From: Phascolarctobacterium sp.
Lineage (GTDB): Bacteria > Bacillota > Negativicutes > Acidaminococcales > Acidaminococcaceae
DNA length: 64,000 bases
Direction of reading: 5' to 3'
Assembly: GCA_004558595.1 (NCBI GenBank)
Contig: SFCN01000001.1
Coordinates: 10,978 to 74,977 of the forward strand
This document shows, in pieces, positions 1-64,000 of the stretch; the stretch's first letter is position 1, and every line of letters starts with the position of its first letter. Position numbers and translations under genes: made by a program. Below the pieces are notes generated by a model. The model had not been told where the DNA came from. It ran no database searches and was given only the letters and a program-made list of their open reading frames with translations.

Positions 1-469
1 GTTTCTCTTTAACTTTAGGGCTTAAGGTTTGGGCCTTATCGATAAAGAGCACGCCGTCCAAATGGTCTAATTCGTGTTGGATGCAGATCGCAAGCAGGTC
101 ATGAGCTTGCAAAAGCATTCTTTGACCGTTGCGGTCGGTGAATTCGCACTCCACATAGCTAGCGCGCTCTACCTCGCCCTCGTAGTCAGGCACGGAAAGG
201 CAGCCCTCGGCGCCCACAACCTTACCCTCTTTTTTGACGATGACAGGGTTGATGAGCTCAAACAAGCCCTCGCCCACGTCGATGACCACGATGCGCTTGG
301 AGACGCCAATTTGGGGAGCGGCCAGACCTACGCCGTCAGAAGCGTACATGGTTTCAGCCATCTCCTTCAGCAAGCGGTGGAGCTTTTTATCTATACGGGT
401 TACGGGCTCGGCTACTTTGCGCAGCACGGGATCACCAGCAACCAAAATTTTCAACGTTTTCTTAGCCAT
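1..469 (-). CDS. def: Peptide deformylase, 3' end cut by window edge
   Basis: Absent from the ORF track because there is no stop inside the window. My minus-strand translation from ATG 469-467 reads MAKKTLKILVAGDPVLRKVAEPV... It carries the deformylase motifs GVGLAAPQIG, EGCLSVP and QHELDHLDG. An AAGGAGGAAG RBS lies about 9 nt upstream. Confidence 0.9.
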   Translation of the reverse strand, partial: MAKKTLKILVAGDPVLRKVAEPVTRIDKKLHRLLKEMAETMYASDGVGLAAPQIGVSKRIVVIDVGEGLFELINPVIVKKEGKVVGAEGCLSVPDYEGEVERASYVECEFTDRNGQRMLLQAHDLLAICIQHELDHLDGVLFIDKAQTLSPKVKEK

Positions 470-619
470 GGAAAAAACTTCCTCCTTAAAACTTACATAT
501 TAACACTTTATTATAACACAGTTTAACCTTCTATAGCAAATTATTGTATAAATGTCCAATTTCAACTAATGAATTTCGTAATAAGCAATCATCATTTTCG
601 CAAGTGTTTTTCATATAGA

Positions 620-860
620 TGTTATCGTTCAAAGGTATACCTGTGAAGTGCTTCGGTCTGCGAATGCTTGATACAATGTTCACATAGAGCGCTTAATCCG
701 TCAAGAGAAAAACGTGCCGTAGTGTGACGAGGCGCTTCGCGAACATGCGAGCCTGTCCATTGCTAGCGCATTTCGATTATTCATCGAATTGCTGCTGTAG
801 TCGCATTCTTGCCTCCGCCACTTCCCAGGTATACGCTTTTCACTTGCGAAGATAATATTA
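620..860 (+). repeat. Copy A of a ~240-bp non-coding element with terminal inverted repeats (MITE-like or structured RNA)
   Basis: About 85% identical by eye to the reverse complement of 48062-48302. The ends GGTATACCTGTGAAGTG (634-650) and CACTTCCCAGGTATAC (820-835) are inverted repeats. There is no ORF. It sits in the priA|def spacer. Confidence 0.8.
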
Positions 861-1123
861 AAGCAAGCATGCCCAACTATATCAAAGCACTTTGAAAGTA
901 TAGTTCTTATTTACATCGATTGTAAATTTCTCTACGAAGTGACTCATGCAATCTAAATGAAAAGCTTTTTATTACCAATTAGTATATAGCAAAGCCCTTT
1001 TTGATAAATCTTTTTGGGCGAGCAAAAAGATTTTGTTTCCCACGCTTTCTAAAAGCGTGCGACCTTTTTGCTACTTTTTCGGTCGCTCGAAAAAGTAGAC
1101 GAACAAAAGCTATTTCTAAAAAC

Positions 1124-3538
1124 TTAGATAACACTCACAGGATCAACATCAAAATAAATATTCTTCTGTTCTTTAAACTCACTATTTAAAATAGCTTGTT
1201 TAACCGGCCCTAAATCCTTCGCCTTAATCACAATATTATATCTATACATATCACGCACTTTAGACACTAGCGCAGGGAAAGGCCCTGATATTTGCAAAGC
1301 GTCAGCATTCTTGAGCTTGGTAGAATTGGAAGTACTATCAGAAATACTAGATTCCTGCGCCAGCTTCCCCTCCAGCTGCAGCCTTTGCAAATAAAACACA
1401 AGCCTCTGGGCCAGAGCCAACCCCTCCCCATCACTCTTATCCCAAATAGTAAGCTTCAGCATCTGGGCAAAGGGCGGATAAAGAAACTCCTTACGCGCCT
1501 TGAGCTCGATTTTAGCAAAGCCATCATAGTCCTGACGAGCCGCCAGCTGAATAATCTCATTCTCCACATCATAGGTTTGGAAAATAACCTGTCCCGGCCG
1601 CTCTCCGCGGCCGGCACGGCCCGCGGCCTGGGTGAGCAGCGAAAAGGCTCGCTCCGAAGCTCTATAGTCCGGCAAATTCAAAGCACTATCCGCCGAAAGC
1701 ACGCCCACCAAGGTCACATTGGGAATATCGTGACCCTTGGCCACCATCTGGGTGCCTATAAGCACATTGCTAGCTCCGCTAGCGAATTGACGCAAAATAT
1801 CCTCATGGGCGAACTTGGCCAAGGTAGAGTCCTGATCCATGCGTAGCACGCGAATATCCGGCAGCTGGGCCAGCTCTGCCTCCGCCTTTTGGGTACCCGT
1901 GCCGAAGAATTTAATGCGCTGACTATGACAATTGGGGCACTCATGAGGCACAGGGGCCGTGTTGCCACAATAGTGGCAACGCATATCCTCATGAGCACTA
2001 TGGTATACCAAGGCCACAGCACAGTGTGGACAAGTAATAGTATAACCACAGTCCCGGCACATGACGAAGGTGGAATAGCCACGACGATTTAACAGCACAA
2101 TGGCCTGCTCTCCCTCCGCCGCAGTTTTTACCAGAGCCTGTTGCAGCTGTCGAGAAAGGACGCTGTAGTTTTTCGCTTGCAGCTCCTTGCGCATATCCAC
2201 CAAATGGACCTGAGGCAGCTGGCTGCCGTTGGGCCGCTGAGTTAGACGCAAATGGGTATATTCTCCCTGTAAGGCCTTATAATAAGTAGTGATGTCTGGA
2301 GTAGCGCTGCCCAAAACCAGGGGCGCACCTGTGCGCTGACAACGGGCAAGCGCCACTGCGCGGGCATGATAATTGGGCCGTTCCTCCTGCTTATAGCTGG
2401 TCTCGTGCTCCTCGTCGATGATGACTAGGCCTAAGTCAGCAAAGGGTGCGAAAACTGCACTGCGTACACCGATGAGCACTTGGGCTTGACGGGTCCGCAT
2501 GCGGTACCATACGTCGCCCCGCTCGTTTTGGGAAAGCTTAGAGTGAGCCACCGCGATTTGGTCACCGAACCAGGCTTGAAAGCGCTTTACCAATTGCGCT
2601 GTCAGCGCAATTTCCGGCACCAACATCAGCACCTGCTTGCCAGCGTCCACAGCGTGGGCCGCAGCACGCAGGTACACCTCGGTCTTGCCGCTACCGGTAA
2701 TGCCCTGCAGCAGGAATGTATCCTGCTGCTCGCTAGCAACCGGTGTAGCGGCGAGTTCAGCGTCAGCGCTGGGGTGAGCAGCAGCTGCTGCGTTATTTCT
2801 ATCGATGGCGGCCGTAATCCGTTTAACCGCCACTCGCTGCTCCTCCGTAAGCTGAAAGCTCTCAGCGAGGCCTGTTGGACGAGCGTAGCTGTTGCGCAGC
2901 ACACGCTTCTCACGCTCCGCCACCAAGTCCTGCTCCAACAGCGCCTTCACCACTGCCCTGCTTACGCCCTTGGTAGCTAGCTCACCTGCACTCAGCCATT
3001 CCTGAGCGTCAGCCAACACTGCCAAGGCACCGTGCCGAGCCTTGGCTTTTTTCATCAACACGCCACTTTCCAAGGCTTCCCGACCTGCATCTGTAATAGC
3101 GTAGGCTAGCACCGTCTTTTCCTTAAGGCGCTCGCCATATGTATAATATAAAAGTCTGCCGGCGCCATCACGCACCGCCTTACGGCGGATGCTGGTCTTC
3201 CCCGGCACAAAAAGTCGCATCGCTTCTGCTAGATTACACATATAATAATCCGCTAGCCAATTGGCTGTAGCCAACATCTCATTATCAAACCAGGGGCTGT
3301 CGCCTAAAGCCGCCTCCACATATTTTATTTTCGCCAACAGTGCCCCATCCTGCGGCACTGGGCAGAGCTCAACCACAAAGCCCTCCACTTTTTGGCCGCT
3401 AAAGGGCACCACCACGCGCCAGCCCCTGTCCAAAAAAGCCAGCTTGGCCGGCACTGCATAGGTAAATTGGCGAAAAAGGCTCTTCACCGGCAAATTTATG
3501 GCAACCTGTACTGCGAAAACTGCACCCACTGCGCTCAT
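1124..3538 (-). CDS. priA: Primosomal protein N' (replication restart helicase PriA)
   Basis: 804-aa ORF with Walker A GITGSGKTEVY, a DEEH box and Cys-rich zinc fingers (CRDCGYTITCPHC...CHYCG...CPNC). Confidence 0.95.
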   Translation of the reverse strand: MSAVGAVFAVQVAINLPVKSLFRQFTYAVPAKLAFLDRGWRVVVPFSGQKVEGFVVELCPVPQDGALLAKIKYVEAALGDSPWFDNEMLATANWLADYYMCNLAEAMRLFVPGKTSIRRKAVRDGAGRLLYYTYGERLKEKTVLAYAITDAGREALESGVLMKKAKARHGALAVLADAQEWLSAGELATKGVSRAVVKALLEQDLVAEREKRVLRNSYARPTGLAESFQLTEEQRVAVKRITAAIDRNNAAAAAHPSADAELAATPVASEQQDTFLLQGITGSGKTEVYLRAAAHAVDAGKQVLMLVPEIALTAQLVKRFQAWFGDQIAVAHSKLSQNERGDVWYRMRTRQAQVLIGVRSAVFAPFADLGLVIIDEEHETSYKQEERPNYHARAVALARCQRTGAPLVLGSATPDITTYYKALQGEYTHLRLTQRPNGSQLPQVHLVDMRKELQAKNYSVLSRQLQQALVKTAAEGEQAIVLLNRRGYSTFVMCRDCGYTITCPHCAVALVYHSAHEDMRCHYCGNTAPVPHECPNCHSQRIKFFGTGTQKAEAELAQLPDIRVLRMDQDSTLAKFAHEDILRQFASGASNVLIGTQMVAKGHDIPNVTLVGVLSADSALNLPDYRASERAFSLLTQAAGRAGRGERPGQVIFQTYDVENEIIQLAARQDYDGFAKIELKARKEFLYPPFAQMLKLTIWDKSDGEGLALAQRLVFYLQRLQLEGKLAQESSISDSTSNSTKLKNADALQISGPFPALVSKVRDMYRYNIVIKAKDLGPVKQAILNSEFKEQKNIYFDVDPVSVI

Positions 3539-3652
3539 GGCAACCCCCTAAAAAATATTCTATAGTAAAGCTCAAGGAAAGCTTATCTGCAAAGCTCAAC
3601 AAAGCTGCTTCTATTATACCAAATTCTACCCTGCTTAGGAGGAAAACTTTCG

Positions 3653-3692
3653 GAAAAAGAAACGCCTCGACACCAACTCAGGCGCGAGGCGT
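3653..3692 (-). terminator. Intrinsic terminator after the transporter gene
   Basis: Stem ACGCCTCG/CGAGGCGT (3662-3669 / 3685-3692) followed on the minus strand by TTCTTTTT. Confidence 0.7.
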
Positions 3693-3707
3693 AGACAAAC
3701 TATCTTT

Positions 3708-5141
3708 TTAAACTACCACAAAACCAGCAATGAAGTAAGCGATGGAAGCAAAAACCATGGCAATACCAGCATAGGGTAATTGGGTATAAACATGGGCTGT
3801 ATTGTCAATATCACAGGCCTTGGAGGTGAACACGGTAGCATCCGCATAGAAGCAGGCATGGCTACACAGGGTAGCGCCGCTGACGATGGCGGCCATTACC
3901 AAGAAAGGATTGGCATCCACTGCAAAGCCCAAGGGAATGATAATGGGAGCGCATACTGCTGGAATACCCCAGTTGGAGCCAGTAATAAAGCCTAAGCAGC
4001 CTACAGTCCAGAAAGCCAACATAGGATACATTTGGGCATTCACATAGGGCTCAATAAGGTGAATTACGTAACCTGGCATCCCGATGGCGGTCATAGCTCC
4101 TTCAATATAAAAGGCCGCTACGATAATGGAAAGTACGGGCACCAAATCGGCAAAGCCTTCAATCCAGCAATCACAGAATTTACCCATGGTAATTTTGCCA
4201 CGGGGCACGTATAACACGATGCAGCACAGCAGCGCCGCGATCAGGCCTACGAACAGGTCACCTACATACATCTGCACACCGATCATGGTTAGGATAGGAA
4301 TTACGAAGTCCCAAGCGCTAGCCTTGCGATCGTAATCGTCGGGCTTATCATGCTTGTGGTACATAGCGTTCTCGATAATACCATAGCCCTCTTCGTCGTT
4401 CTTAAGCCGGGCATAGGCACGCTTCATGGCGCCAACCTTAGGCACAATGCCAACTATAAACAAGGGTACGATGGCCAAGGCGAAAATGCCGTAGAAAATA
4501 TAGGGAATAATTTGCATATATGTGGTAATGGCATCGCCATAGCCCAAGGCCTTGATGCTGTCCTGCTCGTAAAACACGCCACCGAAGAAAATCGCCCAAG
4601 TAGAAAAGGGTATCAAAACGCTGGTAGGCGCGCCAGTGGAGTCCACCACATAGGCTAAGGCCTCACGGGGAATATTCCTTTGATCCGCCAGCTTTTTGGT
4701 ACAGCTGGTAACGGTTAGGATATTCATATAGTCATCGATATAAATGATCATGCCCAGAATCCAAGCGGAAAGCAGGGTCGTGGTCTTGGACTTGCACAGC
4801 TTGCCTAAAACATTGGCAATGGCGTTGGTGGCGTTAGATTCGTTGATAACCGCGATCAAGCTGCCGAAGAGACCGCACACCAAAAGCATCCATACAGATT
4901 CCGGATCCGTAAAGACATCAAAAAACTTGGATGTGGCCAGCTCAACGAAATTAGCGCCTGTTTTCCAGCTGAGCAGACCATAGCCCGTCAGTGCACCTAA
5001 AAGCAAAGGCTCCGTTGTTCTTTTTGACCAAACTGCTACAACAACAGTCAAAATAGCTGGAAATAAGCAAATTATTCCATATTCCATTGACCAGGCCCCC
5101 TCAAGCTTCATCATGCTCTTTTTTGCATTCATTAGAAGCAT
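3708..5141 (-). CDS. Polytopic membrane transporter, NhaC-type Na+/H+ antiporter family (tentative)
   Basis: 477-aa ORF with about 11-12 hydrophobic segments. The family call is by resemblance only. The likely true start is ATG 5087 (MEYGIICLF...), preceded by GAGGGGG. Confidence 0.55.
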   Translation of the reverse strand: MLLMNAKKSMMKLEGAWSMEYGIICLFPAILTVVVAVWSKRTTEPLLLGALTGYGLLSWKTGANFVELATSKFFDVFTDPESVWMLLVCGLFGSLIAVINESNATNAIANVLGKLCKSKTTTLLSAWILGMIIYIDDYMNILTVTSCTKKLADQRNIPREALAYVVDSTGAPTSVLIPFSTWAIFFGGVFYEQDSIKALGYGDAITTYMQIIPYIFYGIFALAIVPLFIVGIVPKVGAMKRAYARLKNDEEGYGIIENAMYHKHDKPDDYDRKASAWDFVIPILTMIGVQMYVGDLFVGLIAALLCCIVLYVPRGKITMGKFCDCWIEGFADLVPVLSIIVAAFYIEGAMTAIGMPGYVIHLIEPYVNAQMYPMLAFWTVGCLGFITGSNWGIPAVCAPIIIPLGFAVDANPFLVMAAIVSGATLCSHACFYADATVFTSKACDIDNTAHVYTQLPYAGIAMVFASIAYFIAGFVVV

Positions 5142-5221
5142 TTTTCTTTCTTATTCTGTCTCTACATAAGAGGCAAACTAATTATACTTCTATGCTTCCC
5201 ATTTGTCTATAGTATTTGGAC

Positions 5222-5258
5222 AAAAAAAGTGTCCACAGTAAAATTTTTTCACTGCGGA
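5222..5258 (-). terminator. Intrinsic terminator after the porin gene
   Basis: Hairpin 5233-5257 (CCGCAGTGAAAAAATTTTACTGTGG on the minus strand) followed by a T7 run. Confidence 0.7.
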
Positions 5259-5280
5259 CGCTTGTCTGACAAGAACTACA

Positions 5281-6522
5281 TTAGAACAGGAAATAAACCT
5301 CGGTTACGAGAACCTTGTCCCTATTGTCACCGATCTTAGAATCAGTATCGAAATAATCAATCAAGCCATAAATATTCTTGGCAAAGGTATATTTAGCACC
5401 GATATTCCAGCCCTCGAAGCCACCATTGAAGAGGAATCTATTAGCAGAAATAGTGGGAATAAAGAAGGTGTTGGAGGGTTGATTATAATAGTTAGCAACC
5501 AAACCAAAGCTACCCGGTTTATTCACATCATGGCCCTTATACTCGATTCGGGCCACATAGCCATTGCTGCCTACCCTAGCGTCCTCATCCTTCACGCTGC
5601 GCATATATTCGCCGAAGAGGCGCACAGTCGGGGTAATTTTATAACCGATACCTACGTTGAAGATATCCTTATCACCCTTGGTAGAGTTATCCCAATCGTA
5701 CCAGCCGTTCTTTTCAACTGCTACAACAGCAGCATTATTGGTGTTGTAGTAATTTACAAAGAAATTGCTTCTGTCGTAATTACCTGCCAAGCCAAAAATA
5801 TTCAAGCGACCACTGCTGGTCAAGGTACTGTGGGGACCAGCGGCCTTAGTAAACATGCTGGTGAAATTCAGCTTATTGGTGCCATAGGTAAACTTCAGAC
5901 CTTCTAGATGGGTATCAATAACCATGGGAGAAATATCCTCGCCCCAACGTCCGGCCCGCACGGTCATGCCGCCCAAGCGACCTTGTACATAGGCACGCTT
6001 AAACTGAATTTCTTCTTCGCCGGTGTTATTGCTAAAAATTTGCTCGTTTTGCAGCATCAGATTATAGGTCCAGCTATCGTTAATCTTGCCCTCGCCCCAA
6101 ATACGGGTACGCCCGCCGGATACATCATGCTGATCGCGTTTATCGCCGCTACGATCCCAACGCTCATAACGGGTACGCAGCTGTCCCCAAAAATGGATAT
6201 TGTCGCTCTTCTTTTCCAAATTGGCCACACGCACGCCCAGATTATCCAGCTCGTCGGCGAATTCTGCGGCTAGCTTATCCACCTTGGCGCCCTTAGCCAT
6301 GGCTCTTGCCACGATTTGGGCCATTTCATAGCGTGTCATCAGCTTGTCGCCGCCAAAGGTTGTATCCCCATAGCCTTCCACAACGCCAGCTGCTGCGAGC
6401 TTGGCAATACTGTCGTATGCCCAATGTCCAGCCGGAACGTCACTAAAAGGGTTGGCGGCCGCGTAGGCAGAGGCGGTGATGCCCAGGCTCAGGGCCACTG
6501 CTGCAAGTAAAGTTTTCTCCAT
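5281..6522 (-). CDS. SLH-domain outer-membrane porin (OmpM/Mep45-like)
   Basis: Signal peptide ...ASAYAA. N-terminal S-layer-homology motif (FSDVPAGHWAYDSIAKLAAAGVVEGYGDTTFGGDKLMTRYEMAQIV). A coiled-coil linker, then a beta-strand-patterned C-terminal half ending in F. Confidence 0.85.
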   Translation of the reverse strand: MEKTLLAAVALSLGITASAYAAANPFSDVPAGHWAYDSIAKLAAAGVVEGYGDTTFGGDKLMTRYEMAQIVARAMAKGAKVDKLAAEFADELDNLGVRVANLEKKSDNIHFWGQLRTRYERWDRSGDKRDQHDVSGGRTRIWGEGKINDSWTYNLMLQNEQIFSNNTGEEEIQFKRAYVQGRLGGMTVRAGRWGEDISPMVIDTHLEGLKFTYGTNKLNFTSMFTKAAGPHSTLTSSGRLNIFGLAGNYDRSNFFVNYYNTNNAAVVAVEKNGWYDWDNSTKGDKDIFNVGIGYKITPTVRLFGEYMRSVKDEDARVGSNGYVARIEYKGHDVNKPGSFGLVANYYNQPSNTFFIPTISANRFLFNGGFEGWNIGAKYTFAKNIYGLIDYFDTDSKIGDNRDKVLVTEVYFLF

Positions 6523-6564
6523 GCTTTCCTCCTCAAATTCATCGATAAAGTAAAATTAAACAAT

Positions 6565-8430
6565 TTATTCAACCGTAAGATACGGTGAAGGAGCAAGTAA
6601 GGGTTTACCTGATGTGACATATTCCTGCCATGCTTCACTCACTCGCTTCTCCCCAGTGGTAAAGCCCTCGCTTCCCTTTTGCCCATCAAGCTTCTCGGCT
6701 AAGACTGTAAAGAAAGTCTTTTTGTCTAAAACGGTAACCCTATAGGTTTTATTCTTATCCAGGGGCTTGCCATGATACAGCAGCTGCTTAAGAGTGAAAG
6801 CATCGTGCCTTCGCCCCTGCTTGACCACATATTCCATACCACTGGTGATGGGTAAGGAATGATAGTTCACAGGATTTACCGCGCTATACACATCCACATT
6901 GGGCACGCCCTCCACATAAAGCTTCAGCAGGCGCTCCAGCTCAGCCCCGGTCAGCTGCTTCGTAAAGCTTTCCAAATAATTGGGCATGACCATATAACCA
7001 AGCATTTTTTCGGAATAACCGGAATTGAAAATAGGCCCGGTAAAGCTGTGCCCTACAGCCACGAGAATATCGCTACCGTAATAGCTGCGTAGGGAATTAG
7101 CCATAGCAGATTTGGCTTCGTTACCACCCTGCTTGCTATCCGTAAAGCTATAAGCCTTGTCAAAGGGCTTCAGCTTTAGCTCCTCCCGTTGCTTAGGCTT
7201 CCGCAAATACTCATCCATAATTCTATAGGCCTGCTCAGCTGTTGCCTCTCTCTTAACCATTTTAGACACAGCCAGCTTGGAGCCTGCGAAAAAGTCCGTG
7301 GAAGCAAGGCGCACATAAATCCGATTAGACTCAATAAAGGGGCTGATATTCTCTAGCAGCGGAGATATCTTGAGCTCGGTATTACGGCTGTAGGAAATAA
7401 CGTCGTTTCTGGAACCAAGCTTTCTTTGAGCGCCCTCACTCATCATTACGCTCAAAATACGCATCATTTTTTGCTTGCGCTGCTCGTTTTGCGCGCTGGA
7501 CTTATTCAAGGCCACTTGGAAGGCCGGATAGGTTAGCAGCCAATCCTCGCCACCATCCTGACCAAAATAGGGAAGCATGACCAGATTCATCCCATAACGC
7601 CTAATATGGTCCAAGGCCACATTAGCGGTCATCCGGCTCATGGCCGCCTTGCCCGTAATGAGTAAAGCATCCATATCCTCATAAAGATAATTATCATCCT
7701 GGGGCTCCACATAAGCATCCCTTATAAAGCTTTCCATACGTTGGAAGGCTAAGGGCCACACCTTTTTATCCAGACCCACCGCCTTTTGCTCGCCAGTGTT
7801 TTCATACTGACTTCGCCATAGCTGTCCCTCTCTAGAGGTAAGCTCATGAATATTAAGGCCCTGCAGAATGGCCAGTGGTGTATAATCATAATGCCAATCG
7901 CTGACAAAGGGCTTTATCCCCAAGGCTTTGAATCTAGCACAGGCCTCTTTGAAGCTCTTGTAAGAATGGGGCAAAGGAATCCCATGCTTAATAAATAAAT
8001 CCTTATTAGCTACAAAAAGCTCGGCTTCACCGCACAGGGGCAGCCAGCAAATGGTGCCATCGGGATATTTGTAATTTTCCAAATAACCCGTAAAAATCGT
8101 GGCAGCCTCCTCGGTATTCTTTAAATCCACAAGCTGCTCCTTCAGCTCCACTGCGTCGTGCAAGGAAAAGCGTCGACAGGTAATGATATCCGGCAGACTC
8201 CCCTTCTCATTGAGGAATTTATAATAATTCAGGTCATTATTCCCAACAACAAAATGAATATCCAGATCCGGCAGCTGAGACTGCACATAGGGCGCATATT
8301 CACGTAAGAGCTCAATACTCCATAGATATACGGTAATGGGCTTTTCTTGCTTTTGCTCCTTGTTGCTGCCGCAGGCGCTAACAAAGAAAAGTACCAGCAA
8401 GAGCAGGATTAGCATAAGCTTCTTTTTCAT
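6565..8430 (-). CDS. Lipoprotein: ABC-type solute-binding domain with a C-terminal 5'-nucleotidase-C-like domain
   Basis: Start re-picked at MKKKLMLILLLLVLFFVSACGS (lipobox, GGTGGGGA RBS). The N-terminal ~430 aa are family-1 SBP-like. The C-terminal ~190 aa (…TGAELERLLKLYVEG…GKPLDKNKTYRVTVLD…) resemble the 5'-nucleotidase C-terminal domain by eye. Confidence 0.65.
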   Translation of the reverse strand: MKKKLMLILLLLVLFFVSACGSNKEQKQEKPITVYLWSIELLREYAPYVQSQLPDLDIHFVVGNNDLNYYKFLNEKGSLPDIITCRRFSLHDAVELKEQLVDLKNTEEAATIFTGYLENYKYPDGTICWLPLCGEAELFVANKDLFIKHGIPLPHSYKSFKEACARFKALGIKPFVSDWHYDYTPLAILQGLNIHELTSREGQLWRSQYENTGEQKAVGLDKKVWPLAFQRMESFIRDAYVEPQDDNYLYEDMDALLITGKAAMSRMTANVALDHIRRYGMNLVMLPYFGQDGGEDWLLTYPAFQVALNKSSAQNEQRKQKMMRILSVMMSEGAQRKLGSRNDVISYSRNTELKISPLLENISPFIESNRIYVRLASTDFFAGSKLAVSKMVKREATAEQAYRIMDEYLRKPKQREELKLKPFDKAYSFTDSKQGGNEAKSAMANSLRSYYGSDILVAVGHSFTGPIFNSGYSEKMLGYMVMPNYLESFTKQLTGAELERLLKLYVEGVPNVDVYSAVNPVNYHSLPITSGMEYVVKQGRRHDAFTLKQLLYHGKPLDKNKTYRVTVLDKKTFFTVLAEKLDGQKGSEGFTTGEKRVSEAWQEYVTSGKPLLAPSPYLTVE

Positions 8431-8470
8431 TTCCCCACCTCTATTCTCCACCAAAACACGCTTTTTAGAA

Positions 8471-10996
8471 TTACTTACCTTTAAACCGTGGCACAAGCTC
8501 GGCCACCACCTGCTTCAGCCTCTGCATGTCCACAGGCTTGCTGGTATGAGCGTCCATGCCTGCATCCAGAGCCTTATGGGCATCCTCCGCAAAAGCGTTG
8601 GCCGTCATAGCCACAATGGGTATAGTTTTAGCGCAGGGATGGTCACAAGCACGAATCAATTTCGTAGCGCCATAGCCATCTAAAACCGGCATCTGCACAT
8701 CCATAAAGATAATATCGAATTCATCCTTCTTAGAGTCAGCAAAGCGTTCGGCTACCAAAAGTCCGTTTTCGCGAATCTCTACGGTAGCCCCCTCCTTAAG
8801 GAGCAGCAGCTCTAGTATTTCTGCGTTGATAGCATTATCCTCCGCTGCCAAAACCTTTAGTCCACGCAAGGAAATCTGGGTCTTGACCTCTTCCGGTTTG
8901 ACCGCTTCCTTCTCCGTAGCCGCTACAGCCAACTCCAGATTAACAGTAAAGGTACTCCCTTTACCCTTAGAGCTGATCACGGAAATATTTCCTCCTAAAA
9001 GCTCCACAATACTCTTCACAATGGCCATACCAATACCTGTGCCCTGAATATGTTTAGTTTCCTCAGTATATTCGCGGGAAAAGGGAGCGAAAATCTTCTT
9101 TTGAAACTCCTCGCTCATGCCATAGCCATCATCCTGAACCACAAATTGGACATAGCTAAAGCCCTTTCCATGACCGGGCCTACCCTCCAATAAAAGCCGC
9201 ACATGACCGCCATTGGGCGTATATTTCACCGCATTGCTCAACAGATTCAGCAGAATCTGATTAATGCGCATTCTATCGCTGTGAACCATAGCCGGTAGCT
9301 GTCCCTTGTATTCCACCTTGAATGCTTGGTTCTTATTGCGGGCCTGAGGTCCGATAATCCCCTGCAGCTCCTCTCCAAGCTCCTGCAAGGAGAAATCCGT
9401 CAGCTTCAGAGCCGTCTCTCCGCTTTCAATTTTGCTCATATCCAAAATATCATTGATTAAGCTTAAAAGATGCTTACTGGAGTAAGTAATCTTATGAGCG
9501 TACTCTAGCACCTTCTCCGGGGTATGGGCGTAATCAGCCAGCAGTCCCGCAAAGCATACAATAGCATTCATGGGCGTGCGAATATCATGACTCATATTAG
9601 CCAAGAAGTTACTCTTGGCCTTATTAGCACTTTGGGCCAAGCTTAACGCATTGCTCAAGGACACGTTTAAGGCACGCTCCTTAGTTCTATCGGAAAGCAC
9701 GATAATATATTTGGGTATCTTTTGCACCAGGTCGGTATACACCAGTACATGGAACCACCGTTTTTCAAGAGTCAAGGGATGAATAAACTCCTTATCCCAT
9801 TCCATTCGAGGGGTATCAGGGTTTTGGCGAATATGCTTACCAACCTCAAAGTAGGAATCATCCTCGCCTAAAGAGCTCAACTGAGAACCAATTATTCCCT
9901 TCTGTAGCTCCACTCCTATCAACCTGGTTACATTGGGACTGATATAGTCCAAGCACATAGTCTTACAATCCACCATGAGAAAGGCATCATCCACATTGTC
10001 GGATAGTGTTGAGAACAGCTGCTCTTTATACAAGATTTCCTTATCCTTTTGGGATAGGACCAGCTTATTCCTATAATGCATAAAGACAATATAGGCACCA
10101 CTGAGCAACAAAGCCAAGAAAACGAAAACAATCATGGTAATGGCCTGCAGCTTGTTCATGCTGGCGTTGACAACCTTTTCCGGAATTAGTCCCACCAAAA
10201 CGGAATGAGCATATTCTGCAGGCATATGAATCAAGTAATATTTTTCCCCGTGAATGGGCAGCGTGATTACACCCTTCCCCCTGCTGATAAGCCGCTGGAG
10301 CAAATCCTTTTTCTGCTCCTGGGTAAGCTCGGGCAAGTTATTGAGATAAGCATGAAAATTATAAATACCGCTCTTGTTTTTCGCAGTTCTAGCAATGGAT
10401 ACACGTCCAGTGTCATCAATAACGTAGTTATCAGCATCTCCCTCAAAGGCATTGGTGTTCAGAGTTTTAATCAAATCCTCGTTATCATAGCTTATAGCTA
10501 TGGCATCATAAACGAAGCCCTGAAATACACCCTTGGGCATGGGAATAGCAAAAACCTTCAGCTCCTTTTTAGGCACAGCCACGTCCAACACTACGGCTTC
10601 CTTTTTATCTACCAAATCATTAATTTTGCGGTGCATATTAAAGAAGCCCTTGCGCCCGTCCACAGTGTAAAATTCACCATTGCCAGCTATAAAGTAGAAA
10701 TCCGTAAAGCCCCATTTAGCCTTTTGCTCATGAACAAAGTCAGTGATAGCGTCCTCATTTTTCTCTCGCAGCAAATACTGCTTCCATACTGTGAGCAAAT
10801 TCCACTTGCTCTCCACAATATCCCGCAGGGAGTCACGCACTTGGGTATAGATTTCCGTCAAATGACGACTGCTTTCTTCATAGATCATCCGGGAAGCAAA
10901 GCGAAAATAAGCCACACAGCCTAAGGCTACAGTGACTATAACTAGCGCTATGATGCTTATGTTTTTTAGATTTTTCCTCATGATAACATTCACCAT
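8471..10996 (-). CDS. Hybrid sensor histidine kinase / response regulator
   Basis: TM, large extracytoplasmic domain, TM, then a PAS-like region. H-box MSHDIRTPMNAI, G-box GTGIGMAIVKSIVELLGG, and a C-terminal receiver (DIIFMDVQMPVLDGYGATKLIR). Confidence 0.9.
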   Translation of the reverse strand: MVNVIMRKNLKNISIIALVIVTVALGCVAYFRFASRMIYEESSRHLTEIYTQVRDSLRDIVESKWNLLTVWKQYLLREKNEDAITDFVHEQKAKWGFTDFYFIAGNGEFYTVDGRKGFFNMHRKINDLVDKKEAVVLDVAVPKKELKVFAIPMPKGVFQGFVYDAIAISYDNEDLIKTLNTNAFEGDADNYVIDDTGRVSIARTAKNKSGIYNFHAYLNNLPELTQEQKKDLLQRLISRGKGVITLPIHGEKYYLIHMPAEYAHSVLVGLIPEKVVNASMNKLQAITMIVFVFLALLLSGAYIVFMHYRNKLVLSQKDKEILYKEQLFSTLSDNVDDAFLMVDCKTMCLDYISPNVTRLIGVELQKGIIGSQLSSLGEDDSYFEVGKHIRQNPDTPRMEWDKEFIHPLTLEKRWFHVLVYTDLVQKIPKYIIVLSDRTKERALNVSLSNALSLAQSANKAKSNFLANMSHDIRTPMNAIVCFAGLLADYAHTPEKVLEYAHKITYSSKHLLSLINDILDMSKIESGETALKLTDFSLQELGEELQGIIGPQARNKNQAFKVEYKGQLPAMVHSDRMRINQILLNLLSNAVKYTPNGGHVRLLLEGRPGHGKGFSYVQFVVQDDGYGMSEEFQKKIFAPFSREYTEETKHIQGTGIGMAIVKSIVELLGGNISVISSKGKGSTFTVNLELAVAATEKEAVKPEEVKTQISLRGLKVLAAEDNAINAEILELLLLKEGATVEIRENGLLVAERFADSKKDEFDIIFMDVQMPVLDGYGATKLIRACDHPCAKTIPIVAMTANAFAEDAHKALDAGMDAHTSKPVDMQRLKQVVAELVPRFKGK

Positions 10997-11242
10997 TCCA
11001 GTTTGACAGCTATAGTTTATTTCAAAGCAAGCATAATAAAGTCATAGTATAGTTTTAAAAAATTCTTTTAGTATTTAAATATTACTAAAAGCTTATATTG
11101 TAAGGCTATGTTCAAAAAACCATTAATTTTGTATAGTATATCTCAAATTCACTAGTATTACTTGCTAATTTTCTTATATTATTTTTATTGTACCATATAT
11201 ATTTTTCTTGTGCAAGAAAAATCAGAAAGCTCATCTTAACAA

Positions 11243-11288
11243 AGAAAAAAACTCCTGCTTGACCAGTAAGAGGACTGCCAAGCAGGAG
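11243..11288 (-). terminator. Intrinsic terminator after secF
   Basis: Stem CTCCTGCTTG/CAAGCAGGAG (11252-11261 / 11279-11288) followed on the minus strand by T7. Confidence 0.8.
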
Positions 11289-11348
11289 CGAAATATTATA
11301 ATGTTAAAAGAATGACCTTCTTTAAGTTCGTATAGTTATAACACGAGC

Positions 11349-12230
11349 TTATTGACCGGCCTTCTTGCCTCTCAGGAAGAGCCACAAGGGCCCTGCCAGG
11401 AAGGTGGAGGTATAGGCGCCACTGGAGAAGCCTACCAGCATAGCAAAGGAGAAGTTGCGAATAGTCTCGCCACCGAAAAGGAAGATGGAAACAACCGCAA
11501 ACAAGGATGTACCAACAGTATAAATGCTGCGGCCCATGGTTTGCCAAATGCTGTTATCAATCATGGAGCTGAGGCTTTCGCTACGACGATGAATCTTCAG
11601 ATTCTCGCGAATGCGGTCAAAGATTACGATGGTACCATTGATGGAATAGCCTACTACGGTCAACAGCGCCGCTACGAAGGAGGAATCCATTTCCATCTGG
11701 AACAAGGAGAAGTAGCTCAAGGTTACCGATACGTCAATAATCAAGGCGATGATGGCCGCAATGGCAAACTTAAACTCAAAGCGCAGGGTGATGTAGGCTA
11801 TCATCAAGAACCAGGAAAGCACGATGGCCAGCACTGCTTGCTGAATCAGCTCGCCGCCCACAGTCGCGCCAACGTTTTCCACGCGCTGGATAGCGAAATT
11901 ACCCAGCTGGCTCTTAAGATCATCCATGACTGCACGACGTTTTTCGTCGTTGATGACACCGGTACGAATGAGCACGCCCTGAGCCTCTTTAGCATTACTA
12001 TCATCGCTTTCCAGCTGTATAATGCTGTTGCCCAAGTCATGGCCCTTCAGCACATCGCGTACCTGAGCAACCTGCACAGGCTTATCAAAGGACAAGTCCA
12101 TAATGCTGCCGCCGGTGAAGTCAATGCCCAGATTGAAGCCCTTCATAAGCATGGAGCCAAAGCCGATGATCAAAAAGGTAATGGTAATGGCAAAGAAAAT
12201 CTTGTAGTTTTTTACAATGGAGAATTTCAT
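11349..12230 (-). CDS. secF: Protein translocase subunit SecF
   Basis: 293-aa, 6-TM protein (GIDFTGGS..., FDRIRENL) directly after secD. Confidence 0.9.
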   Translation of the reverse strand: MKFSIVKNYKIFFAITITFLIIGFGSMLMKGFNLGIDFTGGSIMDLSFDKPVQVAQVRDVLKGHDLGNSIIQLESDDSNAKEAQGVLIRTGVINDEKRRAVMDDLKSQLGNFAIQRVENVGATVGGELIQQAVLAIVLSWFLMIAYITLRFEFKFAIAAIIALIIDVSVTLSYFSLFQMEMDSSFVAALLTVVGYSINGTIVIFDRIRENLKIHRRSESLSSMIDNSIWQTMGRSIYTVGTSLFAVVSIFLFGGETIRNFSFAMLVGFSSGAYTSTFLAGPLWLFLRGKKAGQ

Positions 12231-13465
12231 TATTTAGCCACCTCCTTTGCTTCCGGCGCCTTTGCGCCAAAGAGGAAGTAGCTCTTGGTAATATTGCTGT
12301 AAACCAAGAAGCGCATGAGGAACTTGGTTACAGTTACCGCAGTGAACATACTGAGCAGAGTGCCTAGAGCCAGAGTAACAGCAAAGCCCTTAATGGGACC
12401 GGTGCCCAAATAGAACAGCACCGCTGCCGCCATTAGGGTAGTGATATTGGAGTCTAAAATGGTAATGATGGCACGACTGAAGCCAGCATCCATCGCGCTA
12501 CGCAGCGTCTTGCCCTTTTTGGTTTCTTCCTTGAAGCGCTCGAAAATCAACACGTTAGCATCTACCGCCATACCAATGGACAGGATGATACCGGCTATGC
12601 CGGGCAGGGTCAGGGTTGCGCCCAAATAACGCATTACCAATAACAACAGCATAACGTAAAGCAGCAAGGCGATATCCGCTACTACGCCGGACAGGCGGTA
12701 GAACAAAAGCATGAAGATAAATACGCCGGCAATACCAATAAGGAAGGCCTTTACGCTCTTATCCTTAGAGTCCTGGCCCAGAGTAGGACCAACAGTACGG
12801 TTCTCCAAAACCTCGATTTTCACAGGCAGACTACCACTACGCAGCAGAATGGCCAAATGCTCAGCCTCTTCCACACTGCGGGAGCCGGAAATTTGAGCTC
12901 TACCGCCGGTGATGGCTTCTTGCACAACGGGCGCGGTGAGCACCTCGCCATCCAGCACAATAGCGATTTGTTTACCCACATTGCGAGCGGTCAGGTCAGC
13001 AAATTTTTTACCGCCCTCATCGCTAAATTCCAGACCTACCACAGCCTGATTACCTTGGGATACCTGAGCTCTGGCATCCTTCAAATCCTTACCGGTCATA
13101 ACTACCTTACCATTGATGTCCTTGAACTGCAGCATAGCAGTACGGCCCAACATGGCGATAGCCTTTTCCGGGTCCTTAACACCAGGAAGCTCTACAATGA
13201 TACGATCCTTGCCCTGACGCTGAATTACAGGCTCGGTCAGACCCAGCTCGTTGACACGGCGTTCGATGATTTTCACACTGCGGTTGACAGCATCATCGTC
13301 CACCTTCAGGTCCGGTGTATCCACCGCCTGCAGAACAACGTGGGTACCGCCCTGCAAATCCAGACCCTGCTTAATAGAGTTAGCCAGGGGGGAGATGTAG
13401 ACGCAGAAACCGCCGATTATAGCCAAGGCGATAATCAGAAATTTCCCCAACTCATTCCAACGCAA
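12230..13465 (-). CDS. secD: Protein translocase subunit SecD
   Basis: 411 aa. Contains GLDLQGGTHVVLQ, a periplasmic domain, and the C-terminal TM bundle with DANVLIFERFKEE. Confidence 0.9.
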   Translation of the reverse strand: MRWNELGKFLIIALAIIGGFCVYISPLANSIKQGLDLQGGTHVVLQAVDTPDLKVDDDAVNRSVKIIERRVNELGLTEPVIQRQGKDRIIVELPGVKDPEKAIAMLGRTAMLQFKDINGKVVMTGKDLKDARAQVSQGNQAVVGLEFSDEGGKKFADLTARNVGKQIAIVLDGEVLTAPVVQEAITGGRAQISGSRSVEEAEHLAILLRSGSLPVKIEVLENRTVGPTLGQDSKDKSVKAFLIGIAGVFIFMLLFYRLSGVVADIALLLYVMLLLLVMRYLGATLTLPGIAGIILSIGMAVDANVLIFERFKEETKKGKTLRSAMDAGFSRAIITILDSNITTLMAAAVLFYLGTGPIKGFAVTLALGTLLSMFTAVTVTKFLMRFLVYSNITKSYFLFGAKAPEAKEVAK

Positions 13466-13506
13466 AATAATTTCCTCCTTAAAAATGGATTTTTTTAATT
13501 TATCAG

Positions 13507-14082
13507 CTAAAGCGGAGCGAGAGTGATAATTCCGCTTTCACTAACTATACACTGCATTTTTACATCGTGCTCATCACTAGGAAGACTGCTTTGCAGCAGA
13601 AAATCATAGGCTACGCCCATGACCACGGCCTTATTCGCCTGAGGCAAAAAGCGATCATAATAACCTGCGCCCATGCCCATTCGACTGCCATCCCTGCCAA
13701 AGGCTACACCGGGGACAAGCACCAAATCAAAGACCTCCGGCTTGATAACCTCCAAGGGCGGTCGCACAGAGCGAATGCCATAGCGGTCTAGCTCGAAATC
13801 CTGCAGATGTTTAAGGCGTACAGGCACGAAGCCAGTATCCGAAACAATGTGAGGCACGGCCACGGTCTTTCCCTGAGCTAGAGCAGCCTCCAGCACCAAG
13901 TCCACACTGAGCTCCTTGCCAAAAGCCAAAAAGCCCATGACGCTCTTGGCTTTACAAAAAGCATCACAGGCCAGGATCTGCCGGGCCACCGCCTCGCTGG
14001 CGGCAGTCACCTGCTCCCTAGTCAATTGAGCGCGCTGTTGGCGTAGAGCCTTACGCAGCGTTATTTTATCTTGCTCATGCAT
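13507..14082 (-). CDS. 5-formyltetrahydrofolate cyclo-ligase
   Basis: Contains LRKALRQQRAQL... and GVAFGRDGSRMGMGAGYYDRFL. Start taken at ATG 14082 (MHEQDK), which overlaps the yajC stop. Confidence 0.8.
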   Translation of the reverse strand: MHEQDKITLRKALRQQRAQLTREQVTAASEAVARQILACDAFCKAKSVMGFLAFGKELSVDLVLEAALAQGKTVAVPHIVSDTGFVPVRLKHLQDFELDRYGIRSVRPPLEVIKPEVFDLVLVPGVAFGRDGSRMGMGAGYYDRFLPQANKAVVMGVAYDFLLQSSLPSDEHDVKMQCIVSESGIITLAPL

Positions 14083-14347
14083 TTTTAGCCGGGTCCTGAT
14101 GACCACTTACAGCATTGCGAGACATTTCAATTTCCACGCCCTCAGCGACCTGCACCTTCACACGCTTTTCGCTAACAGCAGTGATTTTGCCATAAATACC
14201 ACCAATGGTAATGATGTCGTCGCCAACCTTCAGGCTGTTCAGTAAATCACGACGCTTTTGCTGTTCCTTCTTTTGAGGACGCCACAGCATGAAATAAAAA
14301 ATGCCACCCATCAAGAAAAAAGGCAACAGGGAGTTCAGCATAGCCAT
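14075..14347 (-). CDS. yajC: Preprotein translocase subunit YajC
   Basis: Start at MAMLNSLLPFFLMGGIFYFMLWRPQKKEQ with AAGGTGGAG RBS. Contains GDDIITIGGIYGKI. Confidence 0.85.
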   Translation of the reverse strand: MAMLNSLLPFFLMGGIFYFMLWRPQKKEQQKRRDLLNSLKVGDDIITIGGIYGKITAVSEKRVKVQVAEGVEIEMSRNAVSGHQDPAKNA

Positions 14348-14431
14348 TGTATCTCCACCTTGCATATTTCCACCTCCACACAAAAATCGCTATAAACAAT
14401 TATACATTCTCTATTATACCTTAAAAATCCT

Positions 14432-15556
<1,125 letters not shown>

Positions 15557-15706
15557 TTAAAAATTTATGGAATTCCTCAGTCCGAAATTTGTTACACAAA
15601 CTTCTTAAGACAGCTCCCTTTTAAAAGGGAGCCTATTCGCAAAACTATACTAGTAGGGAGCCTCCCTTTGCAAAGGGAGGTGCCGAGCTTGCGAGGCGGA
15701 GGAATT

Positions 15707-16732
15707 TTATTCTTCATTATTGATAAACATGGCATCGCCGAAGGAGAAGAAGCGATATTTTTCTTCCACAGCGACCTTGTAGGTATTCAACATAATTTCG
15801 CGAGTAGATAAAGCGCTAACCAGCATGAGTAGTGTGCTTTGGGGCAAATGGAAATTAGTTACTAAGGCATCAACTAATTGATATTTATAGCCCGGATAAA
15901 TGAAAATATTGGTCCAATTGCCGCCAGCCTGCAGCAGGCCGTCCTTGCAGGCGGCCTCGAGAGTGCGCACCGAGGTAGTGCCCACAGCGATAATGCGACG
16001 ACCCTCAGCCTTAGCCCTATTTACTGCATCCGCTGCTTCTTGAGAAACAGTGTAGAACTCCTTGTGCATCTTGTGGTCTTCGATTTTAGCTTCGCTAACC
16101 GGACGGAAGGTGCCAAGACCCACATGCAGGGTTACGAAAACCTCTTCGCAGCCCTTATCTTTAATCTTTTGCAAAAGCTCCTTGGTAAAGTGTAAGCCCG
16201 CAGTCGGAGCAGCGGCGCTGCCGCGCTCACGGCTATAAACCGTCTGATAGCGCTCCTTGTCCTCCAAGGGCGCCGTAATATACGGAGGTAAGGGTGTCTC
16301 CCCCAGCCTATCGAGAATTTCTTCGAAAATACCCTCGAAGGCAAAGCGTACTACGCGGCCACCAAAATCCGTATGGTCGATGACCTGGCAGGAGAGCTCA
16401 TCGCTAAATTTAATTTTTGCGCCTACCTGCAGCTTTTTGCCCGGACGCACCAAAACCTCCCAATCCGTAGTGTTTTTGCGAGTGAGCAAAAACACCTCCA
16501 CATGAGCTCCTGTGTCCTTAAAGCCATGGAGACGAGCAGGGATTACTCTGGTGTCGTTAAAAACCAAAACATCCCCGGGATGGAGATACTCTATCAAATC
16601 GTAAAAATGCTTGTGCTCAATAGCGCCACTGTCCTTATTCACCACTAGAAGTCGGGAATGGTCCCGAGGCTCCATGGGATGCTGGGCAATAAGCTCCTTG
16701 GGCAGCTCATAATCAAAATCTGTTACTAGCAT
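15707..16732 (-). CDS. queA: S-adenosylmethionine:tRNA ribosyltransferase-isomerase
   Basis: 341 aa. Contains [31 protein letters not shown] and [10 protein letters not shown]. Confidence 0.95.
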
Positions 16733-16745
16733 GTTAATCTTCTTT

Positions 16746-18077
16746 CTATTTTACTAATCTAGTCCCCGGATAATAGTGCTCTAAAATCTGGGCGTAGGTT
16801 ATCTTTTCGTTTTCCACGACCATGCCGCGGGCGCCCCAGGCGCTAAGGCCTAGGCCGCTGCCCTTGCCCCTGCCGTGGAAGATAAGCTTTTCTTCCTTAC
16901 CGCCGCTGAGCATATGGTAGCTGCGGAGCAGCTTATTCCAGACGGGCCGCTCCTCCTCCTTGACCTTGATGTCGATATCCTTGCTACCCACCTCAAAGCC
17001 ATAGCGGTCCTCAATGGGCACCTTCAAGGTCTCCGGAGGCGGCGTGCCCGTCTCCACATCGAACAAGGCGCTCTTCAGGCCTATGATATCGGCCAGCTCC
17101 TCGCCAGTGATTTTCGCGGTGCCAGAGCTACCCGAAAGGATAACGTAGCGCACCCGCCCCGTGGCGGTGCGGTCATCATCAGGCTCATCCAAGGGAGACA
17201 AGCGCACGCTGTTTAGCTTGCCCACAGCGTAACCGCGTTGGGCAAGCTGGCCCTCTAAAAGAGCCGGAGTGGCACGGTGCTCCCACTTGTAGTCGGGGCT
17301 ATCGCTATCATAATCTGTTACGGACTGCAGATAGGAGACCTTCCTCCCCCAAGCGCCACTAGCGGCTTCGGTAAGACCACCGCTGGACGAGGTAGTCACA
17401 GCCATAATGGGAAGGCCCTTGGCATCCACCAAATATTGCCCACGAGTTGAGGCAATAAGCTTTGTAATGCCAGCCTTCTCAATTCTAGCGCCCGTACCTA
17501 AGTAGGGCAGCTCCTTGTCAGTAGCTGCCACATCGAAATCACTACGCTGGCCCTGCTGGCGCCTATATAGCCCATAGGTGCGCGCAGCTACCGCTTGGGC
17601 TTTGATAGCCTCGTCCGGCCAGACTACCATAGTTTTGGCAGGAAGCACGCTGGCCACATAGTCTTCCATATCAACGTAGTTAACCAGAAGTAATTTATCC
17701 TGCCGAACCACAGCTCGAACAAAGCCCTTATAGGCTCGCTCATTAACCTTGGGAATGGCCTTGCCTGCCACAGGCTTAATATAGAGAGCGCTAGCGAAGG
17801 CTACTTGTTTGCCATTCTCAGAAGCAGCCTCCATAACCAGCTTATCATCTACGATATGCAAAAAATATTTACCCTTGGGTAAAACCGTGTCGCTCCCACC
17901 GCTCTGGATTTCAAACTCGCTCTCACAGGTGATCTCGGCTGTGGACTGACCCTGTACTAGGGCAACCCTAATAAGCTCCGCCGCCTCACTTTTGCCCAAT
18001 CCAAAAGCACCATATAAGTAACCTAGGGCTATCAATAATGTAATGATAATCTTTTTTAACAAGCTCGTGGTCACCAC
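16746..18077 (-). CDS. SpoIID/LytB-domain protein
   Basis: Signal/TM N-terminus. Carries the SpoIID-type motif [17 protein letters not shown]. Confidence 0.8.
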
Positions 18078-18078
18078 C

Positions 18079-18696
18079 TTATTTCGTGTTGTTCACCATT
18101 TTTATATGCTTACTTACAACCACAAACTCACCCTTGGGTGGCTCGCCCTTAGGCTTCTTCACCACCTCATACCTATCCCTCTCGCTAAACACGCAGCCAC
18201 AATATTGCTGCCTATACAAGCCTAGCTCTAAACTAATATCAACGCCCCGTTGATACCCACCGCGCCAGTCCTCATAAAAGAAGGGAATGCCAAACTCCGC
18301 TGCCGCAGCCTGAGCTTCACGCTTAATCAGCTCATGCTTTTGGTAGGGGCTTACTAGCAGGGTAGTACTAAAAGCGTCATAGCCGTGCTCCTTGGCAAAT
18401 TGAGCCGCGTAGCGCAGACGTACTCGATAGCAATAGGCGCAGCGCACAGAGCCAATCTCGTACTCATGAAGCATACCACGCAGGCATTCTTCTAAGGGAT
18501 AACTTTTATTGATAATTAAATCATATTCTTTTTTCTCACAAAACTCCCGCAGAGTACTCAAGCGCTGCTTAAACTCCTTATAGGGATGAATATTGGGATT
18601 AAAATAGAGAATGGAAAAGTCTACTCCGTCCCCTGTGAGCTTTTCTGTAGGGTAGCAGGCGCAGGGACCGCAGCAGGCGTGTAGTAATAACCTCAT
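18079..18696 (-). CDS. queH: Epoxyqueuosine reductase QueH (DUF208)
   Basis: Contains MRLLLHACCGPCACYP, NPNIHPYKEF, RCAYCYRVRL and QQYCGC cysteine motifs. Confidence 0.85.
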   Translation of the reverse strand: MRLLLHACCGPCACYPTEKLTGDGVDFSILYFNPNIHPYKEFKQRLSTLREFCEKKEYDLIINKSYPLEECLRGMLHEYEIGSVRCAYCYRVRLRYAAQFAKEHGYDAFSTTLLVSPYQKHELIKREAQAAAAEFGIPFFYEDWRGGYQRGVDISLELGLYRQQYCGCVFSERDRYEVVKKPKGEPPKGEFVVVSKHIKMVNNTK

Positions 18697-18704
18697 AGCC
18701 TCAC

Positions 18705-19709
18705 CTATTTCTCCGGCATGGGCACGCCCAAATAACGATAAGCCTCGCGAGTTGCGCGACGTCCCCGGGGAGTGCGTTGCAGCATTCCCAGCTGAATCAG
18801 GTACGGCTCGATAACATCCTCAATGGTACCGGACTCCTCGCTGACGGCGGCCGCAATGGTTTCTATGCCCACGGGACCGCCTCCAAAGGTTTTCACAATC
18901 GTATTCAAAATACGACGGTCGTTACGATCCAGACCATAACGATCCACCTCTAGCTTGGCCAAGGCTTCATCCGCCAACTGGCGCGTAATGGTCTCCACCC
19001 CTAAAACCTGAGCGAAATCACGCACACGCTTAAGCAAGCGATTAGCGATACGGGGCGTACCACGACTGCGACGAGCGATCTCGTTAGCGCCCTCGCTATC
19101 AATCTTCACACCCAAAATATCCGCAGCTCTGGTAATAATGAACTGCAGCTCCTCGGGCTTATAAAACTCCAGACGGCATTGCACGCCGAAGCGGTCACGC
19201 AGAGGCGCTGCTATAGCGCCTAAGCGAGTAGTGGCGCCGATGAGCGTAAAATGCGGCAAATCCAAGCGCACGCTGCGGGCGGCAGGCCCCTTACCAATAA
19301 TAATGTCTAGAGCAAAATCCTCCATGGCGGAATACAAAATTTCCTCCACGGTTTTGGAAAGACGATGGATCTCGTCAATAAAAAGCACGTCATTATCTCC
19401 TAAATTGGTGAGAATAGCTGCCAAATCACCCTGACGCTCGATGGCGGGACCGCTGGTCACGCGAATGTTCACGTTCAGCTCGTTGGCGATGATATTGGCC
19501 AAAGTAGTCTTGCCGAGGCCCGGAGGTCCAAAAAGCAGCACATGGTCCAGAGCCTCGTGGCGAGCAGCCGCAGCCTTGATAAACACTTGTAGGTTATCCT
19601 TGACCTGGCTTTGCCCGATATATTCATTTAAAAGCCGGGGACGCAGGCTGTATTGCCAGCCATCGGCCTCTTGCTCTGCTCCGGCAATAATTCTGTCATC
19701 GAATTCCAT
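18705..19709 (-). CDS. ruvB: Holliday junction helicase RuvB
   Basis: Contains [17 protein letters not shown] and the [11 protein letters not shown] sensor. Start at ATG 19709 behind AAGGAG. Confidence 0.95.
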
Positions 19710-19719
19710 AAAATTCTCC

Positions 19720-20325
19720 TTACCTCTTCGCAAAAAGCATCAGCGCTTGTCTGAGCACTTCCTTGCCGCTAAGCTTATCAGCATCAGGTATCTGCTTCAG
19801 CACCGGCATAATCTCACTATTACTATAGCCCAAGGAAGCCAATGCTTCCATAGCCTCGGCCACAGCACCACTACCTCCGGCAGCAACGCTTTCGCCAAAA
19901 TCGCTGCCAGCTTCCCCGGTAATAGGGCCAACCTTATCCTTCAATTCTAAAAGCATCCGCTCCGCTGTTTTTTTACCAATCCCCGGCAACTTAGTCAGCG
20001 TCTTCACATCACGACTCTGCACTGCCAAATAAAAAGCATCGGGCTTTATAGCGGACAGTATTCCCAAAGCCATCTTGGGACCGACGCCGCTAACTCCTAG
20101 GAGTAGCTCGAACAAAGCATAATACTCCTGACTTAAAAAGCCGTAGAGCAAAATCGCGTCCTCACGGACCGCCGTGTGCGTGTGCACCTTGACCTGAGCG
20201 CCCAAAGCCAATTGAGCCAGATGAGCCGCCGGCATAAACACACGATAGCCCACACCACCTGCAGTTTCAATAAGGCAAAAATCGGGGCCTAGATAACCCA
20301 CGCTGCCCTTAATAGAGCCTATCAT
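19720..20325 (-). CDS. ruvA: Holliday junction DNA helicase RuvA
   Basis: Starts MIGSIKG. Has HhH motifs ([28 protein letters not shown]). Confidence 0.9.
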
Positions 20326-20820
20326 CTATCTTCCCTCCTGCCATCTGCGAGTGGAGGCCGTGTTGACGCCACAAATAGCCGCCGCCAAAGCATCCGCCGT
20401 ATCGTCAGGCTTAATCTTCTCTCGAATGTTGAGCAAATGCATCACCATAAAAATCACCTGCTCCTTGGTAGCGCTGCCCGTGCCCACCACGCTCAGCTTA
20501 ATCTGCATGGGAGTGAACTCCAGCACCGGCAGTCCATGATTGGCCGCCGCTAAAAGGGCCACTCCTCGCGCCTGGCCTACGGGAATAGCCGTGGTCACAT
20601 TACGATTAAAGAACAGCTTTTCAATGCTCATGAAATCCGGATGAAAATGCTCTATGATATCGCACAAATCATCATAGATTTTTTTCAAGCGCAGCTCCGG
20701 CAGCATGTCCTTATCCGTCAAAATGGAGCCGTAGAACACAGGCCGCAGCCTGTTGCCCGTCATATCCACCAGACCATAGCCACAGATGGCTGTGCCCGGA
20801 TCTATTCCTAAAACCAGCAT
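20326..20820 (-). CDS. ruvC: Crossover junction endodeoxyribonuclease RuvC
   Basis: MLVLGIDPGTAICGYG... The ORF-track start at 20832 is a GTG. ATG 20820 is preferred, but the choice is uncertain. Confidence 0.9.
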   Translation of the reverse strand: MLVLGIDPGTAICGYGLVDMTGNRLRPVFYGSILTDKDMLPELRLKKIYDDLCDIIEHFHPDFMSIEKLFFNRNVTTAIPVGQARGVALLAAANHGLPVLEFTPMQIKLSVVGTGSATKEQVIFMVMHLLNIREKIKPDDTADALAAAICGVNTASTRRWQEGR

Positions 20821-20879
20821 AATCTTCCTCACAAAAACAGAAAGCAGACAAAACCTTGCCTGCTTTCCCGTAAATAATC

Positions 20880-21620
20880 TTATTCCTCGTCGTCGTCCGG
20901 CAAGTCAGCGTTGTGATAAACGTCCTGAACGTCGTCCAGATCCTCCAGCACGTCCAGCATCTTTTGCACTCTTTCGGCATCCTCTGCGGACAGCTCAGCC
21001 ATGGTATCAGGAATCATGGTAATTTCAGCCATTTCTACCTCAATACCAGCCTCTGCCAAAGCTTTTTCAACATCATCAAAAGCATCCGGAGTGGTTACGA
21101 TTTCAAAGCCTTCTTCTTCGTTTTTAATGTCTTCGGCGCCAGCTTCCAGAGCGATCATCATCAGATCGTCCTCTTCTACGCCGGTTTCCTTGCTAACTGC
21201 GAAAACGCCCTTTTGTTGGAACATGTAGCCTACGCAGCCGGTAGCGCCCAGATTGCCGCCGTATTTGCTGAATACATGACGTACATCAGCTGCAGTACGG
21301 TTGCGGTTGTCGGTCAGGCAGCTTACCATCATAGCTACGCCAGCAGGACCATAACCTTCATAGGTAATTTCTTCAAAGCTTTGGCCTTCCAGAGCGCCTG
21401 CGCCCTTTTGAATAGCGCGTTGGATGTTGTCCTTAGGAATATTATTAGCCTTAGCCTTGGAAAGAGCCAGCTTCAGCTTCATGTTACCGGTGGGATCGGA
21501 GCCACCCATGCGTACTGCAATAGTGATCTCGCGGGAGATTTTAGTAGTAATCTTGCCACGCAGCGCGTCTGCTTTGCCCTTTTTATGTTTAATGTTTGCC
21601 CATTTAGAATGTCCTGACAT
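20880..21620 (-). CDS. YebC/PmpR-family transcriptional regulator
   Basis: Starts MSGHSKWANIKHKKGKADALRGK and has an acidic C-terminus. Confidence 0.9.
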   Translation of the reverse strand: MSGHSKWANIKHKKGKADALRGKITTKISREITIAVRMGGSDPTGNMKLKLALSKAKANNIPKDNIQRAIQKGAGALEGQSFEEITYEGYGPAGVAMMVSCLTDNRNRTAADVRHVFSKYGGNLGATGCVGYMFQQKGVFAVSKETGVEEDDLMMIALEAGAEDIKNEEEGFEIVTTPDAFDDVEKALAEAGIEVEMAEITMIPDTMAELSAEDAERVQKMLDVLEDLDDVQDVYHNADLPDDDEE

Positions 21621-21733
21621 ACTTTAATTCCTCCAAACTTGTAAATCAAAATTGATTTTTCCATCATTATGTAAAAAATTAACATTCACCATACTATTTT
21701 ACCACATGAGCTAACTTTTTACAAGAATAATCC

Positions 21734-22234
21734 TCATTCAAATACCGCTTTAATGCTATCGTAATGCAGAAAAATTCCCTGTGCCGCCAGCTCCTTGATC
21801 TCATCTAAGGTAGCCAGCTTCCACTCCAGCACCTCAGCCTCCTGTACCTCGACAGAGCTAGGCTCGAAGTCCAAAGTAAAACGGTAGCAGTCCACAAAAT
21901 AATTATCGCCCTCACCGGGATTTTCCCTGTGATAGGTTACAAGGGGCTCCCCAGGAACTGCAGATACATCCAAGCCTGTTTCCTCAAACACCTCACGATT
22001 CACCGCCTGACGAGAGCTTTCTCCGGCCATGCAAGCTCCTCCTGGCACCTCCCACCAACCAGCAGCCCAAGCCTTGGTCAGTACCCGACGGGTAATTAAA
22101 TAACGTCCATCGGTATGCTGCACTACGCCAAGGACTGTCAAATGATATTCCCCGTCCTTTAAGCACCAATCGTTGCGCTTCATAGTGCGCCCAGTTAGCT
22201 GTTTATTACTATCATATATGTCCCAACGCTCCAT
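21734..22234 (-). CDS. NUDIX hydrolase
   Basis: Nudix box GGACMAGESSRQAVNREVFEETGL. Confidence 0.8.
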   Translation of the reverse strand: MERWDIYDSNKQLTGRTMKRNDWCLKDGEYHLTVLGVVQHTDGRYLITRRVLTKAWAAGWWEVPGGACMAGESSRQAVNREVFEETGLDVSAVPGEPLVTYHRENPGEGDNYFVDCYRFTLDFEPSSVEVQEAEVLEWKLATLDEIKELAAQGIFLHYDSIKAVFE

Positions 22235-22293
22235 TACATAACCTCCAAGCTACAAATCTCTCTAAATCACTACTTCATTCTGTTCACATAGAG

Positions 22294-22527
22294 CTAATCC
22301 TTTGGCTCATGTCTGTAAAAATACTTATCCATATACCAAAATATCAGTTTGAGGCCTATTGTCATGGCAAAGAAAATGCTGCCGCTATCATAATCAATAT
22401 AGCCCAAGCGCAGGCTGTTCAGGCCCGTGATAAAAATCATATTCAGCCACAAAAAGCCGTAAAAAGCCAAAATCACCTGCACATACCACGGCGGCTTGAT
22501 ACGCTTGTTATTATCCTCAGGCAACAT
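22294..22527 (-). CDS. Small membrane protein (hypothetical)
   Basis: Two hydrophobic helices. Start moved to ATG 22527 (GGAGGA RBS) because the GTG extension overlaps a terminator hairpin. Confidence 0.4.
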   Translation of the reverse strand: MLPEDNNKRIKPPWYVQVILAFYGFLWLNMIFITGLNSLRLGYIDYDSGSIFFAMTIGLKLIFWYMDKYFYRHEPKD

Positions 22528-22540
22528 GGCCATTCCTCCA

Positions 22541-22570
22541 CAAAATAAAAAAGCCACGCTTTCGCGCAGC
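22541..22570 (-). terminator. Hairpin plus T-run downstream of the tRNA-like fragment
   Basis: Minus-strand GCTGCGCGAAAGCGTGGC followed by TTTTTTATTTT. Confidence 0.5.
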
Positions 22571-22637
22571 CTTATTATTCTCTTATTAAGATAAGCGGGA
22601 TCGAACCGCTGTTTTTTGTTTGTTTACATTGAATCAA

Positions 22638-22665
22638 TAAAAAGGCCACGCCCTTTGGCGTGGCC
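22638..22665 (-). terminator. Intrinsic terminator after tRNA-Ala
   Basis: Minus-strand GGCCACGCCAAAGGGCGTGGCC followed by TTTTTA. Confidence 0.75.
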
Positions 22666-22677
22666 GTAGCTTTCTTC

Positions 22678-22753
<76 letters not shown>

Positions 22754-22843
22754 AAAAGACAATTATTATATTACAGGAAATATTATACTTTGTCAAGCAC
22801 TTCCTGCATTCTTTTTACAAAGCCTAACGAAGCCTATTAAAGC

Positions 22844-24022
22844 TTACAGGCCTGCTTGCTCGCGCAGGGCAGCAGCCTTGTCGGTGTGCTCCCAGGGCAG
22901 GTCCACGTCGGTGCGACCAAAATGACCGTAAGCAGCGGTTTGCTTGTAGATGGGACGGAGCAGGTTCAGTTCGCGGATGATGCCGGTGGGGCTCAGAGCG
23001 AAGTTCTTACGTACCAGCTCTGCGATCTTCTCTTCATCAATCTTAGCAGTGCCAAAGGTTTCAACCAAAACAGAAACCGGTTGAGCTACGCCGATGGCAT
23101 AAGCCAATTGGATTTCGCATTTATCTGCCAAGCCAGCGGCAACGATGTTTTTAGCAACGTAACGAGCGGCATAAGCGGCACTACGGTCCACCTTGGAGGG
23201 GTCCTTGCCAGAGAAAGCACCACCGCCATGACGAGCCATACCACCATAGGTGTCAACGATAATCTTGCGACCGGTCAGGCCGGCATCGCCTTGAGGACCG
23301 CCGATTACAAAGCGACCGGTGGGGTTAATATAGTATTTGGTGTTCTCGTCCAGCATTGCTGCAGGAACGATAGCCTTAACTACGTTTTCAATCAAATCCT
23401 TCTCAATTTGCTCGTGGGTAATTTCCGGAGCATGTTGGGAAGAAATAACGATGGCATCGATGCGCTCAGGCTTGCCATTTACGTATTCTACGGTTACTTG
23501 GGTCTTGCCATCAGGACGCAGGTAAGGAAGAGTGCCGTTCTTGCGTACTTCGGTCAAGCGCAGAGCCAGTTTATTAGCCAGATATGCAGGCATGGGCATG
23601 TAACTCTCGGTTTCATTGGTAGCATAACCGAACATCATGCCTTGGTCACCAGCGCCAGCCTCTTCCTCAGCGGCACGGCCTTCCTTAGCCTCTAAAGCCT
23701 TGTCAACGCCCATGGCGATATCGCTGGATTGCTCGTCGATAGAAATCAGCACGCCACAGGTATTGCCATCAAAGCCGTACTTAGCACGGTCGTAGCCAAT
23801 GTCGATGACGGTTTTACGAGCGATGCGAGGAATATCCACATAGCAGTTGGTAGAAATTTCGCCAAAAATATGGATTTGGCCGGTGGTTACGATGGTTTCG
23901 CAGGCTACACGACCCTTAGGATCTTCCTTTAAAATGGCATCCAACACAGCATCGGAAATCTGGTCGGCAATTTTATCAGGATGGCCTTCAGTTACAGATT
24001 CAGAGGTAAATAATTTTCTCAT
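22844..24022 (-). CDS. metK: S-adenosylmethionine synthase
   Basis: Contains [36 protein letters not shown] and [19 protein letters not shown]. Confidence 0.97.
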
Positions 24023-24113
24023 AGTTCGTCTTATCTCCTTTCACAGACATACCTTAAACACGATAACAACAATGGATACGGAAGCTAAAACTACCTTTAC
24101 ACTCTAATGAGGA

Positions 24114-24144
24114 ATAAAAAAGGCGTTCTCTACATGAGAACGCC
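24114..24144 (-). terminator. Riboswitch expression-platform terminator
   Basis: Minus-strand GGCGTTCTCATGTAGAGAACGCC followed by TTTTTTAT, lying between the aptamer and metK. Confidence 0.8.
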
Positions 24145-24162
24145 GTAAATTGCTTTATAGCA

Positions 24163-24272
24163 TCCTCATCTCACAGCTAAAGTGCTGCAGGACTTAGCAC
24201 CGTTTTACGGACATCACTCCGCAATGGTTGCTGCGGCTTCACAGGGCCATTCCCTCCACCGCTCTTGATGAG
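24163..24272 (-). promoter_or_regulatory. SAM-I (S-box) riboswitch
   Basis: Minus strand reads CTCATCAAGAGCGGTGGAGGGAATGGCCCTGTGAAGCCGCAGCAACC...GGTGCTAAGTCCTGCAGC...GAGATGAGGATG. This matches the S-box core and sits upstream of metK. Confidence 0.9.
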
Positions 24273-24294
24273 TATTATTAATTTCACCTTGCAC

Positions 24295-24323
24295 ATTATA
24301 ATACATTTTTCCGATTATAGCAA
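24295..24323 (-). promoter_or_regulatory. Sigma-70-type promoter for the riboswitch-metK unit
   Basis: TTGCTA - 17 nt - TATAAT on the minus strand, about 20 nt upstream of the aptamer. Confidence 0.6.
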
Positions 24324-24415
24324 TAGGCTTTAGCAAGATTTCACAAGATTTCCATGATTTTTTTGCTTTACAACCCTTTATTGCTTATCAAGATTTTGTA
24401 CCAATACGCAATTAT

Positions 24416-25630
24416 TTAATTTGTTTGACGCAGTTGACGAATTTTCAAGGCTTCATCCAAAATACAGTTGGCTACGTCCACCTTAGGCATTTGCTCCAAG
24501 GAACGCACCTCACCATTGGCAAAGAGGAATTTTACGATATTGGTATCCGCATTAAAGCCTGCGCCAGCAGCAGTTACGTCGTTGGCGACAATCATATCCA
24601 GATTCTTTTTCACTACCTTATCCCGGGCATTTTCCAGCAGGTTCTGAGTTTCTGCTGCGAAGCCCACCAGCACCTGATGAGTCTTCTGGGCGCCCAAGGT
24701 CTTCAAAATATCAGGATTTTTATCCATAACAACCGTCAAAGCATCGTCTGTCTTCTTCTTAATTTTTTGGTCAGCTACATCACGAGGACGATAGTCGGCC
24801 ACAGCAGCAGCCTTGATCACAATATCAGCTGCCTCGTAGGCCTCCAAGCAGGCCTCAAGCATCTCGTTAGTAGTTTCTACCTTGATAGCCTTAACATTGG
24901 CCGGAATAGCCAAGGCAGAAGGACCGCTGACCAAGAGCACCTCAGCGCCACGCTCCGCCGCCATTTGCGCTACGGCATAGCCCATCTTACCGCTGGAACG
25001 ATTGCCCACAAAGCGCACCGGGTCAATGGGCTCGCGGGTGCCTGCGGCAGTAACCAAAACCTTGAGACCACATAAATCCCCCTCACGCTTTGCGAAGAAG
25101 GCGCTCAAAAACTCCACAATCTCCTGGGGCTCAGGCAATCTGCCAGCACCGCTGGTGCCACAGGCCAGTTTGCCTACCGCCGGAGGCATCACAGTAACAC
25201 CACGACCTTGGAGCTTGGCTAGATTTTCTTGGGTTGCAGCATTTTCGTACATACCGGTATTCATAGCCGGGCACACCACAATAGGAGCCTGCGCTGCCAA
25301 CAAGGTAGTGCTTAAAAGGTCATCAGCCAAGCCATAGGCCATCTTGGCGATAATATTGGCCGTTGCCGGCGCTACTACAAAGGCATCGGCCCAGTTAGCC
25401 AAAGCAATATGCTCCACATTAAACTCTTGATTAGAGCTCCACATGGATACAGCCACTTGATTACCACTAATTTCCTTAAAAGTAAGCGGAGTCACGAATT
25501 GCTGCGCGTGCTCGGTCATTACCACACGCACCTGACAGCCCTGCTTGCGCAGTCGGCTTACCAAATCCACAGCCTTATACACGGCGATGCCGCCAGTAAC
25601 CCCTAAAACAATCTTTTTACCCTTTAACAA
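24416..25630 (-). CDS. coaBC: Bifunctional phosphopantothenoylcysteine decarboxylase / phosphopantothenate-cysteine ligase
   Basis: 404 aa. N-terminal flavoprotein domain (KKIVLGVTGGIAVYK, PAMNTGM) and C-terminal CoaB domain (NRSSGKMG). Confidence 0.95.
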   Translation of the reverse strand: MLKGKKIVLGVTGGIAVYKAVDLVSRLRKQGCQVRVVMTEHAQQFVTPLTFKEISGNQVAVSMWSSNQEFNVEHIALANWADAFVVAPATANIIAKMAYGLADDLLSTTLLAAQAPIVVCPAMNTGMYENAATQENLAKLQGRGVTVMPPAVGKLACGTSGAGRLPEPQEIVEFLSAFFAKREGDLCGLKVLVTAAGTREPIDPVRFVGNRSSGKMGYAVAQMAAERGAEVLLVSGPSALAIPANVKAIKVETTNEMLEACLEAYEAADIVIKAAAVADYRPRDVADQKIKKKTDDALTVVMDKNPDILKTLGAQKTHQVLVGFAAETQNLLENARDKVVKKNLDMIVANDVTAAGAGFNADTNIVKFLFANGEVRSLEQMPKVDVANCILDEALKIRQLRQTN

Positions 25631-25672
25631 GGCCTTGTCCTCCCGCTGAATCGCGTTTATTACGTTTATTTT

Positions 25673-25867
25673 TTATACGTTTTTAGTACGCTCGTAGGTA
25701 ATCACATCATCAGCGATCTCCTTAAGCGCAGTGCTAACCTCTTTCTCAGGCGCATTTACTGCGGGCTTGGTCAGCTCGCGAGCTCTTTTAGCAGCCAAAA
25801 TAACCAAGGTGTACTTGCTATCCACCTTTTCAGCCAAATAGTCAATAGAAGGATCTACCATGGACAT
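25673..25867 (-). CDS. rpoZ: RNA polymerase subunit omega
   Basis: 64 aa. Contains SKYTLVILAAKRAREL. Lies between gmk and coaBC, as in Bacillus. Confidence 0.85.
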   Translation of the reverse strand: MSMVDPSIDYLAEKVDSKYTLVILAAKRARELTKPAVNAPEKEVSTALKEIADDVITYERTKNV

Positions 25868-25900
25868 ATATCTTCACTCCTTTAGCTTCACTATAATCTA

Positions 25901-26545
25901 TTATTTCGCTTCTTGCTTCGCTTTGCAAATTTCATCCACAATAAAATAAGTTCTTGCCACACGATAACGCTCCGCTTCCATAATGGTCAGCACCTTGTTG
26001 GCAGCCTTTGTCGCGATATCATTGACGATAATATAATCATATTTTGCAGCGTAGGTCAGCTCGCTGGCAGCGGAGGCCATGCGTCGCTTGATAACCTCCT
26101 CGCTATCAGTGCCACGCTTATAAATGCGAGCAGAAAGCTCATCCAGAGACGGGGGCACGATAAAGACGAAAACACCCTCGGGGAAGCGCTCCTTGATTTG
26201 CAGGGCACCCTGAATATCAATCTCCAGCAGCACATCATGCCCACTTTGCAAAAGGTCCATCACGTATTTACGCGGTGTGCCATAATAATTACCATAAACC
26301 TCTGCATATTCCAAAAGCTCTCCCTTAGCGATCATCTCCTGTACCTCGGGGACGGTCTTGAAGAAATAGCTTTTGCCATCCACCTCGCCTACACGGGGCT
26401 GACGGGTAGTTACAGAAATAGAATAACCTAAATCGGGCAGCTGCTCGCGCAGAATTTGACAAATTGTCCCCTTGCCGGCGCCAGAAGGTCCGGAAACCAC
26501 CAGCAGTACCCCTTGGGGAGTTACATGCTCTTTTTCCACAGCCAT
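25901..26545 (-). CDS. gmk: Guanylate kinase
   Basis: Start at MAVEKEH (ATG 26545). P-loop SGPSGAGKGT, plus TTRQPRVGEVDGKSYFF. Confidence 0.93.
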   Translation of the reverse strand: MAVEKEHVTPQGVLLVVSGPSGAGKGTICQILREQLPDLGYSISVTTRQPRVGEVDGKSYFFKTVPEVQEMIAKGELLEYAEVYGNYYGTPRKYVMDLLQSGHDVLLEIDIQGALQIKERFPEGVFVFIVPPSLDELSARIYKRGTDSEEVIKRRMASAASELTYAAKYDYIIVNDIATKAANKVLTIMEAERYRVARTYFIVDEICKAKQEAK

Positions 26546-26549
26546 ATTC

Positions 26550-26810
26550 CTACTCCTCTTCCTCCACATCGGTGGCCATAAGACGATTAGCAACTGTTTC
26601 CGGCTGTACAGCGCTCAAAAGAATATGACCACTGTCAGTAACTACCACTGCTCTAGTTCTACGACCATAGGTGGCGTCAATGAGCAAGCCCCTGTCGCGG
26701 GCTTCCTGAATAATACGCTTAATGGGCGCGGATTCAGGACTAATAATGGCAATAATCCGATTAGCGGCCACTACATTGCCGAAACCGATATTAATAAGCT
26801 TAACATCCAC
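26550..26810 (-). CDS. remA: RemA/DUF370-family protein
   Basis: Reads [55 protein letters not shown]. Confidence 0.85.
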
Positions 26811-26825
26811 GTTGCTACTCCTCTC

Positions 26826-27725
26826 TTATTCGATATTTTGAATTTGCTCGCGGATTTTTTCAATTTCCGCTTTAATTTCTACTACAATTTGGGCCAAGGT
26901 ATAATCGTTAGCCTTGGAAGCTATAGTATTGGCTTCACGATTGAATTCCTGAATCAAAAAGTCCAGCTTACGACCTACGGGCTGGTCGGAAGCGATAATA
27001 GTCTTAAACTGCTTAATGTGGCTCTTCAAGCGCACAATCTCCTCAGTGATGCTGGTACGGTCAGCAAAAATCGCTACCTCCTGTAGCAGACGCTCCGGCT
27101 CCACCGTAATATTGTGATCCGCCAAAAGATTGTTTAAGCGTTCGCTAAGCTTAGCTTGATATTCATCCACTACCATGGGAGACCGCTCCTCAATTAAAGC
27201 CAGCTTTTGGGCAATTAAATCGGCGCGATAAATAAAGTCTCCATAGATATTGCCACCTTCGGTTTCACGCATAGCCACCAAATTTGTCAGAGCTTGGCGC
27301 ACAGCCTGCTCCACCTTGGGCCAAACGCTTTCCACATCAAAGAAGCCTTCCTTCACATTGATAACGTCCTGACAACGGGAAATGTAGAGAATCTCTTGAG
27401 CTTGGTTGATACCTGCGTCACTAGCGCCAATGGCCTCGCCCACCTCCTGCAAAGCCCTGTGATAGGCAGCAGCCAAATTCTTATCCACCTTCAAGGTGCA
27501 GTTATCACTGGTGGTATAATCAGCGTTGATAAACACATCGATGCGACCGCGACTAACAGTTTTTAAGATTGTTTTACGAATGCGGTCCTCTAGGGGATTC
27601 AAAAAACGGGGCAAGCGAATCGCCACCTCGTTATAACGGTGGTTTACGGTTTTCATTTCCACGGTGATGGAAAAATCAGCGTCCTCGTACTCACCGCGAC
27701 CAAAACCGGTCATACTCTTTAACAC
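26826..27725 (-). CDS. yicC: YicC-family stress-induced protein
   Basis: Starts MLKSMTGFGRGE. The C-terminal part carries EFNREANTIASKAND. Confidence 0.85.
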   Translation of the reverse strand: MLKSMTGFGRGEYEDADFSITVEMKTVNHRYNEVAIRLPRFLNPLEDRIRKTILKTVSRGRIDVFINADYTTSDNCTLKVDKNLAAAYHRALQEVGEAIGASDAGINQAQEILYISRCQDVINVKEGFFDVESVWPKVEQAVRQALTNLVAMRETEGGNIYGDFIYRADLIAQKLALIEERSPMVVDEYQAKLSERLNNLLADHNITVEPERLLQEVAIFADRTSITEEIVRLKSHIKQFKTIIASDQPVGRKLDFLIQEFNREANTIASKANDYTLAQIVVEIKAEIEKIREQIQNIE

Positions 27726-27892
27726 GAGCTTCCTCCCAACTCCAAAAAGGGTGTATTTTGAGTTTGCACAATAGATAAGCCATTTTCTTAGCTCTTATCT
27801 TGAAGAAATATTATACCATATTTTGCTCCTGATTTCAGCTTTTTTCTTGCATTTTAGGGATTTTTCTCAAAATATGGCCCATAAAAAGCTAA

Positions 27893-28372
27893 TTATTCCT
27901 GCCAGCCCTTGCACAAATCGACCCAGCCTTGGCAGTTGGAGGAGTATTTTTCCAGCTCCTCAGGAGTCAATTCGATAGCGCTATTGGAGCTGCCACAGGC
28001 GGGAAAGAAGGTCGTAAAACGCTTCAAGGATTCATCAAGATAGACCTTTACGCCCTCATTAATGCCAAAGGAGCACACACCGCCGATGGCATGACCAATC
28101 ATGGGCTCAACCTCATCAGCACTGAGCATTTTGGCCTTACAGCCAAAGAAATGCTTGTATTTAGCATTGTCTACCTTAGCATCACCGGCTGCGACAATCA
28201 GTACGCAGCTATTATCGTTGAGCTTGAAGGACAGAGTCTTCGCGATGCGGGCCGGCTCGCAGCCTGCGGCTTGGGCAGCTAGCTCTACGGTGGCGCTGCT
28301 AGTGGGGAATTCTATGATTCTATCATCTATGTTGAACTGACGCATATAAGCGCGTACTTTTTCAATGGACAT
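27893..28372 (-). CDS. YbaK/aminoacyl-tRNA-editing-domain protein
   Basis: 159 aa. YbaK-like pattern (TLSFKLNDNSCVLIVAAGDAKVD, HAIGGVCSFG). Confidence 0.7.
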   Translation of the reverse strand: MSIEKVRAYMRQFNIDDRIIEFPTSSATVELAAQAAGCEPARIAKTLSFKLNDNSCVLIVAAGDAKVDNAKYKHFFGCKAKMLSADEVEPMIGHAIGGVCSFGINEGVKVYLDESLKRFTTFFPACGSSNSAIELTPEELEKYSSNCQGWVDLCKGWQE

Positions 28373-28420
28373 GGGATTGGCCTCCTTCTTATTTATGTAT
28401 TTTATCCATAAAGGACGAGC

Positions 28421-30157
28421 TTAGCTTTGCTGTAGATATGACCTAAGAGCTTGCTCGTCCGGAGTAGTGTAATAGGTCTTCTGGTTGGTAAAAATGACGA
28501 AGCCTGGCTTGGAGCCAGCGGGCTTCTTCACATAGCGACGTTCCACGCAATCCACGGGCACATTGCTGCTATGCCTAGCCTTGCTGAAATAAGCAGCCAG
28601 CTCTGCAGCTAGCAAAATATCCTCTTGGCTGGGCTCCGCAGCCTTCATGATAATGTGAGAGCCAGGAATATCCTTCGTGTGGAACCACAAATCTCGTGGA
28701 ACTCCCAAGGTAAAGGTCACATAATCATTTTGCTTGTTGTTTTTACCAATATATAAATCCACGCCTTGGCGTAGCTTAATATGGAGAGGCTGCGATTTTT
28801 GCAGAGCGGTTTTTTTCTTTTTGCCAAACTCTTTTATAAGTCCTGCAGCTACCATCTCTTGGCGAATCTCTTCGATTTCATTCTTGCTCGTAGCGGTGAG
28901 CAAGGATGCATCCAGAGTAGCCAAATAAGCAAGCATGCTTTCCGTAGCTTGGATCTGCTGACGCACTTCACTTTGAGCACGCTTAAATTTATTATAACGC
29001 TTGTAATAAGCCTGTGCGTTTTCCGTTGGTGAAAGCACAGGATTCAACTTAATTTGCACGGGCTCACCATCGTAAATATTATAGAGCTCCACGTTGGTCT
29101 GACCCTTGCGCAGCTGGTAGATGTTGGCCATAAGAGTATCAGCCAGCATCCGCTGGCCTTCAGCATCCTCGGCATGGAGCAAATCCTCCTCTAAAGCTGC
29201 CAACTTTTTGGTGAGCTTAGCGCTTTCCGCTGTAACGAGCTTTTGTAGCTGTTCATGCTGTGGTAATTGGATGGGCGTAAGACTTACAGCGTAATTGATA
29301 GCGCTGTTGATATTGGCAAATTCTCTAACAGTTATCCCCTGCTCTAGCGCTGTTGGCGAAAGCGTTAGGATGGTTTTTACCTGATTGGTACGACTGATGA
29401 GGGCATACACAGGCTTGGGATCACTGCTTGCTAAGCTTTGCTGCAGCTGAGCCACGCTCTGGGTCAAGGCCTTAGCTTCGGCAGGCTCGAGACGTACAGT
29501 CTGGGGCAAAATATCTGCGGCGGCTAAGAGCTGAGTAGCCGTGGCCTTGCCCATGCCGGTGGTAGCGCTAACAAAGGCTTTCGCGAAATTGGCGCTAGGA
29601 ATGCTGTTCGCTTCGCTGACTATGGTGGTCGGGTCTGCAGTCAAAAGATTGAGGCCCGTCTGCGGCGGGGGCGCCACGTACTCCTTTCCCGGCAGGATGG
29701 CCCGGTAGCTGCTCTGAGACGCGCCCACATGCTTCAAGCTATCGATAATTACATCTTCCTGTGTCAGAATCAAATTACTGTTCTTACCTGTGAGCTCACA
29801 AATAAGCTTCTTCGTAATAATCTTGCTGGATTGGCCCAGCATATCGATTTCCAGCGTAATAACGCGGTCCAGCCCACTTTGGTAAATCTTAGTGATACGC
29901 CCCTCCTCCAGATGCTTGCGGAGCAGCATACAAAAGCTAGGGGGAGTTTCCGGGTTTTCCGGTAGCTTTTCCGGAATGTAAAGGCAAGGTCTGCCACCGT
30001 TCATATCAGCTACTAAAGCGCTGGTGTCACGACTGCGACGGACTAAAAGCAGCACCGTTTGGGCATTGGGCATGTAAACTCTGTAGATTTTACTGCCCAA
30101 CAGCTCATTATTTAGATTATCCGTAACTAGTTTTAGTGTTAATCCTTCAAGGTTCAT
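28421..30157 (-). CDS. rqcH: NFACT-family ribosome quality control protein (RqcH / FbpA-like)
   Basis: 578 aa. The N-terminus MNLEGLTLKLVTDNLNNELLGSKIYRVYMP is NFACT-N-like. A coiled-coil middle follows, then the C-terminal DLWFHTKDIPGSHIIM motif. Confidence 0.85.
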   Translation of the reverse strand: MNLEGLTLKLVTDNLNNELLGSKIYRVYMPNAQTVLLLVRRSRDTSALVADMNGGRPCLYIPEKLPENPETPPSFCMLLRKHLEEGRITKIYQSGLDRVITLEIDMLGQSSKIITKKLICELTGKNSNLILTQEDVIIDSLKHVGASQSSYRAILPGKEYVAPPPQTGLNLLTADPTTIVSEANSIPSANFAKAFVSATTGMGKATATQLLAAADILPQTVRLEPAEAKALTQSVAQLQQSLASSDPKPVYALISRTNQVKTILTLSPTALEQGITVREFANINSAINYAVSLTPIQLPQHEQLQKLVTAESAKLTKKLAALEEDLLHAEDAEGQRMLADTLMANIYQLRKGQTNVELYNIYDGEPVQIKLNPVLSPTENAQAYYKRYNKFKRAQSEVRQQIQATESMLAYLATLDASLLTATSKNEIEEIRQEMVAAGLIKEFGKKKKTALQKSQPLHIKLRQGVDLYIGKNNKQNDYVTFTLGVPRDLWFHTKDIPGSHIIMKAAEPSQEDILLAAELAAYFSKARHSSNVPVDCVERRYVKKPAGSKPGFVIFTNQKTYYTTPDEQALRSYLQQS

Positions 30158-31086
30158 GATAAGCGCTCCTGCTCTAGTTTAAATAAAAATATACCACTAT
30201 CCATTATTGCGATAATCGCACGAATAGCCTCTTCATAACTGACGTCTTCCAGAAGTAATTTATCAGTCACCTGCTTATAATCACTTTCAAATGCCTTTTC
30301 TTGAACTAGCTTCCTTAAAACATCCTGTGGATTCACACCGGCTTTAGCAGAATAGCACACTGGTGATTTCATCCTATCTTTTCTAACTGCCACGACTAAA
30401 TCCCTAAATTTATTATCCAGCTCAACCTTAGGTAACAGTTTATAAATATCATATATGTGTCTAGAATTTCTATTTTTCTTATCATCCAAATAATAATCAC
30501 ATATAGCAAAAACTTTATCCACTAAAGTTCTCTCTATATTCTGTACCTGCATCTGAAAGCCTGTTAAATGATACTGATCTTGTATAGGGCTATCTATTTT
30601 TGTTAGATACTCACCTATTATGCTAGCAACAGGCATGGAGGTAGTAGGAAAGGAAGTAGTCTTATATACGGTTTCGACAATAATTTCTGATACAGGTGCA
30701 TTGATTAAATTGTTTATAGCTGATTGATAGCGAATAACATAACGATTGTAATTTCGTTTACTAAAAATATTATTGCTATTGCTAATATGCATCCCCAAGT
30801 CTATCGCAGCATTTTCTATTTCAGATTTAACGAGATACTTCTGTCCCTGTGTAATCTTGCAATTAGTCGTCAAATCTATATCTTCAGAAAAGCGATTGAT
30901 AATCCTATAGCATTTTGATAAGGATGTACCACCCTTAAATACTAGAAAAGGCAATTTATTAGCCAAAGCTTTTAGAAGAAGCGTTATGTAATAATCCTTT
31001 TCTATAATCCATTCAGGAATCGCTGTTTCATGTGAAATTCTAGAAAGTAACTCGGAAAAATCACTTTTATTATCATGCATAAACAC
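30154..31086 (-). CDS. AbiEii/AbiGii-family nucleotidyltransferase toxin (type IV TA / abortive infection)
   Basis: Nucleotidyltransferase motif FKGGTSLSKCYRIINRFSEDIDL. Sampled 60-nt lines give 25-30% G+C. The TGA stop overlaps the rqcH ATG (ATGA). Confidence 0.8.
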   Translation of the reverse strand: MFMHDNKSDFSELLSRISHETAIPEWIIEKDYYITLLLKALANKLPFLVFKGGTSLSKCYRIINRFSEDIDLTTNCKITQGQKYLVKSEIENAAIDLGMHISNSNNIFSKRNYNRYVIRYQSAINNLINAPVSEIIVETVYKTTSFPTTSMPVASIIGEYLTKIDSPIQDQYHLTGFQMQVQNIERTLVDKVFAICDYYLDDKKNRNSRHIYDIYKLLPKVELDNKFRDLVVAVRKDRMKSPVCYSAKAGVNPQDVLRKLVQEKAFESDYKQVTDKLLLEDVSYEEAIRAIIAIMDSGIFLFKLEQERLS

Positions 31087-31699
31087 AATCCATCAACCCC
31101 ATTTCATAGAGATTTTGGTAAATTCTTGAAGGATAATATTTAAAATAGGGCTTCAGCATGGCGAAGCTTAGTCCTACCGTTTGCATATAATTGAGTAATA
31201 TTTGTCTTGTTTCAGCTACGGAGATTTCAAGATAAGTATTAATATCCTTAATCAAATCTAAAAACTGCAAGACCTTAGCGTTCTCAGTTGTAATCAATAC
31301 TTTTGGCTTTCTCAAAATGATACCTATTTGCCCAAGTTTAGTCTCACGATAATCGCGTGTTGCTTTGTTACTCACAATTTCAATAACTGCCGCAGCTTGC
31401 GTAGTAAGTCCCAAGCTATTAGCTAGACCTATACCGCTTATATAACCTATGTACTCATCATTAGCCTTAAGGTACTTTTTTTCCACAATAGCATTACTAT
31501 TTGGTGCAGCCTCTACTCCAAAAATCGTCATTTTCGGTAAATAATAAATGCCTTGGTCATAGCGTCGTATTTTGCCTGCGTCTGTCAACTTTTTGAGCTC
31601 TCTACGAATTGCTGCATCTGATTTACCACATGCTTTAAGTTCACTGGCCAAAATCACTTCATTAGGAACATAATTATTAATGATGTATTCATAAAGCAT
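31073..31699 (-). CDS. AbiEi-family antitoxin / transcriptional regulator
   Basis: N-terminal wHTH pattern ELKACGKSDAAIRRELKKLTDAGKIRRYDQGIYYLP. Overlaps the toxin gene by 14 nt. Confidence 0.75.
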   Translation of the reverse strand: MLYEYIINNYVPNEVILASELKACGKSDAAIRRELKKLTDAGKIRRYDQGIYYLPKMTIFGVEAAPNSNAIVEKKYLKANDEYIGYISGIGLANSLGLTTQAAAVIEIVSNKATRDYRETKLGQIGIILRKPKVLITTENAKVLQFLDLIKDINTYLEISVAETRQILLNYMQTVGLSFAMLKPYFKYYPSRIYQNLYEMGLMDCVYA

Positions 31700-31817
31700 A
31701 CCATTACCTCCTTGAACGTATTTGAAGCAAGCATCTTCACTTTTGTATTATAGACTATCTATTTATAAAAAGCAATGGTAACAAACGAAATTTTTTATCT
31801 TTTTAGGTGCAAAAGTC

Positions 31818-31846
31818 TTGCCAAAAGGCTTATTATATGGTAATAT
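31818..31846 (+). promoter_or_regulatory. Promoter for the tRNA cluster
   Basis: TTGCCA - 17 nt - TAATAT with a TGg extended -10, about 25 nt before tRNA-Asp. Confidence 0.6.
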
Positions 31847-31871
31847 ATATACCTGTCAGACACCTGACATT

Positions 31872-31948
31872 GGCCCGGTGGTTCAGTTGGTTAGAATGCC
31901 GCCCTGTCACGGCGGAGGTCGTGGGTTCGAGTCCCATCCGGGTCGCCA
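31872..31948 (+). tRNA. tRNA-Asp (GTC)
   Basis: Hand-folded. Acceptor GGCCCGG/CCGGGUC, anticodon loop CUGUCAC, T-loop UUCGAGU, CCA encoded. Confidence 0.9.
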
Positions 31949-31950
31949 AT

Positions 31951-32025
<75 letters not shown>

Positions 32026-32026
32026 T

Positions 32027-32100
32027 AGGGGTATAGTTCAATGGTAGAGCACCGGTCTCCAAAACCGTCGATCTGGGTTCGAGTCCTAGTACCCCTGCCA
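32027..32100 (+). tRNA. tRNA-Trp (CCA)
   Basis: Hand-folded. Acceptor AGGGGUA/UACCCCU, anticodon loop CUCCAAA, T-loop UUCGAGU, CCA encoded. Confidence 0.88.
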
Positions 32101-32109
32101 AGATAGTTA

Positions 32110-32140
32110 GCCTGAGCGAAAGCTCGGGCTTTTCTTTTTC
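32110..32140 (+). terminator. Terminator after the tRNA cluster
   Basis: CCTGAGC-GAAA-GCTCGGG followed by CTTTTCTTTTTC. Confidence 0.75.
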
Positions 32141-32159
32141 TATAGACCTAATAATAACA

Positions 32160-32205
32160 AAAACAGGATTTAGAACGCAGATATTGCACTAAATCCTGTT
32201 TTTTA
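32160..32205. terminator. Bidirectional terminator between convergent units
   Basis: 12-bp stem AACAGGATTTAG/CTAAATCCTGTT with T-runs on both strands. Confidence 0.7.
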
Positions 32206-32207
32206 TT

Positions 32208-33446
32208 TTACAGCTCCCACTTTCCTAGAGCCAGCTTGTCTATCTTACCACTTTCATTGCGTGGTAAATGCTCCAGAAAGACGAATTGCTTGGGCAGCTC
32301 ATAGTCCTCCAGGGTTTCCCTGAGCAGTTTCACCAGCTCCTGCTTCCTATAGCTCGCTGTGGTCGCTACATAGGCTACCAGAACGTCTGCGTCTCCCTCG
32401 TGTTTAGCAAGCACTGCCGCCTCGACTACACCAGGTAAATCCGTCAGCGCTGTAGTGACCTTTACGGAGCTTACCTTACGACCATTCACATTGCAAATAT
32501 CGTCAGTGCGTCCTAAAAAGTGTAGCCAACCATTCTCGTCCACATAGCCCCTATCCTTTAAGGAGAAGGGCATCCCAATCTCCTCCACATGATAAGGAGT
32601 GTCGATAAAAATCTCCTCTTCATGAATGGTAATACCAACTCCCTTAAAGGGCCTGCCAATCACCGTTCTATCCTCGGTCATATCCTTATCCTTGATATAG
32701 GTGATATAATTGAGCTCGCTGGCTCCATAATAAAGGGTAATCTCCGTATTAGGAAATACAGCTAACAGCTTATCCGCCTCCTGCCGTCCCATGGTTTGGG
32801 AACCGCTAATGATGTAACGAACGCTCTCATTTGCCGCACTCATAAATTTTGGCAACAGCATGAGCTTGGAAGGAATCAAATATAAAGTATTGACATCATA
32901 TTGATGCATGAGCTGCAGCCAGTGCTTAGGACGAAATTTTTCCGTAACAATCAAGGTTCCTCCTGCAGCTAATACGCCCATATAAATATTCAAATTCCCA
33001 GTGAAGGCTAAGCTGCCCTGACAAAAAATAATTGTCTGCTCATCCACGCCAAAAATGCGATTCTGCTCCGGAAAAAAGTCTGCCCAACTGTGGTAATCAC
33101 GCCAAAGCAGCTTGCTTTTCCCGGTGCTGCCGCTAGTCATTACGCCCATGCAGGCACGCTCAGGAATATGGCCCAGCTCAAATTGTTGCTTCTTACTCAG
33201 TTCGGTGGCGATAATGGGCCTCATTGCCGTACCACTAAAGGCCACAAATTTTAGCAGCTGCTGGGCGATGGTATCCTCGTGAATAAAAACAGCCGGCTCA
33301 TCCATAGTTGTCGAGGAACGGAGCTTCTTAGCCTCTGCTACCAGCTGACCGTAGGTGAAGCTGGCAGCATCGTCCACTAAAGCGAGCTTGTCCTGGGGTT
33401 GGGCCGCTAGCATTTCCAAATAATCTGTATAACTTCCGTATGCCAT
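32208..33446 (-). CDS. Short adenylate-forming enzyme (acyl-CoA synthetase family, YhfT-like)
   Basis: 412 aa. AMP-binding cores TSGSTGKSKLL, YGASE, GRTDDICNVNGRKV and PRNESGKIDK. Confidence 0.75.
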   Translation of the reverse strand: MAYGSYTDYLEMLAAQPQDKLALVDDAASFTYGQLVAEAKKLRSSTTMDEPAVFIHEDTIAQQLLKFVAFSGTAMRPIIATELSKKQQFELGHIPERACMGVMTSGSTGKSKLLWRDYHSWADFFPEQNRIFGVDEQTIIFCQGSLAFTGNLNIYMGVLAAGGTLIVTEKFRPKHWLQLMHQYDVNTLYLIPSKLMLLPKFMSAANESVRYIISGSQTMGRQEADKLLAVFPNTEITLYYGASELNYITYIKDKDMTEDRTVIGRPFKGVGITIHEEEIFIDTPYHVEEIGMPFSLKDRGYVDENGWLHFLGRTDDICNVNGRKVSSVKVTTALTDLPGVVEAAVLAKHEGDADVLVAYVATTASYRKQELVKLLRETLEDYELPKQFVFLEHLPRNESGKIDKLALGKWEL

Positions 33447-33447
33447 C

Positions 33448-34587
33448 CTACGCCTCCACCCTTTCTAACAACAGCGCAGTACCAATCCCTCCGGCTGCTG
33501 CTACGCTGGCGCAGCCTAAGCGGCCGTCGCAGCGCTTCAAGGCCTCCAACAAATGCAAGGTTATAATGGCGCCTGAGGCTCCATAGGGATGCCCATAAGC
33601 CAAGGCTCCGCCAAATGCGTTATATTTATCCACGCTTTTAGAAAAAGCACGCCCAAAAAGCACATCAATTACCGCAAAGGCTTCGTTAATCTCAAAATCA
33701 TCTATATCGGCTTCCGTCAAATGGTGTTTAGCTAAAAGCTTCTCTAAGGCTGTCACGGCTGTACGGGGGCTTACCAAAGGGTCCCCACCGCAGGCCACGG
33801 ATCCAAGAATTTTCGCTTGTGGCTGCAGCTTATGCTCCTGAGCATATTTTTCAGAGCACACAACCACGAAGGCAGCGCCATCATTAATTAGGCAGGAGTT
33901 GGCCGCCGTAATAAAATTGCCGTCCTCCAGAACCTTGGGCAAGCGATCCAACAATTTTTGGCTCATGCGAGGGCGTATGCCCTCGTCCTTGGTTGCGCCA
34001 AAGCAGGGCACGATAATCCCCTCTAGGCAGCCCTGCTTTTGTGCTTCCGCAGCCATACGATGGCTACGCAAAACCCACGCGTCCAGCTCAGCCTTGCTGA
34101 CCTGTTCCCGCTGGCAGGCCAGCTCCGCTCCCTCCAGCATCACCGTTTCACGGTGAATACCCGGCATAAACTTAGCCACGCTGTACCAGCTATCGCCCCT
34201 GTAATCCGGATGATTGGGATTATAACCACGGCGCGGCTGAGTACTGCTGCTTTCAAAGCCTCCGGCTACGATGCAGTCCGCCTCGCCGCTGGCGATCTTA
34301 GCCGCGGCCACGGCAATGCTCTCTAGGCCACTACCGCATTGGACATCAATCGTAAAGGCCGGCACAGAAATATCAACCTCGGCCTCCAAGGCCATGAGTC
34401 TAGCGATATTGCCACCGGCGCCCACGCCGTTGCCGGCAATAATATAATCAGGCTTCTCGATTTCATATTTCTTTAAAACCTGCCGCAGCACCGCCGCACC
34501 CAGCTTTTCCGCCGGCACATGACGATACATACCATTGACCACGCCCACATAGCTGCGTAGTCCCCCTAAAAGATAGACCTTATCCAT
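33448..34587 (-). CDS. Thiolase (acetyl-CoA C-acetyltransferase family, YhfS-like)
   Basis: Start at MDKVYLLGG (AAGGTGGGA RBS). Active-site context VQCGSGLESI, NEAFAV, and C-terminal GCASVAAAGGIG. Confidence 0.9.
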   Translation of the reverse strand: MDKVYLLGGLRSYVGVVNGMYRHVPAEKLGAAVLRQVLKKYEIEKPDYIIAGNGVGAGGNIARLMALEAEVDISVPAFTIDVQCGSGLESIAVAAAKIASGEADCIVAGGFESSSTQPRRGYNPNHPDYRGDSWYSVAKFMPGIHRETVMLEGAELACQREQVSKAELDAWVLRSHRMAAEAQKQGCLEGIIVPCFGATKDEGIRPRMSQKLLDRLPKVLEDGNFITAANSCLINDGAAFVVVCSEKYAQEHKLQPQAKILGSVACGGDPLVSPRTAVTALEKLLAKHHLTEADIDDFEINEAFAVIDVLFGRAFSKSVDKYNAFGGALAYGHPYGASGAIITLHLLEALKRCDGRLGCASVAAAGGIGTALLLERVEA

Positions 34588-34661
34588 ATTTCCCACCTTA
34601 TAAGTATCCCCGCATCTGCACCGGACCACAGGCCAAGGTCAAACACGGGGAGCATTTACTA

Positions 34662-35213
34662 TTATTTATTATCAAAAATACGATGAATAGGACCTGCCAA
34701 GAAGGCTGCGCCCAAGCATTTCACAATATCCAAGGGAATAAAGGGCAACACACCGGTCATGAAGGCCTTATCCCAGGGCATGCCAGTAACCAGCTTTAAT
34801 TGGACGAAGCCAAAAAGGTAAATCAAGGGAATGCCCACTACACAGCCCAGCAGAGCATAACGCTTGAAATTATATTTTTCACCGCGAGTCGCCGCCAGGA
34901 ACACTGCTGTAAACAGGAAGCCAATGATGTAACCGCCGGTTGGGCCAAAAAGCTTGCCCGGTCCTGCGGTACCACCAGTGAACACCGGCACACCTGCCAA
35001 GCCCACCAAAATATACACCAGCATGGTCATAAAGGCCTGCTTCGTGTTGAGCACATAACCCGTTAAATTAACAATCAATGTCTGCAATGCGATAGGAGAC
35101 ATGGAAAAGGGCAAGGGAATAATGATATAGGCTGACACGCAGTTCATGGCTACCATCAGCGCCATTTTCGTCATTTCCGCAGTCTTATTTATTGAATGAT
35201 TATTTGTTGTCAT
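34662..35213 (-). CDS. bioY: Biotin transporter S-component BioY
   Basis: Contains SPIALQTLIVNLTGYVL...GLAGVPVFTGGTAGPGKLFGPTGGYIIGF, a typical BioY pattern. Confidence 0.85.
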   Translation of the reverse strand: MTTNNHSINKTAEMTKMALMVAMNCVSAYIIIPLPFSMSPIALQTLIVNLTGYVLNTKQAFMTMLVYILVGLAGVPVFTGGTAGPGKLFGPTGGYIIGFLFTAVFLAATRGEKYNFKRYALLGCVVGIPLIYLFGFVQLKLVTGMPWDKAFMTGVLPFIPLDIVKCLGAAFLAGPIHRIFDNK

Positions 35214-35231
35214 AAGTAACACCAGCCTCGT

Positions 35232-35765
35232 TTATAATTTGATGGCGAAAACCTTAAAGCTTCCCACATATGCCGCCAGCTCCTGCTCGGCAGCATACAC
35301 CGCTAGCTCATCACCTGCATAAACTGGAGCCAAAAAGCTAATACGCCAGTCCAGCTCAGTTAATCGCAAGGCCTGCTGTAGCCACGCCGCCATGCACAAG
35401 CCCGGAATCACAGGATGCTCACCCTGATGAATAATATTCTCATCCCCGGTGTAAGCCACATAATCCCGCACCTCCTGTACGGAAAAGACGTGCTTTACAA
35501 GCATCTTTCCGGTAGGAACCTCAGCAACCTTGGCCTTACTCCCTAGCTGTTGCTTGGGGAGCACCAGAAAGACTTTCAGCTCCTTCACTACCTGCTGCTG
35601 GTCGGTGCCCAGCACTTGGATGATGCATTTACGTTCCTTGGTTAATAATACTCGGTTTTCCAGCTCAGTAGCCTGCCCATGAATATGGGCCTCCACGCCG
35701 GCTAAAACCCAGCCACCAAAAAATTTACTATCACTATCCGCCAGTTTATGCGCAAGCTCTAACAT
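35232..35765 (-). CDS. MaoC-like (R)-hydratase-fold protein
   Basis: The C-terminal half carries a hydratase-2-type motif, YVAYTGDENIIH. The N-terminal ~90 aa have no recognisable family. Confidence 0.6.
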   Translation of the reverse strand: MLELAHKLADSDSKFFGGWVLAGVEAHIHGQATELENRVLLTKERKCIIQVLGTDQQQVVKELKVFLVLPKQQLGSKAKVAEVPTGKMLVKHVFSVQEVRDYVAYTGDENIIHQGEHPVIPGLCMAAWLQQALRLTELDWRISFLAPVYAGDELAVYAAEQELAAYVGSFKVFAIKL

Positions 35766-35790
35766 TTTCTAACATCCTTTCATGTAGGAT

Positions 35791-35819
35791 ATTATAAAAC
35801 AGCCCTGTTATTTAGTCAA
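35791..35819 (-). promoter_or_regulatory. Near-consensus sigma-70 promoter of the MaoC-bioY-thiolase-ligase operon
   Basis: Minus strand TTGACT (35819-35814) - 17 nt - TATAAT (35796-35791), 26 nt upstream of the ATG. Confidence 0.7.
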
Positions 35820-35843
35820 CCTTTTATGACAAATTAGTTAACA
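35814..35843. promoter_or_regulatory. Candidate BirA operator
   Basis: AGTCAACC-N14-AGTTAACA. Imperfect dyad (5/8) resembling the TGT(T/A)AACC-N14-16-GGTT(T/A)ACA biotin operator. It overlaps the -35 box. Confidence 0.3.
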
Positions 35844-35905
35844 TTAGTTTTTTGCCCTATTACTAACCATGCACGACAGAATTGCTGCCTTTCACATTTG
35901 GCAAA

Positions 35906-37009
35906 TCATAAAACTAATACATAGGTTAAGGCTCCTAAAAGCGCCAATCCGGCAAAATTATAGTATAAAAATGTACGCAAATATGTACCGGCTTGGTAAG
36001 GATGCTCCGCCACAAAAAGCTTATAAGAAATCACGCTGGCCATGGAAGCGATTAAGGTACCTAAGCCACCGATATTCACGCCCAAGAGCAGAGCGTCGGC
36101 TTCAGAGGTCAATCCTGCTAGCAGCATGGCCGCGGGCACATTGCTGATAAACTGGCTGGCTATAGCTCCCGCTAAATAGGTACCAGCGGCAGTTCCCAGA
36201 AGGGACTGCTTTAAATAAATTGCTAAACTAGTTTGGCTAATATTGCCAATGAAAACAAAAAAGCCCACAAAGGTGACGAGCAGGCTATAATCAACCTCCC
36301 TCAGCAAACGTCTTTGGCTTGCCAGCACAAAGGCTAAAGTAATGCCCAAAGCCACAGCTTTGTCCAACCAATGCAGCACCGCCGCGATATTCAGGAACAA
36401 AAGTAGCAAAAGTAAGGCTGTTTGCAGCATATTAGGCTTGGCCAGCTCCGGCAGCTCCAGCACTAGTTTTTCATTGCGTCCACGCCAGATGAGTAAACCT
36501 AAATAGATAACGGACAAAATTCCCGGTATGGCCATCACGCTAAAGAAGCTGCTGGCTGTGTAATGGTAGTGAGCATAGAGAAAAAGATTCTGGGGATTTC
36601 CCGGAGGCGTCACCATGGAGCCCAAATTAGCAGCCAAGGTCTGCAAAATGATAACCCTCGCCACATCCCGTTGCAGCCTTTTACCGATAATCAAAGCTAA
36701 GGGCACAAAGGTGATGAGGGCCACGTCATTGGTGACGAACATGCTGGACACATAGGTCACGCCCACTAATGCCAGCACCACGCCGCGCCAACTAGCGCAG
36801 CGCTGCAACAGCTGACAGGCCACCCAATCCAAAAAGCTGACTCTTTTTAGTCCAGCCACCACCAGCATCAGGCTCAGCAGAATGCTGAGCACAGCAAAGT
36901 CGATATATTCTAGCTTTGGGCGTTCAAAAAAGCTGGAGCCCAGAGCTAGCAGCACTGCCACGCACAGCACCGTTTCTTGTTTAAAGTATTGTTTAAGCTT
37001 AGATAGCAT
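35906..37009 (-). CDS. Anion permease of the ArsB/NhaD (citrate-transporter-like) superfamily (tentative)
   Basis: 367-aa, ~10-TM protein. The family is assigned by overall resemblance only. Confidence 0.45.
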   Translation of the reverse strand: MLSKLKQYFKQETVLCVAVLLALGSSFFERPKLEYIDFAVLSILLSLMLVVAGLKRVSFLDWVACQLLQRCASWRGVVLALVGVTYVSSMFVTNDVALITFVPLALIIGKRLQRDVARVIILQTLAANLGSMVTPPGNPQNLFLYAHYHYTASSFFSVMAIPGILSVIYLGLLIWRGRNEKLVLELPELAKPNMLQTALLLLLLFLNIAAVLHWLDKAVALGITLAFVLASQRRLLREVDYSLLVTFVGFFVFIGNISQTSLAIYLKQSLLGTAAGTYLAGAIASQFISNVPAAMLLAGLTSEADALLLGVNIGGLGTLIASMASVISYKLFVAEHPYQAGTYLRTFLYYNFAGLALLGALTYVLVL

Positions 37010-37050
37010 TATCTTGCCTCATTGATAATTAATAAAATACGAGCTCTCCA

Positions 37051-37779
37051 CTATAATTGGGGTGCCGCCAAAGCCAAGCCATGCACATCCCCTGATCCAG
37101 CTCTCCGCAACACCGAGGCGGCCTCCGCCATGGTGCTGCCGGTGGTATAAATATCGTCGCACAGCAGCACACGCTTGCCGGCTATGAGCCTCTGCGCCCC
37201 CGGACTCAGAGCGAAGCAGCCAGCTAGCTCGCTGCGCCGCTCCAAGGGAGCCAGCTCGAAGAGAGGCGCGGTGCTTCGCACACGCTCCAGTACACTGGCG
37301 CAGAATTCACCACCGCGCTGCTCTAGAAGCGGCGCAAAAATTTCCTCTGGCAGGTCGAAGCCCCGGCGCGCTCTGCGCTCCGGGCTGGTAGGAATGCAGG
37401 TAATTACATCATACTGCCCTAACCAACGTAGCTTGGCGGCCGGCATGGCTGCCTCTGCCTCTTCTCTCAAAAGCGGTAGCAAAGCAGTATTACCGTTAAA
37501 CTTAATCTCATGCAAAGCATCTTTGATTATACCGTTATATTTATAGAGTAAAAGCACGCTTTTCAACACATCGCAGGCCTCTGGCTCCGCCTGCCCAGCC
37601 AAATATTCTTCACGGGGTTCATACTGCACATATTTTTGTAATATATAGCCCTTACGACATTCAGGACAGAGGTAAGCCGTGTCGATAACGTTACCGCAAA
37701 CAGCGCAGCGCCGCGGAAAAATCAGCTCCCGCACCACCTGCGTATAATAGTTCGCTGCTCGCAAATATTCCTTGAGCAT
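37051..37779 (-). CDS. comFC: ComF-family protein (ComFC-like phosphoribosyltransferase domain)
   Basis: N-terminal CxxC...CxxC zinc finger (CAVCGN...CPECRK). PRT motif VLLCDDIYTTGSTMAEA. Confidence 0.8.
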   Translation of the reverse strand: MLKEYLRAANYYTQVVRELIFPRRCAVCGNVIDTAYLCPECRKGYILQKYVQYEPREEYLAGQAEPEACDVLKSVLLLYKYNGIIKDALHEIKFNGNTALLPLLREEAEAAMPAAKLRWLGQYDVITCIPTSPERRARRGFDLPEEIFAPLLEQRGGEFCASVLERVRSTAPLFELAPLERRSELAGCFALSPGAQRLIAGKRVLLCDDIYTTGSTMAEAASVLRRAGSGDVHGLALAAPQL

Positions 37780-39944
37780 TAGAAAACCTCCATATCCTCC
37801 TGTAGCCTTTCCGCAAGCAGACTATGGCGACGCCGTGTTCTGTCGTTCTCCACTGCCGTCAGCACAGCTCGCTTGCTACCCACTACTAAAACCCTTTGCT
37901 TGGCCCTGGTAACTGCGGTGTAGAGCAAATTACGCTGCAGCATCACATAATGACTGGGTACCATCAGCAAAATCACATAGGGATACTCGCTACCCTGGGA
38001 CTTATGGACGCTCATAGCATAGGCCAGCTGCAGTTCATCACACTCTCCCTGAGAATAGGAAACAAAATCACCCTCAGGACGCTCAGGATAGGCCACAGTC
38101 ACCGTCTTACCTTCGATTTTATACACACGGCCAATGTCGCCGTTAAAAACATCCTTTTCGTAATTATTGCGAATCTGCATTACCTTATCCCCCACACGCA
38201 GCACGTTGCCGGGGATACTAACCTCGGCCTTGGTGGGGCTGGGAGGATTGATATACTGCTGTAATAATTTATTCAAATTTTGCACGCCGCAGGGACTTTT
38301 ATGCATGGGGCTCAGCACCTGTACCCGACGCCAATCACCATCCCTAGTTAGCTCCGCATAGGTACGAGCCACAAAATCCGCTGCCGCAGGCTCATCTAAA
38401 AACTCCTGTAAGGCGAACTCGCTCTTAGGTCCGGGAATAAACTCCGGCATCTGCCCATGGTTAATTTTGTGAGCATTGCGCACGATGGGGCTTACCTCTG
38501 CCTGACGGAACACATTTTCCAAGCGCACCACAGGCATTTTGCCTGAGCGAATCATGTCCTGCAGCACCGAGCCCGCGCCTACAGAGGGCAATTGATCCAC
38601 ATCACCTACGAAAATCAAGCGACAGCCGCCCTTAACAGCCTTCAACAGATGATAGGTCAGATTAATATCCAGCATGGAGGCCTCGTCTATAATTATTGCC
38701 TCAGCATCCAAGGGATCCTCATCGTTTTTGCCAAAATAGAGCCCATCCCCACTGGGCTGGAACTCTAATAGTCGATGCACCGTCAGCGCCGGATGCCCTG
38801 CAGAATCCGCCAAGCGTCTGGCCGCTCTGCCCGTGGGCGCAGCCAAAAGAATGCGACATCCTGCCTTTTCTAGCACATTCAAAACACCCTTGACAACTGT
38901 GGTTTTACCTGTTCCGGGACCGCCTGTGAGCACAAAAACGCCGTGCTCAAGGCTAGTATAAATGGCCTGCCTTTGGGCATCGGCCAACCTAATGCCGGCC
39001 TCCCTCTCCCATGCGGCTATCACATCATCAGCGTTAACACGGGTAATGGGCTTGGCCTGATCCCGCAAATACAACAAACGCCGAGCCGTTTGCACCTCGG
39101 CTCGATAGAGATATTCGGGATAAATGAAGCGCACACCCCCGACCTCTTCCAGGCGCAGCCTATCCTTTTGTAGCAGCTCGTTAAAAACAAGCTGCACAGC
39201 TTCTTGATCCACCACTAAAACACGGGCTGTTTCTCGCACCAAAAGCTCCTCCGGTACACATGTATGACCAGCGCCCGCAGCTGAAACCAGAGCATAGCTG
39301 ATGCCCGCCATAAGGCGTTCAGGGCAATCGTGCTCCATGCCCATGGCCATAGCGATTCTGTCCGCTGTTTTAAAGCCAATGCCATCGATATCATGGGCTA
39401 GGCTGTAAGGATTTTCCTTCAAGCGAGTAATGGCTGTGTTACCATACACAGCCTGCAGCTTGGCGGCATAACCACTGGATACGCCATTGGATTCTAAGAA
39501 AAGCATCAGCTCCCTCAGCCCGGACAGCTCCTGATAAGCTTCACCAATAGCTACGGCCTTTTTCGCGCTGATACCCTTTACTTTAGCCAAACGCTCAGGA
39601 TATTGCTCCAACACCAGCAAAGTATCCGTGCCAAACATTTCCACAATCCGCGCCGCCGTAACCGCACCCACCCCCGGTAAAGCTCCTGAGGCCAAAAAGC
39701 GCTCCATGCCCGCAGCTGAGGTGGGCTGCATAACCTGCAGGGAAGCAGCGTTAAACTGCTGGCCAAAGCGGGCATGCTCAACCCATTCACCCTCCAAGCT
39801 CACCTGCTCACCTAAATAGGGGGCTGGTCCACGGTAAACCACAGTAAATTTACCCAAAGCTTTATTTTCTATTCGCAGTACACTGTACATACCATCATCG
39901 CTTTGAAAGACGATGTCGGACACAATGCCCTCCTGCTTTTCCAT
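37779..39944 (-). CDS. recD2: RecD2-type SF1 ATP-dependent DNA helicase
   Basis: 721 aa. Contains GGPGTGKTT, AAPTGRAARRL, IIDEASML, and the C-terminal VHKSQGSEYP...TAVTRAK. Confidence 0.9.
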   Translation of the reverse strand: MEKQEGIVSDIVFQSDDGMYSVLRIENKALGKFTVVYRGPAPYLGEQVSLEGEWVEHARFGQQFNAASLQVMQPTSAAGMERFLASGALPGVGAVTAARIVEMFGTDTLLVLEQYPERLAKVKGISAKKAVAIGEAYQELSGLRELMLFLESNGVSSGYAAKLQAVYGNTAITRLKENPYSLAHDIDGIGFKTADRIAMAMGMEHDCPERLMAGISYALVSAAGAGHTCVPEELLVRETARVLVVDQEAVQLVFNELLQKDRLRLEEVGGVRFIYPEYLYRAEVQTARRLLYLRDQAKPITRVNADDVIAAWEREAGIRLADAQRQAIYTSLEHGVFVLTGGPGTGKTTVVKGVLNVLEKAGCRILLAAPTGRAARRLADSAGHPALTVHRLLEFQPSGDGLYFGKNDEDPLDAEAIIIDEASMLDINLTYHLLKAVKGGCRLIFVGDVDQLPSVGAGSVLQDMIRSGKMPVVRLENVFRQAEVSPIVRNAHKINHGQMPEFIPGPKSEFALQEFLDEPAAADFVARTYAELTRDGDWRRVQVLSPMHKSPCGVQNLNKLLQQYINPPSPTKAEVSIPGNVLRVGDKVMQIRNNYEKDVFNGDIGRVYKIEGKTVTVAYPERPEGDFVSYSQGECDELQLAYAMSVHKSQGSEYPYVILLMVPSHYVMLQRNLLYTAVTRAKQRVLVVGSKRAVLTAVENDRTRRRHSLLAERLQEDMEVF

Positions 39945-40037
39945 AGCTTCACCACCAATAATATCTCTTCCATAACTGATAAAACAAGCGTTTTTTCATA
40001 TTATAACACGAAAAAATGCTTTCGTGGAGCATTTAGC

Positions 40038-40066
40038 TTTACAGGCTTTATTTTTTTAGCTATAAT
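40038..40066 (+). promoter_or_regulatory. Sigma-70 promoter
   Basis: TTTACA - 17 nt - TATAAT. It lies inside the 5' extension of ORF 39903-40628, which argues for the shorter CDS. Confidence 0.65.
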
Positions 40067-40145
40067 ATATTATAAGCGAGCCTCCAAGCTAAAGCAGAGC
40101 AGACGAGGGCCGCTATTTGCTTATTTTATTTTTAGGGGTGTAAAC

Positions 40146-40628
40146 GTGAAACAAAAAGCTTTTCTTGGCAAATTAATTGCTATTGATATGTATAATTGTG
40201 GTATGGAGGAAATCACCGCTTCCACCGTAGCGGAAGAATTATTGCGCAAGGGCTGCGAAGAATTCGCTATGCATTGCCAGCAAATCGTCTGCTACCAGGA
40301 GGAGGGAGCTAAGGAGTATTCCCTCTTTGCCATTTGCCAGCAAGGCCATGTAACCTTGCACATTTATCCGGAAATGGGCTTTATGACAGCAGATATATTC
40401 AGCTGCTGCAATGACGCTGATCCAGCCAGCTTGGCTCGCTACCTGCGTGAAGCCTATGATGCCGATAAATCTAAGATTACCCTCTTAGACCGTGGCGATT
40501 TCGGCAGCAAAAACGATATGAAGCCTACCCACCGCTCCAAAATCAAATTGATTCGCCGCACCAAAAATGTTACCAGTAGTATGGGCAGCAAGCTGAAAAA
40601 GATGATGATGAAGCCCCGCTCCATATAA
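40146..40628 (+). CDS. S-adenosylmethionine-decarboxylase-fold protein lacking the processing serine
   Basis: GTG start behind AGGGGTG. Collinear by eye with Bacillus SpeD: GKLIAIDMYNC ~ GRHVISELWGC, and HVTLHIYPEMGFMTADIFSC ~ [20 protein letters not shown]. The ES cleavage dipeptide is QG here. The C-terminus has a basic tail. Confidence 0.6.
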   Translation: MKQKAFLGKLIAIDMYNCGMEEITASTVAEELLRKGCEEFAMHCQQIVCYQEEGAKEYSLFAICQQGHVTLHIYPEMGFMTADIFSCCNDADPASLARYLREAYDADKSKITLLDRGDFGSKNDMKPTHRSKIKLIRRTKNVTSSMGSKLKKMMMKPRSI

Positions 40629-40718
40629 CGCTCCTTTCCAAGCTCAAAAGGCTGCCACTTTGGCAGCTTTTTTCTATGCTGCTTTGATAGTACTTCCCCA
40701 TTGAAGGAGGTTAATTGA

Positions 40719-41414
40719 ATGAAGTATCTTATGTGGGATATTGACGGCACCCTCATCCTCACCGGTGGTGCCGGCAAGGATGCCATGATTAATGTTATTA
40801 AGGATTATTATTTTCTCGATGCCTTTGACTTTACCAGCTCCCTAGCTGGTCGCACGGATTCGGATATCATAAAATCCGTGGTCACTAGGCTCAGAGGTCG
40901 CTGTAGCAGCGCTGAAGCCGCAGGCCTTTTAATTCGTTATCATATGGAGCTGCCCAAGCAGCTGCCCCTGCACAAGGGTAGAGTCCTGAAAAACGTGGAA
41001 AAAACGCTGGCTTATTTTGCTCAGCCAGGCAGTAAATACCTAAACTGCCTGCTCACGGGCAATACTCGTACAGGTTCTCAAGAAAAGCTGGCCTATTACG
41101 GCTTGGACAAGTATTTTTCCTTTGATCACAGCGTTTTCGGTGAGGTCAGCGAAAAGCGTGAGGAGCTGGCACGCATTGCTTTTTCACGCTTCTTTCTCAT
41201 GCATAACCAAATCTTTTCCCCGGAGCAGATGCTTTTTATAGGTGATACGCCTAATGATGTGAAATGCGCTCACTCCATTGGCGCTCGCTGCCTTGTAGTG
41301 TTGGATGGCTCTGGCTACAAGCGAGAGAATTTTGAAGCTTGCCAGCCTTGGAAAATACTTGACCACCTTCCTGATGAGCCTCAGGAACTGGAAAAGCTCT
41401 TTGATGAAGCTTAG
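40719..41414 (+). CDS. HAD-superfamily hydrolase
   Basis: Motif I WDIDGTL, and motif IV-like FIGDTPNDV. Confidence 0.8.
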   Translation: MKYLMWDIDGTLILTGGAGKDAMINVIKDYYFLDAFDFTSSLAGRTDSDIIKSVVTRLRGRCSSAEAAGLLIRYHMELPKQLPLHKGRVLKNVEKTLAYFAQPGSKYLNCLLTGNTRTGSQEKLAYYGLDKYFSFDHSVFGEVSEKREELARIAFSRFFLMHNQIFSPEQMLFIGDTPNDVKCAHSIGARCLVVLDGSGYKRENFEACQPWKILDHLPDEPQELEKLFDEA

Positions 41415-41432
41415 TCTGAAAGCTGGTGTATT

Positions 41433-42197
41433 ATGAAGATTTTATGTAAAATATTTGCCTTGAGCATCATCTGCTCCATGGTGCTGCTCTTACAGCCTCT
41501 TGCAGCTCAGGCCTATAGCAATGCTGATTTGGCAGCGGTAGAAAAGGGAGCTAGCTGCCCCGGCGGTGATTTATCCGGAGCGGATTTGTCTGGCTATAAT
41601 TTATCAGGACGGGACTTCGCTGGTACGGACTTTACGGAGGCGCGGCTTGATGGTACTAATCTAGACAAGGCCCAGCTCCACAATGCTGTTTTTCGAAATG
41701 CCATCCTGCATCGTAGCCGTTTGCGTGATGCGGATTTAACTGATGCTGATTTGAGCTATGTACAGGCCGCGGATGCCGATTTTACCAATGCCAAAATGGA
41801 CAGGGCCCAGCTCTTTCGCAGCCAGCTGCCGGGCAGCAAGCTGCTCAACGTAAGTCTGCAATACGCTCAAATTCAGGAAGCAGTTCTGGACAATATTCAG
41901 GGTGATTATGCTGACTTTAGTCATGCCAGTCTCCCCTATAGCTGGCTACGCTCTGCCAATCTGCCCAATGCTTGTTTCTACGGTGCAAACATGTATAGCA
42001 CTCACATGGCTAAGGCCGACCTGACCCATGCTGACCTACGCAGCGCCAAGCTGGGCCATAGCGATTTGCAGCAAGCCAAGCTCAGCAGAGCCCTCCTAGA
42101 TAGAGCTGTCTTAGAATATGCCGACCTGCGAGGCGCAGAATTGGAATATACTCAATTTGGCACTGCCTTCAAGGACCATGCAAAATTTGATAAATAA
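41433..42197 (+). CDS. Secreted pentapeptide-repeat protein
   Basis: Signal peptide ...PLAAQA, then tandem A(D/N)LxX repeats (ADLSGADLSGYNLSGRDFAGTDFTEARL...). Confidence 0.85.
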   Translation: MKILCKIFALSIICSMVLLLQPLAAQAYSNADLAAVEKGASCPGGDLSGADLSGYNLSGRDFAGTDFTEARLDGTNLDKAQLHNAVFRNAILHRSRLRDADLTDADLSYVQAADADFTNAKMDRAQLFRSQLPGSKLLNVSLQYAQIQEAVLDNIQGDYADFSHASLPYSWLRSANLPNACFYGANMYSTHMAKADLTHADLRSAKLGHSDLQQAKLSRALLDRAVLEYADLRGAELEYTQFGTAFKDHAKFDK

Positions 42198-42253
42198 TTA
42201 CTAAAACAATACCTTAATTGCTTTAAGAAAAGCTTATCCGCAAAATATTACCT

Positions 42254-42284
42254 ACGCCACCAGTTCTGGTGGCGTTTTTATTTT
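42254..42284 (+). terminator. Terminator (convergent junction)
   Basis: ACGCCACC...GGTGGCGT followed by TTTTTATTTT. Confidence 0.7.
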
Positions 42285-42868
42285 GCTGCTATTACTACAC
42301 AGCTCAGGTCTAGCCTTGCGGCAACAATCCCTAAGCCATCCCCCTTGATTTCGATGCTCTTTATGCCGATTCGCTGCTTTTCCACCTGCTTCAGCCAGTG
42401 TATCACCGCAAAATATTCACCTGCTAGCTCCAGCTTAAGCTGTACCTTGCTCATGCCGAGGGCCGCTTCCTTGGCTGCGGGCTGCTTTCCTTTTTCCTCA
42501 GTGATAATTTGCATGTTCTTTATTTCCACTCGCTGCTTAACAGCCCAAAGCTGCAGCTGCTTGGACAGCTGATTTATTTCACCGAGCTGCTGCACCTTTT
42601 GCTTTAAATGTACTAATTCCTTGAATTTACCTGCTTCATAAGCCTGGTAATCAGCGTGCTGGTTGGCAAATCGAGCTATTCGCTCCAATCTATCCTTTTG
42701 CTGCTGCCGTTGCTGCCAAATGCCCTGTAGCTTCATGTAGCTGGGCACTACCATTTGCGTCATGGTCAAGCCCAGCACCGCTACGCTCATACATAGCAAG
42801 GCTGCATTACCAATCCCTTTTCCCCGAACGTCTAGGCTGAAGGCTTTTTTATGCTCCTTAATTCCCAT
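42278..42868 (-). CDS. PilO-like type IV pilus assembly protein (tentative)
   Basis: N-terminal TM, then coiled coil, then a small C-terminal domain. Follows a PilM/N-like gene with an overlapping stop/start. Confidence 0.45.
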   Translation of the reverse strand: MGIKEHKKAFSLDVRGKGIGNAALLCMSVAVLGLTMTQMVVPSYMKLQGIWQQRQQQKDRLERIARFANQHADYQAYEAGKFKELVHLKQKVQQLGEINQLSKQLQLWAVKQRVEIKNMQIITEEKGKQPAAKEAALGMSKVQLKLELAGEYFAVIHWLKQVEKQRIGIKSIEIKGDGLGIVAARLDLSCVVIAAK

Positions 42869-43997
42869 TATCTTTAACTCCTAAGCTAAAGCTCAACCGC
42901 TGCCCATGCTGCTGGCTGTTCAACAAGCGCACCTGAGTCAGCTTCGGGTCCTGCTCTAAATTCTCCAGCAGCCTATGCAAGGCCTCCGGCCCATAGCAGG
43001 ACCCTTCCAGCTGCCATTCCTTGCTTTTTCCTTCTCCTCGTAGTAGCTCCAGCCAGCAGCCCGCGCTCATCCTTTGCCCTATTCTCTGTACAGTACTACT
43101 CATGCGGCTAGCGTTCTCTTGCATTCTTTTATCCATACTGTGATAACGCTGCAAATCCGCTTCCAGCCTTTGGCTGCGCTCCATTCTTTGCTGCCATAGC
43201 GTATACTGTCCTATTTCTTGATTAATACTCTTCAGGCTCCAGCTAGCCAAATAACAGCTAGCCTGTCCTACCACATAAAGGACTACGCTTAAGGCCAAGC
43301 AGGCCTTGCAAAATTTTTTTGGGTACTCAGAATTAAGTAGCTGCTCAGCTTTACCCTGCCAAGAAACACCTACCCCATGTAAGCTCCAATTTTGCAAGCC
43401 GTAGCCCTTATACCATGCCTGCTGCACCCTTTCCTTCTTGATGCCCACGAGAATTCCCCGAAGCTTAAGATGCAGCTCCATGGTCATGTCCCTAGCAAGC
43501 TGCGCTTGCTGGGTCGGCCATGCCCACAGCTGCACCTGCAGCTTACCTTCCTCCACCTCAGATGCGGCGAAGGCAGTGTTATAGGTGCCCTCCTCCCAAG
43601 GAACCAGCTGCTGCGCCTCCCAAGGGATGGCCTGCAGCAGCTGCTTCTCTTGGAGCAAGGGCAGCTCCAGCTGCTCGCTAAACACCAGCTGCTCCTCTAA
43701 AAGCATAATTGTGTCCACCATCTCCGGCACTCTCGCCCAGATGAACACATCTAGCAACACCTCTTTGACCTGCTGCCACCAGCTCTCCTCCCCCTCCTGC
43801 CAAGCCTGGGGTAAAGCCTTTTCCTTTTGCCATAAGCAGCAATCCCTTTGCCAGCAGCTGACCTGCACATTCGTGCTACTTACTTCAAGCACCACCAGCT
43901 GCTTTTGTTTGCGACCTTCCCTTTGCCATTGCTTGCGTAGGTTACGCCAAGCACTAATGTATTTTTCCTGACCGTCCGCTTTTCTCTGATTTAACAT
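42858..43997 (-). CDS. PilM-PilN-like fusion protein, Trp/Gln-rich (tentative)
   Basis: Start at ATG 43997 (AAGGAGGAAG RBS). The PilM-like segment is LELPLLQEKQLLQAIPWEAQQLVPWEEGTYNTAF. A central TM (ALSVVLYVVGQASCYLASW) is followed by a PilN-like coiled coil. Confidence 0.45.
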   Translation of the reverse strand: MLNQRKADGQEKYISAWRNLRKQWQREGRKQKQLVVLEVSSTNVQVSCWQRDCCLWQKEKALPQAWQEGEESWWQQVKEVLLDVFIWARVPEMVDTIMLLEEQLVFSEQLELPLLQEKQLLQAIPWEAQQLVPWEEGTYNTAFAASEVEEGKLQVQLWAWPTQQAQLARDMTMELHLKLRGILVGIKKERVQQAWYKGYGLQNWSLHGVGVSWQGKAEQLLNSEYPKKFCKACLALSVVLYVVGQASCYLASWSLKSINQEIGQYTLWQQRMERSQRLEADLQRYHSMDKRMQENASRMSSTVQRIGQRMSAGCWLELLRGEGKSKEWQLEGSCYGPEALHRLLENLEQDPKLTQVRLLNSQQHGQRLSFSLGVKDNGN

Positions 43998-44109
43998 AAA
44001 ACTTCCTCCTTCCATACTTTCATAAGAGCTTTTTCTTGCAAATTTTTTTCTGAAAGCCCAAAAAACTCCACAAAAATTTACAATTCAATCCGTGCTTTTT
44101 AAGCATCTT

Positions 44110-44592
44110 TTACCAATTTCCCATGAACTTCCCGTACCACGCCAGAATTTCATTTCCATACATATAGCAAGCGAAGCCGCTCAAAGCCAAACAGGGCCCG
44201 AAGGGTAGCTCCTTTTTCGCGTCCTTTTTTTGCAGCAAAATGATGCTTCCACCTATGACTGCACCACTAACAAAGGCCAATAGCAGGCAGGCCAAGCCCT
44301 TCTCTACGCCCAGCCACAGGCCTAAAACAGCGGCTAGCTTAACATCGCCCTCGCCCATGCCGCCTCGGCTAGCATAGTAAACAAGCAGCATGAGCCCAAG
44401 GAGCAGGAAACAGCCTAGCCAAGCCTCCATGAGCTGACCCGTGCTCCACCCTCGCCACAGTCCTAGCAAAGCTAAGCAGCAATTAGTGCTATCGTAAAGC
44501 AAAAGAAAACGCACATCCGTATAGCTATGATAGGCTAAGCCAAGCAGTAAGCCTAAGCCATATAAGTCCATAAGCATAAACTCCTTTACCAT
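44110..44592 (-). CDS. pilD: Prepilin peptidase (A24 family), short form
   Basis: 160-aa polytopic protein with DVRF and GMGEGDVKLAAVLGLWLG aspartyl motifs. No N-terminal methyltransferase domain. Confidence 0.75.
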   Translation of the reverse strand: MVKEFMLMDLYGLGLLLGLAYHSYTDVRFLLLYDSTNCCLALLGLWRGWSTGQLMEAWLGCFLLLGLMLLVYYASRGGMGEGDVKLAAVLGLWLGVEKGLACLLLAFVSGAVIGGSIILLQKKDAKKELPFGPCLALSGFACYMYGNEILAWYGKFMGNW

Positions 44593-44610
44593 TTAGAAAA
44601 TAGCTCCAAA

Positions 44611-44650
44611 CAAAAAGGCTCCTGTACTACAAATCGCAATACAGGAGCCT
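44611..44650 (-). terminator. Intrinsic terminator after ppsA
   Basis: 11-bp stem AGGCTCCTGTA/TACAGGAGCCT followed by TTTTTG on the minus strand. Confidence 0.8.
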
Positions 44651-44733
44651 TAAGCTCACACTATTATCTTGTTAGCTATAGTATAAACCACCACAGCAAA
44701 TCTGTCAATAGTTTTTAGAAAATTCTTATTTGA

Positions 44734-47112
44734 TTACCAATTCAAATCTTCAGCCTCTTGGCGACCACGACCGGTGAGAGCGTCCAGCATAATGCGTTGC
44801 TCAATTTGAGCAGCCAGCTTCTTGGTAAACTTCACGGTATCGGGGTTTACAGACATGCTGTCGATGCCGCTCTTAATCAGGAATTCGCAGAATTCAGGAT
44901 ATACGCTGGGAGCTTGACCGCAGATGGATACGGTCTTACCGCCCTTGTGAGCAACCTCGATCAGGTGACGGATAGCACGGCGTACTGCCAGATTACGCTC
45001 GTCATAGATATGGGATACGGTGTCGTTATCACGGTCGCAGCCCAGTACCAACATGGTCAAATCGTTAGAGCCAATGGAATAGCCGTCAACATAGTTGTTG
45101 AATTGGTCTGCCAAAATAATGTTGGAGGGGATTTCAGCCATCAGCCAAACCTTAAAGTCCTTGCCACGGCGTAGACCGCAGTCAGCCATAATAGCTACAA
45201 CCTTTTCGCATTCCTCTACATTGCGGCAGAAGGGAATCATGACATTCAGGTTCTTCAGGCCGAACTCTTCGCGTACCTTGCGTACAGCCAAGCATTCCAG
45301 CTTGAAGGCTTCGATATATTTAGGATCATAGTAACGGGAAGCGCCGCGCCAGCCCAGCAGAGCAGAGGGTTCATAGGGCTCGAATTCGTCGCCACCCTTC
45401 AAATCGCGATATTCGCTGGATTTAAAGTCGGAGAAGCGTAGGGTAACCGGTCTGGGAGCCATAGCTTGGCAAACTTGGCGGATGCCCTCAGCCAATTGGT
45501 CCACAACCTTTTCCGGTTGACCAATCTTAATCAAATACAGGGGATGCTCATGGATATAGGTAGTCCAGATGAACTCTTCACGCATCAGGCCGATACCATC
45601 GCAGGGCAGAGTGCTGTATTTTTCTGCCAACTCAGGGTCACCCAGGTTCATGTAAATCTTGGTGCCGGTGGGCGGGAAATATTCTGCAGCAGCGACAACT
45701 TGTTGAGCAGGTTGTTCAGCCTTGGGCTCTTCGATGATGCCTTCATAAACAACGCCATGGGTAGCATCAATAGTTACATCAATGCCATCAGGAATAGTAG
45801 TGGTAGCAGCTTCGCCACGGCTCTTGGTGCCAACAATACAGGGAATGCCCAGCTCGCGAGATACGATGGAAGCGTGGCAGGTCATGCCGCCGCTATCGGT
45901 TACGATGGCTTTCGCCTTCTTCATAGCCGGTACCCAGTCAGGAGCGGTCATTTCGGTTACCAGGATTTCGCCTTCCTTAAACTCGTCAATGCGGGAAGGA
46001 TCCAGAATTACGTGTACGCGGCCAGCCACATTACCAGGGCTAGCAGGCAAGCCTTTTACAATTACTTTGCGGTCAGTAGTCACTTTTTTCTCCTCTTTCG
46101 GTGCGCCACCATTTTCTTTATTGCGACGGCTCCATACGGTTTCCGGGCGAGCTTGCAGGATGTAAACCTTGTTGTCGCGCTCGTCAACGCCCCACTCCAT
46201 GTCCATGTAGCAGCCATAGTGAGCTTCGATTTTCTTAGCGCATTCAGCCAATTCCTTGATTTGAGCGTCGGTAAGCTTTTGCTCGTTTTGCTCGTCCAAG
46301 GGAACGATTACTTCTTCGCAATCGCCGGTCGCCTTGCGTACCAGCTTAATATCTTGAGCGTTAACATTTTTCTCAATGATTTCGCCAGTTGCTTTATTAA
46401 TAGTATAGTTATCAGGAGTTACAGTGCCTTGTACTACATATTCGCCCAAACCCCAAGCGCCTTCGATAAGAATGTTCTTGTCGTCGCCGGTAGCAACGTT
46501 AACGGTGAACATAACGCCTGCAGCCTTGGAGAATACCATCATTTGCACGGCAGCGGAGAGAGCTACGTCCAGATGGTCAAAGCCTTGTTTTTCACGATAG
46601 TAAACAGCGCGGTCAGTAAAGCAGGATGCATAGCATTCCTTAACCTTGGCTACGATAGTAGCAGCCCCTTTAACGTTCAGATAAGTATCCTGTTGACCAG
46701 CGAAGGAAGCGTCCGGCAGGTCCTCAGCGGTAGCGCTGGAGCGAACAGCCACGAAGGGATCGGCTTGGCCAACCTTTTTGCCCAGCTCTTCATAAGCCTC
46801 TGCAATCAATTGTTGCAGGTCGGCAGGCATTTCCTTGTCCATGATAGCTTGGCGAATTTTAGCGCACACCTCACGCAGCTGAGCGCTATTGTCGACATCC
46901 AAACCTGCAATCAATTCTTTGATTTCATCATACAGGCCGGTGTTTTCAAAGAAATATCTGTAAGCACAGGCGGTGGTTGCAAAACCGTAGGGCACGGGAA
47001 CATCCACATGGGAGGTCAATTCACCCAAAGAGGATGACTTGCCGCCAGCAATAGCCACGTCTTTTCTTTCCAGTTGGTCGAACCACAGCAAAAATGCTTT
47101 GTCTTTTTCCAT
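44734..47112 (-). CDS. ppsA: Phosphoenolpyruvate synthase (pyruvate, water dikinase)
   Basis: Start re-picked at MEKDKAFLLWFDQLERKDVAIAGGKSSSLGEL (AAGGAG RBS). Phosphohistidine site GGMTCHASIVSRELGIPCIV. C-terminal PEP-utilising domain with GSNDLTM. Confidence 0.95.
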   Translation of the reverse strand: MEKDKAFLLWFDQLERKDVAIAGGKSSSLGELTSHVDVPVPYGFATTACAYRYFFENTGLYDEIKELIAGLDVDNSAQLREVCAKIRQAIMDKEMPADLQQLIAEAYEELGKKVGQADPFVAVRSSATAEDLPDASFAGQQDTYLNVKGAATIVAKVKECYASCFTDRAVYYREKQGFDHLDVALSAAVQMMVFSKAAGVMFTVNVATGDDKNILIEGAWGLGEYVVQGTVTPDNYTINKATGEIIEKNVNAQDIKLVRKATGDCEEVIVPLDEQNEQKLTDAQIKELAECAKKIEAHYGCYMDMEWGVDERDNKVYILQARPETVWSRRNKENGGAPKEEKKVTTDRKVIVKGLPASPGNVAGRVHVILDPSRIDEFKEGEILVTEMTAPDWVPAMKKAKAIVTDSGGMTCHASIVSRELGIPCIVGTKSRGEAATTTIPDGIDVTIDATHGVVYEGIIEEPKAEQPAQQVVAAAEYFPPTGTKIYMNLGDPELAEKYSTLPCDGIGLMREEFIWTTYIHEHPLYLIKIGQPEKVVDQLAEGIRQVCQAMAPRPVTLRFSDFKSSEYRDLKGGDEFEPYEPSALLGWRGASRYYDPKYIEAFKLECLAVRKVREEFGLKNLNVMIPFCRNVEECEKVVAIMADCGLRRGKDFKVWLMAEIPSNIILADQFNNYVDGYSIGSNDLTMLVLGCDRDNDTVSHIYDERNLAVRRAIRHLIEVAHKGGKTVSICGQAPSVYPEFCEFLIKSGIDSMSVNPDTVKFTKKLAAQIEQRIMLDALTGRGRQEAEDLNW

Positions 47113-47250
47113 TTTTCTTAGCTCCTTTTTCAATATGCTATACTTAATTTCTGGAGAACTCTTCAATTTAGTGTATACTATATCATATTTGCGGAGCATA
47201 TTCAAGTCTCTTAACACAAATTTTACAAATTTTTCTTTTCTCTTTCGCAT

Positions 47251-47279
47251 TTGACAAAACTCGGGACCACGCTTATAAT
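47251..47279 (+). promoter_or_regulatory. Perfect-consensus sigma-70 promoter
   Basis: TTGACA (47251-47256) - 17 nt - TATAAT (47274-47279). Confidence 0.75.
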
Positions 47280-47302
47280 GTTAGACGAGAAAGGATGGAA
47301 TT

Positions 47303-47518
47303 ATGTACAATTTTACTTATATCTATGAAACTAATTTGCCCTTGTTTTTCGATGACGGCCATGGCGATTACAATCGCAGCTATGACAGGGGCTATGATGA
47401 TTTTGACTATGCGGATTATTCCACGGACCATCGTGATAATAACTTCCGCAACTATGAGAAGAAGCGCCGCAAAACCAATAAAGAAATCATTGAGGATATG
47501 CTGAAGCGCTGGGATTAA
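47303..47518 (+). CDS. Small Asp/Tyr-rich protein with basic C-terminal tail (hypothetical)
   Basis: 71 aa. It has an AAAGGATGG RBS, the consensus promoter upstream and a terminator downstream. No family recognised. Confidence 0.5.
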   Translation: MYNFTYIYETNLPLFFDDGHGDYNRSYDRGYDDFDYADYSTDHRDNNFRNYEKKRRKTNKEIIEDMLKRWD

Positions 47519-47532
47519 GGTTAATTGTTAGA

Positions 47533-47572
47533 AAAAATAGAAGGACAGCCGTTAAGCTGTCCTTTTTATTTT
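47533..47572. terminator. Bidirectional terminator (small ORF / folK)
   Basis: AAGGACAGC-CGTTAA-GCTGTCCTT with T-runs on both strands. Confidence 0.75.
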
Positions 47573-48045
47573 GCTGATAAACCAATTACCAGTTCATGTA
47601 TTGTCTTTTGTAAAGTTGGATGTACTATCTCCGGCGCTATTTCAGCCAGCGGCAACAAAACAAAATCACGATTTTGCATATCTGGATGCGGAAGAATAAG
47701 TTCAGGTGTATTCATCACCACATCCTCATACAATAGCAAATCAAGGTCAATATTGCGCTCGCCCCAATGACGCACACGCACCCTACCCATCTCTTGCTCT
47801 ATCTCCAGCAATGTATGCAAAAGCTCCAAAGGTTCTAGTCTAGTGCGCACCTCGCACACACCATTCAAAAACTGCGGCTGGTCCGTGACGCCATAGGGCT
47901 CCGTGCAAATGAAAGTAGAGACCTTCACGACCTCCACCCCATGCTCCTTTAAAAGCACCAAAGCGTGCCGCAAATTTCCTTCCTTATCACCCAAATTACT
48001 GCCCAGGGCCACATAAGCAGTATGAATACTATCATTAAATTGCAT
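47566..48045 (-). CDS. folK: 2-amino-4-hydroxy-6-hydroxymethyldihydropteridine pyrophosphokinase
   Basis: Contains AYVALGSNLGDKEGNL, RHWGERNIDLDLL and LPHPDM. Confidence 0.9.
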   Translation of the reverse strand: MQFNDSIHTAYVALGSNLGDKEGNLRHALVLLKEHGVEVVKVSTFICTEPYGVTDQPQFLNGVCEVRTRLEPLELLHTLLEIEQEMGRVRVRHWGERNIDLDLLLYEDVVMNTPELILPHPDMQNRDFVLLPLAEIAPEIVHPTLQKTIHELVIGLSAK

Positions 48046-48061
48046 TTCCTTCTACCCTTAC

Positions 48062-48302
48062 AAACATAATAACTTAGCAAGCGAAAAGCGTATACCTGAG
48101 AAGTGGCGGAGGCAAGAATGCGACCACGATAGTATCACGATGAATAACCGAAATAATATCGCAGCGGAAAGGCTCGCATGTCCGCGAAGCGCCTCGTCAC
48201 GCTAAAGGAGGTTTTTCTCTTGACGGATTAAGCGCTCTATGTGGACATTGTATCAAGCATTCGCAGGCCGGAGCACTTCTCAGGTATACCTTTGAGCGAA
48301 AA
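48062..48302 (-). repeat. Copy B of the ~240-bp TIR-bounded element (inverted relative to copy A)
   Basis: Its reverse complement aligns with 620-860 at about 85% identity by eye. TIRs are GTATACCTGAGAAGTG (48090-48105) and CACTTCTCAGGTATACC (48274-48290). It fills the folP|folK spacer and starts right after the folP stop. Confidence 0.8.
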
Positions 48303-49508
48303 CTACTTATGTAATATACCTTCCAGCATTCTAATCGCCCTAACATTAGGCAAAACATCGTGCACACGCACCAGCTGCGCCCCCGCGTACACAGCCTGTA
48401 AGCTAGTGGCGATAGTCCCCTCTAAACGCTCCTCCGCTGGCACCCCACCCAGCACCGCACCAATGGTGCTCTTGCGGGACGCCGCCAGCAGCACCGGGTA
48501 ACCAAAGCTGGTCAAAACGTGCAAATCACGCATTAAACGCAGATTTTGCTCCACATTTTTAGCAAAGCCAATGCCCGGGTCTAAGATAATCTTATCCTTG
48601 CCCACGCCCTGCTCACGCAGGAGCTGGGCCCGCTCAGCCAAATATACCGCAACCTCCTGAACCACATCCTGGTATTGGCAATTCTGCTGCATATTCTTGG
48701 GCGTCCCTCGCATATGCATAAGGATAATCGGCGCCTTAGTACGCACTGCCACCTCCAACATACGCTCATCAGCCTCCATCGCGCTGATATCATTGATAAT
48801 ATCCGCGCCGGCGTTAATAGCTGCCTCAGCCGTGTCGGCTCTATATGTATCCACTGAAAGCACAGCCTCAGGATAAGCCTTACGCAAAGCCTCAAGCACC
48901 GGCAGCACACGCCGCCGCTCCTCGTCCCCGTCCACGCTATCGCTACCAGGACGAGTGGACTCGCCACCGATATCCAGAATTTGCGCCCCCTGCTCCAGCA
49001 TGAGCCCTGCGCGATTAAGAACATCGTCCAGCTCCGGCACGCGGCTGCCTGCGTAGAAGGAATCCGGCGTAATATTTAAAATGCCCATAACGCACATCTT
49101 ATCATAGGTCAAAACACGACCATCGGCCAGAGTCGTTTGCAGCAGCGGCTTTTGCAAAGCCGCCGCTATCGCAGCCCCTAATTCCTGAGCTACCTGCTTC
49201 AGTCCGAAATATTGCATCAGCTCCAGCTTTTTGAGCAGCAGCTTGTACTGCTTAAGCGTACCTAAAAGCAGCACATCCACATACTTATCACTATTGACGA
49301 TGCAGCCCGTGGGCACCACAGCATCCCCACCGGCCGCCAGCATCTCCTGCTTTAAAATATTAGCTGCCGGAGTACGTACTCCTAGCAGCTTATAGGGAAT
49401 AATTTGCGCCTTATGAGCGAAAATAGGCAGACTGCCGGGATGAGCGCCAATGCTAGCCATAGCCTCCCCTAGCAGCTCTTGATTAATCTTCAATAACATT
49501 TTCGTCAC
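48303..49508 (-). CDS. folP: Dihydropteroate synthase with ~125-aa N-terminal extension
   Basis: The pterin-binding domain runs from MGILNITPDSFYAGSR and includes DIGGESTRPG, DTYR and GIGFAKN. The N-terminal extension is of unknown family. Confidence 0.92.
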   Translation of the reverse strand: MTKMLLKINQELLGEAMASIGAHPGSLPIFAHKAQIIPYKLLGVRTPAANILKQEMLAAGGDAVVPTGCIVNSDKYVDVLLLGTLKQYKLLLKKLELMQYFGLKQVAQELGAAIAAALQKPLLQTTLADGRVLTYDKMCVMGILNITPDSFYAGSRVPELDDVLNRAGLMLEQGAQILDIGGESTRPGSDSVDGDEERRRVLPVLEALRKAYPEAVLSVDTYRADTAEAAINAGADIINDISAMEADERMLEVAVRTKAPIILMHMRGTPKNMQQNCQYQDVVQEVAVYLAERAQLLREQGVGKDKIILDPGIGFAKNVEQNLRLMRDLHVLTSFGYPVLLAASRKSTIGAVLGGVPAEERLEGTIATSLQAVYAGAQLVRVHDVLPNVRAIRMLEGILHK

Positions 49509-50340
49509 TCTTTTCTACTACGGCAAAGGCGTTGTGATTATGAATACTCTCCACGCTTTCTACCTCAGCGCGATACCAAGTAATGCGCTGATCCGCCTCT
49601 AAACGCAGAGCAATCTCCCGCACTGCATCCTCCACAAAGCGAGGATTCTCATAGGCATGCTCTGTAACATATTTTTCGTCCGGACGCTTCAAAAGCCCAT
49701 ACACAGGCGCGCTAGCCGCCGCATCAGCAAGCTCCGCCAGCTCCTCAAGCCACACCAGCTCATTGGCTTCTATCTCAATTTTGGCCCAAGCCCTTTGATT
49801 ATGAGCCCCATAATCGCTGATTTCCTTGGAGCAGGGACACAGGGTCTGCATGGGCACTACGGCCTTAATCTTTAGCTTAAAGCTATCGCCCTTTTCCGCC
49901 TTATACACGCAATCGATATCCATGGGAGCGGTCATACCGCTAACCGGTGCAGTTTTCGTAATGAAATAGGGGAATTCCAGCTGCAAAAAGGCCTTTTCAG
50001 CCTGCAAATGCTCCTTCAGCTTATCCAAAATCCCTTCAATTTCCCCAAGACCCACAGGACCCAGCTGGCGCATACACTCCACAAAACGGCTCATATGGGT
50101 ACCACGCATGTCGTGAGGCAAATCCACAGCCAAAAGCACCCGAGCCACGCTATGTTGGGTGCCCCGCTCCCGATCTCGCAGCTCGATGGGCCAGCGCAAA
50201 TCCTTAATTCCCACATGCTTCAAGGGAATACGACGCAAATCCTTTTCACTCTGTACGTCCTTCAACTCACTCACCTCGATATACGCAGCCACTGGTGCGT
50301 GTTTCCCAAACCTCCACCTCATACAAATGGTAGTGGTCAC
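49483..50340 (-). CDS. folE2: GTP cyclohydrolase IB (FolE2/MptA family)
   Basis: Contains RGTHMSRFVE and TLCPCSKEISDYGAHNQR. The start is uncertain because the ORF overlaps the upstream gene by 74 nt. Confidence 0.85.
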   Translation of the reverse strand: MTTTICMRWRFGKHAPVAAYIEVSELKDVQSEKDLRRIPLKHVGIKDLRWPIELRDRERGTQHSVARVLLAVDLPHDMRGTHMSRFVECMRQLGPVGLGEIEGILDKLKEHLQAEKAFLQLEFPYFITKTAPVSGMTAPMDIDCVYKAEKGDSFKLKIKAVVPMQTLCPCSKEISDYGAHNQRAWAKIEIEANELVWLEELAELADAAASAPVYGLLKRPDEKYVTEHAYENPRFVEDAVREIALRLEADQRITWYRAEVESVESIHNHNAFAVVEKSDENVIED

Positions 50341-50623
50341 TCTCTAGTAGCTTTTCCAGCTTCCGCCACACCCATACGCTGATGTTTTCAGCAGAGGGCA
50401 CGGGTAGCACATCGTTTAAGCAAGCATGATCCAGATGCGCCAGCACCTCCTGCTTGACCAAATTCTTCAGCTTAATAAAATCAATAACCATACCCTCGTG
50501 GTCAGGCGTACCTTCCACCTTCACCACCAGCTTATAGGTATGTCCGTGCAAATGCTCGCACTTGCCATTGTAAGCCGGCAAATAATGAGCCGCATCGAAA
50601 TCAAACTCTTTAATAATAATCAT
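50267..50623 (-). CDS. 6-pyruvoyl-tetrahydropterin synthase family protein (QueD or PTPS-III)
   Basis: 118 aa. FDFDAAHYLPAYNGKCEHLHGHTYKL and ETRTSGCVYRGE are very close to E. coli QueD as I remember it. The functional subtype is unresolved. Confidence 0.8.
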   Translation of the reverse strand: MIIIKEFDFDAAHYLPAYNGKCEHLHGHTYKLVVKVEGTPDHEGMVIDFIKLKNLVKQEVLAHLDHACLNDVLPVPSAENISVWVWRKLEKLLESDHYHLYEVEVWETRTSGCVYRGE

Positions 50624-51102
50624 TTATATTCCCCTCCATACAGCGTTAGCCCGGCAAAATTATCCACCTGACGCAACGCTTCATAGGCCACAATGGCCAC
50701 AGAATTGGATAAATTCAGAGAGCGAGCTTCCTCAATCATGGGTATGCGCACGCAGGAGTCCGCATATTCCAGACGCAGCTTTTCCGGAAGGCCCGCTGTT
50801 TCCTTACCAAAAATCAAAAGGCTGTCCGCATCATACTTTACATCGGCGTAGGATTTATGAGCCTTAGTGGTCAAGAGAAATTTGGAATTATCCTTATACT
50901 TTTCTAAAACCTCGTATACGCTGTCATAATAATGAATATCCACTAAATGCCAATAATCCAATCCGGCACGCTTTAAATATTTATCCTCCACAGAAAAGCC
51001 CAGTGGCCGGACCAAATGCAAATGACAGCCGGTGGCGGCGCATAAGCGAGCGATATTGCCTGTATTTCCTGGAATTTCAGGTTCAACCAATACTATATGC
51101 AT
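50620..51102 (-). CDS. trmL: tRNA (cytidine/uridine-2'-O)-methyltransferase TrmL (SpoU family)
   Basis: Starts MHIVLVEPEIPGNTGNIARLCAATG. The C-terminal part carries LNLSNSVAI. Confidence 0.88.
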   Translation of the reverse strand: MHIVLVEPEIPGNTGNIARLCAATGCHLHLVRPLGFSVEDKYLKRAGLDYWHLVDIHYYDSVYEVLEKYKDNSKFLLTTKAHKSYADVKYDADSLLIFGKETAGLPEKLRLEYADSCVRIPMIEEARSLNLSNSVAIVAYEALRQVDNFAGLTLYGGEYK

Positions 51103-52007
51103 TATTTTTTCTCCTTTAAAACTTCCTCAACACGCTGACGCATGCTTTTCTTCTTTTGCTCTTTTTTAGTGTCTTTTTTCTTATCAGACTCTAGCTTTTT
51201 ATCCTTTTTCTTCTCTAAGCCGCCGGGCATAGCCAACATTTTTTGATAAGTGGCCATGATTTTTTCGCAATAAAGAGAACCCATGGCCCAGGTACCGTTG
51301 AGACCGTACCAAGTATCCACCATACCTCGTTCCATGCGAATATTATGAGCCAGCTCATAACGAGGATCCACAATGGCTGTTTTGGGACGCTTCTTTTGAG
51401 TATAAGCCAAAAGGTGTTGGATGTGTGCACGCACGCCCAGCTCCGGTGTTTTGAAGGTCGCGCCCTTCACACCGCCGCCCGTAGTGCCCAAGCCACAGAA
51501 ATTATTTTGGTTGTGGTGCACGTCACCGCCATAGGCGTAGGTACCAGTTTCGACTAAAGATTGGGCCAGAGCCAAATCGGGGCGCACGCCTTCGCGCTCG
51601 GCCTCCTGCCAATATAAGTCCACCAGTTTCTCCACACTGCAGGCCAAGCGCACCTTAGGATTATTTTGCTTAATCAAGGCCACAGCCTGCTTCTTGCTAG
51701 CCTCGGCCTCCCCAAAAATACTGATACTCTTATAGTCAGCAGGCAGCTCCGTGCCTAAAAAATAGCTCTTGCCATCCTTTTCTACCAGCATACTGCTTTG
51801 AGCATTCTGCTTCGTGGCAGTTTTAGCTGTGGCTTTAGGAACAGTCTTAGAACCACTCTTGGGATTAATCTTAATAATCTTTGGACTAGTACTTACCACA
51901 TATTTTTTACTTGGGGGAGTAATCTTTTTCACAGCTGCCTCAGTCAAGCTGGCACTTACCAATACGCCCAACGCCAGACCTAGAGCAGTCATAGCTTTAT
52001 AATTCAT
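51102..52007 (-). CDS. Secreted glucosaminidase-domain protein with Lys-rich tail (tentative)
   Basis: Signal peptide. The LALAQSLVETGTYAYGG...NNFCGLG pattern resembles the mannosyl-glycoprotein endo-beta-N-acetylglucosaminidase domain. Confidence 0.55.
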   Translation of the reverse strand: MNYKAMTALGLALGVLVSASLTEAAVKKITPPSKKYVVSTSPKIIKINPKSGSKTVPKATAKTATKQNAQSSMLVEKDGKSYFLGTELPADYKSISIFGEAEASKKQAVALIKQNNPKVRLACSVEKLVDLYWQEAEREGVRPDLALAQSLVETGTYAYGGDVHHNQNNFCGLGTTGGGVKGATFKTPELGVRAHIQHLLAYTQKKRPKTAIVDPRYELAHNIRMERGMVDTWYGLNGTWAMGSLYCEKIMATYQKMLAMPGGLEKKKDKKLESDKKKDTKKEQKKKSMRQRVEEVLKEKK

Positions 52008-52186
52008 GCATGCAGCTCCATTCCGTGTTCAACACAATCTATAGCTACAATTTTACCCCATAACCCAAGTTCTTGTAAAGTTTTTCCCACTATTCTTCTA
52101 GATAATTCACAAAGACGTATTTTTCTAGTATAATAGGAAGTAAGAAAAGGACGGACAGCTTGCCGTCAGCAAAAGGAGGAACGCTT

Positions 52187-52858
52187 ATGACCGCTAAATT
52201 CCATTACATTAACCATGCTTGCTTTGTAGTCGCTAAAAACGACTCTGCCATTATTTTCGACCCCTATTTGGATGGTAATCCTGAAGGCTTAACCGCTGAC
52301 GATATTAAGGTAGATTACATTTTCATCAGCCATGCCCATTTCGACCATCTGGGTAGCGCCTTTGAAATCGCTAAAAAATGCGATGCTACCATTATTACCA
52401 CTGCAGAAATTGCCGGTATGGCCGGTGAAGCCGGCTGTAAGGCTCACGCTATGCATCTTGGCGGCACCTATATGTTCCCCTTCGGCAAGGTACGCGTAAC
52501 TCTAGCCTTCCATGGCTCCGGCGTGGCCGGCGGCCACGCCTGTGGCTTCGTAGTCGATTTTTACGGCACCAAACTGTACTTCGCCGGTGACACTGCTCTC
52601 TTCAGCGACATGCAGCTGCTGCCCAAGCTGGATCCCTTTGACTATGCTGTACTGCCCATCGGTGGCAACTTCACCATGGATCCCAAGGATGCTGCCATTG
52701 CCGCCGACTTCTTAAAAGCTCCCACCGTTATCCCCATCCATTACAACACTTGGCCTCCCATCGCTCAGGACGTAAATGCTTACAAGGCCGACGTAGAAGC
52801 TACCACCTCTAGCAAGGTTTTAATCGTTAAACCCGGCGAGGTTGTGGATTTAGCTTAA
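52187..52858 (+). CDS. UPF0173-type metallo-beta-lactamase-fold hydrolase
   Basis: Start at ATG 52187 (AAGGAGG RBS). Contains HACFVV and ISHAHFDHLG. Confidence 0.75.
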   Translation: MTAKFHYINHACFVVAKNDSAIIFDPYLDGNPEGLTADDIKVDYIFISHAHFDHLGSAFEIAKKCDATIITTAEIAGMAGEAGCKAHAMHLGGTYMFPFGKVRVTLAFHGSGVAGGHACGFVVDFYGTKLYFAGDTALFSDMQLLPKLDPFDYAVLPIGGNFTMDPKDAAIAADFLKAPTVIPIHYNTWPPIAQDVNAYKADVEATTSSKVLIVKPGEVVDLA

Positions 52859-52921
52859 GCTTGTAACATAGCATAACACGAAAAGACTAAAAGCTTAAAC
52901 CAATTACAAACATAAGGTATG

Positions 52922-52958
52922 AAAAAGGGCGTCGCCTCCGCGACGCCCTAATTTTTTA
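52922..52958. terminator. Bidirectional terminator
   Basis: GGGCGTCGC-CTCC-GCGACGCCC flanked by A5 and T6 runs, between convergent genes. Confidence 0.8.
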
Positions 52959-52984
52959 CTCATTAAGCTATAGCGTATAAATGC

Positions 52985-53563
52985 TTATGCTCCGATAATA
53001 GGTCTGCCCTCCATGGTATTGACGATTTTCGACAGCTCCCATTTTATAGTCTCCTCAGGATGCTCCACATTACCAATTTCCCGAACATTGCGTTCCCTGA
53101 GCTTCTTCTTCAGCAGCTTATCCCCATCCTTTTTATAGACGAATAAGTCAGCGCAGGCAGAGGTCTTCACATAGGTATCAGCATTATCCCTGAAAATACC
53201 ACTGTTAACGATGTACTCGTCCAGCTCGTAAATACGAGCTACAACCAGCACATCCACCTTGCTCTTTTCTGCCAAGGCCTTTAGGCTGGCCTGATCAAGC
53301 TTAGCACCGGTACGCACTGCGTCGCTTACCAGCTCCTGAGGCGCTCCCCCATCGATGATCTGGTAATACGGAAAATGATAAGCCCATTTCACTACCTGTC
53401 TCCAGGTCTTGTAAACAGACCCGTTTACATCCCCATCCTGGTCGATTACTACAAAGCCCACCGGACGCTCAGGAAATTCTGCTCGCGCCTCCTGAGGCAA
53501 CACGGTTACCGCCATAGCCAGCACCATCAATAAACAGCCCAAAAAATGCATTAGCTTTTTCAT
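52985..53563 (-). CDS. Secreted protein of unknown function
   Basis: Start at MKKLMHFLGCLLMVLAMAVTVLPQEARA (signal peptide, GGTGG RBS). No family recognised. Confidence 0.5.
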   Translation of the reverse strand: MKKLMHFLGCLLMVLAMAVTVLPQEARAEFPERPVGFVVIDQDGDVNGSVYKTWRQVVKWAYHFPYYQIIDGGAPQELVSDAVRTGAKLDQASLKALAEKSKVDVLVVARIYELDEYIVNSGIFRDNADTYVKTSACADLFVYKKDGDKLLKKKLRERNVREIGNVEHPEETIKWELSKIVNTMEGRPIIGA

Positions 53564-53656
53564 ATTCTTACCACCTTTCATAACAGAGTCGCTCTGTTCC
53601 TAAGTAAAAACTACTCAAGCCAAAAAGCAAAGGGGCTTAAGCTTTAGCAAAACAAA

Positions 53657-54445
53657 TTATCTTCTCAAGCGCTCCACCGCACCGCGCACGATAGCGATTT
53701 GGTACTGCAAGGCTTGGTCATAAAGCTCCTTGGGCACAATGGCTTCGCCCTCCGTGCGCTTGGCTACCACGCCGCACACGGCGCCCGCTTTAATGCCCAA
53801 GGCTTGACAAGTCACAAATAGAGCCGAGGTTTCCATTTCATAGTTCAAAGCTCCCAGGCGCCGCCATTGAGCCATGGTCCCTTGAAAAGCCAGAGGCACA
53901 TAGCCCGTGAAGCTATCATAACGCTCCTGACCGGGCCAAAAGGTGTCGCTAGACACCGCAATGCCCACATGATAGGGAGCGCCGCAGCTTTTGGCAGCCT
54001 CGATAAGGGCTCCCGTCACCGTAAAGCTAGCCACAGCGGGAAAGTTCCCAGGCGCGTAGTGATGAGAAGTGCCATCTAAGCGCACGGACGCCTTATTAAT
54101 GATCACCTCGCCAGGATTAATATGCTCTTGAATGGTGCCGGTGGTACCCACGCGAATCACTTGCGTGATCCCCATGCGTGCCAATTCCTCCAAACAAATA
54201 GCCACAGAGGGACCGCCCATGCCTGTGGAGCATACTAGCACGGGCTGCCCACTGATGTGTGTCAGCCAGCTTGTATATTCACGATGGCAGGCGATGAAGC
54301 TGGGCTCCGTGCCCAGCTGCCTTGCCAAAGGCTCCACCCTGCCCGGGTCCCCGGGCAGCACTGCTATGGTAGCGCCAGCGAGAGCCTCCTTAGCAAAGCC
54401 CACATGGTACAAAACCTCATTTTCACTTGCGTAATGCTTTTCCAT
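53657..54445 (-). CDS. udp: Uridine phosphorylase (PNP/UDP family 1)
   Basis: GATIAVLPGDPGRVEPLA, GMGGPS and YEMETSALF match the E. coli Udp-like pattern. Confidence 0.8.
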   Translation of the reverse strand: MEKHYASENEVLYHVGFAKEALAGATIAVLPGDPGRVEPLARQLGTEPSFIACHREYTSWLTHISGQPVLVCSTGMGGPSVAICLEELARMGITQVIRVGTTGTIQEHINPGEVIINKASVRLDGTSHHYAPGNFPAVASFTVTGALIEAAKSCGAPYHVGIAVSSDTFWPGQERYDSFTGYVPLAFQGTMAQWRRLGALNYEMETSALFVTCQALGIKAGAVCGVVAKRTEGEAIVPKELYDQALQYQIAIVRGAVERLRR

Positions 54446-54458
54446 CGGAGTCGCCTCC

Positions 54459-55706
54459 TTATTTATCCTCGCTTAGTTCCAAGTCCACATAAGCCGCCGG
54501 CATGCCCGTAAAAGTAGGCTCAATACCCATATAGTCGGCAATAGTGCGCCCAATATCCGCAAAAGTAGTCATGGGCTCCAGCTGCGCTTTTTTCACATCA
54601 GCGCCGCTAAAGAGCACAGGAATCTTCTCACGAGTGTGGTCCGTGCCGGTCCAGGACGGATCATTACCGTGGTCCGCCGTAATCAGCAGCAAATCATCTT
54701 CATTGAGTAAAGAAGTAATTTCCGGCAAACGGCTATCAAAATACTCCAAAGCTTCGCCATAGCCCTGAATATCTCGACGATGGCCGTAGCTAGAATCAAA
54801 ATCTACGAAATTAGTAAAGACGATGGATTTATCTGGTGCGTTCTTAACAGCCTCAATAGTAGCGTCCACCAGCTTATCCAAGCCACCGGCGGCATAATGC
54901 TTAGTAATACCCCGATGAGCGAATATATCAGCAATCTTTCCCACAGCATACACGCTACCCCCTGCAGCCACCATTTTATCCAAAAGGGTAGCTTCCGGAG
55001 CCGGCACGGCGTAGTCGTGCCGGTTGGTAGTGCGGCTAAAATCCGCTGCACAGCTTCCCACAAAGGGACGAGCGATAACACGGGCGATATTATAGGGCTG
55101 CACTAGCTTGTAGGCCAGCTTGCACAAATCGTAGAGACGCTCTAGGCCGAAGGCTTCCTCGTGGGCTGCAATCTGCAGCACACTATCCGCAGAAGTATAG
55201 ATAATGGGCTTGCCAGTCGCAACATGCTCCTCGCCCAGCTCCTTGATTATCTCCGTTCCGGAGGCGTGGCATTCGCCCAGAACCCCCGGCAAATTACCTT
55301 CCTGAATGAGCTTTTGCACCAGCTCCTTAGGGAAGCACTGAGGTTTGTTGGGGAAATAGCCCCAATCAAAATCCACCGGCACCCCTGCGATTTCCCAATG
55401 TCCGCTCAGGGTATCCTTGCCCCGGCTTACCTCTTGGGCATAGGTATAAGCGCCTATGCTGTGCTCGGCGCCCAAGGAAGCAGGCAAGGCACAGCCCCTG
55501 CTCAGCTCAGACGCCTTGGCCAGCCCACGGGCTGCCAAATTAGGCAGATGCAGGGGCATTGCCTTGCCTGCTGCGTCCTTGCGATTTTCGGCAAACCATG
55601 CGCAAATATGCCCTAGGGTATCGGCTCCCTTATCGCCATATTTCTCAGCATCGTGGGCATAGCCAATACCGAAAGAATCCATTAATAGTATAATTGTTCT
55701 AGACAT
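54459..55706 (-). CDS. deoB: Phosphopentomutase
   Basis: Contains [29 protein letters not shown], and TADHGNDP near the C-terminus. Confidence 0.93.
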
Positions 55707-55726
55707 AGTATCACCTACCTGTCTTT

Positions 55727-56365
55727 TTAAAAGCCTAAGTTTTCTCCTACCAAAACAATTTTAATTCTTTCCTTTACTCTGCTAATTCTAGTAATAACCA
55801 CTTGGCAGCAGATAGAATCAGGGGACATGCAGTCAGCGCAGGTGCCCAGCTTAGCACAGGGTGTACCCAGTCCTGCAAAGCGAGCAGCATTTATAGGAGC
55901 AGCTACGTGGCGTGCTCTATCAATAGCGCCCTCCAGAGTGCCGGCCACCTTATTCATGCCCACAATCATCACAACCTGCTTGGGTCCAAAAATCATAGCA
56001 GCCACGCGATTGCCATTGCCGTCTATATTTACCAGCTGGCCATCCTTACTAATAGCATTGCTGCTCATAAGGTAGGTATCGCACAAAAGGGCGTTACGCA
56101 TCAGCTCCTGCTTTTCTTCAGGAGTTTCAGCGATTTCCCGATCAATCACAGGATTACGCTTTTTAATAGCGTCCAACAGGCCTACTTCCTTGATAGAAAC
56201 GCTACCGCCCCATGCTACCACATCGGTCTCAGGAATCAGCTCCAATGCCTTAGCCACTGCCTCCTCCTTAGTAGCACAATAATAAGCAGCCATGCCACGC
56301 TTATTCAAATTCTTAATCAAAGTCTCGCCTAAAATTTTATTGCGCAATACTTCTGCTTGCTCCAT
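55727..56365 (-). CDS. LUD-domain (YkgG/LutC-like, DUF162) protein
   Basis: 212 aa. Typical LUD core ([23 protein letters not shown]) and a C-terminal Cys cluster ([18 protein letters not shown]). Confidence 0.75.
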
Positions 56366-56472
56366 TATTCTAGCCTCACTTTTATGGGTAACTACAAGTT
56401 ACCGAAAAGAATGTTCACTTTTATGTTGCCCCTCGAAAATGCGATGGGAAATAAATCTTTGTCAGTTATTAA

Positions 56473-57051
<579 letters not shown>

Positions 57052-57085
57052 TTATTAATTTATTAAAGCTCCTAGGAGCCAAAAT

Positions 57086-58033
57086 CTAATTAAATTGTCC
57101 CAAGTGTAAACGAGTAATAATTTTCTGCATATCCTCCGGCAAGGACGCCTCAAACCGCATGCGCTCACCGGTGCGAGGATGGGTAAATTCTAGAGTCTGA
57201 GAATGCAGGGCCTGACCCTTAATGGCGAAGGTAGTTTTCATAGGCGAATACTTAGGGTCCCCCACCAAGGGATAACCTAGGTACTCCATATGTACACGAA
57301 TTTGGTGAGTACGCCCGGTGCGCAGCTTACAACGCACCAAAGTGTATTTGCCAAAGCGCTCCACAACCTCGTAATCAGTAATAGCCTCTCGGCCATTCTC
57401 CTTGACCACCGCCATCTTTTTGCGGTCCACCTTATCCCGTGCAATTTGGGTTTCAATGGTTCCGCTGTCAGTCTTAATATTTCCTCGTACCACAGCCAGA
57501 TAGGTGCGACGAGCTGTTTTGGCCTGAATCTGCTGGGACAAGGATAAATGAGCCTCATCGTTTTTCGCGCAGATCATAATGCCGCTGGTATCCTTATCAA
57601 GACGATGCACGATGCCGGGACGAATAACCCCGTTAATACCGGATAAATTCTTGCAGTGATACAGTAGCGCGTTGACCAAGGTACCGCTGTAATTTCCTGC
57701 CGCGGGATGGACCACCATACCCCGGGCCTTGTTGACCACAATCACATCTTCATCCTCATAAATTATATCCAGAGGAATATTTTCCGGCTGAGCGTCCAAG
57801 GGCTGGGGCTCCGGCAGGGTAACCACAATCTCGTCCCCGGCCCTCAGCTTATAATTAGCCTTTAAAACCTTGGCGCCCTTCACTGCACGACCATCCTCCA
57901 AGAGCCTTTGCATATTGGAGCGGGTAATGTCCAAAAGTAGCGCCAAGCCCACATCGGCCCGCTGCCCCGCCTGCTCCTCAGCGATAATCAAGCGTTCTTG
58001 TTCTCCTGCCATTCCTTCAGTAATATGCTCCAT
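57086..58033 (-). CDS. rluD: RluA/RluD-family 23S rRNA pseudouridine synthase
   Basis: The ORF-track start is a TTG at 58090. ATG 58033 is preferred. S4 domain present. Catalytic HRLDKDTSG. Confidence 0.9.
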   Translation of the reverse strand: MEHITEGMAGEQERLIIAEEQAGQRADVGLALLLDITRSNMQRLLEDGRAVKGAKVLKANYKLRAGDEIVVTLPEPQPLDAQPENIPLDIIYEDEDVIVVNKARGMVVHPAAGNYSGTLVNALLYHCKNLSGINGVIRPGIVHRLDKDTSGIMICAKNDEAHLSLSQQIQAKTARRTYLAVVRGNIKTDSGTIETQIARDKVDRKKMAVVKENGREAITDYEVVERFGKYTLVRCKLRTGRTHQIRVHMEYLGYPLVGDPKYSPMKTTFAIKGQALHSQTLEFTHPRTGERMRFEASLPEDMQKIITRLHLGQFN

Positions 58034-58440
58034 ATAATACAACCCACTCCTACACAAATAGCAATATCGGCCACATTGAACACAGGCCAAATGCGAAAAT
58101 CAAAAAAGTCGATGACTAAGCCCTGACGAGCTCTATCAATCAAATTGCCCACAGCTCCGCCACCGAAAAGAGCTGCTCCATAGGTGCACCAGGGTCCATA
58201 TTCGGCAATCTCCCGGCGCATATACCAAATCCCGGTCATAACCGCCAAGGCGATGAGCACGAAGAGCCATCTACTGCCCTCCAGCATACCAAAGGCCGCG
58301 CCCGGGTTCAAAATATAGGTCCAATGAAAAATGTTTTCAATAACAGGCACACTTTCCCCCACATAAAAATGCGCCACCACATAGAGCTTGGTCAGCTGGT
58401 CCAAAACAACCACAGCCAAAGCCACTAGCAAATAAACCAT
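57988..58440 (-). CDS. lspA: Lipoprotein signal peptidase
   Basis: Start at MVYLLVALAVVVLDQLTK (AGGAG RBS). Contains NPGAAFG and FNVADI. Confidence 0.9.
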   Translation of the reverse strand: MVYLLVALAVVVLDQLTKLYVVAHFYVGESVPVIENIFHWTYILNPGAAFGMLEGSRWLFVLIALAVMTGIWYMRREIAEYGPWCTYGAALFGGGAVGNLIDRARQGLVIDFFDFRIWPVFNVADIAICVGVGCIIWSILLKEWQENKNA

Positions 58441-58541
58441 GTAACACTCCTGCGCTGGTCGTACCAGCATTTTTTAGATATTTATACGAATATATTATAC
58501 CATACTCTTAGTATAAAAATACAGACTTCACGAAAACTTAA

Positions 58542-58574
58542 TAAAAAACCCTCCACCTTTTTACAGATGGAGGA
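58542..58574 (-). terminator. Intrinsic terminator after the acyl-CoA dehydrogenase gene
   Basis: Minus-strand CCTCCATCTGTAAAAAGGTGGAGGG followed by TTTTTTATT. Confidence 0.8.
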
Positions 58575-58593
58575 TTCATGAACTACACTAATA

Positions 58594-59736
58594 TTAGTAC
58601 AGCAGCTTGTTAGCGATAACCAAACGTTGAATTTGGTTAGTGCCTTCGTAGATTTGCATGATCTTAGCGTCACGCATCATCTTCTCAACGGGGTATTCCT
58701 TGGTGTAGCCATAGCCACCCATTACTTGGACAGCATCAGTGGTAACCTGCATAGCCACGTCAGCAGCATAGCATTTTGCCATAGCGGCTTCCTTGGAGAA
58801 TTCCATGCCTTGATCACGCATCCAGCAAGCCTTTTGAACCAGCAAGCGAGCAGTTTCAACCTTCATAGCCATATCAGCCAGCATTGCTTGTACCATTTGG
58901 AAGGAAGCGATGGGTTGACCGAATTGACGGCGCTCCTTAGCATATTTCACAGCGCAGTCCAGAGCGGCTTGAGCGATACCAACGGATACAGCGCCAACAA
59001 AGGGACGAGCGCTGTCCAGAGTATTCATAGCGATGCGGAAGCCTTCACCCTCGCGGCCTACGCGATAGGATTCGGGAATAACGACATCCTGCAGTACCAG
59101 CTCGCAGGTATTGGAGGGACGAATGCCCATCTTGTTCTCTTTCTTGCCAACGCTGAAGCCCGGAGTATCCTTGGGAACGATGAAGGCGGTCAAGCCACGG
59201 ATGCCGCCGGTTTTACGGGTGTTAGCGAATACCAGGAAAATCTCTGCCAAGCCACCATTGGTGATGAACATTTTGGTACCGTTCAGAGTATAGGTGCCAT
59301 CTTCCTTATTCTTTTCAGCGCGAGTGGAAACGCCGCCAGCGTCGCTGCCAGCGCCGGGCTCGGTCAAAGCGAAGGCAGCCAAACCACCATTGTTCAGCAC
59401 GTCGCAGTACATTTTCTTTTGCTCATCGGTACCAGCAAGCAGCACGGGCACAGTAGCCAGGCTGTTCGCAGCCAAGGAGGTAGCGACACCGGCGCAGCCC
59501 TTGCCCAGCTCTTCATAAATAGTAGCGATAGCGATGCTGTCCAGACCAGGGCCATCCAGCTCTTCCGGTACGATTACATTGAGTAAGCCCATTTCGTTGG
59601 CCTTTTCCATGAGGCCATCACGCCAATGGTTTTGTTCGTCCATTTCAGCGGCGTAGGGAGTAATTTCCTTTTCAACGAACTCCCGCACCATTTCCTGTAG
59701 TTCTAATTGTTCCTCGTTTAATGCAAAATCCATCAT
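58594..59736 (-). CDS. Acyl-CoA dehydrogenase (short-chain/butyryl-CoA type)
   Basis: 380 aa. Contains LTEPGAGSD, and the C-terminal part has YEGTNQIQRLVIA. Confidence 0.9.
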   Translation of the reverse strand: MMDFALNEEQLELQEMVREFVEKEITPYAAEMDEQNHWRDGLMEKANEMGLLNVIVPEELDGPGLDSIAIATIYEELGKGCAGVATSLAANSLATVPVLLAGTDEQKKMYCDVLNNGGLAAFALTEPGAGSDAGGVSTRAEKNKEDGTYTLNGTKMFITNGGLAEIFLVFANTRKTGGIRGLTAFIVPKDTPGFSVGKKENKMGIRPSNTCELVLQDVVIPESYRVGREGEGFRIAMNTLDSARPFVGAVSVGIAQAALDCAVKYAKERRQFGQPIASFQMVQAMLADMAMKVETARLLVQKACWMRDQGMEFSKEAAMAKCYAADVAMQVTTDAVQVMGGYGYTKEYPVEKMMRDAKIMQIYEGTNQIQRLVIANKLLY

Positions 59737-59798
59737 GTCCTCCTTAATTAACTTGCGTGCTCTCCGCAGTCTTCTCCCTTACCAAATCAACCCTTGAG

Positions 59799-60245
59799 TC
59801 ACCACTTGGCGGGTATTTCTTCAAAGCGTCCCACGATAAACATGGTTGTCAGAATCGTGGCCATCAGCCTATCCTCATCATCATACATTTCAGCCTCGAT
59901 TACCATGGTTGTATGTCCATGATGGCGGACCCTACTCCTAACGTAGACCCGACCCGCGCTATGCACATTCCTGATAAAGTTCATGCTGAAATTCAGCGTG
60001 GCTACTGCTGCGCCCACACTGGCACCGGTAACTCCCAAAACGGAATCAGCCAGCGCTGTAAAAACACCACCATGGCAAATACCACGATGATTAAAATGCT
60101 TTTGTGGGTCAATATCTATACTTACCACTGCCCCACCGCAGGTTATTTCATCAATATGCACACCAAAATTGTTCATAAAGGAATTATAACCATACATTTT
60201 GCGAATATAGGCAGGAACATCTTTTACCTGTTCCACCAAAGCCAT
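59799..60245 (-). CDS. PaaI-family hotdog-fold thioesterase
   Basis: Contains HRGICHGGVFTALADSVLG. Confidence 0.75.
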   Translation of the reverse strand: MALVEQVKDVPAYIRKMYGYNSFMNNFGVHIDEITCGGAVVSIDIDPQKHFNHRGICHGGVFTALADSVLGVTGASVGAAVATLNFSMNFIRNVHSAGRVYVRSRVRHHGHTTMVIEAEMYDDEDRLMATILTTMFIVGRFEEIPAKW

Positions 60246-60333
60246 CGCCTTCTTTCCAACGGACGCAAATACTTATGTCATTATATCTCCGTTATTTTAC
60301 CACAATTTTGCAATTAACTCAAGATTTTTATGC

Positions 60334-60376
60334 AAAAAAAGGGCCGAAAGGAAAGCTATTTTCTTTCCCTTCGGCC
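60334..60376 (-). terminator. Intrinsic terminator after the glutamine synthetase gene
   Basis: Long stem GGGCCGAAAGGAAAG...CTTTCCCTTCGGCC followed by T7 on the minus strand. Confidence 0.85.
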
Positions 60377-60409
60377 TATTGCTGTTAAAAAATCACTTTA
60401 AGTGACTAA

Positions 60410-62353
60410 TTAGTCAATAATGTTTTGTTTATAATCATGATAAAGAGCCTTCAGCTCCTCCATTACAGCGCACATTTCAATCTTCAAATTGGAGGCTGCG
60501 TCGTAATCTCCGGCAGCTATCGCACGACGAATACTAGTAAAGAGGCTCTTTTCTTCAAAGGAATCCTTGGCCAAGCGTGCACGCAGCACTTGAATCTTAT
60601 GCCACAGCGCCAGATCGCAGTCCGTGGAGCTTTCAGGGCTGTGTAGCTTCTTCATATCGACCACAGCTTGGTAGTATTCGGGAATCAGGCGGGTCAAAAG
60701 TTCCGTAGTCCAACGAATTAAAGCGCCCTGACGGAAGGATTCGATATATTCCTTGCGCAGGATATTGCCCTGAGTCAGCACTGCCACCTTCTCGGGATAT
60801 TGGTCGAAGGCCTTCAGGTTTTCCCAGACAGTCGCGGGAGGCTCGCCAAAGAGCTTGCTGCGCTCCTCCGCAGTGAAGTCCTCGAAGACATCCTCTTCGG
60901 TGCGGTATTGACGGTCCTTTTCTAAATAGAAGCCCTCTTCACCGGCAGCCTTGGAGATTTCCTTTTCTAGAGCAGCCAAATCCTTGCCGGATTCCACACA
61001 GGCCTTGATGCCGTCTAGGCAGGACAGATAGAAAGCGGCGATAGCGATGTAAGTATTGGTATAGGGGTTAGGAGAACGCATCTCGATGCGAGTAGCCTTC
61101 GGATTATCCAAGTCACGGATCAGTCCGGCCAGAATGGTTCTGTTCCGGGACGGATTATCAGGGCTCATGCCAAGGCTGGTAACAATGCAAACCGGCGCTT
61201 CAAAGCCGGGTTTCAGACGGTTCAAGGAGTCGATGGTGCAGGAAATAAAGGGATTGGTCACCTCGTAGTTTTTCAGGAGGCCCATCAAAGCGCCATAGCC
61301 AATAGCGGACAGGAATTCCTTGTGCATATCCTTAGGAGAGAACAGGTTGACGATTTTGCCGTTCTTCAGCTTAGCCGCCATGCCCACATGGGTATGCTCG
61401 CCACTGCCTGCTACGCCCGGAATAGGCTTAGCCTGGAAGGAAACCTCGAGGCCATTCATACGGAATACTTCCTTAACGATGATGCGAGCCAAAATCTCGT
61501 TATCGCCGGTCTGTACGCCGCTGGCGAACTTCCAGTCCACCTCCAGCTGCTCCATAACGTGAGTCATGTGACCGGAGCCATCGATTTGACCCTTAACGCC
61601 GCCACATTCCTTATGTCCCATTTCCGGCTCCAAGCCGTACAGATCCAGAATCTCCACGGTTTGCTCTAGGGCAGTGCGCACGTTGCCACGGGTACGCTGC
61701 CAATATTGCTCCTGCATCATTTGAGAGGAGCTCAGCGCTTCAATGGGAGCGTCCTCGCGAGGAGATTTTACCCAAAACTCCAGCTCGGTAGCGCTGGTAA
61801 AGATCAGTTTTTCAATATCATTAGCATTGATATGCTCCAGGCCAGGAATCACCGGATGCTTTTTGAAGAGCTCCATGATCTCGCCTTCCACATAATCAAG
61901 GGTATTCTTTAAAATAGAACGGGAGTCGACGAAATTACCATTATGCAGCAAATAGCAGGGAATGCGCAGGGTACCGATCATTCTGCCGTTTGCAGCATCA
62001 AAATGCTCGTAGTTATAATCTACAAACCAATTTACAGTTTTATCCACAACCATGTCCACGCGAGCATTGTTCAAGGTGGCAATGCCGGTGAGTACAACGG
62101 AGGAGCCGTCGGTTTGAGCAGCGCTGCCCTCCAGGAAGCTCTCCATATCCTCTAAGAAAATCTTCATGGGGATTTTTTCATCGGTATCGTTGCCAGCGAA
62201 ATCAACGCCCATCAAGGAAACGAATTTAACCTCCGGATGCAGGGACAGCAAAGCACGTAAATCCTGCTCGTTTTGTTGTTCAGGTTTAATTACATACAAT
62301 AATTCCTTATTATTCATGATTGTGCGCAGCCTAGGGCTGCTCTCCTTTCTCAA
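60410..62353 (-). CDS. Glutamine synthetase family protein, type-III-like (647 aa)
   Basis: GS C-domain pattern NRTILAGLIRD...RIEMRSPNPYTNTYIAIAAF. The length and a ~180-aa C-terminal extension fit GSIII rather than GSI. The ORF-track start is a TTG at 62353, with an alternative ATG at 62317. Confidence 0.65.
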   Translation of the reverse strand: MRKESSPRLRTIMNNKELLYVIKPEQQNEQDLRALLSLHPEVKFVSLMGVDFAGNDTDEKIPMKIFLEDMESFLEGSAAQTDGSSVVLTGIATLNNARVDMVVDKTVNWFVDYNYEHFDAANGRMIGTLRIPCYLLHNGNFVDSRSILKNTLDYVEGEIMELFKKHPVIPGLEHINANDIEKLIFTSATELEFWVKSPREDAPIEALSSSQMMQEQYWQRTRGNVRTALEQTVEILDLYGLEPEMGHKECGGVKGQIDGSGHMTHVMEQLEVDWKFASGVQTGDNEILARIIVKEVFRMNGLEVSFQAKPIPGVAGSGEHTHVGMAAKLKNGKIVNLFSPKDMHKEFLSAIGYGALMGLLKNYEVTNPFISCTIDSLNRLKPGFEAPVCIVTSLGMSPDNPSRNRTILAGLIRDLDNPKATRIEMRSPNPYTNTYIAIAAFYLSCLDGIKACVESGKDLAALEKEISKAAGEEGFYLEKDRQYRTEEDVFEDFTAEERSKLFGEPPATVWENLKAFDQYPEKVAVLTQGNILRKEYIESFRQGALIRWTTELLTRLIPEYYQAVVDMKKLHSPESSTDCDLALWHKIQVLRARLAKDSFEEKSLFTSIRRAIAAGDYDAASNLKIEMCAVMEELKALYHDYKQNIID

Positions 62354-62449
62354 TACTCCCTAAATAACGACAGAAAAAACAAAAAGACCTTTTCAAGCAG
62401 GGCCCACTTCACCCCATCTTAAAAAAGTCCTCGTTGACTGTACAGAGTA

Positions 62450-62478
62450 ATTATATCAAGTAAAGCTGGCTTTGTCCA
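62450..62478 (-). promoter_or_regulatory. Candidate promoter for the glutamine synthetase gene
   Basis: Minus-strand TGGACA - 17 nt - TATAAT. The -35 box lies in the loop of the upstream hairpin. Confidence 0.4.
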
Positions 62479-62593
62479 GCTTTTTGTGGGGAGGAAAGAT
62501 TCATATAGCCGTCTTAAAGCGCAATGTTTAAGCATCCAAGCCTATAAATTTAACACACATACTTCGCCTAACTAGTAGGTATTTAGATATTTA

Positions 62594-64000
62594 TTAGGAG
62601 CTTATGCCCTGCTCCTTGAGAAAGCTAAGCCACTGATTTTGGGTTAGCATAAAATCTACTTTGTCCAAGTTTTGGGCTCGGTGGATGCGCTGTAACATGA
62701 GGCATCCCTTTAAAGCAAGCAAATAGGCCTTGGACGCATGCTTTGGTTCTCCTTCTCCATTGCTGGGCAATGCGAAAAAGACGCAGCCAATTTGATTGGC
62801 ATAGCCCGCTAAGCCCACTACCTTGGGCGCTAGCTGGTAGCCATTGAGCAGTCCTCCCGGCTCTTTAGGCTCGCGCTTTTTAAGCGCTAGATAGTTTAGC
62901 TTATGCGCCAAATTAAGCGCAAACTGCATATAGAGCTTGGGCGCACGCACCCTGTCTCGCTTATTTTTGCTCAAGTCCTCTAGCACTACGATTGCATCGT
63001 ATTTTAAGATGAGTTTACTGAGCTCGCTTACCAGCGCAGCCATGTAGCCCAAGCGAAGGTTCTTGATTTTTTCCATTTGCAGCCAGTTTCTTTGGGCCTC
63101 AATCCGTTCTTCTTCACGCAGCGCCAGGGCTTGATAATAATTATAGCTATTGAATTCGTTATAAACCTTTTGGTAGACAATTTTTCCATCAGGGCTCACT
63201 ATAACGACCTCGGCCAAATTGTCGCCGCCTAAATACACGCCAATGCTGTTCACTTGCTTAGCCTTGAGCAGCGCTCGCATATCCTTGTTAAAGCTATAGT
63301 CGTTCCCTGTGCAGCGATAGTTAATGGCTATAGGGAAATGGGCAAGCATTTGCTCCTGCGTATAGCGTTTATCCTTGATAATATCTTGGGCCGCTTTTTT
63401 CCATTTTACCTTGCCTTGATCCATGAGCAGAGCCGCTTCTGGCAATAGTTCCTTGGTTTTACCATTTAAGTATTGGCTGATATTACGCACTATCTCGGCA
63501 GGCAGTGGATTATGATCGTGATCTAGTTTGTTAACGATAACACTGCCCTGCTTATGGCTTACCATAGCAGGCGCTGAAGCAGGACGGTAGTACACTTCTA
63601 CGCCGCCTAAAAGCTTCAAGATGCGTTCTTCTTTATTTATCTCATTGAACAAGGCGCGCCACAGCTGGGTTTGCTCGTCCTCTACCTCTGGATTTAAGGA
63701 GCTTTTAATAAAATCCTTATTTTCTAGACGAAAAAGGAATAAATCCCCTGCTTCCACCAGATCTTCAACACTGGCTTCAGCGATTTTTTGCCAACGTAGT
63801 CCATAGGTAAATTCGTTCACATGGGTAATAAATTCTGTCCAAGATTCATAATCAAGGGTTTCTCTCAGCTTGGACATATCAAAGAAGCTAAAGTCCTTGT
63901 AGGCTTTAATAAAGCGTTTAGCTAGGTCTATGCGCTGGGCGAGCGCCGCTTTATACCCTGCCTCATCCCCTGTTTTGGTCAAATATTGTTTCAGATAGGG
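62594..64000 (-). CDS. Cas12a (Cpf1)-like protein, C-terminal ~469 codons; RuvC-I/III aspartates substituted and Nuc domain absent; 5' part lies beyond the window
   Basis: The frame is open to the window edge. The track's M is an internal TTG preceded by PYLKQY. The ORF is collinear by eye with Cas12a WED/RuvC blocks: DLFLFRLENKDF, IIKDKRYTQEQMLAHFPIAINY, RNWLQMEKIKNLRLGYMAALVSEL, YDAIVVLEDL, HKLNYLALK, GGLLNGYQL, KAYLLALKGCLMLQRI. Confidence 0.8.
   Translation of the reverse strand, partial: PYLKQYLTKTGDEAGYKAALAQRIDLAKRFIKAYKDFSFFDMSKLRETLDYESWTEFITHVNEFTYGLRWQKIAEASVEDLVEAGDLFLFRLENKDFIKSSLNPEVEDEQTQLWRALFNEINKEERILKLLGGVEVYYRPASAPAMVSHKQGSVIVNKLDHDHNPLPAEIVRNISQYLNGKTKELLPEAALLMDQGKVKWKKAAQDIIKDKRYTQEQMLAHFPIAINYRCTGNDYSFNKDMRALLKAKQVNSIGVYLGGDNLAEVVIVSPDGKIVYQKVYNEFNSYNYYQALALREEERIEAQRNWLQMEKIKNLRLGYMAALVSELSKLILKYDAIVVLEDLSKNKRDRVRAPKLYMQFALNLAHKLNYLALKKREPKEPGGLLNGYQLAPKVVGLAGYANQIGCVFFALPSNGEGEPKHASKAYLLALKGCLMLQRIHRAQNLDKVDFMLTQNQWLSFLKEQGISS

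Follow-up and report, generated by a model that had tools for sequence, protein, structure and literature searches.

Cas12a (Cpf1, type V-A) is the closest described system to the locus presented here, with homology over the whole length of sequence and fold and with its nearest branch, As/AmCas12a, coming from Acidaminococcaceae, the same bacterial family as our host. That RNA-guided nucleases have turned into binders more than once is a theme now emerging from TldR, dCas12f-sigmaE, Cas12k and Cas12m, and two systems are especially instructive. TldR proteins carry fixed guides of 9–16 nt, a deteriorated RuvC and a C-terminal truncation (PMC10705468). Within type V-A itself, CreR is an RNA formed by the PsiR1 handle, PsiS and a degenerate PsiR2 (bioRxiv 10.1101/2023.03.10.532045); its partners are an active Cas12a and a real array, and from its place upstream of cas12a it targets the promoter of that gene. 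In the literature that we searched, no nuclease-dead binder lineage descended from Cas12a was found.

We have analyzed a stretch of 64,000 nt from Phascolarctobacterium sp., hereafter called the window, at the end of which lies a gene related to cas12a. Our preferred reading, to which we assign a probability of a little under 60%, is that the gene, of which the 3' part falls in the window, belongs to a small and old family of domesticated, array-less dCas12a proteins of Phascolarctobacterium, which process and use one hard-wired crRNA-like guide for binding rather than cleaving.

The Cas12a-derived gene and its family

The coding feature of interest is the following:

62594 to 64000, minus strand: C-terminal 468 codons and stop codon of a Cas12a-derived, RuvC-dead protein without Nuc domain, as defined by homology, residue mapping and family alignments.

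On the minus strand, no stop interrupts the frame between 64000 and the TAA at 62596–62594, and it spans part of the PI domain, WED-III, RuvC-I, the bridge helix, RuvC-II and RuvC-III, the N-terminal portion of the gene lying outside the window edge. In phmmer searches of the PDB, the fragment aligns over its whole length with AmCas12a (8kgf, E=1.9e-81) and AsCas12a (E~1e-70); Pfam RuvC_1 matches it with E=3e-46, and the TIGR04330 cas_Cpf1 model, with its cut-off of 300 bits, gives this fragment of 468 aa 290.5 bits. Mapped in AsCas12a numbering, the RuvC-I residue D908 is replaced by Tyr (IGVYLGGDNL vs IGIDRGERNL) and the RuvC-III residue D1263 by His (HASKAY vs DANGAY), whereas E993 of RuvC-II is kept (VVLEDL) and the pre-crRNA RNase residues H800, K809 and K860 are all present. 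The protein then passes from As ~1065 to ~1263 within about 10 residues, a gap corresponding to the Nuc domain. The original prediction, made from the letters alone, is thereby borne out on the Cas12a-derived frame open to the TAA at 62594, on the Tyr and His in place of the two aspartates, on the retained RuvC-II Glu and processing His/Lys residues, and on the missing Nuc segment; the profile and structural comparison with Cas12a that it had proposed upholds the dead motifs and the Nuc loss, with Cas12a as the best homology.

The Nuc deletion and the lack of the RuvC-I Asp extend to a family of about 22 full-length clusters of 960–1058 aa, with identity down to 48%, whose hosts are Phascolarctobacterium MAGs in all known cases. 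Family scores reach at least 1056 bits in these ~22 full-length clusters, as opposed to at most 356 for canonical Cas12a. An intact window copy would be expected to have ~1000 aa and to start with MSIFDSFTRRNS. Pfam NUC (PF18510) is absent from every family member searched (~22 full-length clusters), and only 76–95 residues separate the RuvC-II Glu from the RuvC-III position, compared with 251–255 in canonical Cas12a. At RuvC-I, 27/27 members have H, R or Y and none has Asp; the RuvC-II Glu is kept, and the RuvC-III position is variable. The RNase Lys residues (As K809 and K860) are invariant, while the His (As H800) is present in the window protein and most other members, being changed to Tyr in one subclade (P0031–P0036). 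The REC lobe is shortened. Selection is strongly purifying, with dN/dS about 0.1–0.24 (0.09–0.24 where dS is unsaturated). The survey of orthologues and their dN/dS, which had been suggested with the prediction, has returned a Nuc deletion shared by ~22 clusters, no member with the RuvC-I Asp, and strong constraint on the protein.

Two further lysines, As K607 and K548, are assigned to PAM reading in the As structures. At the PI position equivalent to K607, where canonical proteins have K/R, 21/21 full-length members carry A, S or G; the WED position equivalent to K548 is kept as K, or R in three members. Since a PAM-reading Lys is lost in every member, PAM-dependent unwinding of dsDNA is not assured.

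Structural comparison leads to the same relatives. A full-length protein (from L005) matches the PDB in phmmer with E=3.4e-114, and As/Am proteins are matched far more strongly than Lb/Fn, with 242–277 vs ~155 bits. An AF2 model (pLDDT 86.5, pTM 0.75), in which the Nuc domain is not seen, superposes on As/AmCas12a (TM 0.76–0.78), and the top 50 Foldseek matches are all Cas12a (TMq 0.76–0.78, TMt ~0.6). The family has kept the bilobed fold of Cas12a, the WED region binding the crRNA handle and the pre-crRNA RNase site; its losses comprise the RuvC-I Asp and the entire Nuc domain, together with some of the REC lobe and the Lys by which PI reads the PAM. Two other proteins, P0070 and P0071, show D to N at RuvC-I with Nuc retained and may represent graded intermediates toward the Nuc-less family.

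A conserved crRNA-like element 3' of the gene

The original prediction saw only a hairpin downstream of the gene; the DNA just past the stop codon contains in fact a strongly conserved non-coding element of ~77 nt (window 62583–62507, minus strand). Its parts are the following:

62566 to 62583, minus strand: crRNA-like 5' handle AAUACCUACUAGUUAGGC, with stem CCUA/UAGG and a 5-nt loop, nearly invariant in 14 loci.
62552 to 62565, minus strand: 14 nt with almost no variation, GAAGUAUGUGUGUU (consensus of the family GAAGUAUGUGUAUU), immediately 3' of the handle.
62543 to 62551, minus strand: variable AU-rich tail of the guide-like segment, from locus comparison.
62507 to 62542, minus strand: 3' stem-loop domain, with outer stem GGCU/GGCU, inner stem CUUAAA/UUUAAG and variable apical loop.
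62505 to 62506, minus strand: breakpoint, from which (62505 downward) the DNA is homologous to purL-glnA strains without the gene.

The element was found in 14/14 loci examined with the same layout of Cas12a-crRNA-like 5' handle, nearly invariant 14 nt, variable tail and 3' stem-loop, beginning 0–20 nt after the stop in most loci and ~55 nt after it in one. Between loci with saturated synonymous sites (pS 0.8–0.9) its identity is 81–99%; across those lineages the upstream intergenic DNA shows no conservation. Homology to gene-less strains from 62505 downward implies that the unit of gene and RNA ends at the RNA element. No promoter or terminator was found in the window between the stop codon and the element, which favors co-transcription of the two.

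Conservation starts exactly at AAU, the position of the mature Cas12a crRNA 5' end, and the handle takes the form AAUACCUAC...UAGG, its variants being U.G in L216 and L220 and changes in the loop. Judged by eye, it resembles the AsCas12a/LbCas12a handle, AAUUUCUACU(C/A)U..GUAGAU. The 14-nt core, searchable as GAAGTATGTGTRTT, lies where a Cas12a guide has its PAM-proximal part and shows single substitutions only, in hosts with 32–48% GC. Among loci, the stretch between the handle and the 3' hairpin measures about 20 to 32 nt, L218 having a 9-nt insertion. In the 3' helices, which are 86–95% paired, changes are one-sided (G.U<->G:C) and covariation is not significant, so that the fold is compatible but not proven; manual inspection detected one G:C to A:U change in a stem (L215). 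This 3' stem-loop is possibly a degenerate second repeat of the PsiR2 kind. The whole element is no more stably folded than shuffled sequences on either strand, which fits a guide-type RNA and not a large scaffold. An Rfam search of the element gave no family match. A metagenome scan for the handle pattern returned about 120 matches from soil and marine samples, mostly due to chance, of which only L074 (identical to L006) is real.

No CRISPR array is present in the window or in nine loci with 10 kb on either side, and there are no Cas1/2/4 Pfam matches among the neighbours in these nine loci; the canonical Cas12a repeat TCTAC-N3-6-GTAGA is absent from the window and the loci. The stated lack of adaptation genes and array downstream thus holds in the window, while the search for an array or Tn7-like partners, recommended with the prediction, came back empty for the nine extended loci. 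On sequence evidence, this suggests that one fixed crRNA-like RNA gene per protein gene stands in for the CRISPR array.

The search for a target of the guide-like segment found none in 364 kb of family-linked DNA. In the 400 nt upstream of 12 family genes there were 0 PAM-proximal matches of at least 7 nt (shuffled expectation 0.15–0.75), and autoregulation in the manner of CreR was dropped for want of a match in these promoters. Short prefixes of 9 nt gave scattered single matches to local sequences, with inconsistent positions. BLAST of the element against phage and plasmid sequences produced nothing meaningful, nor did the phage, plasmid and viral collections contain a convincing guide target. 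The viral scan yielded one match of 20/20 with a T-rich 5' flank (L146), for which chance predicts about one, or 0.02–0.1 when a PAM is included; L146 has 36% GC vs 48% for the window and the family is devoid of the Lys reading TTTV, leaving it a weak lead. The queA-tgt leader (window 15545–15660) looked suggestive as target or source because of three colinear blocks, but was rejected as chance, since its local-alignment score (26) does not reach the mean of shuffled sequences (27.8).

Alternative explanations

The alternative offered with the original prediction was a decaying relic, taken here as the pseudogene remnant of a V-A effector drifting after the loss of its array and adaptation module. 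For the window copy alone this can be argued from the source record, the product of which (P0009) starts at an internal Met, extends 69 aa beyond the window edge and has 537 aa; because only 537 aa are called, the window's own copy may be truncated. Moreover, the copy 94% identical to it is frameshifted (L001), P0007 diverges mid-gene, L002 carries the gene as three separate ORFs next to IS genes, the gene is missing from strains whose GlnA is identical (L140–L145), and in the close lineage of the window copy, where His is the rule at RuvC-I, no other copy has Tyr. The gene is dispensable and is decaying in some strains, given its absence from L140–L145, the frameshift in L001 and the split in L002. 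However, an intact copy of 1004 aa (L213) shares the glnA context and the 90% cluster of the window copy, the N/S ratio of whose lineage (18/20) is not above that of L213 (15/17); furthermore, about 22 intact full-length clusters have one architecture, dN/dS is ~0.1 and the adjacent RNA is conserved. Decay is therefore rejected for the family, on account of its intact clusters and purifying selection, and we consider a relic unlikely overall. The earlier reading of an intact derivative stands for the family with its ~22 intact full-length clusters; it perhaps fails for the window copy, with its product of 537 aa. Decidedly less than probable, in our estimation, is that the RNA is something other than a guide, the protein being an RNA-binding or processing protein with a cis- or autoregulatory element in the 3' UTR (acting for instance on mRNA stability via its RNase), or that the complex targets RNA instead of dsDNA. 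In hosts that differ widely, the 14-nt core varies as little as the handle does, and it could equally well be a protein-bound scaffold as a guide; the PAM-reading Lys is lost and the RNase site retained, the element lies within the 3' UTR of the gene itself, the family-linked DNA and own promoters yielded no DNA target, and Cas12a2 and Cas12g are precedents for type V effectors that target RNA (PMC12669027). Yet the parts that handle DNA, namely REC1, WED, the PI fold, the bridge helix and the RuvC scaffold, are all kept under purifying selection, which exceeds the needs of an RNase or handle binder, the PAM-contacting Lys of WED is kept, and length varies after the 14-mer as it would in the PAM-distal part of a guide.

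Anti-CRISPR mimicry or competition, in which a dead Cas12a of mobile elements would soak up the V-A crRNAs of the host or occupy their targets, has been proposed for array-less, RuvC-dead phage Cas9 (PMC10910872) and would agree with the patchy presence of our gene at differing locations, where toxin-antitoxin or PDDEXK_2 genes are frequent neighbours. We regard it as very improbable: IMG/VR viral contigs contain no family member, their sole match being a 31%-identical protein of canonical type, the flanks are housekeeping genes (glnA, galU, uvrB, fba, the ffh operon and gltX), and the protein possesses its own dedicated RNA, with a handle diverged from that of canonical Cas12a. A module for RNA-guided transposition or homing, of Cas12k/CAST or TnpB type, would account for a unit that stops exactly where the RNA element ends and recurs in many different contexts, the RNA being the scaffold at the transposon end and the flanking DNA the guide, as in TnpB, whose guide is the flank past the right end (PMC10705468). 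But tnsB, tnsC, tniQ, TnpA or Mu genes adjoin the family gene in no locus, the left end is not conserved, only ~20 nt of 5' sequence being common to the loci, and a handle of Cas12a type has its guide directly after it and not 55 nt on. The transposon model was rejected for the lack of a conserved 5' end and of a transposase, and for the nature of the 'empty site', since purL-glnA vs galU-gene-glnA represents a rearrangement and not a clean insertion; it retains hardly any probability.

Proposed function and relation to known systems

Returning to the domesticated dCas12a that we favor, the RNA would be transcribed with the gene, forming the 3' UTR of its mRNA, and then cut at the 5' edge of the handle by the RNase site of the protein, as its retained residues suggest. 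It would remain bound as a single hard-wired guide, with which the ribonucleoprotein would bind a complementary nucleic acid and leave it uncut. The target would most probably be a conserved chromosomal DNA site, at which binding blocks transcription in the manner of TldR and CreR; DNA binding and regulation by the family protein are what we infer from these features. The prediction of a miniaturised, DNase-dead Cas12a handling a guide RNA gains from the family clusters, purifying selection, invariant RNase lysines, adjacent crRNA-like RNA and Cas12a-like fold, even if the window copy is perhaps broken. A more specific proposal, which we advance tentatively and with the odds somewhat against it, is a domesticated natural dCas12a of ~1000 aa with a self-processed 3' UTR guide and a new or relaxed PAM, which binds one ultra-conserved Phascolarctobacterium site as an RNA-guided transcription factor; it would be the first such exaptation of type V-A, with proteins of the P0070/P0071 types as intermediates.

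If true, this would show what Cas12a needs for binding only, nature having dropped Nuc, trimmed REC2 and altered the PAM reader together. It would also provide a compact natural dCas12a, ~250–300 aa below engineered dCas12a, with a self-processed guide on a single transcript and maybe a different PAM, as well as a regulatory circuit that can be put to the test in an abundant genus of the gut, in which the invariant 14-nt core makes the target searchable in complete carrier genomes.

Among other RuvC-inactive type V effectors, Cas12k (V-K CAST), Cas12m (V-M), Cas12c (V-C), dCas12f-sigmaE (PMC13472631) and V-O/V-P (PMC12669027) resemble the family in RNA-guided binding without DNA cleavage, following independent losses of RuvC; they do not derive from V-A, and most of them keep arrays or partners (Tn7 genes, a sigma factor). 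None is reported to combine a Cas12a scaffold from which the Nuc/TNB equivalent is deleted with a single guide fused to its own 3' UTR. From Cas12a itself, the family differs in having H, R or Y for the RuvC-I Asp and a RuvC-III position that is not conserved, in lacking Nuc and the PAM-reading Lys, in its shorter REC lobe, and in possessing a single fixed RNA in the 3' UTR instead of a CRISPR array and cas4-cas1-cas2; it shares with Cas12a H800/K809/K860, the WED Lys, the bridge helix, the RuvC-II Glu and an RNA in which the guide position immediately follows, on the 3' side, a crRNA-like 5' handle.

The RNA is reminiscent of CreR/CreA, that is, a degenerate mini-CRISPR in which a repeat remnant with 5' handle precedes a fixed 'spacer', and a second, heavily degenerated repeat can fold into a stem-loop, and the family is likened to CreR also in the latter's use for binding without cleavage. 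Unlike CreR, its effector is dead, the array is absent, the RNA lies downstream and the gene's own promoter has no match. With respect to TldR, the family comes from Cas12a and not directly from TnpB, has ~1000 vs ~350–400 aa, carries a short crRNA-type handle with 3' guide vs an omega-RNA scaffold of ~100 nt, and is without a consistent neighbouring target gene, repression being here a prediction. Nevertheless, it resembles TldR in being nuclease-dead through RuvC decay and loss of C-terminal nuclease-associated parts, and in having, in scattered non-transposon contexts and without an array, a single adjacent gene for a fixed RNA with a short, conserved, putative guide.

Homology and residue states of the Cas12a-derived protein

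Window features discussed here:
62594-64000, minus strand: Cas12a-like ORF, open to the window edge, TAA at 62596-62594, 468 aa
62583-62507, minus strand: RNA element, ~77 nt, conserved 3' of the stop codon
62478-62450, minus strand: glnA promoter with near-consensus extended -10 (TGGACA-17-TG-TATAAT), starting ~25 nt past the RNA element
24163-24274, minus strand: SAM riboswitch (84.5 bits)
31872-32097, plus strand: three-tRNA cluster
22681-22753, minus strand: single tRNA

The 468-aa product matches Pfam RuvC_1 (E=3e-46) and NCBIfam cas_Cpf1 (290.5 bits with a cut-off of 300, the query being only a fragment), and its PDB matches are led by AmCas12a (8kgf, E=1.9e-81) and AsCas12a (E~1e-70), those to Lb-, Fn- and MbCas12a being far weaker (~155 bits). 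In the alignment with AsCas12a, the equivalent of D908 (RuvC-I) is Tyr (IGVYLGGDNL), that of E993 (RuvC-II) is retained and that of D1263 (RuvC-III) is His. Positions ~1065 and ~1263 are bridged by about ten residues, and therefore the Nuc domain is absent; all three residues of the pre-crRNA RNase site (H800, K809, K860) are retained. The original prediction had read from the sequence the open minus-strand frame, Cas12a descent, both Asp replacements, the retained Glu and RNase residues and the Nuc deletion, all of which stand.

A first, word-indexed search returned only three close clusters. Four Phascolarctobacterium MAG loci in GTDB genomes carry intact ORFs of 998-1057 aa, each beginning with the canonical Cas12a N-terminus, and a profile search yielded ~22 full-length clusters (960-1058 aa, identity down to 48-50%), from all of which Pfam NUC (PF18510) is absent. 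Members score at least 1056 bits in this search versus at most 356 bits for canonical Cas12a, and two clusters bear the NCBI label 'type V CRISPR-associated protein Cas12a/Cpf1 [Phascolarctobacterium sp.]'. The family is rare: when 1.84 billion representatives were searched exhaustively with HMMER, it made up essentially one 50% cluster of the ~1,280 Cas12a-like representatives.

Residue states in 27 family members
RuvC-I Asp: absent in 27/27; mostly His, with Arg or Tyr in subclades
RuvC-II Glu: present in 27/27
RuvC-III position: variable
RuvC-II-to-RuvC-III segment: 76-95 residues (canonical, 251-255)
Two RNase lysines: invariant
RNase His: retained, except for Tyr in one subclade

The REC lobe is also shortened. 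In Cas12a the T-rich PAM is read by a PI-domain lysine (As K607, motif LPKVFFSK); its equivalent has become Ala, Ser or Gly in 21/21 full-length members, whereas the aligned canonical sequences have Lys or Arg there. The WED lysine is retained. The parts licensing cleavage and part of PAM reading (K607, REC, Nuc) have thus been remodelled as one set. The AlphaFold2 model of the member P0018 (pLDDT 86.5, pTM 0.75) matches As/AmCas12a structures with TM 0.76-0.78 when query-normalised and ~0.6 when target-normalised, the lower value being what one would expect if target domains were missing from P0018.

The nearest canonical-length relatives in a representative search, P0070 (1264 aa, 708 bits) and P0071 (1235 aa, 549 bits; next match 400), have Asn for the RuvC-I Asp, but the RuvC-III Asp, the PAM-reading Lys/Arg and a segment of Nuc size are still there. 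This pattern suggests that the nuclease decayed stepwise, as described for TldR (PMC10705468); the two proteins may mark an intermediate stage or a further dead lineage.

Selection on the family and integrity of the window copy

The original prediction had weighed a decaying relic as its alternative. Orthologues were surveyed and dN/dS computed, as it had proposed, and at family level this alternative is contradicted by the ~22 full-length clusters sharing the Nuc loss and by dN/dS of 0.09-0.24 (Nei-Gojobori) in every pair with unsaturated synonymous sites. The family is functional; the window copy itself may be cut short. Its exact NCBI protein, P0009 (only 537 aa), begins at an internal Met that lies 69 codons past the window edge, and there must therefore be a contig end, frameshift or truncation there. 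Within the same 90% cluster, one copy is intact (locus L213, protein P0008, 1004 aa), another (L001) has a frameshift in a REC linker and a third (P0007) diverges mid-gene. Lineage-specific N/S counts are alike in the window (18/20) and in L213 (15/17), and hence indicate no extra relaxation in the window's C-terminal part. We put above 0.9 the probability that these proteins are functional Cas12a derivatives, dead as nucleases, with an RNA partner of their own.

The downstream RNA element and its genomic setting

In the window this partner reads AAUACCUACUAGUUAGGC / GAAGUAUGUGUGUU / AAAUUUAUA / GGCU UGGAUG CUUAAA CAUUGCGC UUUAAG AC GGCU. The original prediction, which saw 'only a hairpin' downstream, was right that cas4-cas1-cas2-CRISPR is lacking, but missed this conserved crRNA-like element, found in 14/14 loci examined and beginning 0-20 nt past the stop codon (55 nt in L216). 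Its core keeps 81-99% pairwise identity across lineages with saturated synonymous sites (pS 0.8-0.9) and proteins 53-60% identical; such conservation is absent from the intergenic DNA upstream at the same loci, an internal control. The comparison points to constraint acting on the element itself.

Conservation starts exactly at AAUA. Over its first 18 nt the element is similar to the 5' handle of Cas12a crRNA (AAUUUCUACU..GUAGAU): a short stem-loop, the CUAC arm and AAU at the 5' end are common to both, and L220 goes as far as AAUAUCUAC. Directly 3' lies a nearly invariant 14-mer, followed by a tail variable in sequence and length (handle-to-hairpin distance ~20-32 nt) and a 3' stem-loop, the two helices of which are 86-95% paired. 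Changes in them are mostly one-sided, and covariation therefore leaves the fold unproven. Folding stability showed no excess over shuffled sequence on either strand, which fits a guide-type RNA (protein contacts, base pairing) and not a large scaffold. Since no promoter or terminator was found between gene and element in the window, co-transcription with self-processing is the simplest model.

A semi-conserved tail, (A/G)AGAAAAU(C/U), lies 3-6 nt past the 3' hairpin in six lineages (L005, L006, L002, L214, L219, L220); at this place the window has UAUGAAUC, as do gene-less purL-glnA strains. The L002 copy is split into three ORFs (4242-7252) and lies beside HTH_Tnp_2 and Y1_Tnp genes, yet its RNA element is intact; the contig start (1-121) holds a perfect 30-nt direct repeat, spaced at 91 nt.

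Neither the 64-kb window nor nine family loci ±10 kb contain a CRISPR array, a canonical Cas12a repeat or another copy of the handle, in keeping with the predicted absence of adaptation genes and array. Cas1/Cas2/Cas4, Mu, TnpA and Tn7-like genes, the last named earlier as partners to look for, do not adjoin the gene in the family loci examined, and no members were found on IMG/VR viral contigs. Neighbours vary by locus (glnA/galU, fba, uvrB, gltX, thrA, the ylxM-ffh operon), and upstream there is often a toxin-antitoxin pair or PDDEXK_2 gene; on the 5' side of the start codon, the lineages have no more than ~20 nt in common. In strains with identical GlnA, purL lies directly upstream of glnA and the gene is absent, window homology to them resuming 2 nt past the RNA element. 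The intact sister L213 has galU upstream, and the junction is therefore a rearrangement breakpoint, not a clean insertion.

Toxin-antitoxin (ParE/Phd twice, HEPN/MNT once) or PDDEXK_2 'transposase-like' genes, divergently upstream in five unrelated contexts:
L216 1410-1971
L217 238-805
L218 8971-9697
L004 7688-8539
L215 8825-9703

Other observations concern single loci. The divergent members P0026 and P0024 (L217 4324-9464, L220 5277-10364) lie directly upstream of the ylxM-ffh-rpsP-rimM-trmD-rplS operon; L214 and L219 have in common a downstream 751-aa gene and an M23 peptidase; and a sigma-70 gene just upstream of P0029 (L214 6200-9471) is apparently split by TnpB (OrfB_IS605/Cas12f1-like_TNB). 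In a gene-less strain (L144 6977-8950) two ORFs of 482 and 162 aa, unannotated and without a Pfam match, lie on the opposite strand and interrupt purL. The window's ~130-nt glnA leader (62318-62478, minus strand) has a GC hairpin then a T-run, could be an attenuator and has no Rfam match.

Possible mode of action and relation to known systems

The protein may bind under RNA guidance without cutting, using the adjacent element as its guide, which may be co-transcribed with the gene and then cut out by the retained RNase site; by analogy with known binders, we consider this mechanism somewhat better than an even bet. Its chief weakness is that no target was matched in the DNA searched: neither the invariant 14-mer in 364 kb of family-linked DNA, nor the lineage-specific guide-like segments in their own loci, nor the guide-like segment in the family genes' own promoters found a match, and exact 9-nt guide prefixes gave scattered single matches only. 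The 14-mer may instead be scaffold, or the complex may act on RNA or its own mRNA.

Two candidate matches turned up. The queA-tgt intergenic leader (15545-15660, minus strand) has three colinear short matches, including the window's only other CCTACTAG, but scored below the shuffled-control mean and is therefore put down to chance. Among IMG/VR viral contigs a single intergenic stretch, in IMGVR_UViG_3300037827_000428 (L146 93-116, minus strand), is identical over 20/20 nt to the guide-like segment of the window; with T-rich AATTT just before it and an ORF ~50 nt downstream, it is probably also chance, ~1 match being expected without a PAM and GC being 36% versus 48% in the window.

The family is nearest the As/Am branch of Cas12a, its host belonging to the same bacterial family as Acidaminococcus, and differs from type V-A in lacking the DED triad, Nuc, array and adaptation genes, and the PAM lysine. 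A V-A-derived dead lineage is unmentioned in the 2025 CRISPR classification (PMC12669027), the FLSHclust survey (PMC10910872) and full-text literature searches. The family is another independent case of the RuvC loss seen in Cas12k, Cas12m, Cas12c and dCas12f. Its RNA element shares with V-A CreR RNAs the described layout of handle, fixed spacer and degenerate stem-loop (bioRxiv 10.1101/2023.03.10.532045); the family's mode of action would be most like TldR or CreR-programmed binding.
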